A DNA stretch of 64,000 nucleotides from Eledone cirrhosa. Taxonomy: Eukaryota. The stretch lies in assembly GCA_964016885.1 (NCBI GenBank), contig OZ024740.1, positions 149,978,001 through 150,042,000 on the forward strand. The letters are read 5' to 3'. The notes beneath the pieces are model-generated. The model was not told where the DNA came from. It did not search any database and saw nothing but the letters and a program-made list of their open reading frames with translations. The position numbers and the translations under genes are program-made. Position 1 is the stretch's first letter. Each line of letters opens with the position of its first letter. Shown in pieces: positions 1 through 64,000 of this stretch.

Positions 1-34
1 CCAGTAAAACAATAAAAGAAGAAAAGAAACATCT

Positions 35-2350
35 CTTCTTCGCCCACCTATTTTTGAAAGGGTCGTGAGGGAAGAGTCCTTCAACATCCTTCCAGCGGGT
101 CCTGCCAGAAGCAACCGTCTCCAAATGATCTGGCTGGATCCCCAAGAGAGACCAGCCAAGCTCATGGATGTTATCCAACCATCTTGCTCGGGGTCAATTC
201 CTGTATCTCCTGTTGGTTGGTTTCGCTCGTAAAATCTGTCCAGCGATTCTTTCCTGAGACATTCTAACCACATGCCCCTAGTATCGGAGCTGTGATCTCT
301 TAATTCGGAGAAGTAGCGGCTCTACCTGGAGTGACTCGCTGATCTCTGAGATATGCACTCTATCGAGTAACGTTACTCCAGAGACCCTTCGGGAGAACCC
401 CATTTCGGCTGCTTGTATTCGCGATCGTATTCTTTCGGTCATTACCCAAAATTCATGACCATAGGTAAAGATTGGCCAAAATACCGAATTGAAGATAGCG
501 AGTTTAGCTTTTACACCTACACCTCTTCTTCTGATTACCGAATGCTGGATCTTGCGCATTACTTTACCCGCTCCTGCGATTCTTGCACTTACTTCAGTCT
601 TCTACTTTTCATCACCCGTGTATTCGGCCCCGAGAAACTTGAACTTCTCTACATCCTTTAGTGGATTTCCATTCGAGTGCAGAGTCACTGCGCAGGCTTT
701 ATTGACATGCTGAAAGTCGGAGATCACTTTCTGTGTCGAGTTAAGTAACATCATGCCGTCGGCAAATTCCAGCTGACATATTTTACACCCACCAATCGTG
801 ATATCACATCCAACCCGGCTGCCCATGTCAATCCTGTTCATGAATGTAATGAACAGGAGAGGTGACAGTACGCTCCCTTGGCGGAGTCCAATTCCCACAT
901 TGAATGATTTCAATTTAGCACCATTTACCCGAACACAAATACTCGGGTATTCGTATAGAGACATCAGGGCAACAAGAAGCTGACCGTCGATCCCATACTC
1001 CTGCACAACCTTCCACAGCAGATCCCGAGGAACGTGGTGATATGTATTTTCAAGATCTACAAAACAAGTATATACCTCTCAGCAATACTCCCACGATTTC
1101 TCGAAGACCTACCGAAGTATGAATATTTGGTCGGCTGTGCTGCGCCGAAAGCCACACTGTTCATCAGCTAGCTTCAGCTTGACAATCGCCCTGCATCTCT
1201 TTACCTGGCATTTTACATAGATTTTACCGAGGAGGCATAACAAGGAGATCTCCCTGTAATTAGAATAATCTTTCTCGTCTGCCTGTTTGAAAATTGGGAT
1301 TACCACTCCCTATTGCCATTGCTTAGGTACCTTTCCAGAGATCCAGGCCACCCGGAATACACGAGTCAGCCAGAGATTACCTTATCTATTTAAGGCCTTT
1401 AGCATCTCGGGCCGAATTTTATCTTCCCCAGTGGCCTTACCACATTTTAGCCCTTTAACTGCTCTAATAACCTCAACCTTTGAGAGATTGATCACCGCTT
1501 CCAAATGCACCTCATGTACATCAGAAGATGCTGTTGTGATCGGATTTAGGAAATCAGCAAGGTATTTTCTTTCCACCTACTGAGGATGCACCTCCATGAA
1601 ATGAGAAGAACCTCATGCACGTTGCTGATAGTAGGTGTGGAGGAAGACTTCTTATTACGAAGTCGGTGAATGGTCTGCCAAAACACTATTTACCTACTTA
1701 AAGATGGATTCCAGCTTAACCCCAAAGTCGTCCAATGTCTTAACTTTGGACGCCTTTACTGACTCTGCAGCGATTCTTGGTGCCTCTTTGTACCGCAAGA
1801 ACAAGAAGGAGGATTTATTTCCAAACCAAGCTTTGTAGGGTCCCATCTTTGCTCGAATGTCATCTTTGACCTTTTGATTGAAGCAAAGGGTCCTCACGCC
1901 ATCTGGCGTCACACAAAGCTTCTTTTGGCCACAGCATTTAACAGCTGAAGCAGAAACTGCTGAGCTAAACAATCCCCACTCTGTCTCAGCGTCCTCAGTT
2001 TGCTCAGGGAGTTTTCTGAATTTGGAGGCAATATTATCTACATACCTGGACCTGACTTCCTTATCCAACAACGCTTCCCACTGTATCCTGTAGGTCGCCC
2101 TGAACCTGCCAGTCTTGTTGGCTTTTTTTGTTTTAATTAGTCTCAAGCTGCAGATAACTAGATATTGATCAGGTGACAGCTCAACCCCTTTCTTATCACG
2201 AACATCCAGCACAGAATCGAAGAGATCAGAGATAGTAACAAAATCAATTATTGATCTCAGTCCCTGATTCCCCTTATACCATGAATATTTATGGATATCT
2301 CTGCGCCGGAAGATGGTATTTTTAATTGAGAGTCCTTTGCTAAAACAGAA
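35..2350 (-). mobile_element. Decayed RTE-clade (Rex3/Expander-like) non-LTR retrotransposon, 5'-truncated within the APE endonuclease
   Basis: Collinear frameshifted ORFs: EN C-part (RSIIDFV, 1694-2380), KATGEDKIRPEMLK, NYREISLL/QCGFR, GLRQGSVLSPLLF and LEFADG, then KAKLAIFNSVFWPIFTYGHEFWVMTERIRSRIQAAEM. Confidence 0.9.
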
Positions 2351-2674
2351 ATATAATAAGTCTAATAAGAAAAGAAACATAAAAACTTTATTTTGTCGGT
2401 TTATTTTTTAGTTTTTCTTACTTGTTTATTTCTTTTACCTTTTTGTCGCGAAAGTATTGAGTGTTACTAGCTCTTTTCAGGACCCCCGTCACTGTTTGGA
2501 GAAACGAAGGTATCCTCAAAACCGTGACACGGTCAGAATACATGCAACAAAATGAAATAGGTCAAAGGCACCTAAATGCACAGTAGTGGTGTTATCCTGA
2601 ACGACAAATTAATCTACCTTTCAAGTGGACCAAATACAACACTGTATCGCATTGGATGCTCTAACAATTTACTA

Positions 2675-2775
2675 CCTTCAGCCTGTGCTTTATTTCATCT
2701 ACCTCGAATTAATGAAAGACAAAGATAACTTCAAAGGAATTCGAAGTCATAACACAGAAAGTGAGAATAAATAAC
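2675..2775 (-). mobile_element. Old SINE fragment (same type as 41544-41732)
   Basis: tttatttcatctacctcgaattaatgaaagacaaagataacttc..ggaattcgaa resembles the core and B-box region of the intact SINE at 41.6 kb. Confidence 0.5.
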
Positions 2776-3526
2776 GCAATAGACCGCAAATCTTTTAAAT
2801 GATGACCCACCCTACTACGTCTCAGTTCCTATTAACGTCATTGACGGTGTAATAAATCCCCGAAAATTGTTTACAATATCTTATTCAGCAATTTAAAAAT
2901 ATGTCGTTAATATTTTCCTCACTAGATGTTCACTCTTTCAGTCAAATTTTCAAAGAATCAGAACAAATACACAAATTCACTGTTATTAGTTTCTTGTTTA
3001 CGTCTCTACTATCGGTAAACATGTCTGTTAATGATTAGTTTGATTTGGAAGTTTTTTTTTGTTTTTTTTAATGTTGCTTTAATATTAAATACGCAGCATT
3101 AGTTTTTATTCAAGATGACGTATAGAGATTCAAGTATAGATTGTACAAAACTTGAAATTAGTTATGAAATGGAAAACGAAATGCAATAAAAAATATACCT
3201 GCACATACACAAAGACAAAGGAGCACAGTTTCCTTCGGATATTCGCTATAATTACTGGGTACAACAGAGATTTTTCGTTTGTTAAAATAATAATACCGTT
3301 GGCTCAATTTTTTCCTCCTATCATTTAACAAATAATAGGAAATAGTAGCCAAATTTATTTGTTTTAATACCGAAAGAAACTATTGCTTATAAAAGTGAAG
3401 CTACCTTTATCACGGAAATATTTGGTGATCATTTTTCCTCCGATTATTTGTTAATTAGTAAGAGGCTTTTTAACGGAGTACGCGTATTTATTTATAGAAC
3501 ATGATCAGTAGGATCGTTTTATATTT

Positions 3527-5502
3527 CTCTGTCTGTCTGTCCGACAGTGGAAACACGTGCGTAGAAAGAGAGTGAGAGTGAAAGAAAGAGACAGACCTCG
3601 AGAGAGGGATAGCGGGAGGGAGAGAGAGAGAGTGAATAGACGCTAAAACACGTGCTACAGAAACATTACCTTCCCCTCTCCACTGACTTTGGTGACTGAG
3701 GACGAGGGAATCGTGCTGAGCGCGTCATAATGACGTAATGCAGACAGCCAGAGATACAGACAGATATTATAAGGGCGCAACGTTATATCTATGTATCTAT
3801 CTAAAAAGAAAGACTAAGAATTATATAGAGAGAACGCTAAATCGCCTAATGCGGTCCCTAGGGCATTGAAAATTTGAAATAATTTTTGCTCAAAACACTC
3901 ACAGGACCATAAGTATTACATGTCTAAAGTTTGAAAACAATCGGTTGGGTGGTTCTCAAGTTTTAGTGACCTGACAGACAGACAGACATTCTCTGTTTTA
4001 GATATATAGACTAGCTGAAACCCCCCCCCCCCCCCGAGTGGTTTTCTGCTAGTCTATATATATAAAACAGAGGATGTCTGTCTGTGTGTCTGTTTCCCTA
4101 AAACTCGAGAAGTACCCAACCGTTTTTTTTCAAACTTTACACATGTAACCCGTATGGCCCCGGAAGTGTTTGGAGCAAAAAAGAATTTCAAATTATTCTG
4201 ACCTAGGGATCAAATTAGTGAAGTGGCCAATGTCTGTACATAATGAGGGAGTGAGAGGGGAGAGAAAGAAACGGAGAGGCGAAATGAAGAAGTGGCTCTC
4301 TACTCCTCCTCTTCCTTCTCCCCATTCGTCACAGCGTTTTTCGATGGAGGGGAGAAATGTGAACGAGTTACAGAGAGAAAGAGTGAGAGTGAAAGAAACA
4401 GACAGACTAAAAGAGGGGGGTAGTGGGAGAGAGAGGGAGAGAGACGCTGGAAGAAGGGAAGGAAAGCTATATCTCTTGCTGTCTGCATTATGATACATAT
4501 ATACATACTCACACACTGATCGCGTCATAATGACGTAATGCAGACAGTCAGACATACAGACAGATATTATAAGGGCGCAACGTTATATCTATGTATCTAT
4601 CTAAAAAGAAAGACTAAGAATTATAGAGAGAGATCGCTAAATCGCCTAATGCGGTCCCTAGGGCATTGAAAATTTGAAATATTTTTTGCTCAAAACACTC
4701 ATAGGACCATAAATATTGCATGTGTAAAGTTTGAAAACAATCGGTTGGGTGGTTCTCAAGTTTTAGTGAGCTGACAGACAGACATTCTCTGTTTTAGATA
4801 TATACATATATATATAATTATATATTCGTGTACAGATATTTTTGCACAATAACAAAATATAAATAAAAGTATTTATTTCACGAGGCTCAATAAGGATAAA
4901 TATATATCAAATATATAAGAGCCCTAGAGCAAATCCCGAGTAACGCCGGGCCATTCTGCTAGTCTACTTATATATATAACCACCAATTTCTCTGTGTCTG
5001 TCCGACAGTGGAAACACGTGCGTAGAGAGAGAGTGAGAGTGAAAGAAAGAGACAGACTACGAGAGGGGGATAGCGGGAGGGAGAGAGGGAGAGAGAGAGA
5101 GAGTGAATAGACGCTAAAACACGTGCTACAGAAACATTACCTTCCCCTCTCCACTGACTTTGGTAACTGAGGCCGAGGGAATCGCGCTGAGCGCATCATA
5201 ATGACGTAATGCAGACAGATATTATAAGGGCGCAACGTTATATCTATGTATCTATCTAAAAAGAAAGACTAAGAATTATATAGAGAGAACGCTAAATCGC
5301 CTAATGCGGTCCCTAGGGCATTGAAAATTTGAAATAATCTTTGCTCAAAACACTCACAGGACCGTAAGTATTACATGTCTAAAGTTTGAAAACAATCGGT
5401 TGGATGGTTCTCAAGTTTTAGTGAGCTGACAGACAGACAGACATTCTCTGTTTTAGATATATAGACTAGCAGAAAACCGCCCCCCGTGTGGTTTTCTGCT
5501 AG
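3527..5502 (+). mobile_element. Tandem cluster of non-autonomous Helitron units (~3527-4052, 4053-4962, 4963-5502), each containing an inverted 5' segment
   Basis: Repeated TC(TA)n 5' ends (4053, 4963), hairpin+CTAG 3' ends (CTAG ending 4052, 4962, 5502), and a ~500-bp direct repeat 3527-4010 vs 4990-5465. Confidence 0.75.
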
Positions 5503-6768
5503 TCTATTTATTAATTTGAAGAACGTCAGTATTATGTGTGTCATAATTCTCGATTATCATTGGTTCATAGGTTTCAAACGACTCCGCCCACCTCAACGAC
5601 ACCAAACTGAAAGTAATATACATAATGCCAATGAGGGAGTGAGATGGGAGAGTGTGAACGCTGTGTTCAATAACTATTAACATGTGTGCGTGTGTATGTA
5701 CGTGCGCGTATGTTTATGTGTGTGTGCGTGCGTGCAGCGTTCCACAGAAAGTAAAAACTACCAACATGTGTGAGTGTGTGCGTGTGTAAGTTTGCGTGCG
5801 TGTGCGCGTTTCCATGCGTGTATGTGTGTGGCGTTCCACAATCGCCATGCAGTTTATCTGTCTGTGTGCCTGTCTGTCAGTCTAACATACACAGAGTTGT
5901 GAAGGGAGTAAATAGGGACCTTTCTTTACATTGACGGACATTTTTTATATTTATTATTGTTTCATTTTTTATACACTATGTATATGTGTCAGTGTAGAGA
6001 CTTGTGTGTGTGTGTGTGTGTGTGATGTGTGAGGAAATAACAGGGGAAGGAAAGCCATAATTATTAACACAGAGTTGTGAAGGGAGTAAATAGGGATATT
6101 TCTTTACATTGACGGATATCGTTTATATTTATTATTGTGTCATTTTTTGACAATTGCTTGAAATGAACACTGATAATAAAAGCAATTCGCTTTATCAAAC
6201 AGTGAACTACAGCGGCGACGGCGTGCAGCCAGCAATGAAGAAAAACGGGCCGAGCAGCGCCATCGGAACGCCGAACTTCAGAGGCGAAGACGAGCCGCCA
6301 TGAATGAAGAGGGGCTGGCTGATCAACGCCAACGAAACACTGGAGCCAAGCAGCGACGGCGTGCTGCGATGGTTGAAGACGAACTGGCTGAGATTCATCA
6401 GCAGATGGCCAGAATTCAGCAGCAACGGCGTGCTGCGATGGATGAAGAAGAGCTGGCTCAACAGCGCCAGCGCAATACAGAAGTTCAGAGTATGTGTCGC
6501 CAAAGTGCTCCTCATTCCAGTAAAGAGGTTAGAAGGCGAACGAATGATATTAAAAATGGATTATAGGAACCGTGTCATTTTCAGATTGGTGGACGAACAG
6601 AGTGTCCACATTGTGGAGCATTGCTTTGGAGGCACGAAAAGACGTGGGCCACAATGTGCTGTCATAAAAGAGCAGTTCAACTAGAATCCTTGCGAATGCC
6701 GGGTGATGAGGAGTAACGGGAGTTTAAAATACTAAGTATGTGAGGTGATCAAGGAGACCGAGGTAGAT
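5503..6768 (+). mobile_element. 5' part of an autonomous Helitron: 5' end plus RepHel N-terminus (Arg/Gln-rich repeats, CxxC...CC zinc-finger region)
   Basis: Starts TC immediately after CTAG. ORF 6300-6566 has QRRRAAM-EEELA repeats, then after a TAG continues in frame as ECPHCGALLWRHEK..MCCHKRAVQL, the same segment that begins the Rep-Hel region at 26.3 kb. Confidence 0.75.
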
Positions 6769-6976
<208 letters not shown>

Positions 6977-7098
6977 ATGAAAGGATTAAAAAGGAGATTA
7001 TAGACCGTTAGAACATGTCTATACAAAAGCACCTACGTACGTTTCGCCGGAAAGGGGCTTCTCAAGGGCATACAAATCTAGAGAGTGTTCAGTACAGA
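6977..7098 (-). repeat. Left arm of a 122-bp inverted repeat (PLE pseudo-LTR-like) flanking the satellite; contains one satellite unit and an HHR
   Basis: Reverse complement matches 25946-26067 with about 4-5 differences. Confidence 0.92.
7029..7070 (-). ncRNA. Minimal type I hammerhead ribozyme, U3-A8 core variant, GUA cleavage site
   Basis: Minus strand reads UGCCC-UUGAGAA-GCC(CCUUUCC)GGC-GAAA-CGUACG-UA-GGUGC; palindromic helix III, short imperfect helix I. Confidence 0.7.
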
Positions 7099-7166
7099 AC
7101 TCAGAAGGGGTTTTAAGATGATAATCACATCAAAATTCATTCTTGATTCAAACAGTCATGTCTGTT

Positions 7167-10100
7167 TGAACACTCTGTACTGAACACTCTCTGTACTGAA
7201 CACTCTCTGTACTGAACACTCTCTGTACTGAACACTCTCTGTACTGAACACTCTCTGTACTGAACACACTATGTACTGAACACTCTCTGTACTGAACACT
7301 CTCTGTACTGAACACTCTCTGTACTGAACACTCTCTGTACTGAACACTCTCTGTACTGAACACTCTGTACTGAACACTCTCTGTACTGAACACACTCTGT
7401 ACTGAACACTCTCTGTACAGAACACTTTCTGTACTGAACACTCTCTGTACTGAACACTCTCTGTACTGAACACTCTGTACTGAACACTCTCTGTACTGAA
7501 CACACTCTGTACTGAACACACTCTGTACTGAACACTTTCTGTACTGAACACACTCTGTACTGAACACTCTCTGTACTGAACACACTCTGTACTGAACACA
7601 CTCTGTACTGAACACACTCTGTACTGAACACACTCTGTACTGAACGCTCTCTGTACTGAACACACTCTGTACTGAACACTCTCTGTACTGAACACACTCT
7701 GTACTGAACACACTCTGTACTGAAAACTCTCTGTACTGAACACACTATGTACTGAACACTCTCTGTACTGAACACTCTCTGTACTGAACACTCTCTGTAC
7801 TGAACACTCTCTGTACTGAACACACTCTGTACTGAACACTCTGTACTGAACACTCTCTGTACTGAACACTCTCTGTACTGAACACTCTCTGTACTGAATA
7901 CTCTTTGTACTGAACACTCTCTGTACTGAACACTCTCTGTACTGAACACTCTCTGTACTGAACACTCGCTGTACTGAACACTCTCTGTACAGAACACTCT
8001 CTGTACTGAACACTCTCTGTACTGAACACTCTCTGTACTGAACACTCTCTGTACTGAACACACTCTGTACTGAACACTCTGTACTGAACACTCTGTACTG
8101 AACACTCTCTGTACTGAACACTCTCTGTACTGAACACTCTGTACTGAACACTCTCTGTACTGAACACTCTGTACTGAACACTCCCTGTACTGAACACTCT
8201 GTACTGAACACTCTCTGTATTGAAAACTCTCTGTACTGAACACTCTCTGTACTGAACACTCTCTTTACTGAACACTCTCTGTACTGAACACTCTCTGTAC
8301 TGAACACTCTCTGTACTGAACACTCTCTGTACTGAACACACTCTGTACTGAACACTCTCTGTACTGAACACTCTGTACTGAACACTCTCTGTACTGAACA
8401 CACTCTGTACTGAACACTCTGTACTGAACACTCTGTACTGAACACTCTCTGTACTGAACACTCACTGTACTGAACACTCTCTGTACTGAACACTATCTGT
8501 ACTGAACACTCTTTGTACTGAACACTCTCTGTACTGAACACTCTCTGTACTGAACACTCTCTGTACTGAACACTCTCTGTACTGAACACTCTCTGTACAG
8601 AACACTCTCTGTACTGAACACTCTCTGTACTGAACACTCCCTGTACAGAACACTCTCTGTACTGAACACTCTGTACTGAACACTCTCTGTACTGAACACT
8701 CTCTGTACTGAACACTCTGTACTGAACACTCTCTGTACTGAACACTCTGTACTGAACACTCTCTGTACTGAACACTCTCTGTACTGAACACTCTCTGTAT
8801 TGAACACTCTCTGTACTGAACACTCTGTACTGAACACTCTCTGTACAGAACACTCTCTGTACTGAACACTCTCTGTACTGAACACTCTCTGTACTGAACA
8901 CTCTCTGTACTGAACACTCTCTGTACTGAACACACTATGTACTGAACACTCTCTGTACTGAACACTCTCTGTACTGAACACACTCTGTACTGAACACTCT
9001 CTGTGCTGAACACTCTGTACTGAACACTCTCTGTAATGAACACTCTCTGTACTGAACACACTCTGTACTGAACACTCTCTGTACTGAACACTCTGTACTG
9101 AACACTCTCTGTACTGAACACTCTCTGTACTGAACACTCTCTGTACTAAACACTCTCTGTACTGAACACTCTGTACTGAACACTCTCTGTACAGAACACT
9201 CTCTGTACTAAACACTCTCTGTACTGAACACTCTCTATACTGAACACTCTCTCTACTGAACACTCTGTACTGAACACTCTCTGTACTGAACACTCTCTGT
9301 ACTGAACACTCTCTGTACTGAACACTCTCTGTACTGAACACTCTGTACTGAACACTCTCTGTACTGAACACTCTCTGTACTGAACATTCTCTGTACTGAA
9401 CACTCTCTGTACTGAACACTCTCTGTACTGAACACTCTCTGTACTGAACACTCTCTGTACTGAACACTCTCTGTACTGAACACTCTGTACTGAACACTCT
9501 CTGTACTGAACACTCTCTGTACTGAACACTCTGTACTGAACACTCTCTGTACTGAACACTCTCTGTACTGAACACTCTCTGTACTGAACACTCTCTGTAC
9601 TGAACACTCTCTGTACTGAATACTCTTTGTACTGAACACTCTCTGTACTGAACACTCTCTGTACTGAACACTCTCTGTACTGAACACTCTCTGTACTGAA
9701 CACTCTCTGTACAGAACACTCTCTGTACTGAACACTCTCTGTACTGAACACTCTCTGTACTGAACACTCTCTGTACTGAACACACTCTGTACTGAACACT
9801 CTGTACTGAACACTCTGTACTGAACACTCTCTGTACTGAACACTCTCTGTACTGAACACTCTGTACTGAACACTCTATGTACTGAACACTCTGTACTGAA
9901 CACTCCCTGTACTGAACACTCTGTACTGAACACTCTCTGTATTGAACACTCTCTGTACTGAACACTCTCTGTACTGAACACTCTCTTTACTGAACACTCT
10001 CTGTACTGAACACTCTCTGTACTGAACACTCTCTGTACTGAACACTCTCTGTACTGAACACACTCTGTACTGAACACTCTCTGTACTGAACACTCTGTAC

Positions 10101-13100
10101 TGAACACTCTCTGTACTGAACACACTCTGTACTGAACACACTCTGTACTGAACACTCTCTGTACTGAACACTCTCTGTACTGAACGCTCTGTACTGAACA
10201 CTCTCTGTACTGAACACTCTCTGTACTGAACACTCTCTGTACTGAACACTCTCTGTACTGAACACTCTCTGTACTGAACACTCTCTGTACTGAACACTCT
10301 CTGTACTGAATACTCTCTGTACAGAACACTCTCTGTACTGAACACTCTCTGTACTGAACACTCTCTGTACAGTACACTCTCTGTACAGAACACTCTCTGT
10401 ACTGAACACTCTCTGTACTGAACACTCTCTGTACTGAACACTCTCTGTACAGAACACTCTCTGTACTGAACACTATCTGTACTGAACACTCTCTGTACTG
10501 AACACTCTCTGTACTGAACACTCTCTGTACTGAACACTCTGTACTGAACACTCTGTACTGAACACTCTCTGTACTGAACACTCTCTGTACTGAACTCTCT
10601 CTGTACTGAACACTCTGTACTGAACACTCTCTGTACTGAACACTCTTTGTACTGAACACTCTCTGTACTGAACACTCTCTGTACTGAACACTCTGTACTG
10701 AACACTCTCTGTACTGAACACTCTATGTACTGAACACTCTCTGTACTGAACACTCTCTGTACTGAACACTCTGTACTGAACACACTCTGTACTGAACACT
10801 CTCTGTACTGAACACTCTCTGTACTGAACACTCTCTGTACTGAACACTCTGTACTGAACACTCTCTGTACTGAACACTCTCTGTACTGAACACTCTCTGT
10901 ACAGAACACTCTCTGTACTGAACACTCTCTGTACTGAACACTCTCTGTACTGAACACTCTGTACTGAACACTCTCTGTACTGAACACTCTCTGTACTGAA
11001 CACTCTCTGTACTGAACACTCTCTGTACTGAACACTCTGTACTGAACACTCGCTGTACTGAACACTCTCTGTACTGAACACTCTCTGTACTGAACACTCT
11101 CTGTACTGAACACTCTGTACTGAACACTCTGTACTGAACACTCTCTGTACTGAACACTCTCTGTACTGAACTCTCTCTGTACTGAATACTCTGTACTGAA
11201 CACTCTCTGTACTGAACACTCTTTGTACTGAACATTCTCTGTACTGAACACTCTCTGTACTGAACACTCTCTGTACTGAACACTCTCTGTACTGAACACT
11301 CTGTACTGAACACTCTCTGTACTGAACACTCTCTGTACTGAACACTCTCTGTACTGAACACTCTCTGTACTGAACACTCTCTGTACTGAACACTCTGTAC
11401 TGAACACTCTCTGTACTGAACACTCTCTGTACTGAACACTCTCTGTACTGAACACTCTCTGTACTGAACACTCTGTACTGAACACTCTCTGTACTGAACA
11501 CTCTCTGTACTGAACACTCTCTGTACAGAACACTCTCTGTACTGAACACTCTCTGTACTGAACACTCTCTGTACTGAACACTCTGTACTGAACACTCTCT
11601 GTACTGAACACTCTCTGTACTGAACACTCTCTGTACTGAACACTCTCTGTTCTGAACACTCTCTGTACTGAACACTCTTTACTGAACACTTTCTGTACTG
11701 AACACTCTCTGTACTGAACACTCTCTGTACTGAACACTCTCTGTACTGAACACTCTGTACTGAACACTCTCTGTACTGAACACTCTCTGTACAGAACACT
11801 CTCTGTACAGAACACTCTCTGTACTGAACACTCTCTGTACTGAACACTCTCTGTACTGAACAATCTCTGTACTGAACACTCTCTGTACAGAACACTCTCT
11901 GTACTGAACACTCTCTGTACTGAACACTCTCTGTACTGAACACTCTCTGTACTGAACACTCTGTACTGAACACTCTCTGTACAGAACACTCTCTGTACTA
12001 AACACTCTCTGTACTGAACACTCTCTGTACTGAACACTCTCTGTACTGAACACTCTGTACTGAACACTCTCTGTACTGAACACTCTCTGTACTGAACACT
12101 CTCTGTACTGAACACTCTCTGTACTGAACACTCTGTACTGAACACTCTCTGTACTGAACACTCTCTGTACTGAACATTCTCTGTACTGAACACTCTCTGT
12201 ACTGAACACTCTCTGTACTGAACACTCTCTGTACTGAACACTCTCTGTACTGAACACTCTCTGTACTGAACACTCTGTACTGAACACTCTCTGTACTGAA
12301 CACTCTCTGTACTGAACACTCTGTACTGAACACTCTCTGTACTGAACACTCTCTGTACTGAACACTCTCTGTACTGAACACTCTCTGTACTGACCACTCT
12401 CTGTACTGAATACTCTTTGTACTGAACACTCTCTGTACTGAACACTCTCTGTACTGAACACTCTCTGTACTGAACACTCTCTGTACTGAACACTCTCTGT
12501 ACTGAACACTGTCTGTACAGAACACTCTCTGTACTGAACACTCTCTGTACTGAACACTCTCTGTACTGAACACTCTCTGTACTGAACACACTCTGTACTG
12601 AACACTCTGTACTGAACACTCTGTACTGAACACTCTCTGTACTGAACACTCTCTGTACTGAACACTCTGTACTGAACACTCTATGTACTGAACACTCTGT
12701 ACTGAACACTCCCTGTACTGAACACTCTGTACTGAACACTCTCTGTATTGAACACTCTCTGTACTGAACACTCTCTGTACTGAACACTCTCTTTACTGAA
12801 CACTCTCTGTACTGAACACTCTCTGTACTGAACACTCTCTGTACTGAACACTCTCTGTACTGAACACTCTCTGTACTGAACACACTCTGTACTGAACACT
12901 CTCTGTACTGAACACTCTGTACTGAACACTCTCTGTACTGAACACACTCTGTACTGAACACACTCTGTACTGAACACTCTCTGTACTGAACACTCTCTGT
13001 ACTGAACGCTCTGTACTGAACACTCTCTGTACTGAACACTCTCTGTACTGAACACTCTCTGTACTGAACACTCTCTGTACTGAACACTCTCTGTACTGAA

Positions 13101-16100
13101 CACTCTCTGTACTGAATACTCTCTGTACAGAACACTCTCTGTACTGAACACTCTCTGTACTGAACACTCTCTGTACAGTACACTCTCTGTACAGAACACT
13201 CTCTGTACTGAACACTCTCTGTACTGAACACTCTCTGTACTGAACACTCTCTGTACAGAACACTCTCTGTACTGAACACTATCTGTACTGAACACTCTCT
13301 GTACTGAACACTCTCTGTACTGAACACTCTCTGTACTGAACACTCTGTACTGAACACTCTGTACTGAACACTCTCTGTACTGAACACTCTCTGTACTGAA
13401 CTCTCTCTGTACTGAACACTCTGTACTGAACACTCTCTGTACTGAACACTCTTTGTACTGAACATTCTCTGTACTGAACACTCTCTGTACTGAACACTCT
13501 CTGTACTGAACACTCTCTGTACTGAACACTCTCTGTACTGAACACTCTGTACTGAACACTCTCTGTACTGAACACTCTCTGTACTGAACACTCTCTGTAC
13601 TGAACACTCTCTGTACTGAACACTCTCTGTACTGAACACTCTGTACTGAACACTCTCTGTACTGAACACTCTCTGTACTGAACACTCTCTGTACTGAACA
13701 CTCTCTGTACTGAACACTCTGTACTGAACACTCTCTGTACTGAACACTCTCTGTACTGAACACTCTCTGTACAGAACACTCTCTGTACTGAACACTCTCT
13801 GTACTGAACACTCTCTGTACTGAACACTCTGTACTGAACACTCTCTGTACTGAACACTCTCTGTACTGAACACTCTCTGTACTGAACACTCTCTGTTCTG
13901 AACACTCTCTGTACTGAACACTCTTTACTGAACACTTTCTGTACTGAACACTCTCTGTACTGAACACTCTCTGTACTGAACACTCTCTGTACTAAACACT
14001 CTGTACTGAACACTCTCTGTACAGAACACTCTCTGTACAGAACACTCTCTGTACTGAACACTCTCTGTACTGAACACTCTCTGTACTGAACACTCTCTGT
14101 ACTGAACACTCTCTGTACAGAACACTCTCTGTACTGAACACTCTCTGTACTGAACACTCTCTGTACTGAACACTCTCTGTACTGAACACTCTCTGTACTG
14201 AACACTCTGTACTGAACACTCTCTGTACAGAACACTCTCTGTACAGAACACTCTCTGTACTGAACACTCTCTGTACTGAACACTCTCTGTACTGAACACT
14301 CTCTGTACTGAACACTCTCTGTACAGAACACTCTCTGTACTGAACACTCTCTGTACTGAACACTCTCTGTACTGAACACTCTCTGTACTGAACACTCTCT
14401 GTACTGAACACTCTGTACTGAACACTCTCTGTACTGAACACTCTCTGTACTGAACACTCTCTGTACTGAACACTCTCTGTACTGAACACTCTGTACTGAA
14501 CACTCTCTGTACTGAACACTCTCTGTACTGAACACTCTCTGTACTGAACATTCTCTGTACTGAACACTCTCTGTACTGAACACTCTCTGTACTGAACACT
14601 CTGTACTGAACACTCTCTGTACTGAACACTCTCTGTACTGAACACTCTCTGTACTGAACACTCTCTGTACTGAACACTCTGTACTGAACACTCGCTGTAC
14701 TGAACACTCTCTGTACTGAACACTCTCTGTACTGAACACTCTCTGTACTGAACACTCTGTACTGAACACTCTGTACTGAACACTCTCTGTACTGAACACT
14801 CTCTGTACTGAACTCTCTCTGTACTGAACATTCTGTACTGAACACTCTCTGTACTGAACACTCTTTGTACTGAACATTCTCTGTACTGAACACTCTCTGT
14901 ACTGAACACTCTCTGTACTGAACACTCTCTGTACTGAACACTCTGTACTGAACACTCTCTGTACTGAACACTCTCTGTACAGAACACTCTCTGTACTGAA
15001 CACTCTCTGTACTGAACACTCTCTGTACAGTACACTCTCTGTACAGAACACTCTCTGTACTGAACACTCTCTGTACTGAACACTCTCTGTACTGAACACT
15101 CTCTGTACTGAACACTCTCTGTACTGAACACTATCTGTACTGAACACTCTCTGTACTGAACACTCTCTGTACTGAACACTCTCTGTACTGAACACTCTGT
15201 ACTGAACACTCTGTACTGAACACTCTCTGTACTGAACACTCTCTGTACTGAACTCTCTCTGTACTGAACACTCTGTACTGAACACTCTCTGTACTGAACA
15301 CTCTTTGTACTGAACATTCTCTGTACTGAACACTCTCTGTACTGAACACTCTCTGTACTGAACACTCTCTGTACTGAACACTCTCTGTACTGAACACTCT
15401 GTACTGAACACTCTCTGTACTGAACACTCTATGTACTGAACACTCTCTGTACTGAACACTCTCTGTACTGAACACTCTGTACTGAACACTCTCTGTACTG
15501 AACACTCTCTGTACTGAACACTCTCTGTACTGAACACTCTCTGTACTGAACACTCTGTACTGAACACTCTCTGTACTGAACACTCTCTGTACTGAACACT
15601 CTCTGTACAGAACACTCTCTGTACTGAACACTCTCTGTACTGAACACTCTCTGTACTGAACACTCTGTACTGAACACTCGCTGTACTGAACACTCTCTGT
15701 ACTGAACACTCTCTGTACTGAACACTCTCTGTACTGAACACTCTGTACTGAACACTCTGTACTGAACACTCTCTGTACTGAACACTCTCTGTACTGAACT
15801 CTCTCTGTACTGAATACTCTGTACTGAACACTCTCTGTACTGAACACTCTTTGTACTGAACATTCTCTGTACTGAACACTCTCTGTACTGAACACTCTCT
15901 GTACTGAACACTCTCTGTACTGAACACTCTGTACTGAACACTCTCTGTACTGAACACTCTCTGTACTGAACACTCTCTGTACTGAACACTCTCTGTACTG
16001 AACACTCTCTGTACTGAACACTCTGTACTGAACACTCTCTGTACTGAACACTCTCTGTACTGAACACTCTCTGTACTGAACACTCTCTGTACTGAACACT

Positions 16101-19100
16101 CTGTACTGAACACTCTCTGTACTGAACACTCTCTGTACTGAACACTCTCTGTACAGAACACTCTCTGTACTGAACACTCTCTGTACTGAACACTCTCTGT
16201 ACTGAACACTCTGTACTGAACACTCTCTGTACTGAACACTCTCTGTACTGAACACTCTCTGTACTGAACACTCTCTGTTCTGAACACTCTCTGTACTGAA
16301 CACTCTTTACTGAACACTTTCTGTACTGAACACTCTCTGTACTGAACACTCTCTGTACTGAACACTCTCTGTACTGAACACTCTGTACTGAACACTCTCT
16401 GTACTGAACACTCTCTGTACAGAACACTCTCTGTACAGAACACTCTCTGTACAGAACACTCTCTGTACTGAACACTCTCTGTACTGAACACTCTCTGTAC
16501 TGAACAATCTCTGTACTGAACACTCTCTGTACAGAACACTCTCTGTACTGAACACTCTCTGTACTGAACACTCTCTGTACTGAACACTCTCTGTACTGAA
16601 CACTCTGTACTGAACACTCTCTGTACAGAACACTCTCTGTACTAAACACTCTCTGTACTGAACACTCTCTGTACTGAACACTCTCTGTACTGAACACTCT
16701 GTACTGAACACTCTCTGTACTGAACACTCTCTGTACTGAACACTCTCTGTACTGAACACTCTCTGTACTGAACACTCTGTACTGAACACTCTCTGTACTG
16801 AACACTCTCTGTACTGAACATTCTCTGTACTGAACACTCTCTGTACTGAACACTCTCTGTACTGAACACTCTCTGTACTGAACACTCTCTGTACTGAACA
16901 CTCTCTGTACTGAACACTCTGTACTGAACACTCTCTGTACTGAACACTCTCTGTACTGAACACTCTGTACTGAACACTCTCTGTACTGAACACTCTCTGT
17001 ACTGAACACTCTCTGTACTGAACACTCTCTGTACTGAACACTCTCTGTACTGAATACTCTTTGTACTGAACACTCTCTGTACTGAACACTCTCTGTACTG
17101 AACACTCTCTGTACTGAACACTCTCTGTACTGAACACTCTCTGTACTGAACACTGTCTGTACAGAACACTCTCTGTACTGAACACTCTCTGTACTGAACA
17201 CTCTCTGTACTGAACACTCTCTGTACTGAACACACTCTGTACTGAACACTCTGTACTGAACACTCTGTACTGAACACTCTCTGTACTGAACACTCTCTGT
17301 ACTGAACACTCTGTACTGAACACTCTATGTACTGAACACTCTGTACTGAACACTCCCTGTACTGAACACTCTGTACTGAACACTCTCTGTATTGAACACT
17401 CTCTGTACTGAACACTCTCTGTACTGAACACTCTCTTTACTGAACACTCTCTGTACTGAACACTCTCTGTACTGAACACTCTCTGTACTGAACACTCTCT
17501 GTACTGAACACTCTCTGTACTGAACACACTCTGTACTGAACACTCTCTGTACTGAACACTCTGTACTGAACACTCTCTGTACTGAACACACTCTGTACTG
17601 AACACACTCTGTACTGAACACTCTCTGTACTGAACACTCTCTGTACTGAACGCTCTGTACTGAACACTCTCTGTACTGAACACTCTCTGTACTGAACACT
17701 CTCTGTACTGAACACTCTCTGTACTGAACACTCTCTGTACTGAACACTCTCTGTACTGAACACTCTCTGTACTGAATACTCTCTGTACAGAACACTCTCT
17801 GTACTGAACACTCTCTGTACTGAACACTCTCTGTACAGTACACTCTCTGTACAGAACACTCTCTGTACTGAACACTCTCTGTACTGAACACTCTCTGTAC
17901 TGAACACTCTCTGTACAGAACACTCTCTGTACTGAACACTATCTGTACTGAACACTCTCTGTACTGAACACTCTCTGTACTGAACACTCTCTGTACTGAA
18001 CACTCTGTACTGAACACTCTGTACTGAACACTCTCTGTACTGAACACTCTCTGTACTGAACTCTCTCTGTACTGAACACTCTGTACTGAACACTCTCTGT
18101 ACTGAACACTCTTTGTACTGAACATTCTCTGTACTGAACACTCTCTGTACTGAACACTCTCTGTACTGAACACTCTCTGTACTGAACACTCTCTGTACTG
18201 AACACTCTGTACTGAACACTCTCTGTACTGAACACTCTCTGTACTGAACACTCTCTGTACTGAACACTCTCTGTACTGAACACTCTCTGTACTGAACACT
18301 CTGTACTGAACACTCTCTGTACTGAACACTCTCTGTACTGAACACTCTCTGTACTGAACACTCTCTGTACTGAACACTCTGTACTGAACACTCTCTGTAC
18401 TGAACACTCTCTGTACTGAACACTCTCTGTACAGAACACTCTCTGTACTGAACAATCTCTGTACTGAACACTCTCTGTACTGAACACTCTGTACTGAACA
18501 CTCTCTGTACTGAACACTCTCTGTACTGAACACTCTCTGTACTGAACACTCTCTGTTCTGAACACTCTCTGTACTGAACACTCTTTACTGAACACTTTCT
18601 GTACTGAACACTCTCTGTACTGAACACTCTCTGTACTGAACACTCTCTGTACTAAACACTCTGTACTGAACACTCTCTGTACAGAACACTCTCTGTACAG
18701 AACACTCTCTGTACTGAACACTCTCTGTACTGAACACTCTCTGTACTGAACACTCTCTGTACTGAACACTCTCTGTACAGAACACTCTCTGTACTGAACA
18801 CTCTCTGTACTGAACACTCTCTGTACTGAACACTCTCTGTACTGAACACTCTCTGTACTGAACACTCTGTACTGAACACTCTCTGTACAGAACACTCTCT
18901 GTACAGAACACTCTCTGTACTGAACACTCTCTGTACTGAACACTCTCTGTACTGAACACTCTCTGTACTGAACACTCTCTGTACAGAACACTCTCTGTAC
19001 TGAACACTCTCTGTACTGAACACTCTCTGTACTGAACACTCTCTGTACTGAACACTCTCTGTACTGAACACTCTGTACTGAACACTCTCTGTACTGAACA

Positions 19101-22100
19101 CTCTCTGTACTGAACACTCTCTGTACTGAACACTCTCTGTACTGAACACTCTGTACTGAACACTCTCTGTACTGAACACTCTCTGTACTGAACACTCTCT
19201 GTACTGAACATTCTCTGTACTGAACACTCTCTGTACTGAACACTCTCTGTACTGAACACTCTGTACTGAACACTCTCTGTACTGAACACTCTCTGTACTG
19301 AACACTCTCTGTACTGAACACTCTCTGTACTGAACACTCTGTACTGAACACTCGCTGCACTGAACACTCTCTGTACTGAACACTCTCTGTACTGAACACT
19401 CTCTGTACTGAACACTCTGTACTGAACACTCTGTACTGAACACTCTCTGTACTGAACACTCTCTGTACTGAACTCTCTCTGTACTGAACATTCTGTACTG
19501 AACACTCTCTGTACTGAACACTCTTTGTACTGAACATTCTCTGTACTGAACACTCTCTGTACTGAACACTCTCTGTACTGAACACTCTCTGTACTGAACA
19601 CTCTGTACTGAACACTCTCTGTACTGAACACTCTCTGTACAGAACACTCTCTGTACTGAACACTCTCTGTACTGAACACTCTCTGTACTGAACACTCTGT
19701 ACTGAACACTCTCTGTACTGAACACTCTCTGTACTGAACACTCTCTGTACTGAACACTCTCTGTTCTGAACACTCTCTGTACTGAACACTCTTTACTGAA
19801 CACTTTCTGTACTGAACACTCTCTGTACTGAACACTCTCTGTACTGAACACTCTCTGTACTAAACACTCTGTACTGAACACTCTCTGTACAGAACACTCT
19901 CTGTACAGAACACTCTCTGTACTGAACACTCTCTGTACTGAACACTCTCTGTACTGAACACTCTCTGTACTGAACACTCTCTGTACAGAACACTCTCTGT
20001 ACTGAACACTCTCTGTACTGAACACTCTCTGTACTGAACACTCTCTGTACTGAACACTCTCTGTACTGAACACTCTGTACTGAACACTCTCTGTACAGAA
20101 CACTCTCTGTACAGAACACTCTCTGTACTGAACACTCTCTGTACTGAACACTCTCTGTACTGAACACTCTCTGTACTGAACACTCTCTGTACAGAACACT
20201 CTCTGTACTGAACACTCTCTGTACTGAACACTCTCTGTACTGAACACTCTCTGTACTGAACACTCTCTGTACTGAACACTCTGTACTGAACACTCTCTGT
20301 ACTGAACACTCTCTGTACTGAACACTCTCTGTACTGAACACTCTCTGTACTGAACACTCTGTACTGAACACTCTCTGTACTGAACACTCTCTGTACTGAA
20401 CACTCTCTGTACTGAACACTCTGTACTGAACACTCTCTGTACTGAACACTCTCTGTACTGAACACTCTCTGTACAGAACACTCTCTGTACTGAACACTCT
20501 CTGTACTGAACACTCTCTGTACTGAACACTCTGTACTGAACACTCTCTGTACTGAACACTCTCTGTACTGAACACTCTCTGTACTGAACACTCTCTGTTC
20601 TGAACACTCTCTGTACTGAACACTCTTTACTGAACACTTTCTGTACTGAACACTCTCTGTACTGAACACTCTCTGTACTGAACACTCTCTGTACTGAACA
20701 CTCTGTACTAAACACTCTCTGTACTGAACACTCTCTGTACAGAACACTCTCTGTACAGAACACTCTCTGTACTGAACACTCTCTGTACTGAACACTCTCT
20801 GTACTGAACACTCTCTGTACTGAACACTCTCTGTACAGAACACTCTCTGTACTGAACACTCTTTGTACTGAACACTCTCTGTACTGAACACTCTCTGTAC
20901 TGAACACTCTCTGTACTGAACACTCTGTACTGAACACTCTCTGTACTGAACACTCTCTGTACTGAACACTCTCTGTACTGAACACTCTCTGTACTGAACA
21001 CTCTGTACTGAACACTCTCTGTACTGAACACTCTCTGTACTGAACACTCTCTGTACTGAACACTCTCTGTACTGAACACTCTCTGTACTGAACACTCTGT
21101 ACTGAACACTCTCTGTACTGAACACTCTCTGTACTGAACACTCTCTGTACTGAACACTCTCTGTACTGAACACTCTGTACTGAACACTCTCTGTACTGAA
21201 CACTCTCTGTACTGAACATTCTCTGTACTGAACACTCTCTGTACTGAACACTCTCTGTACTGAGCACTCTCTGTACTGAACACTCTCTGTACTGAACACT
21301 CTCTGTACTGAACACTCTGTACTGAACACTCTCTGTACTGAACACTCTCTGTACTGAACACTCTCTGTACTGAACACTCTCTGTACTGAACACTCTCTGT
21401 ACTGAACACTCTGTACTGAACACTCTCTGTACTGAACACTCTCTGTACTGAACACTCTCTGTACTGAACACTCTGTATTGAACACTCTCTGTACTGAACA
21501 CTCTCTGTACTGAACACTCTGTACTGAACACACTCTGTACTGAACACACTCTGTACTGAACACTCTCTGTACTGAACACTCTCTGTACTGAACACTCTCT
21601 GTACTGAACACTCTCTGTACTGAACACTCTGTACTGAACACTCTCTGTACTGAACACTCTCTGTACTGAACACTCTCTGTACTGAACACTCTCTGTACTG
21701 AACAATCTGTACTGAACACTCTCTGTACTGAACACTCTCTGTACTGAACACTTTCTGTACTGAACACTCTCTGTACTGAACACTCTCTGTACTGAACACT
21801 CTCTGTACTGAACACTCTCTGTACTGAACACTCTCTGTACTGAACACTCTCTGTACTGAACACTCTCTGTACTGAACACTCTGTACTGAACACTCTCTGT
21901 ACTGAACACTCTCTGTACTGAACACACTCTGTACTGAACACTCTCTGTACTGAACACTCTCTGTACTGAACACTCTCTGTACTGAACACACTCTGTACTG
22001 AACACTCTCTGTACTGAACACTCTCTGCACTGAACACTCTCTGTACTGAACACTCTGTACTGAACACTCTCTGTACTGAACACTCTCTGTACTGAACACT

Positions 22101-25100
22101 CTCTGTACTGAACACTCTCTGTTCTGAACACTCTCTGTACTGAACACTCTTTACTGAACACTTTCTGTACTGAACACTCTCTGTACTGAACACTCTCTGT
22201 ACTGAACACTCTCTGTACTGAACACTCTGTACTGAACACTCTCTGTACTGAACACTCTCTGTACAGAACACTCTCTGTACAGAACACTCTCTGTACTGAA
22301 CACTCTCTGTACTGAACACTCTCTGTACTGAACACTCTCTGTACTGAACACTCTGTACTGAACACTCTCTGTACTGAACACTCTCTGTACTGAACACTCT
22401 CTGTACTGAACACTCTCTGTACTGAACACTCTGTACTGAACACTCTCTGTACTGAACACACTCTGTACTGAACACTCTCTGTACTGAACACTCTCTGTAC
22501 TGAACACTCTCTGTACTGAACACTCTCTGTACTGAACACTCTGTACTGAACACTCTCTGTACTGAACACTCTCTGTACTGAGCACTCTCTGTACTGAACA
22601 CTCTCTGTACTGAACACTCTCTGTACTGAACACTCTGTACTGAACACTCTCTGTACTGAACACTCTCTGTACTGAACACTCTCTGTACTGAACACTCTCT
22701 GTACTGAACACTCTCTGTACTGAACACTCTGTACTGAACACTCTCTGTACTGAACACTCTCTGTACTGAACACTCTCTGTACTGAACACTCTGTATTGAA
22801 CACTCTCTGTACTGAACACTCTCTGTACTGAACACTCTGTACTGAACACACTCTGTACTGAACACACTCTGTACTGAACACTCTCTGTACTGAACACTCT
22901 CTGTACTGAACACTCTCTGTACTGAACACTCTCTGTACTGAACACTCTGTACTGAACACTCTCTGTACTGAACACTCTCTGTACTGAACACTCTCTGTAC
23001 TGAACACTCTCTGTACTGAACAATCTGTACTGAACACTCTCTGTACTGAACACTCTCTGTACTGAACACTTTCTGTACTGAACACTCTCTGTACTGAACA
23101 CTCTCTGTACTGAACACTCTCTGTACTGAACACTCTCTGTACTGAACACTCTCTGTACTGAACACTCTCTGTACTGAACACTCTCTGTACTGAACACTCT
23201 GTACTGAACACTCTCTGTACTGAACACTCTCTGTACTGAACACACTCTGTACTGAACACTCTCTGTACTGAACACTCTCTGTACTGAACACTCTCTGTAC
23301 TGAACACACTCTGTACTGAACACTCTCTGTACTGAACACTCTCTGCACTGAACACTCTCTGTACTGAACACTCTGTACTGAACACTCTCTGTACTGAACA
23401 CTCTCTGTACTGAACACTCTCTGTACTGAACACTCTCTGTTCTGAACACTCTCTGTACTGAACACTCTTTACTGAACACTTTCTGTACTGAACACTCTCT
23501 GTACTGAACACTCTCTGTACTGAACACTCTCTGTACTGAACACTCTGTACTGAACACTCTCTGTACTGAACACTCTCTGTACAGAACACTCTCTGTACAG
23601 AACACTCTCTGTACTGAACACTCTCTGTACTGAACACTCTCTGTACTGAACACTCTCTGTACTGAACACTCTGTACTGAACACTCTCTGTACTGAACACT
23701 CTCTGTACTGAACACTCTCTGTACTGAACACTCTCTGTACTGAACACTCTGTACTGAACACTCTCTGTACTGAACACTCTCTGTACTGAACACTCTCTGT
23801 ACTGAACACTCTCTGTACTGAACACTCTCTGTACTGAACACTCTCTGTACTGAACACTCTGTACTGAACACTCTCTGTACTGAACACTCTCTGTACTGAA
23901 CACTCTCTGTACTGAACACTCTCTGTACTGAACACTCTGTACTGAACACTCGCTGTACTGAACACTCTCTGTACTGAACACTCTCTGTACTGAACACTCT
24001 CTGTACTGAACACTCTGTACTGAACACTCTGTACTGAACACTCTCTGTACTGAACACTCTCTGTACTGAACTCTCTCTGTACTGAACACTCTGTACTGAA
24101 CACTCTCTGTACTGAACACTCTTTGTACTGAACATTCTCTGTACTGAACACTCTCTGTACTGAACACTCTCTGTACTGAACACTCTCTGTACTGAACACT
24201 CTGTACTGAACACTCTCTGTACTGAACACTCTCTGTACTGAACACTCTCTGTACTGAACACTCTCTGTACTGAACACTCTCTGTACTGAACACTCTGTAC
24301 TGAACACTCTCTGTACTGAACACTCTCTGTACTGAACACTCTCTGTACAGAACACTCTCTGTACTGAACACTCTCTGTACTGAACACTCTCTGTACTGAA
24401 CACTCTGTACTGAACACTCTCTGTACTGAACACTCTCTGTACTGAACACTCTCTGTACTGAACACTCTCTGTTCTGAACACTCTCTGTACTGAACACTCT
24501 TTACTGAACACTTTCTGTACTGAACACTCTCTGTACTGAACACTCTCTGTACTGAACACTCTCTGTACTGAACACTCTGTACTGAACACTCTCTGTACTG
24601 AACACTCTCTGTACAGAACACTCTCTGTACAGAACACTCTCTGTACTGAACACTCTCTGTACTGAACACTCTCTGTACTGAACACTCTCTGTACTGAACA
24701 CTCTCTGTACAGAACACTCTCTGTACTGAACACTCTCTGTACTGAACACTCTCTGTACTGAACACTCTCTGTACTGAACACTCTCTGTACTGAACACTCT
24801 GTACTGAACACTCTCTGTACTGAACACTCTCTGTACTGAACACTCTCTGTACTGAACACTCTCTGTACTGAACACTCTGTACTGAACACTCTCTGTACTG
24901 AACACTCTCTGTACTGAACACTCTCTGTACTGAACACTCTCTGTACTGAACACTCTCTGTACTGAACACTCTCTGTACTGAACACTCTGTACTGAACACT
25001 CTCTGTACTGAACACTCTCTGTACTGAACACTCTCTGTACTGAACACTCTCTGTACTGAACACTCTGTACTGAACACTCGCTGTACTGAACACTCTCTGT

Positions 25101-25964
25101 ACTGAACATTCTCTGTACTGAACACTCTCTGTACTGAACACTCTCTGTACTGAGCACTCTCTGTACTGAACACTCTCTGTACTGAACACTCTCTGTACTG
25201 AACACTCTGTACTGAACACTCTCTGTACTGAACACTCTCTGTACTGAACACTCTCTGTACTGAACACTCTCTGTACTGAACACTCTCTGTACTGAACACT
25301 CTGTACTGAACACTCTCTGTACTGAACACTCTCTGTACTGAACACTCTCTGTACTGAACACTCTGTATTGAACACTCTCTGTACTGAACACTCTCTGTAC
25401 TGAACACTCTGTACTGAACACACTCTGTACTGAACACACTCTGTACTGAACACTCTCTGTACTGAACACTCTCTGTACTGAACACTCTCTGTACTGAACA
25501 CTCTCTGTACTGAACACTCTCTGTACTGAACACTCTGTACTGAACACTCTCTGTACTGAACACTCTCTGTACTGAACACTCTCTGTACTGAACAATCTGT
25601 ACTGAACACTCTCTGTACTGAACACTCTCTGTACTGAACACTTTCTGTACTGAACACTCTCTGTACTGAACACTCTCTGTACTGAACACTCTCTGTACTG
25701 AACACTCTCTGTACTGAACACTCTCTGTACTGAACACTCTGTACTGAACACTCTCTGTACTGAACACTCTCTGTACTGAACACACTCTGTACTGAACACT
25801 CTCTGTACTGAACACTCTATGTACTGAACACTCTCTGTACTGAACACACTCTGTACTGAACACTCTCTGTACTGAACACTCTCTCTACTGAACACTCTCT
25901 GTACTGAACACTTTCTGTACTGAACACTCTCTGTACTGAACACTCTCTGTACTGAACACTCTCT
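7167..25964. repeat. ~18.8 kb satellite of 16-bp (ACTGAACACTCTCTGT) and 14-bp (ACTGAACACTCTGT) units, roughly 1200 units, with kb-scale internal duplications
   Basis: Direct reading; unit count estimated from length only. Confidence 0.98.
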
Positions 25965-26232
25965 AGATTTGTATGCCCTTGAGAAGCCCTTTTCGGGCGA
26001 AACGTACGGAGGTGCTTTTGTATAGACATGTTCTAACGGTCTATAATCTCCTTTGTAATCCTTTCATTTGTAACCACTCTGTTTATATTCTCGCCCACTA
26101 AATATTAACGCTTCCTATATTTAACCCTGCAGGCACTAGTATTGAGCACAAATGCACCAGCTTTTGGCAACTAACTATATGTATCGCTTATCCCTCTAAA
26201 CCTCTACTCTCTCATGATACTAAAATATTCTC
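25946..26232 (+). mobile_element. Right arm of the inverted repeat (25946-26067) plus a ~165-bp extension ending in (TA)n; probable 3' end of a Penelope-like element
   Basis: Inverted match to 6977-7098, HHR motif, ends at a TA microsatellite like the PLE at 33.9 kb. Confidence 0.65.
25974..26015 (+). ncRNA. Hammerhead motif, U3-A8 variant; cleavage triplet mutated (GGA), probably inactive
   Basis: UGCCC-UUGAGAA-GCCC(UUUUC)GGGC-GAAA-CGUACG-GA-GGUGC. Confidence 0.62.
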
Positions 26233-26340
26233 TCTATATATATATATAAAACGAAGGAAGTGTGGTAAGCAACCAGATGGACCATAACGCACCAGAGTAC
26301 TCAATACTTAGGGTAGTAGAGTGGGTAATAGGAAAATGTT

Positions 26341-29300
26341 GGATCATAGGAACCGTGTCATTTTCAGATTGGTGGACGAACAGAGTGTCCACATTGTGGA
26401 GCATTGCTTTGGAGGCACGAAAAGACGTGGACCACAATGTGCTGTCATAAAAGAGCAGTTCAACTAGAATCCTTGCGAATGCCGGATGATGAGGAGTCAC
26501 CGGAGTTTAAAATACTAAGTATGTGGGGTGATCAAGGAGACCGAGGTAGATTACTGCGCAAATATTCGCGGCAAATTAACAATTCATTAGCTTTAGCATC
26601 GCAGAGACTTAGTGAGATGTTTGAGAGTGGAGCATGGCAACCGAATGTAATCATTCAAGGCCGTTTGCATCATTGTATCGGTAATTTAGGAGTTACCTCA
26701 GGAGAGAGGCCTCGATTCGCTCAAATTTACGTTAATGATCCAGATTATAGTGAATCGGAGGAGGATATCAGGATCGGTGATGAAGTTGCCGGGAAATATA
26801 ACTGAACTTGAACCGCAAAAGTTAAGCGATTTGATTCGTGATTTGCAATCATGGCTTAGACAGTGTAATCCTTATGTTATAGATTTCCTGTTGGTGGCTG
26901 AACTACAAAATGTTCAGCAGCAAACATGGTTATTAAGGTTGACGCAGTGCCAAGGAATCAACACGAACGGCGATATAATGCCCCTGAAGGATTTCGTGAA
27001 GTTGCTGTGTTGATGGACGATAAGCCTGGATCGAGAGATATCGTCCTCAATCGCAGAGATGGTGGTCTCAAGACTATCAATGAGTCAAATAGGGCATACG
27101 ATCCATTGCATTATGTTCTTTTATTCCCAAAAGGTGAAAATGGATGGAACATGTCTGTTCATTTAGATGATCATGAGAATCAGCATCAACAGGGAGGTGG
27201 CAATAGACACAATAATTCGATTCGCGACTTTTACGCGTTCCATTTGAACGAGAGGAATCAACTGAGAAATGCGCTATTTCAAACCAGCAGATTGTTCCAG
27301 GAATACTGTTTTATGGCATTCGCAAAGATTGAAAATCAAAGGCTAAATTATATAGCTACACATCAGCAACATATCAGAGCTGAATTGTATAATAATATAC
27401 AGGATGCGATAACAGCCGATGATGCCAATTACAAGCAAATTGGTCGACGCATCATTTTTCCATCGTCGTTCATCGGCGGCTCGAGATATATGAACATTCG
27501 CTATCAGGAGGCAATGGCTATTGTCAGAAAGTTTGGAAAGCCAGATTTGTTTATAACGGTTGCATGCAATCCTGAATGGACTGATATTAAGGATGCACTT
27601 TTGCCAGGGCAACAGCTAAAGGAAAGTCCTGATATTGTGCACTACGCAACTTGGTGGTAAAGTCAATGGTGCACAACCAATGCGGAGTGGCAAATCAGAA
27701 AGCGCCTTGCATGAAAAATGGCCAATGCAGTAAGCACTTTCCGAAATCTTTTGTCACGAACACTTCCTGGAACGATGGGGATGCTCATCCCTCATACAGA
27801 AGACGGTCGCCTGCAGATGGCGGTTTGGTCGAAAATGAAAACGGTCGACAGGTTACAAATCAATGGGTTGTGCCATACAATCAATATTTGATTATGAAAT
27901 ATCGTTGTCATATTAATGTGGAAATTTGTAACTCAGTGAAAGCTTGCAAATATCTATTCAAATATGTTTACAAAGGTCATGATCGGGCAATGATCAATGT
28001 CAGGAATGAGGAAGCGAACCAAGGAGATGAAGTTGGCAGGTTCCAGGATGTTCGCTCGATTGGATCTAGCGAAGCTTGCTGGAAATTGTTCGATTTTGAT
28101 CTCAATGAACGCAAACCCAGCGTTCAGAAACTGACGGTTCACTTAGAGAATAGGCAAATGGTCTGTTTTCAGGACACTAGAAGAGGTGTCGGAAGAATTG
28201 CTAACGCACCACCTCCTAAGACGGAATTGACTGAGTGGTTCAAGCATAATAGGGAACATGCTTTGAACCCGGATCAAAGGCAACTCTACTGCGATTTCCC
28301 TTCGCACTATACGTGGGATAAGAAGGGAAAGAAATGGAATGATAGAAAACAAAAGTTGAGATTCATGACTATTGGACGGGTTTGTAATGTCCATCCAGCA
28401 TCTGGTGGTGTGTTTTATCTCCGAATTCTGTTGCATAATGATTTTTCGAGAGGTTAACAGAGCTTCGCTGATTTAAAAACAATCAATGGCGTGGAATATG
28501 AAACATACCAGGCTGTGTGTCAGCATCTGGGACTCCTTCAGGATGACGCTGAATGGAATAACGCCATGGAAGCTGCAGGAACAACACAGATGCCAGCTCA
28601 AATAAGGCAGTTGTTTGTCACGATTCTAGCATTCTGCAATCCTGCCGATCCAAGAGAGTTATTTGAACGCCATTGGGGAATTATGGCTGATGATTTTAGG
28701 CATCATCTTCAGGTCGATTATGAAGATTTGATGAAACCTATTGTTTTGCTCAATATTGAGCAACTGCTTGAAGTTCATTTCAAATGTTTAATAGATTTCA
28801 ATTTGCCAATTCCTGATGAAGAAATGCGGCAACGTGTCTTAGCATTGAACATGAGATTGCAGCTTAGACGGTTGCCACTCGATCGGAGGGAGCTATTCCA
28901 GTTTGATCCACTGGAACAGCAACGTATTGTGGATGAACGTATGCCAATGTTGACCCAATCTCAGAGAGAATTGCTCGATGGCGTTCTCCACTCGATTTCC
29001 ACTAATGAGCAACTTTGTGCTTTCATAGATGCTCCAGGAGGCACCGGAAAGACATTCTGTTTCAACACTATGTTATCGGCAGTCAGAGCTCAGAGGAAGA
29101 TTGCTCTCTCTGTGGCCACCAGTGGGATCGCTGCCACTTTGCTGAGTGGTGGAAGGACCTTCCACTCATGTTTCAAGGCTCTATTGGCTCCGGATGAGTT
29201 GAGTGTCTGTAACATTACAGGACAAAGTGAACGTGCGGGCCTTATACGCAATACGTCTCTGATTATTTGGGACGAGGCTCCAATGGCACACAGATATTTG

Positions 29301-30291
29301 CTGGAGACATTGGACAGAACTTTGAGAGATATCTGCGGTAGTGACCTGCCATTCGGTGGTAAGACTATCGTTCATGGTGGCGATTTCAGACAGGTGCTAC
29401 CAATTGTTAGGGATGCTCAAAGAGCGCAAATTGTCTATGCATGTCTGAAAAAGTCCCTGTTGTGGCGCCATTTCAGAGTTTTGCGATTACACGATAATAT
29501 GCGACTTCGTATGCTCGGGCAAAACGAAGAGGCTGAGACATACGGCCGATGGTTGATGCAGTTGGGAAACGATCAATTGCCACACGTTGGTGATAATCAG
29601 ACTGTAAGAATCCCAGACCATTTGGTCATGCCACTGGACCGCCAAACATTGATTGACTGGGTGTTCCCTAATTTGAATGCTTTTCGGCAGAATATCTCCT
29701 GGATATCGGAACGCGTTATTCTAACTCATACGAATGCAGCGGTCGATGAAATAAATTCACAAGTAGCCGGAATGTTTCCTGGAGAGGAATGGTTGACCGT
29801 CAGTGCGGATGCAATGGAACCTAATCAGCAGAACAATATGGATGTTCCGACTGAGTATCTGAATTCACTTCAAATACCCGGATTCCCCCCCACATCTTTT
29901 GAGGTTGAAAAAGGGTATGCCGATTATATTGCTTAGAAATATCAATCATAAAATGGGTCTTTGCAATGGTACCAGATTGATTGTTGAGAGATTGATTAAC
30001 GGAAGAGTTTTAGAAGCTAAACTCCCAGGCAGAGAGGAATCGGTTCTCATTCCGAGGATCATGCTGCCTTTCATTTGGCAAAGGAGACAGTTTCCCGTCA
30101 ATTTGGCCTTCTCCATGACTGTCAACAAGGCACAAGGACATACTTTCAAGCGAGTCGGTGTCTACTTGAATGATCCAGCATTCAACCATAGGCAACTGTA
30201 TGTTGCTGCATCTCGAGTTTGCGATCCTGATGGTATAAAATTTGCAATTGATACCACTAACAGAGGAACAACCCTGAATATTGTCCTTTGA
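26341..30291 (+). pseudogene. Helitron RepHel (Rep + PIF1-like SF1 helicase), frameshifted, with the HUH motif region deleted
   Basis: PRFAQIYVND, YDPLHYVLLFPKGENGW, GKPDLFITVACNPEW (Rep motif 1), KYLFKYVYKG (motif 3), DAPGGTGKT, IIWDEAPM, GGDFRQ, LCNGTRL, FSMTVNKAQG. Confidence 0.96.
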
Positions 30292-30781
30292 TCAGTATTG
30301 TGAGCTTTGACAGAGTTATCATTTCTGTTCAATGTCATTTATTGTCGATAATGAGCAATAAAAACCAACAAGTATTGGTAGAAATTGCCTTCAAATTTAT
30401 CGCTTCTGATTGCGGTGATAATAAAACCTCATCATATGCTGAGTCTGGCAAAAAGGTTGGATCCTATGGCCTGCCAGGGCTAGAATAATATTGAAAAACG
30501 ATTCTATTTTCGAAGTAGAAGAATCCACTATTTGGAGTTCAAACCAGGCCACCTCCCCGAGTTGAACTCTGGGCAACATTGACTGTCTATTACTCAGTGG
30601 CTAAGAGCCTGGAAATTACTGAATACATTTTTGTGTCATATAATTTGTTTTTTTTATTATTATAGCTGACCACTTATAGATTAGCATGCTATCCATATCC
30701 ATATTAATTTGGCATTTGTATAAACCATTTCAAGTAAATAGGGACCTTTTTTACATTGACGGACATCTTTTATATTAATTA

Positions 30782-31140
30782 TCTATATCTATATCTACAT
30801 ATAATATAAAAGATTGGAACTTCCATCATCATTTTGAGAAACGTGGAACAACCACCTCCATGCAATGATACACGTTTTACAGTCAGGCAGAAGATGAACC
30901 ATCTCCTAGAGGTCACTATTCTAGGTGGGAGCACCTAGAATTGTTCATATACTATGCACAAACGGTACAACGAAGAATCTGGTATATCTGGAAGATTCTT
31001 TTTACTGTTTTTTGTATCACACAGACACCACGGACTCGCCTCATACTGTAACCAGACAAACATCCAATACAGTCATTTTCTCTTTTACCTGTCTTCTCTT
31101 ATCATCTGTTTACCCGGTCGAAGCTGGGTACGTCAGCTAG
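30782..31140 (+). mobile_element. Short Helitron derivative: helicase C-terminal remnant plus 3' hairpin-CTAG
   Basis: GAPRIVHILCTNGTTKNLVY resembles a RepHel C-terminus; hairpin TACCCGG..CTGGGTA (31111-31130) precedes CTAG at 31137-31140. Confidence 0.65.
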
Positions 31141-31828
31141 TATAAATAAATATTACCAAATTCTTATAGTTTTCTTTCGTGTTCTGTTCTATATGTAACG
31201 CAAAACGAGTATTGACATCATTTAAAGTTAGATTAACACCTTGGATGATTGTGGTGATTTCAACACTCACACAACAAACAGAGGATAAGGATATAAGTAA
31301 TCCGATTGATGATTGGAATCGTGAAAAAGGTTTGCAACACCCGATTTTGCAGAATGTGTGGGGGATATGCATATATTAAAGCTCCCTTTGTTCTCTACAT
31401 ATCTATAATTTAGTTGGGAGCCTCTACGTAGTCACTCGACCTATTTAAAATAGTAGCCAAATTTATTTGTGTTCATACTGAAAGAAACTATCTATCTATC
31501 TATCTATCTATCATCTATATGCTACTAAAACTCTGTGATTGCTTGCTTGCTTGTTTGTCTGTAATGTAACACATACGAAAGGGTGCATAATTGGAAAATA
31601 CTTTGAAAGGAAGTTGACCCTGGAATGGGGATACAAATGGAATAAAACAAGTTTCACATAAATCGGAGCACGGGTTCCTGAGATATGGGGTTTTCTGAGT
31701 ACCTTCATAAATAGAGAGAGGAGGATAGAGAGAAAGAGATAGTGGTTGTGACTGAGTAGATTGAAAGAGAGACATAGAGAGAGAGAGAGGAGACAGAGAA
31801 GGAAAATGGAAGAGAGAGCTGATGGTGT

Positions 31829-31953
<125 letters not shown>

Positions 31954-32104
31954 ACACGAGTGTGTATGAATGTATATAGAAGATTATATTAATAAAAGGA
32001 ATTCCAACTTTGTCTGATTTACTCGTTTTATTTACAATCCTTTAAAATTTATAATGGTATTAGAATGAAATAGTATGGTAGAATCTTAAATGTTGAGTGT
32101 TAAT

Positions 32105-32143
32105 TGAACAAGTACTTTCACGCTTTCGCAATCTTCAGGTTCA
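32105..32143 (-). ncRNA. Minimal type I hammerhead ribozyme
   Basis: Minus strand reads UGAAC-CUGAAGA-UUGC(GAAA)GCGU-GAAA-GUAC-UU-GUUCA; perfect 5-bp helix I, palindromic AGUACU helix III. Confidence 0.7.
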
Positions 32144-32220
32144 GAATGTGTGGTGACAGTCAAGTTTGCAATTTGCAACTGTCAGTTGAAAGTTGCAAAC
32201 TTGACTGTCACCACAGAATA

Positions 32221-32259
32221 TGACCCTGAAGATTGCGAAAGCAGGAAAGTACTTGTTCA
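32221..32259 (+). ncRNA. Minimal type I hammerhead ribozyme (inverted partner copy)
   Basis: UGACC-CUGAAGA-UUGC(GAAA)GCAG-GAAA-GUAC-UU-GUUCA. Confidence 0.65.
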
Positions 32260-32373
32260 ATTAACACTTAACATTTAATATTCCACCATACTATTTCATT
32301 CTAATACCATTATCATTTTAAAGGATTGTAAATAAAACGAGTAAATCAGACAAAGTTGGAATTCCTTTTATTA

Positions 32374-32448
<75 letters not shown>

Positions 32449-32455
32449 AGTGTGC

Positions 32456-32507
<52 letters not shown>

Positions 32508-33679
32508 CTATGACCAGCGTATATAGATCACAGACACCAACATATATATACGCACATACATATATATATACGGGGTAACAAATAATAGTTATATCCAGTC
32601 CCCTTAGGTGTAGTCCAGTTATGGTATTCCGGGTAGTGGATGATATCAACGCTAGGCTTGGTTTGACTCAACAAGGAGTATTCATAGTGATGTTGCGAGT
32701 ATGCTGTAATTCATATGTTGTAAACACTTGGAGTAATAATAAATCAGGAAAGAAGATTGACATGGTTTGCAATACAAAAAAGGTTTTTAATCTCATTGCT
32801 GACAATTGTTTCTCTGAACTGGTAGGTCTAGAGATCGCTATTCGCCTGTTTTCACGTTACTCGATCGCCAATACAAAATTATAACCAGTCAGTTCTTCGG
32901 AGCATGCGAGAATGAAGAGAATATACAGGCATGAAATGAATATACAGGCTACTATATGAAGTAGTAATGGCATTCAGTTAGAACAATTACAACAATGCTA
33001 GTAATAAATTATTTGAGGAGACCCTGACATTACATTAGGTGGGGGGTATAGTGTATCTAAGATTTCGGCGTGTAAAACTAGCTGACATGAAGCAGAAGTA
33101 TAAGTTTGGCATGTCGTAGGGTGTATTGTATCAATTTTAAAGATAAGCCGGTGTTTATCACCAATATAGGTCAGGTGGCCGTAATGTTCAGTATTTATCT
33201 GACCGACGAAGTATTTATCATTGAGTAGAGTTTGTGTGGTCTACATTAGATGAGAATACAGTCTTTCTTTTTCATCTTCAATAACATACATGAATGGGAC
33301 AACACTAGAATAAAAAAAAAAAAAAATATGGGAACTGAAGGACAGCAGCACTAACTACTTTGATTTCACATTATATACATGTCTATGTATATTTTAATTA
33401 TTTAAAAATTATCTTTAAGTGAACATGATTTTTAAAAAATATTATGAAGTGAACGTGATCCAACGGGTCACGGGTGGTCTAGTATACTACTAAAAGTCTG
33501 TGATTGCTTGCTTGGCTTGCTTGCTTGTCTGTAATGTAATAGAGCCAAAACGGCGCATAAAGGGAAAATACTTTGAAAGGAAGTTGGACATGAAATGGGG
33601 AAACAAATGGAATAAAACAGTTTTGCGTAAATCGGAGCACGGGTTCCCGAGATATGGGGTTTTTTGGGTACCTTCATAA

Positions 33680-33747
<68 letters not shown>

Positions 33748-33831
33748 ATAGAGAGTCAGATATAGTGGTTGTGACAGAGTAGATTGACAGAGAAGGAGAA
33801 TGGAAGAGAGAGAGAGAGCTGGTGGTGTTGT

Positions 33832-33865
<34 letters not shown>

Positions 33866-33870
<5 letters not shown>

Positions 33871-36800
33871 AAATCAAATGATGGTTAAAAGAGTTCCATG
33901 TATTTTATTATGCGCATTTCAAAAACAAATATCATCATAGGATGATATTTGCGTTCTCATCAGATAAAATAGGGAGACATGATATGAAACTTAAAAAACA
34001 CTTGCGAGCAGTGAAGTGTTAAATCAACATATGAAAAATAAAATAAGATGGATATATGAGATTAGGAAAAAAAGGAAAGGAAGGGGGAAGGAAAAGGTAA
34101 GGAATAGGAAGAAAGAATATAATAAGAAAAAATATATAATAATAAGGAAAGGATGACGAGGGAGGAGTATAAGAAGGAAGGAGGAGAGAGGAGGAGAAAA
34201 TGAGTGAGAGAGAGGGAGAGATAACCTTTAATACTGAGAAACACTGTCTCACAGAGAGAAATTTAATAAAACCGTTGTAAGATAATACATAATTTTAAAA
34301 AAATTTAGAAATTAACAGTTAATGAGGTTTATGAATGGTGATGCTTATGATTAAAGAAAAAGGAATTAAGAATACTATTTATTTAAGGCTTATATATTGA
34401 AGGGTTTAATAATATGTGCGAAAAGGAATTTATTAAAATGTATTATTAAAATAAAATATATTAAGAAGATAAGGTGAATGAAGATAAGGTTAAATGAATT
34501 ATGAACTTAGAGGAATTAATTAGGGTCCAAGTTTGTTTCTATGTATTGTAATAGGGAAAGGTAAATAATAGGTTTAATACGAGCGCGGAAGGAGAGAAGA
34601 AAGTAGAAATTCAAGGGAGAAAAAATATATAACGTCAAAAAAATATGTTTACAAAATTTCACTAATGGTAATATTAGTATATATTAAAAATAAAAATGTG
34701 TATGGCCGAGAATATAAGGAAAATGCTATAGTGAGTTATAATATGAATTAAGAAGTAATTGAGAAGTAAAAGTTGCAGATTAAAGATTAGAAATTAAAAA
34801 AGAAGAAAAAAGAAGAAAATAGGGGACCGCTAACGATATAGTATGAGTAATTGTTTCTACTTTAGGCACAAGGCCAGCAATTACCCAGTACATGAGTAAT
34901 ATTGTATAATATACTGAAATAAGGTAGAAAGATGGGTATATTTGTAAAAAATATAAAAGCGTTTGAGAAAAGAAGATTTTAAACTAATTAGGTAGTAAGA
35001 TATTAGCTGTATACTTTATGGAAAGTTCCATGGGATTTATGCAAGCAGAGCGAACATAAATCCGTACGTCTATTTATTATAGAATTAAAATTAGAGATAA
35101 TGGTAAATTTCTCCGCTAGGCAGAGATTACATGTTCTGGATAGGGAAGAATTAGTGTAAGGAGAGGCGTTGCAAACCTTCCTCCAAGAAATGTTGTAGTT
35201 AATATTTTTGTCCTTTAAGGACCATATGAGTTCTGAGAGTGCCGTGTTAGTTCTTTTAAGTTGGTATTTAAAAGAATAATTGTGATTATAAAATCTTGCT
35301 TTAAAGGAAGTGGAAGTGGAACCAAAATAGGTAAAAGAATTAGTACCAGTTATAACCTTACATTCGTACACTAAATTTTTATCAAGACAATGGTTACTAA
35401 GAGGACATTTAGTTCTAACAGGGCAATTGCAATTACGATTAGAGAAATTACCACAGTTATTAACAAGTGACCCAGTATTATTTATAGAAGGAATTGATTT
35501 GGAGAAGTTATTTACGATAGGTGCTAAAGTTTCCTGATTTAGATTGGTATTATGAACACTCGACAAAGTTACGTTTGACATCGTATTTAAATTTACGGAA
35601 TCTAGCCTAGAGTTAACATTGACGTCGGGTTTACTATTGCTATTATTATTACGCTCAGTGTTGGATGGATATAATTTATTACTTAATATTTTATTATTAT
35701 GTTTAGAGATAATGTTAGAGATGTTGGAAGTGGTGGAATAAGAGAATTTAATTGTATGTTTATTAAAGATCTTACTATAAATATGCGAGGGAGGGAAGCA
35801 TTTATCTAAGGCCCTAAAAATAGTTTAGGAATATTACTAATAATAGATAGAGAAAAAGGAGCGTTGTACCAAATCATATTTTTATATCTAGGTCTTTTCT
35901 TTATGTTATTGGAATGCTTATAACTAACTATATTACTATAAGTCCCTCGATGATTGGTTTCTTTACTGTATTTAATTTTGTCAGGATAACCGGCTCTGGA
36001 AAGCGCATTATTGTAATAATTGGCTTTAGCGTCAAAGATAACTTTATTAGAAGATAGATTTGAGATTGTTTTTTCAACATTACTGACTATAGCATTTTTA
36101 ACGTTAATAGGGTGGTTAGATTTAAAATTAACATAATTCGATTCTCATTGTCTTTATGGTAAGGGTAATATAGGCCGGTGTCAAGATTAAGGGATATATC
36201 CAGGAAGTTAGCTAGTTTGACGTTGTTTTCAAATTCAATTTTTAGGTTATGGTGCTTAAATAGAACAAGTATATTATTCTTAATAATATTAAGGTTAATT
36301 AAGTTACAGTTTAAGACAGTAAAAAGGGCATCGTCACGATAAATTCCACCGCGAAGTTGAGGAATTTTCCAATTTAAAGAATTCAAAATAAAGATTCCAA
36401 TCAAGTCCGTCAATTGTGCTGAATCCGACGAACCCATTGTGAGCTCTAGCCCAATATTTGTTGTTGAATTCCAGGATAGTTTTTCTTGCGGTGAGAATGA
36501 TGTAAAGTTCATCTGTAGTAATGTCAGAATATTTAAATGCAAAAGAGAGAGCGTTGTTGAGGAGTGAAGGCGAAATAGAAGAATAGTAACTGGCAATGTC
36601 AAACTGAATAAATTTTTGTTTGTTTTTATTATTCAAGTCATTGAACCAGTTAATTACATTAGATGTACCAATCCATAAATTTAAGTTAGAAATAGAGCAA
36701 TTAGAACGAACCTGTGGGATAATTCTATCCAAGATGGATTTACTAACAACCTCCAGATCGGATTTAGAGGGGGCGATTAGTCTAACAGGCAGTTCCGTTC

Positions 36801-36875
36801 GAAAGTTACTTTTGTGATCCTTAAGATTTATCCTCGGAGTTCTTGGGAAGAATGGTTCGGTCTTTTTTTCGATGC

Positions 36876-36876
<1 letters not shown>
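33866..36876 (-). mobile_element. 5'-truncated Penelope-like retroelement (RT + C-terminal GIY-YIG endonuclease, long AT-rich 3' UTR with HHR), inserted in (TA)n
   Basis: RT motifs FIQFDIASYY, TMGSSDSAQLTDLIG, IYRDDAL, FLDISL; ORF 35003-35581 has CNC..CPL..CL, VYEC..TYFGST..FKARFYNH, CNLCLAEK; TA repeats on both sides. Confidence 0.92.
33901..33971 (-). ncRNA. Type I hammerhead ribozyme at the 3' end of the Penelope-like element
   Basis: Minus strand reads UAUUUUAU-CUGAUGA-long helix II (CAAAUAUCAUC/GAUGAUAUUUG)-GAAA-UGCGCA-UA-AUAAAAUA; perfect 8-bp helix I. Confidence 0.88.
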
Positions 36877-36906
<30 letters not shown>

Positions 36907-37151
36907 AAACGGACGGTAGTCCGTTTAGTAATATTGTTGTGGTCGTGTTTTCGTTGGCAATCGTCTGTTTACGACAGTACAGCGCGGCTCTACTTTATTT
37001 AACTGAGATAAAACTTATATGAGCATGAACAGTAGATCATTACGCATCTTTTGGCTTAAAAATCTAGAAATTTGGTCCAGCGGGAAAAAGTTTATAATCA
37101 AAGTTTGCTGATAAATCTTGTGTTCAAGTGAGTGAGTAGTAAGCGTGACGC

Positions 37152-37281
37152 TAGGGGAGGTAATCCAGAAATGACGAATTTTTTCGGCGGAACTCTTGTG
37201 ATTGTGATTACGTTAGTCAAATGTAGTCAAATCGCCGAATCCCCTCCTCCTAATTGACTACGTCATTTCTGAACGGCCCTA
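37152..37281. mobile_element. Small MITE-like element (possibly PIF/Harbinger-type)
   Basis: Imperfect terminal inverted repeats taggg..cagaaatgacg / cgtcatttctgaacggcccta. Confidence 0.45.
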
Positions 37282-37818
37282 CTTGCGTCAGTGTGAAACA
37301 TTACTTCACTTTTCACTGCTAAAATGCTTTTTAAATACTTCGTTAAAAATTTATGTTTATTATCAAAGCTATTTTTTATACCAATCTATCAATAGTTTGC
37401 GAAAATATAGGTAAACATGTGAGTTAAATTTTTTTTAATCGCATCGATCGCTTTGTCGCACCGACTGTGACACTGTCTGACTGTCTGTCTGACTGACACC
37501 TTTGTCGGACCGACACCTTAGTTCAAGCGGACAACTTTGTGTCACTGACACCTTTGTTCGTGCCGGCATCTCTGCGAAACACCGATGACAACAACCAGAC
37601 CAAAATTTCACTTCATTCTTCATTTTTCTTCAAGACCGATCGCCGACCGATCGTATCGGTTGCTCTTCATATACCAGGTATTCAACAGATAGTTTGCACT
37701 TCTAGTATTATTAACAGTCGTGCGATTTTTTGTACCGATAGGTGCGAATAGTGCGATAGGTGCGAATAGTGTACAATATTTTCTGAGATTTGCATCCACT
37801 AATTTCGCTTAATTAAAA

Positions 37819-38614
37819 ATGATGTTTCGCGGCTTTTTGATCGGCTTATTCATTTTTTCCATGGCACGGAAATGGAGTATTTCCATTTCAAATCAAAGCT
37901 TTTCACTAAAGTCGGGCAATTGGACTGATCAAATTCACATTCATGCCAGTTTTTACAAATCCATAATTAGAAATGTGGCGAAATCGAATGACCAGAAGGT
38001 ATAAAAATATTAATTCAAATGTATTTACTTATCATACCAACAAAAATACTTAGATATTTTGTATACCTGGGGCCCGTCAGGGCCAGGTAATGTTAATCGC
38101 CAACATTGTTATCTGTTGTCCTTTTGTGAAAGTATTGGTGGTTCATGTCGGCTCTAATGATCTGAATCCTCGTTGCACCGTTGGCACTACAAAGCTGTGC
38201 AAAGTAATACAATAATTTTTGCCCAAGTATTTTTTATTAATCGTTTATTTGTAAATTAAGGACAAAGTGCCCATTCGAGGCACAAAACCGGAAAAACAGG
38301 GGAAGAGTCTCTTTGCAAGGCTACAGAAAATAGCGGAAAAGCACCACTGTACACCCATTTTCTACAGTGGTGTCATTCCACGTCCACAAAGTGTAATTGA
38401 AAATAAAAATGACTTGGGCAAGAGAAATTCTCGTTTGGAAAAGTTTAATTACTGCATGAAAGAAATGATTCAAAAATTGAACTTGCCCAATCTTCATAAC
38501 ATTGAAAATTGGTCAAAATTTGACAAATCTGACTTCAAACCAGATATGATTCATTTGAACAATGTTGGAAATCTTAAATTGACACAAATTTTTGCCAATG
38601 TTTTTGCCACCTGA
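37819..38614 (+). CDS. Spliced SGNH/GDSL-hydrolase-like protein (~227 aa; exons 37819-37998, 38054-38203, 38261-38614)
   Basis: Two phase-0 GT-AG introns (55 and 57 nt) join SIIRNV, CIPGAR, LVVHVGSND and DMIHLN in frame; AATAAA at ~38652. Confidence 0.68.
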
Positions 38615-38794
38615 TCCTTGTTCTATGGCTGACTGACTAATTTTGTGACTTAATAAAATGTCATCATACTAGTAATGCACAATGGTCATTTTTAAATTTA
38701 AATTTTATTAAATAGTTGTTGCTTGCATTGCCTTAAAATAGTAACAAGAATGTACACATACTTTTTAAAAATACATCATTATCAGTCAAATCAG

Positions 38795-39154
38795 TCAAAT
38801 GTCACTAAAATCCAGGTGGTCGATAACAACTTCTATAAGATTAGTTACATGCTCACACATTGGATCACCTCTCATCAATGGCATTGGGTGTCTGAGATAA
38901 TCGTGGAGATAACTGATGAAGTCACAAATAAAGTGATGGTCTTCCAGTGTGAACAACACCCTATATCCATTGATATATGTGATGGCTTCCGATTCATAGG
39001 TGCATTTTATGAGGAATTCCATGCATCCGATTTTCAGTGATTCAATGGGCATTTTATCAGAGATGATAAGGTATTTGACCACGTTTTGCTTTGTAAGTAA
39101 ATTGGAGAGAATCACTGCAGTCAAAGTCATTTCTTTGCTTGGGTTTTTGTCCAT
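38795..39154 (-). CDS. 119-aa ORF with a SPOP/BTB-BACK-like helical segment
   Basis: LSNLLTKQNVVKYLIISDKMPIESLKIGCMEFL resembles the BACK-like helices of SPOP-type proteins; a TTTTAG acceptor directly precedes it. Confidence 0.4.
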   Translation of the reverse strand: MDKNPSKEMTLTAVILSNLLTKQNVVKYLIISDKMPIESLKIGCMEFLIKCTYESEAITYINGYRVLFTLEDHHFICDFISYLHDYLRHPMPLMRGDPMCEHVTNLIEVVIDHLDFSDI

Positions 39155-39385
39155 TCTAAAAAGTTAAAATGATAAAGTAAATGCACAAGTTTCACCAATT
39201 CACTATTATGCACTAATCATCTCAAATACATTCATGATTTACTAGCTTTGTCATTAAGCCAGTTGCCTCAACTAGATTGCAATTATACTCAAAAGAACTT
39301 TAAAATGTCAATCACTTGTCAGTAATTCACTATGATCATTTAATTATTAGATAGTTGTTGCTTGTATTGCCTTAAAAAATAGTAG

Positions 39386-40424
39386 ACCAGATAGAAAAAT
39401 GCGTACAGCAAAAAAAAGTAATATTGTTGGAATATAAACCTTTAAAAATACAGGACAAGAAACTAAAATAAAACTTTAAAAGAATAGGACAAGAAACTAA
39501 GATAAAACTTTAAAAGAATGGGACAAGAAACTAAGATAAAACTTTAAAGAATTGGACAAGAAATAAAAATGTTTACAATAATATTAGTGGCAAAATTATT
39601 TTATTCGTTTCCTGTGCTATGCCCCAGTATCTTCTTGATTAGTGCATAATAATTGTCATGCTCTCATTGTGCGTTGCCCTTGAGCGGTTGGTTCTGGTTG
39701 GGGTTGGTTGGCTGAGCAGTTCTGCTCCGTCAGAATGACCATTGCAAGACGAATTGGCCGATGCAGCTGCAGGTCTCCTCCAAGAATGCACTTCTGGTCC
39801 CGCAACACCAGACGAAGATGGAGAAGACGACCGGGACAAGATGTCGACTCTGACCACCGACTACGGCACCTCCCTCAACCACCAGTCCTCCCTCCCTCTG
39901 TCCCGTCATCCCTCCAGTCCACCTGCTCCCCCTTCCTGTACCAGAAAGCTGTGACACGCATTCATCTGGACTGCCGGACTTGAACTCAAGGACAAGATGC
40001 AAGGAGAAGATGGACGGGTTGGTCAAGATCAAGGATGAGCGGGACGACAAGACCGTCCGCTGCTGCTCAAGATCTGTGCTCATGGGCCCATGGGTCCATT
40101 CACATTATGCATGACACATGAGGCGTGTCGCCGAATGATGAAATAGGGGTATGGTTATGGCCCAATTGGTGTTCAAACCAGGATCAAATGATCCCCCGAT
40201 CTGACAACGACCTCTGAATGTGGAACTCGATTTTTTACCAATAAAAATTTTGCCACTAATATTATTGTAAAATTTTTTATTTCTTGTCCAATTCTTTAAA
40301 GTTTTATCTTAGTTTCTTGTCCTATTCTTTTAAAGTTTTATTTTAGTTTCTTGTCCTGTATTTTTTAAAGTTTTATATTCCAACAATATTACTTTTTTTT
40401 GCTGTACGCATTTTTCTATCTGGT
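39386..40424. mobile_element. Foldback DNA element with ~200-bp TIRs (ACCAGATAGAAAAATGCG...) containing ~33-bp subterminal tandem repeats; GC-richer core
   Basis: 39386-39606 is the reverse complement of 40239-40424; repeated GGACAAGAAACTAAGATAAAACTTTAAAAGAAT units. Confidence 0.85.
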
Positions 40425-41543
40425 ATATATATGTGTGTGTATATATATGTGTGTGTGTGTGTCTTTGACCATTGTATATAGATCACAGACAGCCACATAT
40501 ATATATACACACACACATATATATATGTATATACACACACACATATATATACATACACACACGTATATATATTTATGGGCTGCCCAGTTTGATTTCACAT
40601 TATATACGTGTCTGTGTATATCTTAATTATTTAAAAATTATCTTTAAGTGAACATGATTTTTAAAAATTATGAAGTGAACGTGACCCAACGGGTCACGGG
40701 TGGTCTAGTTGTCTATAAAAGTGGAGCTAATTCTATCACGGAAACATTTGGTGCTCATGTATTGTTAATTGAATTCTTTCCATCTAAACCTCATTCTAAC
40801 CCTTCACCCTCACCCCACCACCTACAATTATCCTATCTGGGAGAAATGATGGAAATAAGTCCACCTCCAACAATATTTGAACTCACAAATTTCGCGGATC
40901 AAAAATAAATAATAATACTAAATACTGCAATTAAATTTTTCCACAGCTTTCATCAACCCATCCTCCTTTCTTCCGTTCTTACCGGAAAACAAACATATCA
41001 GTCGACATTCAGTGTTGTGATGCATGTCCACAATAGGAAAATGAGTCTCATCCGGGGGTTGGGATTGCAGGAAATTAAGAAGATATGCTAGGACTATACG
41101 AAAATATGCAGGAAGGCTCTTAAGAAACAGTGTTTTTCTTGAAGCTCGTTGATAACAAACAGCATAGCATAGTTTGTTTTGCTTTTTCATGTTATTTTTA
41201 AACATGTGAGACTAAGAATTATTTGTGGTATTTCGTGACGTCCCTTTTTGTTTTGAGTCCGAATATAACTAGGGTTAACTTCGTGATTTATCTCTTTGGA
41301 ATTGTATTATCATGATGTCGATGAACATGATGACGATGATCATGATGATATAGGCATTCATGGAATATTTATTGCGCAATATTCATGTTTTATTTACAAA
41401 TGTTATAACATCTATATCGTTTCTTTTTTTAATCTATGTATTTTCAATAACAATACACACCGTTCGCTAGCCAAACACAATTCTGCCTTGTGATTCTCTT
41501 CATTGGCGAATAGTTATTTGACCAGCGGTGTTGAATAATAATA

Positions 41544-41732
41544 ATAATTTCTACTTTTGGCACAAGGCCAGCAATTATCGCAGTGTGTTACTGGTACTTT
41601 ATTTTATCGACCCCGTAAGGATGAAAGGCAAAGTTAACCTCGGCGGGGTTTGAACTCACACATAAAGGGCCGTAACTCTTTGCTGCAAAGCATGGCGTCC
41701 AACCCTCTACCAATACTGCCAATCCACCGCCC
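41544..41732 (-). mobile_element. tRNA-derived SINE with 15-bp TSD
   Basis: A box TGGCAGTATTGG, B box GTTCAAACC, central GCCTTTCATCC..GGGGTCGATAAAAT (MetaSINE-like); TSD TGTTGAATAATAATA at 41529-41543 and 41733-41747. Confidence 0.85.
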
Positions 41733-41756
41733 TGTTGAATAATAATATTGGTTTCT

Positions 41757-44700
41757 GAATAATAATAATGGTTTCTTTATTGGCCACAAGGGCTAACAAG
41801 AAGAAAAACATTAGATACGGCACAGAACAGTACAGGACGATACAAAGTGGGTTTTGGTCGTGTAAACAGGTTATAACAAAATAGAAATAGGGATAGCTTA
41901 TCCCGAACCGGCAACGCTCCCCGGTAGCACTGCCAGGCCAGGGATTTCTGGAAGTTGTTCATAGGCCCCGGTCTGAACCTTCTCTTGAAAAGAGAGAACA
42001 GCTGATCGTCTTCGACGCCCAGGGTCTCCCCGAGAACTTCGTCGCTCTTTCCCTCCACTAGCTCTCTATAGAACGCCGAGATGGATGTTCCACCGATACT
42101 AGTGCCCAGCTGGTAGAGGGCGGTGAGCGCTTGGAGACATTCCAGCTTCCAAACGCTATCCCTCAGTCTTTTCCTGATCCAGGACTGCAGCTCCGTCAAG
42201 GAGATGAGCTGGGGAAAAGGGCGTTTGGCAAAATGGCAACCACACCTGTTCACCGTCAAGGAAGCACCAGAGATGTCGCAGCCTCAGCGCATGTTTGCGC
42301 ATCATCAGCCACGGCATTCCCAGTTCTCCACGCAAAGGGTGCTGAAAGAAGATGGATCGTCTGACCATGGGATAAACTCCCAGTTCCACAAAAAGCGGAA
42401 GAGAAGGCGCTCTATTTTGGTCAGAGGTGGGCGGGGGCAAGGTACGATGGTCAGGTGGTAGCAGGTGACGGACGCGATGTACGCATTCGCCACCTCCGCC
42501 CGACCTTTCAGAGACAGCCTCCTCTCGGCCCATTTCTGGGTGAGAGAGGCCACCCTGTTCGTCACCTCGCTCCAGTTTTTCTTCATCTGGAGGTCCGGAC
42601 CGAACCAGCCCCCGAGCAATTTAACCGGTCCTTCAGTCCAGCGCCACACGACGCTGTCGGGTGGCATGGACTTGCCTCTCCAGGTGCCGAGCTGCAAGCC
42701 CACCGACTTTTCCTGGTTTATCTTTGCTCATGTCACCGTTTCGTATTCGTTGAGAGTGGTATCGAGCATCTGGACGTGTTTGGGGCTCAACACCACCACG
42801 GTGACTTCGTCGGCGTAAGTTGACACGGATCTCCCACATCCCAGCACGCGTGGGACGCTCCTCATCGTCTCCAATTTGTGCAGTAACGGTTTGAAGGCCT
42901 ATACCTACAAGAGGGACGAGAGAGGTCAACCCTGGTGAACCAAGCGCATGATGCTGAACGGCTGCGACAGGTGACCATTCACCTTCACAATCGAGCAGAT
43001 GTCACTGTGCATCGCAGCGATCCAGCTCCTAAAAACGGGCTCGAAGCCTGCCGTCTCGAGGACCGCAGCCAGATACCGATGGTCGACCCGATCAAATGCT
43101 TTAGATTGATCCAAGTTGATCAGGGCTCCACCCGTGCCAGGTTCCTTAACCACCCTCTCTATGATGTATCGCATAAGTGGAGGTTGTCGTGGATGGATCT
43201 GTCCGCAATGGTGCATGTCTGCGCCTCTCCCACCAGATCACCGAGGATAAGCGCCAATCTCTTTGCTAATACCTTGGCCAAAATCTTGAACTCTGCGTTT
43301 AGCAGAGTTATGGGCCTGAAGTTGTTATAACGTCCCCCTAGTTCGGGTCTTTTCTCAGCAGCGCCACCGCTCCTCGGCTCACAAAACTGGGAATGCTGCC
43401 GGTTGCAGTAGACGTCTGCCAACAGGTTACCGAACAAGTCTGGTATGTACGCATAAAGCTCGTAGGGCAGACCATCCAAACCTGGCGATTTACACCTTGT
43501 GTAGTCAGACATCGTTTCCCGTATTTCACCTGCTGTTATCGGCTTTTCGCAGCACTGCGCTGCGGTCGTCGAGAGCCACGGCAGTCCGTCGAGGTATGCA
43601 TCGAACTCCATGCTCCGATCCGACTCGCCGCCGCTCCCGAAGAATTGAGCAAAGTGCTGTTGAATAGCCGCGCGCATCTACTCGGGTTTAAGCAACATGC
43701 GCCCGTTTAGATCAGGCAAAGATCGAATTGTGGATGTGTTGCCACGTCGAGCCTCCACCACTCGGGCCCATTGAACGGCTTTCGTTACTTCGTGTCTCAG
43801 AGCACGCGCTCAAGCTCTGACAACGCAGCCTTCATGCTTTGCGTTGAAGAGTTGGTTGAGTGCCAAACTCGCCGCAAGCACGTCGGTTGCGATGCCTGTC
43901 CTAAACGCCTCTTCTAGCTTTCTAACTAGCTCTCCCTCTACTCTATTTTCCTCTATCACTACTCCTTTGCTAAACCTTATCGATTCTACTCTAATTGCCC
44001 TTTTCACAGTAAACCACCACCTGTTGTTGACGACCGCATCCGTCAACGAACGCTTAATCAATTCCCTAATCCAGTCTCTGTAAACTTTGCGCGCCGGGAA
44101 CGACACGTTCAGCTTCCAGTAACCGGGCCCTTTGTGGTCTGTGTAGTCGACTACTTTAAATTATGGACAAACTACACTAGCCTTATCTGTTTCCCTACAG
44201 AATACCCTATCTAAATACGATCTGGATGACCCGATGCCGTTTGCCCATGTCCACATTGGCACATTCGGATAATCCAGACTATACCTGTCAGACAGTTCAA
44301 AATGTCTGAGCAAGTTGTTGAGGCTTTTACACCCTCCTCCCGTGTCTACTAGCCCCACATAAGCCCAGCATGCATCTAAGATACCGTCCCAGCCGCCCAC
44401 TAACACTAAAGAGCGGGACGTTCCAAGAAAGGGCTCTAGACGTCTGAAGAAATCTGGCCGTCCTGCCCCTGTTGGGGCGTAGACGGCTACTAGCCTGAAA
44501 GCATTGCCTTCGCTGCGGGCCACGTCCAGCACCACCGACTTACCTTCTGGGTCCAGGAAGATGGCCTGTGTGGTGAGATCCAAATCTCTCCGAAAAACAC
44601 AGCAACTCCCTGCCCCGGACGGCTGGGAGATGCGTATACATCGTAGACACCGAAGATCGGTGCGAAGGCTCATGCTTCGGAGATCTGGTTTCGCTGATGA

Positions 44701-46860
44701 CTACCACATCTATGTTTAGTGACATAAGGTCATTGAGCAGGTGGCCCTGCTTCCAAGATGACCCCAGGCCACGTACATTTATACTGCCTATTCTAAGTAA
44801 GGCCATGTTGGGTGAGGAATGGAGTAAGTGAGAAAGGAACACCTACCCTGACGTGTGGTAAAGGGACAGTAGGACCGTCCCTTTGGCTTGTCATGGGTGT
44901 CTCCAGGATGATATCTGTGTATATTCTTTTGGAGAGTGGCCCACTGAAATCCCCAACTGCCTTGGGGAATTTTTGTTTTAACTGATTATAATCTTGCAGC
45001 TTAATTTCGACAATGTTAATATTTTTTGGTAATGTTCTTGGTGTTGATGGAGTGTGGTAATTTATGTCTGTAATGTCTGTGTGCTGTTTTATATGTTCCA
45101 TTAATTGTTTGTTTGCGATGTTTACGGCCGTGTATTTTTTTTTTTTTGGGGGGGGGGGGGCAGATTTTTTGTTGTTTCTGTTGGGTGTTTGTGCTTTGTT
45201 GTGTTTGTGATGTTGGTGTTTGTGGTGATGCTGGTGGTGGTGTGGTTGTTGTTCGTGGTGATGCTGGTGGTGGTGTGGTTGTTGTTCGTGGTGATGCTGG
45301 TGATGGTAATGGTGATGGTGGTAGTGTTGTTGCAAGTCGCCTTGCGGCTTTTACTCCTCTTTCTTTGCCCTTGCTTTCGGAGGGCGAAGCTGCGATGTTT
45401 TTGCGTTTGTTTTTTCTCTTGCAAACAGTTTTCCAATCCTCAGCCGCCTCATACCCCATGTCCGACTGTGAGAGGTCGGGGAGGGGTATGAGTTCTATCC
45501 TCTCATTTGTCTTTGTTGTTGTTGTTGGTTGTGGTGGTGGTGGTGGTGGTGGTGGTGGTGGAGGAACCTGATCTGCCGTTCTGGGCGCAGGTGCAGCTAG
45601 TGCACTTGTTTCTGTTGCTGCAGTTGCCGCCGCTGTTTTTGTTGTCCGTGGCTTTGGTGTGGGTGCCACGGACGTTGTCCTCCTACTCTCTGTAGAAGAT
45701 CCCGACTTTTTCGCTGACTGCTCTGTTTCTGATGGCAGCGGTTCCGGCGTTGGAAGGAGGGGACCTTCGCCTTTGTTATCTTTTGTTTGCAGAAGGCCCT
45801 GAGGTGAGACTTCGATCCACAGTTGAAACACTTTGGGCACCGTCCTTCCACAGATATGGGAAGTTGTGAGCCATTCCCGAGGTCTATTACGTAGGGAATA
45901 GCACTTATGCAGTCTTGGTCGGTTTGGATGCGCATCTCCATTCCAATACCGGACCAGTCCTCTCTCCCCAACTGCTGTACCTGCAGAATGGTTGTTCTAT
46001 CTTCGATACCCGCAAGAACAGACACGACCAGCCAAGGCACGGGTACATAGGGCCGGACCTGGGTTACCCTGACCTTTGCATTTTTTTCCGGCAGTAAAAC
46101 GGGACTAATGTTATGTCATCACTTCGTAGGGTCCTCAGTGAGTGCGATTTTGCTTCCTGGATGGTAGCAAAAAGGACGTCCACGGTAGCATACTTCTTGC
46201 CTCGGGTGAGTGTGGATTTTTTGTGTCCACACAGATCCCAAGGCCTTCTGGATTTGGGCCTCTGTGGCTCTCTCCACACGACGCGATTTCGAGGAAATTG
46301 CGCGGTATGACATTGTGCGTCGCTCTTGTTCCTCCAGGAAGCTGGTTGGTGGTATCAAGGGCACTAAAAATTCAGTTCTGGTTACCATGTGTCTTGCGAC
46401 CGCCATTTCCTCCTCTGTGACCAAGGACTGTTTCTACGTTGCGAGCCACCTTTGCAAAAGAGATGGTCCCTTTTTCAGTGGCATCATTGTTGCCGCCGCC
46501 GCTATTGCTGCTACTGGTCTTGTTGTTGGTGCTGTTGCTGTTGCTATTGCTACAGACGGTGTTGTTGCTGTTATCACTGTTGCAGTTGGTTGTGTCTTTG
46601 GTGCCGCCGTTGTTGTTGTTCTCGGTGCAGTTTATATTGTTGCTGTTGGTGTACTCGCTATTTATTTTCTTGTTAGTGGTGTTAATTTCGTTGTTGCATT
46701 TGTTGTCATGTTTCTGTTGTCTGTATTTTGGTTGTCACTGCTACTGTTGTGGCTGGTGTAGTCATTTTTTTAAAAGTTAGTATTCTCAGTGTTGTAGTCA
46801 TTGCTGTCTTTCTTTACGCTGTTGTGGTGGTGTTTATTGTATAAATTTCTGTGTTCGCCG
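41757..46860 (-). mobile_element. Near full-length, decayed L1/Tx1-like LINE (ORF1 with CCHC knuckle; ORF2 APE + RT)
   Basis: ORF1 CFNCGSKSHLRAFC; ORF2 IGSINVRGL, RLVAVYAP, SYLDRVF, KSPGLDGLPYE, FRPITLLNAEFKILAK, LDQSKAFDRVDH, YRGALPVRDKL; AATAAA + (ATT)n tail at ~41760-41782. Confidence 0.92.
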
Positions 46861-47034
46861 TAACCCTCCTCTCAACTTTTACGCGACACATGACATCAGA
46901 CATATCGCTGAGGGGCGTGGCTCAGCCATGTTTTGTTTTTTGATAATTTTTAAATGTAAAAAGGTCAAATGTAAAAAGGTCAAATATTTGGGCCAAAAGG
47001 CCCAAATATTATACTTTCCTCTTCACAGGGCAAT

Positions 47035-47689
47035 TTCGTAATGCAGACAACTAGACATACAGACAGATATTATAAGGGCGTTATAGCTATCTAATGCGGT
47101 CCCTAAGGCATTGAAAATTTGAAATATTTTTTTCTCAAAACACTCACACGACCATAAATATTACATGTGGAAAGTTTGAAAAAAGTCGGTTGGGTGGTTC
47201 TCGAATTTTAGGGAGTCAGACAGATAGACAGACAGACATTCTCTGTTTTAGATATATAGATATATAATTATATATTCGTGTACAGATATTTTTTCATACA
47301 CAATAACAAAATATAAACAAACGTATTTATTTCACGAGGCTCGATAGGGATAAATATATATCAAATATATAAGAACCCTAGAGCAAATATTGTTCTCATT
47401 GCTGACGAGGCAGAAGGGGATATACACGATTGGCTGAAGAAGGACGAGACTGTTAGTAGTACGACCAACGGCCGCTATCACACCAACAACAAACAAGAGA
47501 GGGAACGCAATTACATGCTTTTGAAAAATCTTAAAGGAAAATTATTTGCCTATTCACCGAAGGCGACTTCACTTTTTATTAGGACTTCTGCATCAATTGG
47601 TGAACATACGACGAAACTGTTTCAGAAAGAAGGGATAAACATGCCAATCTATGTTTAGAATCCCGAGCAACGCCGAGCCATTCTGCTAG
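47035..47689 (+). mobile_element. Non-autonomous Helitron family 1 unit with inverted 5' segment (47035-47260)
   Basis: Same layout as 4525-4962; ends CCCGAGCAACGCCGAGCCATTCTGCTAG. Confidence 0.7.
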
Positions 47690-48647
47690 TCTATATATCT
47701 AAAACAGAGGATGTCTGTTTGTCTATCTGTCTGTCTGTCTGACTCCCTAAATCTCGAGAACCATCTAACCGATTATTTTCAAACATTACACATGTAATAC
47801 TTACGGTCGTGTGAGTTTTGAGCAAAGAATATTTCAAATTTTCAATGCCGTAGGGACCGCACTAGGCGCCGAACGTCGCGCCCTTATAATATCTGTCTGT
47901 ATGTCTAGCTGTCTGCATTACGACATTATGACACTATCTGTGTGGGTGTGTATATATGTATATATATATAGTGTATATATATATATATAGTGTGTAACGT
48001 TTTTCGAAATATTTACTTCTGCGTTCACAGATTAATTTATTTAGTTTCAGAAGATCCTGTTAAGAGTGAAAGCAGTGATTCTTTGCTTAAACTTTAATCT
48101 GTTATTTTAATATATATATATATATAATTATATATTCGTGTACAGATATGTTTGCATACACAAAAACAAAATATAAACAGCAGCAAAAACCACAACAAAA
48201 AAGAGAGGGAACGCAACTACATGCTTTTGAAAAATCGTAATGGAAAATTATTTGTCTATTCACCCAAGGCGACTTCACTTTTCATTAGGACTTCTGCATC
48301 AATTGGTGAACATACGACGAAACATTGAAAGGAGTAAGACAACACCACTCTCCCTCACTGCAGTCATACATGTAACTATTGCTTTCATTGTACCATAGCA
48401 CAACAAAAAGTTCGATTTGTCGAATGCCTTTTTACTTAACCCTATCGTCTTGATTTTCGTGGGTTGAACATGTTACTCTCAGGTACCCAATTAAGTTAAA
48501 CCCCTGGTAATCTACGACGAATTTTTTTTATAAGCACAAAATCCCGAGGCCGAAGTATTCCGTACTTCTCTGAACTGTTTCAGAAAGGAGGGATAAACAT
48601 GCCAATCTATGTTTAGAATCCCGAGAAACGCCGGGCCATTCTGCTAG
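47690..48647 (+). mobile_element. Non-autonomous Helitron family 1, collinear copy
   Basis: 5' TCTATATATCTAAAACAGAGGATG; 3' CCCGAGAAACGCCGGGCCATTCTGCTAG. Confidence 0.8.
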
Positions 48648-48654
48648 TATATAA

Positions 48655-51184
48655 GTAAAATAGAAAAAAAAAAGATTGCTTACCTACGAAAACCCATGGA
48701 ATATGTGACAATGCTCCTTACTTGAAAACAAACACAAACAAAAAAATCCACTCCTCCCCAACAAAAAGTGAAAAATAAAATAGAAACGATGTTTGGTAAC
48801 AGTAGAACCAGAACTCTTCAATATAAGCTGATCACCCTCAAACAGGAATTGGGAGCTGTCAGCGAGAAACGTTGATACCAGAAGAAGGTAGATGAAAGAA
48901 AAGTGCTTAATAAAAGATTCAGACGAAACCAAACATCCCAGAGAGAAATAGATTCCTTTTTGAGAAAAATATGGGTGAAAAGAAGAATTTCAACCAAGAT
49001 GCAGTGTGGCTAAAAGAAATCCAAAAGAACTATTGCTCCTACACTACAACAAAAACATATGAAATAAATGAGGATACCCTGAAGACTGTGATAGGAAAAC
49101 TCCAAGATAAGAAAACACCAAGAAGAGACATGATTGTCGGCTACTGGGACAAAAAATTGATATTCTTCGGAGGTATCTTACTGACCTCTACCAACAAGTT
49201 CTCAAGGGAGATATACTTATACCAGAATGGTTGACATTAGCACAAACATTACTGGTCTCCAATAACAAAGACATCCAGTTGGCAAAAAACTACCGACCCA
49301 TTGCATGCCAGAACCTGATGTATAAAATGTATACAGCCTGCCTGAACCTATTTCTCCAAGATCACTGTGAAAATAATTGTTTCTACTTTAGGCACAAGGC
49401 CAGCAATTTCCCAGTAACATCATCACAGATGAACAAGCAGCTGGAAAGAAGGGTATTTGGAGGAGTGCTGAACAACTCCTAATTAACAAAACTGCAATGT
49501 TGGAGGTGCGCCAACTTAGGAGGAATATGACTACAGTCTGGCTGGACTACAGGAAAGCTTTTGATTCTGTTCCCCACTCCTGGATGATAGAGGCCCTCCG
49601 ACTTGTTGAAGTCCCAGGCATTATTATCAGAGCCATAGAGAAGCTGTCTTCTTCTTGGGCTACTATCCTAAAGTTAAAGACAGAGAAGGAGGACTCTATG
49701 TTCACTGATAAAATAAGATATCACAGGCGTATATTTAAAGGAGACGGTCTCTCTGTGATACTATTTACCCTGTCATTAAACCCCTTATCCTTTCTGCTCA
49801 AGAAATGTGAAGGATACATCATTGGCTCACAGGTCGACAGAAATACGAACCTAACCCATAATTTATTTGTGGATAATCTGAAACTCTATGCTAAGAACGT
49901 AGATGGGATGAAGAACAATCTTGACGTGGTTACAACATTCTCAAAGGATATAGGAATGGAGTTTGGCCAAGATAAATGTTCATATATGACTGTAAAGCAG
50001 GGAAATGATGACGAAATCCGCGCCATTGATGTTAGGATTTGAAAACAACGCCGGAAACTTCCACATCAACAATGACATAGACCACCTTTACTTGAAACGT
50101 AAGTAGGGAGGCAGAGGCCTAACATCAGTCCAGAGAGCATTTGAATGTCGCATCATATCCCTCCGACATTTACGAACCTTGAAGCGCAGGAGCCCATCTA
50201 TCGAGCAAGTCTATCTGCATGAGACAGATAAGACCATGAGAGTTGGGAAGGAGCTCCTTGAATGATATTCCTTACATGATAATCAAAAACTCACACCTAG
50301 GGAAGTTGCCCAGCAGTACACGCACTGAATCCATGGATGAAAAGCTGCATGCTTATTAGCAAAAGATCATGCATGGATATATTGCCAAGAAGCTCCAGAG
50401 TGAGAGTAATATAGATAAACCGCTATATTGGCTCCCACTTTGAAGGATAAGCTTTTGCAATCCAAGAACAGGAAATCAATACAAAGTACCTGATTCACAA
50501 AAGAGATAGGGATGCAGGCAAAACATAGATGTGATAACAAGTGCAGACTCTGCAGAATTAACTTCGAAGATATCACCCATGTCATCAGCAACTGTCCAAA
50601 GATGTCATCGCGGTACTATCTACCTATGAGGCATGATGTACTGGCCAAAACACTGTACAATGCAATCCGTAGAAAAGATAGCCCCGAAAATAAACACATT
50701 AAAAGCTACAGTAATGTGGAAGACATCCATGTACATAATATGAAAGAGTACTGGTGGAATGTTCCAGTAAAAACCCCAATAAAATGCAAGCATAACAGAC
50801 CAGATATTATGAAATGGGACAAGGAAAAGAAGGCATGCACAGTAGTGGAAGTTAGCTGCCCAGCAGATGCCAATATAATATCAAAGATTAGTGAAAAGGA
50901 CAATATTTATGCAGAACTGATGAGAAATCTGCAGATACTCCACCCTGACTATACCATCAGATTTATACCTGTTATTATTGGGTCACTGGGGTATGTTAGT
51001 AAATGCCTCAATACAAATCTTGAGAAGCTAGGCTTCACAGAAATAGAAAGAACACAACCAGTTAGGAAACTACAAGTACAATCCATTAATGGAACAGTAA
51101 AAATATGTAAAACATTCCAAAAATTCTGCATCTAATAACTGCATATATACACATGTACAGATATATGCACACATACAACTCAAA

Positions 51185-51221
<37 letters not shown>

Positions 51222-51380
51222 ATAACATCCATACCTGCACACATGCATGCATGCAGACATACATACACATCTACCTAGTTGATGTTATGTAAATTCCAAT
51301 GAGAGAGTCTTGTGTCTATGTAAGAAACCGACTCTCTCTCTATTGGTAAAACTTTGTGAAATTATAAAGCCAGAAGAACA
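48655..51380 (+). mobile_element. R4/Dong-like non-LTR element (RT + CCHC + restriction-like endonuclease), truncated and internally deleted
   Basis: NYRPIAC, WLDYRKAFDSVPHSW, GDGLSVILF, LFVDNLKLY, CRLC..HVISNC, RHD, RPDI..VVEVSCP..KDNIY; 3' UTR ends in (CATA)n. Confidence 0.9.
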
Positions 51381-51595
51381 TACATACATACCTACACACA
51401 CATACATACATACACACACATACACACATACATACATACATACATATATACATACATACATACATACATACATACATACATACATACATACATACATACA
51501 TGATGGCTGCCCCCTCGTTATCGAGCATGGCCATTGCACGTGGAGAAAGAAAAAAAAAATAATAATAAATAAATAAAAAGAAAATAAAAAAAAAG

Positions 51596-51648
<53 letters not shown>

Positions 51649-51835
51649 CATACATATATACACACACACACATACTCATACACACATATACACACACACA
51701 TACTTAATAACAATAATAATAATAATAATAATAACAACAATAATAATAACGACAACAATAATAATATACATATACATATAGATATACACACACACGCACG
51801 CACATAAGCATATCTACACACACACACACACGATA
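51381..51835. repeat. Compound microsatellites ((CATA)n, (TA)n, (AAT)n) with a detached RTE 3'-terminal fragment at ~51500-51548 (-)
   Basis: Direct reading; the fragment matches the 3' end of the element at 61290-61620. Confidence 0.75.
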
Positions 51836-51839
51836 GCAA

Positions 51840-53757
51840 CTAACAGCGCTGCGATCGAATGTGGCTTTTTAGCCCAGCCAATGATCTAAAATGTCTTGCA
51901 CAGAGTCGGCAACCAAAACATTTACTGGGAATAGTCGGCTGTGGTTGGAGTTCGTGTACTTTTGCATGTCGCTTGAGCCCTCCTGCTGATTTACATTCTC
52001 TACCACATGTTTGGCAAGCATGATGAGTAGCATCTCCAACAGCAGCCTGGTAGTCAACCACTGGTCTTACTTTATGACTGCGAAGATGACTTTCGAGTCC
52101 AGCTTTGCTTAGGCAGAGTCTCGCACATACGCTGCATGTCAGCACCATAGGAGGACCCTCGCCGTCTGGAAGTGCAACAGCAATGCCCTTCCTCACATCC
52201 CGCTTTACTTTCTCGTATGCGATTCGAGATGCCTCAAAGGCAACTTTTCCCTCATATACAGTCTTTCTCCATTTATTACGATCAGCAGCAATATTCTCCC
52301 ATGTATCAGCAGAGATGTTAGCGTCTTTCAGAGAGGCTTTCAAGGAATCCTTATACCTCTTTTTTGGTTTATGTGGCGGTCGTTTTCCTTTAACCAACTC
52401 TCCATAAAAGGGTTGTTTTGGTATTCTAGAATCCTTCATCCTGGCAAGGTGACCACTCCAACGGAGTCGTTGCTTAAGCACAAGAGCTTCTATACTGTCA
52501 CACATAGAGCTTTCCAAAATCTCGACATCACTGATGTGGTCCCTCCAGTGAACGCCATGGATCCGTCTGAGACACATCTGATGGAAACGCTCCAATTGCT
52601 TAAGGTGGTGTCGATATGTGACCCAGGTCTCACAGGCATAAAGAAGACAAGAGAGCACACATGCCCTGTAAACCTTTACCTTTGTCCTCCTGCATATGTC
52701 TCGCCGACCCCAGAGTCGCCTTTCTAGCTTTCCGAAAGCATCACTTGCTTTCCTAATCCTAAGTGAGATTTCACAGTCAAGGTTGCTGTATCGATTGACA
52801 GTGCTTCCCAGGTAGACAAACTGATCAACCACTCCAAGTCGCTTGCCATACACATAGATGTTTGGTTCAGTGTACTGCTTACCAGGGGAAGGTTGGTACA
52901 TGACGACGGTTTTCTTGAGACTGACAGTCAGACCTAGGGCAGTGCAAGCGTCAGAAAATGCATTCAAAATGTGCTGCATATCACTCTCTGTGTGCGCTAC
53001 AAGATCGCAATCATCTGCATACAAGAGGTCTCTTATGATTGATGTAAATACTTTTGTCTTCGCAGCAAAGCGTCTGATGTTAAATATGCTGCCTGAGGTT
53101 CGATATCGGATGTAAACACCATGCTCGCAATTCCTGAATGCAATACAGAAAACCATTGCAAAGTATATGGCAAACAGGGTCGGTGCTGGAATATCCCCCT
53201 ATTTCACTCCATTTTTTACTGAGATAGGCTCCGACATGTTACCCCCGACATTAACCCAAGCCTTCATGTCGTCATGGAAAGACCTAACTAAAGCAAGGAA
53301 CTTATCAGTGCAACCAAGTTTCTGGAGAACCTTCCATAATGCATCTCTGTTAACAGTATCGAAAGCTTTTGTCAGATCGACAAAAAGCTGATACAGATCC
53401 AAGCCTTGTTCCATGCACTTCTCCTGGAGCTGTCTAGCTGAGAAGATCATATCAGTAGTGCCGCGTCCAGCACGAAAACCAGATTGACTTTCAGGAAGAA
53501 CACAATCTGCAATGTGTGTCAGCAGACGGTCCAGAAGCACCCTACATAAAACTTTCCCTACGGCAGAAAGCAATGATATACCTCTGTAGTTCCCACAATC
53601 GTTCCTGTTACCCTTTCCCTTGTACAAGACCACCATTACTGCATCTCTCCAGTCCTCAGGTACGGATTCATTAGCCCATATCCTGCCAAACAAAGAGTGA
53701 AGATGTTGCAGGAGTCTCTCACCACCATATTGTAGGAGCTCAGCATGTATGCCATCC
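51840..53757 (-). mobile_element. RTE-BovB-like LINE, 5'-truncated, RT plus three C-terminal C2H2 fingers
   Basis: DGIHAELL, NYRGISLL, QSGFRAGRGTTDMIF, FVDLTKAFDTV, LLYADDC, RLRWSGH, YGEL; CxxC...SH..H repeated three times. Confidence 0.95.
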
Positions 53758-54199
53758 ATACATACATACACACATACATATTTACATACATACATACAAA
53801 CAAACAAAAATATATGATGACTGCATCTTGATTTCAAGAATTTCCATTACTTTATCCTTTTCTCATACATAGGTGGCCCGAACATGACTCTTTAGCCCCG
53901 CCAAGGACTTACATTCCTTTCTGCATATACTGCAGTGATTAACGTTACTGCCACTTTAGTTCCCTGTTTTCTTTTTAGTGAGCTTTCAAATGACGTTGGG
54001 GTCCACCGGCCGAGGCACAGTGTTTTCCACACTTCCGACAGAAAAAATGCCGAAGAGAACATAATTGACAACCTTTTGTACGTGGGTTCTCTGGTAACTT
54101 CTAAGACTAGCTTTAACGAGGCAAATCCGACTACACTCATTGCTATAAAATTATTTTGAGCCCCTGAAAATCCATGCAAAGCAATATCGTGCATATCTT

Positions 54200-54755
54200 T
54201 ACACAGAACCCTCTTTAATTCTTCAGATTCTTCACGAGAAATTTAAATTCCTGTTTTCCATTATACAGATTTCCCCCAAGATCATCGATGTAAGGCACTG
54301 TCTTCTCGGCTATCTTCTCTGTTTTCTTTACTGATAAAATCTATTTTCTTGAAGTCTTTATAACTGAATGTTGGTTTGTACCTTGGCTGTGTGCCTTTGA
54401 CCAACTCCCCATATAGAAAACTGCTTAGGAATACGATGATTTGACATTCTTACAACATTTATTGAATCATAAGAGATTCAACACTTGATTGCCAATATAT
54501 ACCGAGTATTCGGTGAAGACACTGTTGATGAAAATGTTCGAGCACTTTTATATTTCGGGGGTATATGACCCAAGTTAAACATGTATAAAATAATGGAGAT
54601 AATACACATGTTCTGTAACTTTATATAAATGGAAATCTTACGTCGACACCAGAGATGTATGTTGCAGGAAAATTCGATTTCCAATATGCTGCATCAATAG
54701 TTTTACATATCAACTTGTCAAAGACGAACAATGTTTTTATTCATACAGGGAAATG
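54200..54755 (-). mobile_element. Older, heavily decayed RTE fragment
   Basis: Manual translation gives YRTCVLSPLFYTCLTWVIYPRNIKVLEHFHQQCLHRILGIYW and RMSNHRIPKQF..YGELVKG. Confidence 0.8.
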
Positions 54756-55000
54756 TTTATATATATATCTGTGGGGACAACTGGAAAGCTTCCATTACTC
54801 ATACTTCTCGCCTTCTTCACTACCTCTTCTACGGCCTCGATATGAATACCCCCTCCGCCTCCGTGGTATTTTCTTCGTGGTTATAAGAGGCTTAGCTCTG
54901 TTTCTCGACCGTTATATCGCGTGACTGTCTCCCCCCTCCGCCTTTTGGGATTCTTTCTCACGTCGTGTAGACGCGTTCTTGAGACTAGTAAAATGAGGTA

Positions 55001-55088
55001 TCCTCTTGATAAGTCGGCAGACCTCGCAAGGACTCTATATCTTTGATATATTGTTTTTGTTTATGCCACGAAACTACGTAGTCGAGGA
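55001..55088 (+). ncRNA. Type I hammerhead ribozyme, U3-A8 variant, GUC site (cleavage after 55083)
   Basis: UCCUC-UUGAUAA-GU(C)GGCA...UGCCAC-GAAA-CUACGUAG-UC-GAGGA. Confidence 0.85.
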
Positions 55089-55591
55089 ATTTAGGAACAG
55101 TTTAGGTATGATACATTTTATTACTAATTATATCTAAATGTTTCTTCTCTCTTCATAATGTATTTTTAACTCTGATACTGGTTCAGTCTGGTTCAAACTG
55201 AATTGGTCTGTCCCAGTCATTCATTGAGCAACATCGGTGAAGTTGGCACCCTTAACTCACAGTTGGGTGCGGATGCATTCATGTATATATGTGTGTGTCC
55301 GCATGTATCTGTGTGTTTCTAAATATATTAATAACTCCCTCTGGTCGAGCAATCTTTGAAGTGTGGGGACAACTGGAAAGCTTCCATTACTCATACTTCT
55401 CGCCTTCTTCACTACCTCTTCTACGGCCTCGATATGAATACCCCCTCCGCCTCCGTGGTATTTTCTTCGTGGTTATAAGAGGCTTAGCTCTGTTTCTCGA
55501 CCGTTATATCGCGTGACTGTCTCCCCCTCCACCTTTTGGGATTCTTTCTCACGTCGTGTAGACGCGTTCTTGAGACTAGTAAAATGAGGTA

Positions 55592-55679
55592 TCCTCTTGA
55601 TAAGTCGGCAGACCTCGCAAGGACTCTATATCTTTGATATATTGTTTTTGTTTATGCCACGAAACTACGTAGTCGAGGA
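55592..55679 (+). ncRNA. Identical second hammerhead (cleavage after 55674)
   Basis: Same sequence 591 nt downstream. Confidence 0.85.
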
Positions 55680-55824
55680 ATTTAGGAACAGTTTAGGTAT
55701 GATACATTTTATTACTAATTATATCTAAATGTTTCTTCTCTCTTCATAATATATATAGATATATATATATAGTGAAAGATTGAAGAATAACATGATCGGC
55801 TGTACAACAAGGAGTTTTATTTCA

Positions 55825-55937
55825 AGTATTAACAATTGTTTCATTGATCAGGTGAGTCTAAAGGCCGCTAATCACTCGAAATTGCGTCACTCGACCTTAA
55901 ATACAGTGTTTACCTCTGATCAGATCATCAGAATACT
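55825..55937 (-). ncRNA. Hammerhead motif with a long helix II insertion, in a solo ~240-bp insert (55771-56007) between (TA)n runs
   Basis: Minus strand reads AGUAUU-CUGAUGA-UC UGAUCAG...CUGAUCA AU-GAAA-CAAUUG-UU-AAUACU. Confidence 0.65.
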
Positions 55938-56004
55938 AGAGATTTCACATATGGCAATTGTATATATAGAGACAACGTAGAATCAAGACAATAACATCAA
56001 TAAT

Positions 56005-56095
<91 letters not shown>

Positions 56096-56189
56096 ATGAT
56101 GGATGATATGCATAACGTTGTGTACTCTGATTGATTTGCCTACCAGAACCACCAGTTCTGCTCTTAGGAATTCAAAATAACTTAAATGG

Positions 56190-56761
56190 TATATGGTGGC
56201 TGCCAACTCGTTTTCGAGTACGGCCACTACTTTATATCCATGTAGGAGAACCCCTACCGATGCGCTGAATGAGTGTGACTTTTTAGTCCAGTCAGCGACT
56301 TGAAAACTCTGGTACAAACACTACACCTGTGACAAGTATTGACACATAGTGCTGGGCCCATGGTACGATGTGACGAGAAGTGCAGAGAGATCTCCAGACA
56401 TAAAGCAATGCCTGTGCCGTGAAGCTTTTATAGTGAGCAAAGGCATTGCACAAAGCCAGTCCCACTCTCTTAACCAAGATGATATTTACCAAAAAGAAGA
56501 ACAAGTCAACATCATTGGACATCATCAGGGTTGCAGGTGTTATATCAGAGTTTTCCTTCTAGAATTCTGCCTTGACAAAGGCTAAGGGGGTCATCTCTCC
56601 CGGTGATTTTGGATGGCCATTGACTCTTAAGAACTCCTTTGCTCTTTGACAGGTTTTGTTTTTAGTCCTGTAGGATGTCCAAAGTCACCCTCCTTACCAA
56701 GAAAACTTGGTGGGGTTGCCAGTTTAGTCGCCAACGACCCGACCATAGGTCGTACATGGGA
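56190..56761 (-). mobile_element. Non-autonomous RTE-derived element (5'UTR-like head + RTE-like 3' end), copy 1
   Basis: High similarity to 61640-62192; GAAGGAAAACTCTGA motif reminiscent of RTE 5' UTRs; 3' end GGCCGTACTCGAAAACGAGTTGGCAGCC resembles the RTE 3' fragment at 51.5 kb. Confidence 0.6.
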
Positions 56762-56880
56762 CATACATACATACATACATACATACATACATACATACAT
56801 ACATACAAACATACATACATACATACATACATACATACATACATACATACATACATACATACATACATACATACATACAT

Positions 56881-59800
56881 AAAGTTGAGCTACATTACGC
56901 GGTAAGATTACATACAATAATTCTACATAAGTGTTTGAACTGTAAGTGTGTTGTAAAATACCTATTTATATGAACGATACATACACTTATGATATATGAA
57001 CGATATATACACTTTAACATATAAATACAACGTTAAAGAAATATACTAAGTAACGGTTCTTTTTGTTCTCGATTCAAGAACAACGTTTAAAACACAGTTG
57101 TAGAATTAAAAACTAACTGAAAAGAAATATTACCCAAGCTGTGAATAACTTTAAATTTGATTCTGAGAGAACTTTGTCGAAACTTTTAAAGAAGATCATC
57201 GACTATTTTGAAAAATAAATACGAAATATTAGTGAATAGACGAACTCATCATGGCAAAAAGTACAAGTCTCCTTCGACCAAATCGCAACTACAACCGTTG
57301 TATACAGTGGAGCTACGAGCTTAACAAAGAATTATATGAAGCATACAAACAATCTGAACCCCAAAAGTTCGGTTTTATGCAAAGGCTAAAAACTTTATGG
57401 AACTCCAAACACCCAGAATTAGACTTTTCTCCAAAGCATTTAAATGAACAGGCAAAACGTATCATTAGATGTAAATTGATACATCTAACGGAATTGAGTG
57501 ATACTACAAATATAGCCCTTGTAGACAACCACCTCACCTCCACTGACAGATAAAGAGAATGGCCAGCTAAATCTAACAGTGAACAGCTCACCAACAATTT
57601 TGCTGAAATCCATCCCACTTCCACTGAAGAACAGCGAGAATGGGCAGCTAACTCTAGTAGTAATTGTCACCACATCAACAACGAGGCTGAAATTCATGAC
57701 TCTACTGTACAAACAGAACGCCAAAAACATGTGGACACCTTACACGTGATATGGGACGATATGTTTCAAGAGATACACAGCCTTAATGTGAATGACAGAC
57801 CATACAACACCAGAATCAGTAAAGAACCCACTAAATTTGAATTGGAAGCGGTGAACGAAATAGCTGGCAATTATCTAATCTAAAGGTGTAGAAACGACAT
57901 TTGAAACGCTTAATATTTTGTTATACGTTTCAACTGTCACATTGCTATCATATAACACACATCTAAAACCACGCAATCAAGATACAAACAAAAAGCCTGA
58001 ACCAGCGTGGATGCGAAATTTAAAAAGCAAAATTTTGTCCCTGAGACGAAGTATCTCACACATCGCAGTCGTTATGAAATGCAACATAGAGAGCAACTTC
58101 ACATGACACCAGGGAGACCTAAAAAAAAAGTTAGAGAGACGATTTGGAGATACAAAATTTAAAACTTTGAACTCCAAATTACACCAGTTGAAACAACAAC
58201 TCACAGCTACAATAGAAAGACTAAAATATAAGTCAACAGCACATAAACGACAAGTGCTAAATAGATTGTTTGCCAGAGATCCTAAATCAGTTTATCGCAG
58301 CTCCAGTGGCAAAAGCTCAATCCCTGTAAATGACACCCCTTCAAAAGAACAGGTTGAGAGCTACTGGAGATCTGTATGGAAAACGGATGACGGATTCAAC
58401 AGACAAACTAATTGGCTAAAAAAACTGGAACAGGACTACTGCCAACATGTCCAGACAAAACAATATGGCATAGATGGGTCAATACTGGAAACAACTCTAC
58501 AGAAAATGTCTAATAGGAAATCACCAGGCCCAGACCTCATTACAGGATACTGGTTGAAGAATTTCACTTTCTATCGGCAAGATCTCATACGGCTGTTTAC
58601 AGAAACCATTAAAGGCACACAAGAACTGCCCAGATGGTTAACAACTGCCACTACTCTCCTCATTCCCCAAAATAGCCAAACCACCCTTGCTAAAAATTAC
58701 CGCCCAATAGCCTGCCAAAACACCATGTATAAATTATATACTGGGTGCCTTAACCTGTTCTTACAGGATCACTGTGCTACCAACAACATCATAACACCTG
58801 AGCAAGATGGTTGAAAGAGGGAGGTGTGGGGTTGCATAGATCACCTACTAACTAATAAAATGATTCAGGAAAAAACAACAAGAATCGCAGAAACATGACT
58901 GTGGTGTGGTTGGACTATCAAAAAGCATTTGATAGTGTACCTCATGGGTGGATTATTAAGGCTTTACAGTTAGCCAAAGTCCCACAAACATTGGTAGCTG
59001 CTGTTGAGCGCCTGACCAAGAACTGGTACACCAATTTGATCCTTAGAGGTGAGAATGAGCAAATTAAGACAGATAAGATATATTACCAGAAGGGCATCTT
59101 TCAGGGTGATAGCTTGTCAGTGCTACTCTTCGTTCTCTCACTAAATCCACTATCTTACCTACTCAGGAAACAAGGTGGACAAAGAAGTGGGTCCAGAAGT
59201 ATCGCCCATCTTTTCTTTGTTGATGACCTGAAGTTGTATGGGTCAAATATCAATGACATCAAGAAACAATTGGACCTCATTACACAATTTTCAACAGACA
59301 TCAAAATGAAATTTGGTGAGTCCAAGTGTGCATATTTGGCAGTAAAACGTAAAAGAGCTGTGCCCTCCTCTAGAAATCTAGAGATGACAATACAACCTCT
59401 GCAGTCAGGTGACAACTACAGATATCTTGGACAGGATGAGAATGTCAGATATGATGGACCCATAAATAAGGAGAGAACCAGAACTGAATACCTCAGAAGA
59501 GTAAAGAAAATATGGTCATCAGAACTGTCAGCGTACAACAAATACATCGCCCACAATACTTATGCTGTGCCAATTCTAACGCCAACATTTGGCCTGCTGA
59601 ACTGGTCATTGCAAGAACTAAGTGAGATGGATGTTAGAACTCACAAACTTCTCAGTGTTACTGGGAACTTTAACATCAATGGTGATGTGGATAGGCTATA
59701 CTTCTCACGCAAGGAAGGTGGCTGGGGTCTAAAATCCATATTAACAACATATGAGACCCGAATAGTAACACTGAAGCAATACCTTCAACAGAGGAAAAAG

Positions 59801-60811
59801 GTTGGCAACCATCTTGCCCAGGTTTATGAGCATGAAAAGAAAAATATCATTAGAATAGCGACTGATCTGGAGGAGAGATATGGAATAAAGCCTGATATAA
59901 ATCTCTCACCCAGGGAAATCGGAAGATCCTATTCAATGTTCAAACAAGATGAAAAAAATTGACCAATTTACAGAAAAAGTTGTGCATGGATACTTGAGAC
60001 GTAAAAAGCAGACCATAGAGGGGATAAATCACTCAAAAAGCCTGGCATGGAGGTCCGACAAGTTTATGACATCACACCTTGAGGGATATCTCTATGCAAT
60101 ACAGGAACAAGAACTCCCAACGAAATATCTGCTGCACAAAAGGGGAGGGCCAGCAGCTGACAATAAATGTAAGCTATGTAAAACAAAGATCGAGGATGTA
60201 AGCCACATTGTTGCCAGCTGCGAAAGAATGTCATCTCGCTACTACCTCCCCATGAGACACGATGAGATAGCTAGAACCATCTGGAACGCACTTCGGAAAA
60301 CAAAATTAACAACAAACGAGGAAGAATATATTGAGACAGATGGCACTAAGGAATACTGGTGGAACCTGAAAATAAAAACTGCCACCAAATTAAAGCACAA
60401 CCGGCCTGATATTGTTGTTTGGGACCACACATTGAAAACGTGTTCTGTTGTGGAGATCAGCTGCCCACTTGATGTAAACGTTGTCAGAAAAATACAGGAG
60501 AAGGAGGACATCTACGGACCATTGATGAGGAGTTTACAAATCCAGTATCCAAGATACACCTTTAGCTTCATACCCATCATTATTGGAGCTACGGGTTATA
60601 TACCAACCCGCTTGGACCAAAGTATGACTGAACTTGGATTTGCGGACAAAAAGCGCAGCTCCCTAATTCATAGTCTACAAATGGCTGCGATACCTTCAAA
60701 ATTTGCAAAACATTCTTGCGGTTCAAGAGATGACAATTTCTATTTTTTACAACCTTGCTACCAGGAAGGTGGCCGGTAAAAAATATATACTCGAAATTAA
60801 GAGAAAGAGAT

Positions 60812-60812
<1 letters not shown>
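56881..60812 (+). mobile_element. Near full-length R4/Dong-like non-LTR element (second family), decayed
   Basis: N-terminal WSYELNKELYEAY..GFMQRLKTLW; KSPGPDLITGYW, WLDYQKAFDSVPH, QGDSLS, FFVDDLKLY, CKLC..HIVASC, RHD, RPDIVVWD..VEISCP. Confidence 0.93.
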
Positions 60813-60855
<43 letters not shown>

Positions 60856-61289
60856 ATTTAATTTTTTTGAATTCCTAAGAGCAGAACTCGTGGTTCTGGT
60901 GGGCAAATCAATCAGAGCACACAACGTTATGCAAATCATCCATCATTGATGTGGTATCCACTAGTTGGCGCAGGAACGAAGTAAAGTATTTATAAAACGA
61001 CATCAGAAGGCCGGACTGGAAGATATGCTGTAAAAATTTTAATTTCGTAAAATCACTATACATATTTCAATGGCCCAGCTCCATCATCCAATTATGATGC
61101 AAGTCAGGATGATTCATCAGGTAACCTCGACAGAATTACAAGCAGGGTTACGTTGAACCCAAACTTATCATGGAAGATAGGGAAAAGAGAATAGGATATT
61201 GAAAAATTAAGAATGAAAATTTGATCCGGGGACTGCCTGTAAAAATAAAACGGGCTGTATATTGAGCTTTTTACTGAGAAACATTATCA

Positions 61290-61620
61290 ATACATACATA
61301 CATGATGATGGCTGCCTGCTCGTTATCGAATATGGTCATTGCACGATATAACATAATTAATAATTATCAATTAATTAATTAATTAATTCTATCGTGCAAT
61401 GCCTGAGCCTGAAGATTTTTTTAAAGTGAGGGAAGACTGTTCACTGAGCCAATCCCACTCTCTGAGCGACAGTAGCCAAAAGAAGAAAAGATCAACATCA
61501 TCGGAAACTACTATGCCGCAGGTTTTGTGTCGGGGTTATCCCAGTTTCCTGAGTTGCCATCTCCTAGAAGAATTCCCTGGCAAAGGCTAGGGGTCCTTCA
61601 CTCTCAGTGGCTTAACCGCG
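61290..61620 (-). mobile_element. Related short non-autonomous RTE-derived element with (ATGT)n tail
   Basis: 3' end nearly identical to the 51500-51548 fragment; body is distantly similar to 56450-56590. Confidence 0.55.
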
Positions 61621-62243
61621 ACATACATACATACATACATGCTGGCTGCCAACTCGTTTTCGAGTACGGCCACTACTTTATATCCATGTAGGAGAACCCC
61701 TACCGATACGCTGAACAAGTGTGACTTTTTAGTCCAGTCAGCCACTTGAAAACTCTGGTACAAACACTACATTTGTGACAATTATTGACACATAGTGCTG
61801 GGCCCATGGTACCATGTGATGACAAGTGCAGAGAGATCTCCAGATACAAAGCAATGCCTGTGCCGTGAAGCTTTTATAGTGAACAAAGGCACTGCACAAA
61901 GCCAGTCCCACTCTCTTAACCAAGATGATATTTACCAAAAAGAAGAACAACTCAACATCATTTGATACCATCAGGGTTGCAGGTGTTATTTCAGAGTTTT
62001 CCTTCTCCTAGAATTCTGCCTTGACAAAGGCTAAGGGGTCATTTCTCTCGGTGATTTTGGATGGCCATTGACTCTTAAGAGCTCCTTTGCCCTTTGACAG
62101 GTTTTGTTTTTAGTCCTGCAGTATGTCCAAAGTCACCCTCCTCACCAAGAAACCTTGGTGGGGTTGCCAGTTTAGTCGCCAATGACCATGGGACAGGTTG
62201 TACTGGAATACATGTTACCAGTAGCACCAACTGGTTACCTGAC

Positions 62244-62245
<2 letters not shown>
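61621..62245 (-). mobile_element. Non-autonomous RTE-derived element, copy 2, flanked by (CATA)n
   Basis: Direct repeat of 56190-56761 with a longer 5' end. Confidence 0.65.
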
Positions 62246-62274
<29 letters not shown>

Positions 62275-62325
62275 CATACATACATACATACATACATACA
62301 TACATACATACATACATACATACAT

Positions 62326-63709
62326 AGACGAAATCCGAACAGTTGATGTTGGAACTCGAAAAATACTAAACAACACCGGAAACTTCCACATCAACCGTGA
62401 CATAGACCGCCTTTACTTTAAACGTAGGCAGGGAGGCAAAGGCCTAACATCAGTCCAGACAGCATTTCAATGTCGCATCATATCCCTCCAACAATATCTA
62501 CGAACCTCGAAGCGTAGGAGTCCGTCTCACGAGCAAGTCTATCTTCATGAAACAGATAAGATCATGAGAGTTGGAAAGGAACTCCTCGAGAGATATTCCC
62601 TGTGCGATAATCAAAGACTCACACCCAGGGAAGTCGCTCAACAATATCGCAGTGAATCCATGGATGAAAAACTGCATGCTTATCAGCAAAAAATCAAGCA
62701 TGGATATATTGCCAGGAAGCTCCAGAGTGAGACTAATATGGATAAGGAAAGTAGTCTATCTTGGACCAACAACCGCTATATTGGCTCCCACTTTGAAGGA
62801 TACGCTTTTCCAATCCAAGAACAGGGGATTAACACGAAATACTTGATTCACAAAAGAGATAGGGATGCAGGCAAAACACCTAGATGTGATAACAAGTGCA
62901 GACTCAGCAGAACTAACATCGAGGATATCACCCATGTCATCAGCAGCTGCCCAAAGATGTCATCGCGGTACTATCTACCTATGAGGCATGATGTAGTGTC
63001 CAAAGCACTGTACAATGCAGTCCGTAAAAAAGATAGCCCCGATAAAAAACGCATTAAAAGTTTCAGCAATGTGGAAAACATCCACGTACATAATATGAAA
63101 GAGTACTGGTGGAATGTTCCAGTAAAAACCCCAACAAAATGCAGGCATAACAGACCAGATATTATGATATGGGACAGGGAAAAGAAGGCATGCACAGTAG
63201 TGGAAATTAGCTGCCCCGCAGATGCCAATATAATATCAAATATTAGCGAAAAGGAGAATATTTATGCAGAACTGATGAGAAATCTGCAGATACTCCACCC
63301 TGACTATACCTTCAGATTTATGTTCTTGGGGCATTGGGGTATTTTAGTAACTGCCTCAATACAAATCGTGAGAAGCTAGGCTTCACAGGGACAGAAAGAA
63401 CACTAGTTAGGAAATTACAAGTACAATCCATTAATGGAACAGTAAAAATATGTAAAACATTCCAAAGATTTTGCATCTAATAACTGCATATATACATGTA
63501 CAGATACAAAGCACACATACAACTCAAAACATTCACATCCACACATACAATAACATCTATATCTTCACATGCATGCATACATAATCTACCTAGTTGATGT
63601 TGTGTAAATTCCAATGAGAGAGTCTTGTATCTATGTTAGAAACCGACTCTCTCTCTATTGGGAAAAAGTTTGTGAAATTATAAAACCAGAAGAACATACA
63701 TACATACAT
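62326..63709 (+). mobile_element. 5'-truncated R4/Dong-like copy (same family as 48655-51380)
   Basis: ORF 62564-63379 has CCHC-like motif, RHD and RPDI..VEISCP; 3' UTR matches 51135-51390; (CATA)n on both sides. Confidence 0.92.
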
Positions 63710-64000
63710 CGAAAGATGATAAAAGTCTCAGGCACATATACATATTTGAGCACAACAAACAGATAATTAAATAATATGCACACCGAAACACAAACACATA
63801 CAAGCACAGATACACTCATAGTATACACCACATAGAACTGCAGATAAACACTCAATCTACACATCGTATCAATGTTACTTGTCTAGTGATAACAAATCAC
63901 ACGCAGTCCCAAACTCCGCTAGAAATAGGAGCGGTGATTATAGCCACTGAGTTCAACATGTTAAGAGCTTTGGAGCCGTTAAATACAAATAATTGTTTCT

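Follow-up and report, generated by a model that had tools for sequence, protein, structure and literature searches.

How does a repeat that encodes no protein, and that carries a hammerhead ribozyme motif, come to be copied into new places of a genome? This question is raised by a locus of Eledone cirrhosa lying in the window, i.e. the whole stretch of 64,000 nucleotides that was analysed (contig OZ024740.1, positions 149,978,001 to 150,042,000 of the forward strand). An original prediction, made from the letters of the window, had seen there two hammerheads in tandem that would excise a 591-nt RNA, and had proposed a young, non-autonomous, retrozyme-like element mobilised by a Penelope-like element (PLE).

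How animal retrozymes and PLEs are copied is an open question. In the excerpts of PMC8557442, PLE copies are characterised by marked truncation at the 5' end, by partial tandems, by an inverted copy also truncated at 5', by a tail that is confined to one end and reported as 30-40 bp, and by a preference for (TA)n. The same excerpts state that a mechanism is still needed for the tandem and inverted structures, for the one-sided tail and for the microsatellite bias. For metazoan non-LTR retrozymes a life cycle has been proposed in which the RNA cuts itself, is ligated into a circle and is converted into tandem cDNA by a PLE or LINE enzyme; in the parts of PMC7229834 considered here, the circRNA-template model has the rank of a hypothesis, and the Discussion of that paper admits circles from 150 nt to more than 1000 nt in size. 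The empirical evidence for the retrozyme life cycle is called limited in the sections of 10.64898/2026.07.22.740005 used here, in which vertebrate retrozymes are argued to be non-autonomous PLE derivatives, related to PLE pLTRs, and the mechanism is left open. MRC1 of Chlamydomonas is another non-autonomous PLE derivative (PMC8557442). Among the matches listed by a literature search joining retrozymes or hammerhead ribozymes with cephalopods, only PMC8557442 was relevant.

In this work we describe the insertion, the family to which it belongs and the marks that copying has left in its DNA. The 591-nt family is a new and unusually informative member of the class of hammerhead retrozymes and PLE-dependent elements, a kind of element that is already known. 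Our main reading, to which we give a probability of roughly 0.75, is that its copies are made by a PLE reverse transcriptase, primed on nicked (TA)n, from a unit-length, probably circular RNA that the hammerheads are predicted to cut out.

Methods

Genome-wide searches were carried out on the 3.0-Gb assembly. Positions within the repeat unit, designated q, were counted from the predicted hammerhead cut, so that q1-q591 correspond to 55084..55674 of the window. The anatomy of the insertions was established on a sample of 39 assembled loci holding 60 arms, and an unselected check was made on the first 105.7 Mb of contig C1. One head-to-head pair of C1 also belongs to the 39-locus sample, leaving 45 distinct two-armed insertions overall. 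The descriptor used to estimate the chance occurrence of hammerheads demanded the core together with a 5-bp helix I paired throughout and a helix II of 5 bp.

Results and discussion

The insertion in the window

The insertion spans 985 bp and comprises 1.67 head-to-tail units of a 591-nt non-coding repeat (Table 1). The two direct repeats of about 390 bp, originally thought to differ by about 2 nt, were found at 54770-55163 and 55362-55754, with 198 nt between them (55164-55361). Inside, the differences amount to a single G/A substitution and an indel of 1 nt within a C run; a further G/A difference lies at the 3' boundary. The expected (TA)n surroundings were present on both sides. Coding capacity had been judged to be lacking, and the longest ATG open reading frames (ORFs) of the insertion indeed reach 75-89 aa and gave no Pfam match.

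The neighbours of the insertion are decayed LINE-like reverse-transcriptase fragments, at 51840-53846 on the minus strand and 58859-60779 on the plus strand. No GIY-YIG domain or PLE ORF was found beside the insertion, so that the repeat does not belong, as a terminal repeat, to a neighbouring coding PLE.

Table 1. Positions, in window coordinates, of the insertion, its hammerhead motifs and the predicted RNA unit
Feature	Position	Strand	Remark
Left (TA)n target remnant	54758..54768	.	sequence reading
Insertion, 1.67 units	54770..55754	+	5' truncated at q279, 3' end at start site A (q80)
Right (TA)n target remnant	about 55751..55771	.	boundary with site A ambiguous by ~4 nt
Hammerhead motif 1	55001..55088	+	predicted cut after 55083
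Motif 1, helix I	55001-05 / 55084-88	+	UCCUC/GAGGA, 5 bp
Motif 1, core	55006-12	+	UUGAUAA, U3-A8
Motif 1, helix II arm	55013-69	+	GU(C)GGCA...UGCCAC, 57 nt, 6 bp and one bulged C
Motif 1, GAAA	55070-73	+	
Motif 1, helix III palindrome	55074-81	+	CUACGUAG
Motif 1, UC	55082-83	+	GUC site, predicted cut between UC and GAGGA
Predicted excised unit	55084..55674	+	putative 591-nt linear or circular RNA, from two predicted cut sites
Internal start site A, q76-80	55159..55163	+	...CUUCAUAAU before and GUAU after the site; 3' end of most DNA copies
Start site B, q245-250	55328..55333	+	...UUUCUAAAU before and AUAU after the site; unused by the window copy, alternative 3' end of the family
Hammerhead motif 2	55592..55679	+	identical to motif 1, predicted cut after 55674

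The hammerhead motif

Each repeat carries what reads as a complete type I hammerhead, in agreement with the original prediction. The minimal core was found (UUGAUAA ... GAAA, with position 3 pairing with position 8 as U3-A8), together with three helices around it, the palindromic helix III and an N-U-H cut site, GUC; helix II also formed in an unconstrained fold. The descriptor is expected to match by chance 0.027 times per simulated 64-kb window, and none of its matches across 300 simulations had a palindromic helix III. Searches against Rfam gave no hammerhead, either in the whole window at the gathering score or in 54700-55800 at E<=10, and only weak miRNA-like chance matches were obtained. 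The 57-nt helix II arm and the U3-A8 core probably place the motif outside the Rfam hammerhead models.

The architecture is that of the minimal PLE hammerheads, for which the parts of PMC4209133 considered here describe a short helix I, a longer helix II in which a base close to the 5' side stays unpaired, a palindromic helix III and a dimeric mode of action, as well as a U3-A8 covariation of the core in the schistosome Cercyon elements. The 5-bp helix I, the bulged helix II, the palindromic helix III and the U3-A8 pair of the 591-nt family all match this description. The hammerheads of PLE pseudo-LTRs stand beside an RT/EN ORF in that source, whereas here the unit is protein-less and helix II is extended to 57 nt.

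In this genome, three types of hammerhead with a common core and a palindromic helix III were found, whose helices differ in sequence yet remain paired, the pairing of helices I and II having been demanded by the descriptor itself. Variants seen only once occur at 7.0e-4 per nt in the hammerhead and at 9.6e-4 per nt elsewhere in the unit of the 591-nt family, which is too young for selection on the motif to be visible.

The predicted RNA

Cleavage after 55083 and 55674 would release 55084-55674, and the arithmetic of these two predicted cut sites agrees with the 591 nt first proposed. The linear unit is predicted to fold at -177.4 kcal/mol (z = -5.83 against 100 shuffles), helix II and its bulge appearing unforced, and the circular unit at -173.0 kcal/mol. 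In the predicted circular fold the strand bearing the cut site is paired with q67-84, the region of site A; such a pairing would keep the ribozyme inactive within the circle. Two 100-nt hammerhead segments are predicted to form a double hammerhead at -58.9 kcal/mol, vs -45.2 kcal/mol for two monomers, with a 10-bp helix III (ACUACGUAGU) and with helices I formed in trans. Self-cleavage, dimeric action and a circular RNA are thus predicted for the 591-nt unit.

A young and abundant family

The 591-nt unit gave at least 191 matches at 98-100% identity from the 40 candidates scored out of 403. A 28-mer of the unit has 2,125 exact matches in the genome, its reversed control having none, and ends joined to (TA)n number 3,549 genome-wide (2,530 at site A and 1,019 at site B). 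Independent copies are therefore present in large number. We counted 64 once-only variants in 69,861 aligned nt, i.e. 9.2e-4 per nt, the copies being ~0.09% different. These variants were inspected for scars of RNA editing and had no A>G excess (4 A>G, 12 T>C, 12 G>A and 7 C>T). A sister lineage, marked by 132G, has 360 matches, many of them at a spacing of 595 nt. The family is thus a very young, abundant, non-coding hammerhead repeat family with insertions in (TA)n, and the youth ascribed to the element from its two repeats extends to its genome-wide copies.

The copy number also bears on whether the repeat might be the pLTR of a truncated coding PLE. The 2,125 matches of the 28-mer and the 3,549 (TA)n ends rule out the pLTR of one such element, as do the lack of an ORF with a family match and of an adjacent PLE ORF. 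The same two observations on ORFs support the proposal that the element is non-autonomous.

Anatomy of the insertions

All 60 arms of the sample abut (TA)n at their 3' end, and the 5' flank is (TA)n in 12 of 17 single-armed insertions. The 3' ends are fixed at either of two positions 165 nt apart, A at q80 (+80 from the predicted cut) and B at q245-250 (+245); a rare third end, C at q502, was met in one case. The 5' ends are scattered across the unit. Arms are often longer than one unit (44/60), 19 of the 60 have two units or more, and the median is 1.6 units; the longest arm measures 6,553 bp, or ~11 units. In 21 of the 39 loci there is a second, inverted arm, joined 5' to 5' to the first; at the joint the arms either overlap by 0-9 nt or are separated by 2-18 nt of filler.

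Two trivial origins of the inverted arms were rejected. Foldback of a single cDNA is ruled out by arms that differ in both their outer and their inner ends, and two independent insertions side by side are ruled out by the 0-9 nt overlap of the arms and by the private variants that they have in common.

These features are those of PLE insertions. The arms are truncated at 5' and form partial tandems, and an inverted arm truncated at 5' is common. We also found the one-ended tail, in that 20 of 21 two-armed loci of the sample and all 25 pairs of C1 combine an A end with a B end, and the microsatellite target, (TA)n lying at every 3' flank of the sample and at the 3,549 ends counted above. Every mark of PLE insertion listed in the excerpts of PMC8557442 is thus present, which supports the mobilisation by a PLE that had been proposed, and we regard a PLE-type target-primed retrotransposition of a non-autonomous hammerhead element as highly probable. 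The family differs from the PLEs of that source in lacking an ORF, in a tail of 165 nt instead of 30-40 bp and in arrays of up to 11 units.

Inside the arms, 128 of 131 unit-to-unit junctions are intact and the remaining three have a single substitution; none has an indel or filler. A genome-wide pattern search for a cleavage footprint in the DNA copies gave no pile-up of 5' ends at q1, with 5 matches there vs 18 at the control position q15. Two apparent 5' ends at q1 turned out to be artefacts of BLAST breaks. Seamless junctions and the lack of a pile-up at the cut indicate that the template was continuous across the cut site.

The two-site rule

Among single-armed loci, 13 end at A and 5 at B. 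The two-armed loci of the sample follow a stricter pattern: 20 of the 21 combine A with B, one combines B with C (q502), and neither A+A nor B+B was seen. The unselected check on C1 gave 142 ends (100 A and 42 B), and there all 25 head-to-head pairs were A+B, where an independent choice of site by each arm would give ~40% A+B. The same site was thus used twice in 0 of the 45 distinct two-armed insertions. At q207-213 lies the longest run of pure TA in the unit, yet it served as a start in 0 of 60 arms, so start sites are not chosen by microhomology alone.

Five variants (444T, 351G, 220G, 132G and 83C) are common to both arms of an insertion and extend array-wide. The variant 444T occupies all 13 units of one insertion, in which one arm holds 2 units and its partner 11; a 28-mer containing it has exactly 13 matches in 3.0 Gb, all in that insertion. 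Another variant, 429A, is carried by all four units of one array and has one match elsewhere. The markers 351G, found at 10 loci, and 132G, with its 360 matches, are inherited lineage markers, from which it follows that most array-wide variants were inherited. At least for the 444T insertion, the template is, as read from these variants, a single unit copied many times. Together the observations suggest that a single endless RNA of unit length, probably a circle, was copied.

Some arrays have a more complex history. Mosaics of lineage markers make up 2 of the 39 arrays, and 209T>C recurs in 3 of the 11 units of the long 444T arm, in a repeating T/C pattern; neither is expected from one faithfully copied circle, and both point to template switching or to unequal exchange at a later time. 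Some growth after insertion is suggested by the q209 pattern and by a higher-order array at C1:338.97 Mb.

Proposed mechanism

In the mechanism that we propose, tandem copies would be transcribed, and two hammerheads would pair via the 10-nt palindrome ACUACGUAGU and cut after GUC. A host ligase would then close the 591-nt unit. The GIY-YIG nuclease of a PLE would nick (TA)n, one DNA 3' end would prime at site A or B, and the polymerase would circle the RNA. In roughly every second event, the opposite DNA end would prime at the remaining site of the same RNA, giving the inverted arm, and the two cDNAs would be joined by 0-9 nt of microhomology. In this scheme we infer the self-cleavage, the ligation into a circle and the PLE supplying the enzymes from the DNA of the 591-nt family. 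It is about an even bet that each insertion is the DNA record of one unit-length circular RNA, copied repeatedly by a PLE reverse transcriptase that was primed from both sides of the (TA)n break at the sites +80 and +245.

The nature of the template is the point at which other explanations compete. The first would keep the dependence on a PLE and replace the circle by a long uncleaved concatemeric transcript of the parent array, the hammerhead being a recognition or structural element or a passenger. Seamless junctions and the absence of 5' ends at the cut site are equally expected from such a transcript, along which lineage markers would be inherited array-wide, and mosaic arrays do exist. 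The poor cleavage of minimal PLE hammerheads in vitro (PMC4209133, in the parts considered) and the suggestion, in the excerpts of PMC8557442, that hammerheads may simply parasitise PLEs would also fit. With a median arm of 1.6 units and universal 5' truncation, however, arrays copied from arrays should shrink at each generation, yet arms of 11 units are found. It is also difficult to reconcile with 444T, which fills 13 units in both arms of one insertion and is absent elsewhere in 3.0 Gb, and with the two-site rule, since a concatemer would contain A and B many times over, and yet none of the 45 distinct two-armed insertions uses one site twice. We consider this explanation unlikely, at about one chance in four, and a circular rather than a concatemeric template somewhat better than an even bet.

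A second explanation supposes a linear, unit-length RNA cut by the hammerheads, with the polymerase repeatedly reaching the 5' end of one molecule, jumping to the 3' end of the next and so building arrays. Other target-primed reverse transcriptases are known to jump between templates end to end, and a molecule with one A and one B site would also yield the two-site rule. Jumps of this kind are at odds with the junctions, where extra or missing bases occur in 0 of 131, with the 5' ends, which do not pile up at q1 (5 vs 18 at the control), and with the 3' ends, which are internal (+80 and +245) and lie away from the cut site. We regard it as improbable.

Least probable is a satellite. A PLE terminal fragment would have reached each locus a single time and lengthened there by unequal crossing-over, a local amplification proposed for retrozymes in the Discussion of 10.64898/2026.07.22.740005, as excerpted, and in keeping with the T/C pattern at q209 in one 11-unit array and with the higher-order array at C1:338.97 Mb. 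The data for the 591-nt family speak against it: at ~0.09% divergence, 44 of the 60 arms are already longer than one unit, thousands of separate (TA)n sites have identical fixed ends, and private variants are common to inverted arms.

Comparison with known retrozymes

The family stands close to the metazoan non-LTR retrozymes, whose proposed life cycle, as given in the parts of PMC7229834 considered here, fits the DNA record of the 591-nt family. Tandem non-coding units with a type I hammerhead, dispersed copies, the lack of an LTR and a GC content below 50% (0.36-0.46 in the 591-nt family) are shared with the retrozymes described there. The retrozyme-like nature originally suggested stands on these points and falls short on length, as the unit of 591 nt (595-nt spacing in the sister lineage) compares with about 170-400 nt in the retrozymes of PMC7229834 and exceeds the range of ~150-450 nt taken for the class. 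The ribozyme is of the minimal PLE type, whereas most invertebrate retrozymes in that source have canonical ones with loop-loop contacts. The strict insertion into (TA)n further sets the 591-nt family apart from them.

MRC1 (PMC8557442) and the vertebrate retrozymes (10.64898/2026.07.22.740005) are, in the excerpts at hand, likewise protein-less, multicopy, head-to-tail insertions that depend on PLEs. They resemble an autonomous family at the 3' end or in the pLTR, whereas no such resemblance was found for the 591-nt family in the 42 GIY-YIG-bearing loci and the candidate partner family compared with it.

The youth and abundance of the 591-nt family preserve the start points, the junctions and the template variants of thousands of events. 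It supplies two defined start sites, a strict one-of-each rule, seamless copying over many rounds and a candidate autonomous partner. If the reading of a circular template is true, this would be the first genomic proof of rolling-circle retrotransposition templated by a circRNA and would give cis-acting sites for it, and the one-sided 'tail' and inverted arms of PLEs would correspond to twin priming on a single RNA.

A candidate autonomous partner

The genome contains 10,595 GIY-YIG candidates, and all 150 that were scored exceed the Pfam cut-off. The original prediction had called for a search for a PLE sharing the repeat, and the search made here yielded none: BLAST of the unit against 42 GIY-YIG-bearing loci (30 + 12, of the ~10,595 candidates) gave low-complexity matches only. 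One copy of the 591-nt family lies by chance near a PLE fragment in locus L056.

A single family among the GIY-YIG loci sampled, designated L062, has a hammerhead with a palindromic helix III. Its element is ~5 kb long and carries a 938-aa ORF with reverse transcriptase and GIY-YIG domains (RVT_1 at 28.0 bits, just below the cut-off, and GIY-YIG at 28.3 bits, above it). The ORF is flanked by U3-A8 minimal hammerheads, CCUU-UUGAAAA-GCAGAAGAACUGC-GAAA-CCGG-UA-AAGG, with CCGG as the palindrome and the predicted cut between UA and AAGG. There are 846 candidate loci. With a 238-nt query made of the hammerhead and its tail, identity is 95-100% in the 41 matches scored in the genome search and 94-100% in the copies of 34 loci studied more closely; the copies are older than those of the 591-nt family.

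Two kinds of end were found in (TA)n for this family, a short one ~80-82 nt past the cut (...UUUUUCUUUAU) and a long one ~145 nt past the cut (...CACUUUCUAAU), and all 10 two-armed copies pair a short end with a long one. The U3-A8 minimal hammerhead, the palindromic helix III, the (TA)n ends, the short end at ~80-82 nt and the two-end rule are therefore common to both families, and the 591-nt family integrates in the manner of a PLE resident in the genome, down to where the short start site lies. The helices differ, as does the cut triplet, GUA in L062 vs GUC in the 591-nt family. Pairwise alignment of the unit with the L062 tail gave no homology beyond the hammerhead core and short pyrimidine-rich and UAAU end motifs. 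Since the two-end rule also holds in an element of ~5 kb, it indicates one RNA unit per event and does not by itself indicate a small circle.

The 591-nt unit is also contained in contigs from four runs, none of them recorded as RNA, in which the ends, the strand or the circularity of an RNA would not be visible. Contigs of 621 nt and 620 nt, from runs X1 and X4, span the unit junction. In contigs of run X2, loose (AT)n ends fall at 55163 and 55328, the positions of sites A and B.

Predicted pairing between the cut-site strand and site A

In the predicted circular fold of the 591-nt hammerhead unit, the strand carrying the hammerhead cut site forms 16 base pairs with the region containing site A (q80, counted from the predicted cut), one of the two fixed 3' start sites of the family. 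The pairing may mask the ribozyme within the circle, or may link the ribozyme to priming.

Coordinates of the features described in this section
Feature	Location	Strand	Remarks
Paired segments, predicted circular fold	window 55661-55679 with 55150-55167		unit q578-q5 with q67-84
High-copy repeat	window 55788-55900		immediately right of the insertion
Long microsatellites of the (TA)n and (ACAT)n types	window 56004-56095 and 56761-56884		near the insertion
Third match to the hammerhead descriptor	window 59191-59299	-	GUCUG-UUGAAAA ... GAAA ... UC-UGGAC
Small hammerhead element	L062:300-705	+	unit of ~316 nt
1,096-aa open frame	L061:1775-5062	+	RVT_1 match
11-unit arm (L077)	G000 C4:169491752-169498305
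Mixed array (L075)	G000 C4:232213157-232215132
Mixed array (L018)	G000 C1:426281886-426283710
Higher-order array, 595-nt sister lineage	G000 C1:338974647-338982277

Irregular arrays

Three non-adjacent units of the L077 arm, which bears 444T, a variant private to one insertion, carry 209T>C, a recurrence that could point to a hot spot during copying or, once the element had inserted, to unequal exchange. In the two mixed arrays of the 3.0-Gb assembly (G000) the combinations of lineage markers differ between adjacent units, the varying markers being 192A/550C and 285C/436A/448A, as if the template had been switched or units had recombined. The 595-nt sister lineage, whose members are marked by 132G, was also observed in a higher-order array, in which, as judged from match spacing, four units spaced 595 nt are followed by a step of 1,123 nt to the next block, the block being present three times over with a period of 2,908 nt.

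Other elements at L062 and L061

Another small hammerhead element, set in (TA)n, lies at L062, the locus of the candidate partner PLE. It has the core UUGAUAA, as does the 591-nt unit, a GUC site and the 10-nt palindrome CAGAGCUCUG. It ends in ...CCAAUUCUAAU|(AU)n, a motif similar both to site B (q245-250), the other start site of the 591-nt family, and to the autonomous PLE's long end.

The open frame at L061 has a GIY-YIG match close to its C-terminal end, and (TG)n/(TA)n begins ~70 nt beyond its stop. No hammerhead is visible in the tail 3' of this frame. This PLE and the candidate partner are separate families.

Surroundings of the insertion

The third descriptor match in the window, opposite a LINE-like RT open reading frame, has a helix II of 72 nt and a non-palindromic helix III of 14 nt, and is probably due to chance. 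Closer to the insertion, the high-copy repeat is covered by a stack of contigs from runs X2 and X6, with many variants among them, and the nearby (TA)n tract is an unoccupied target of the type used by the 591-nt family.
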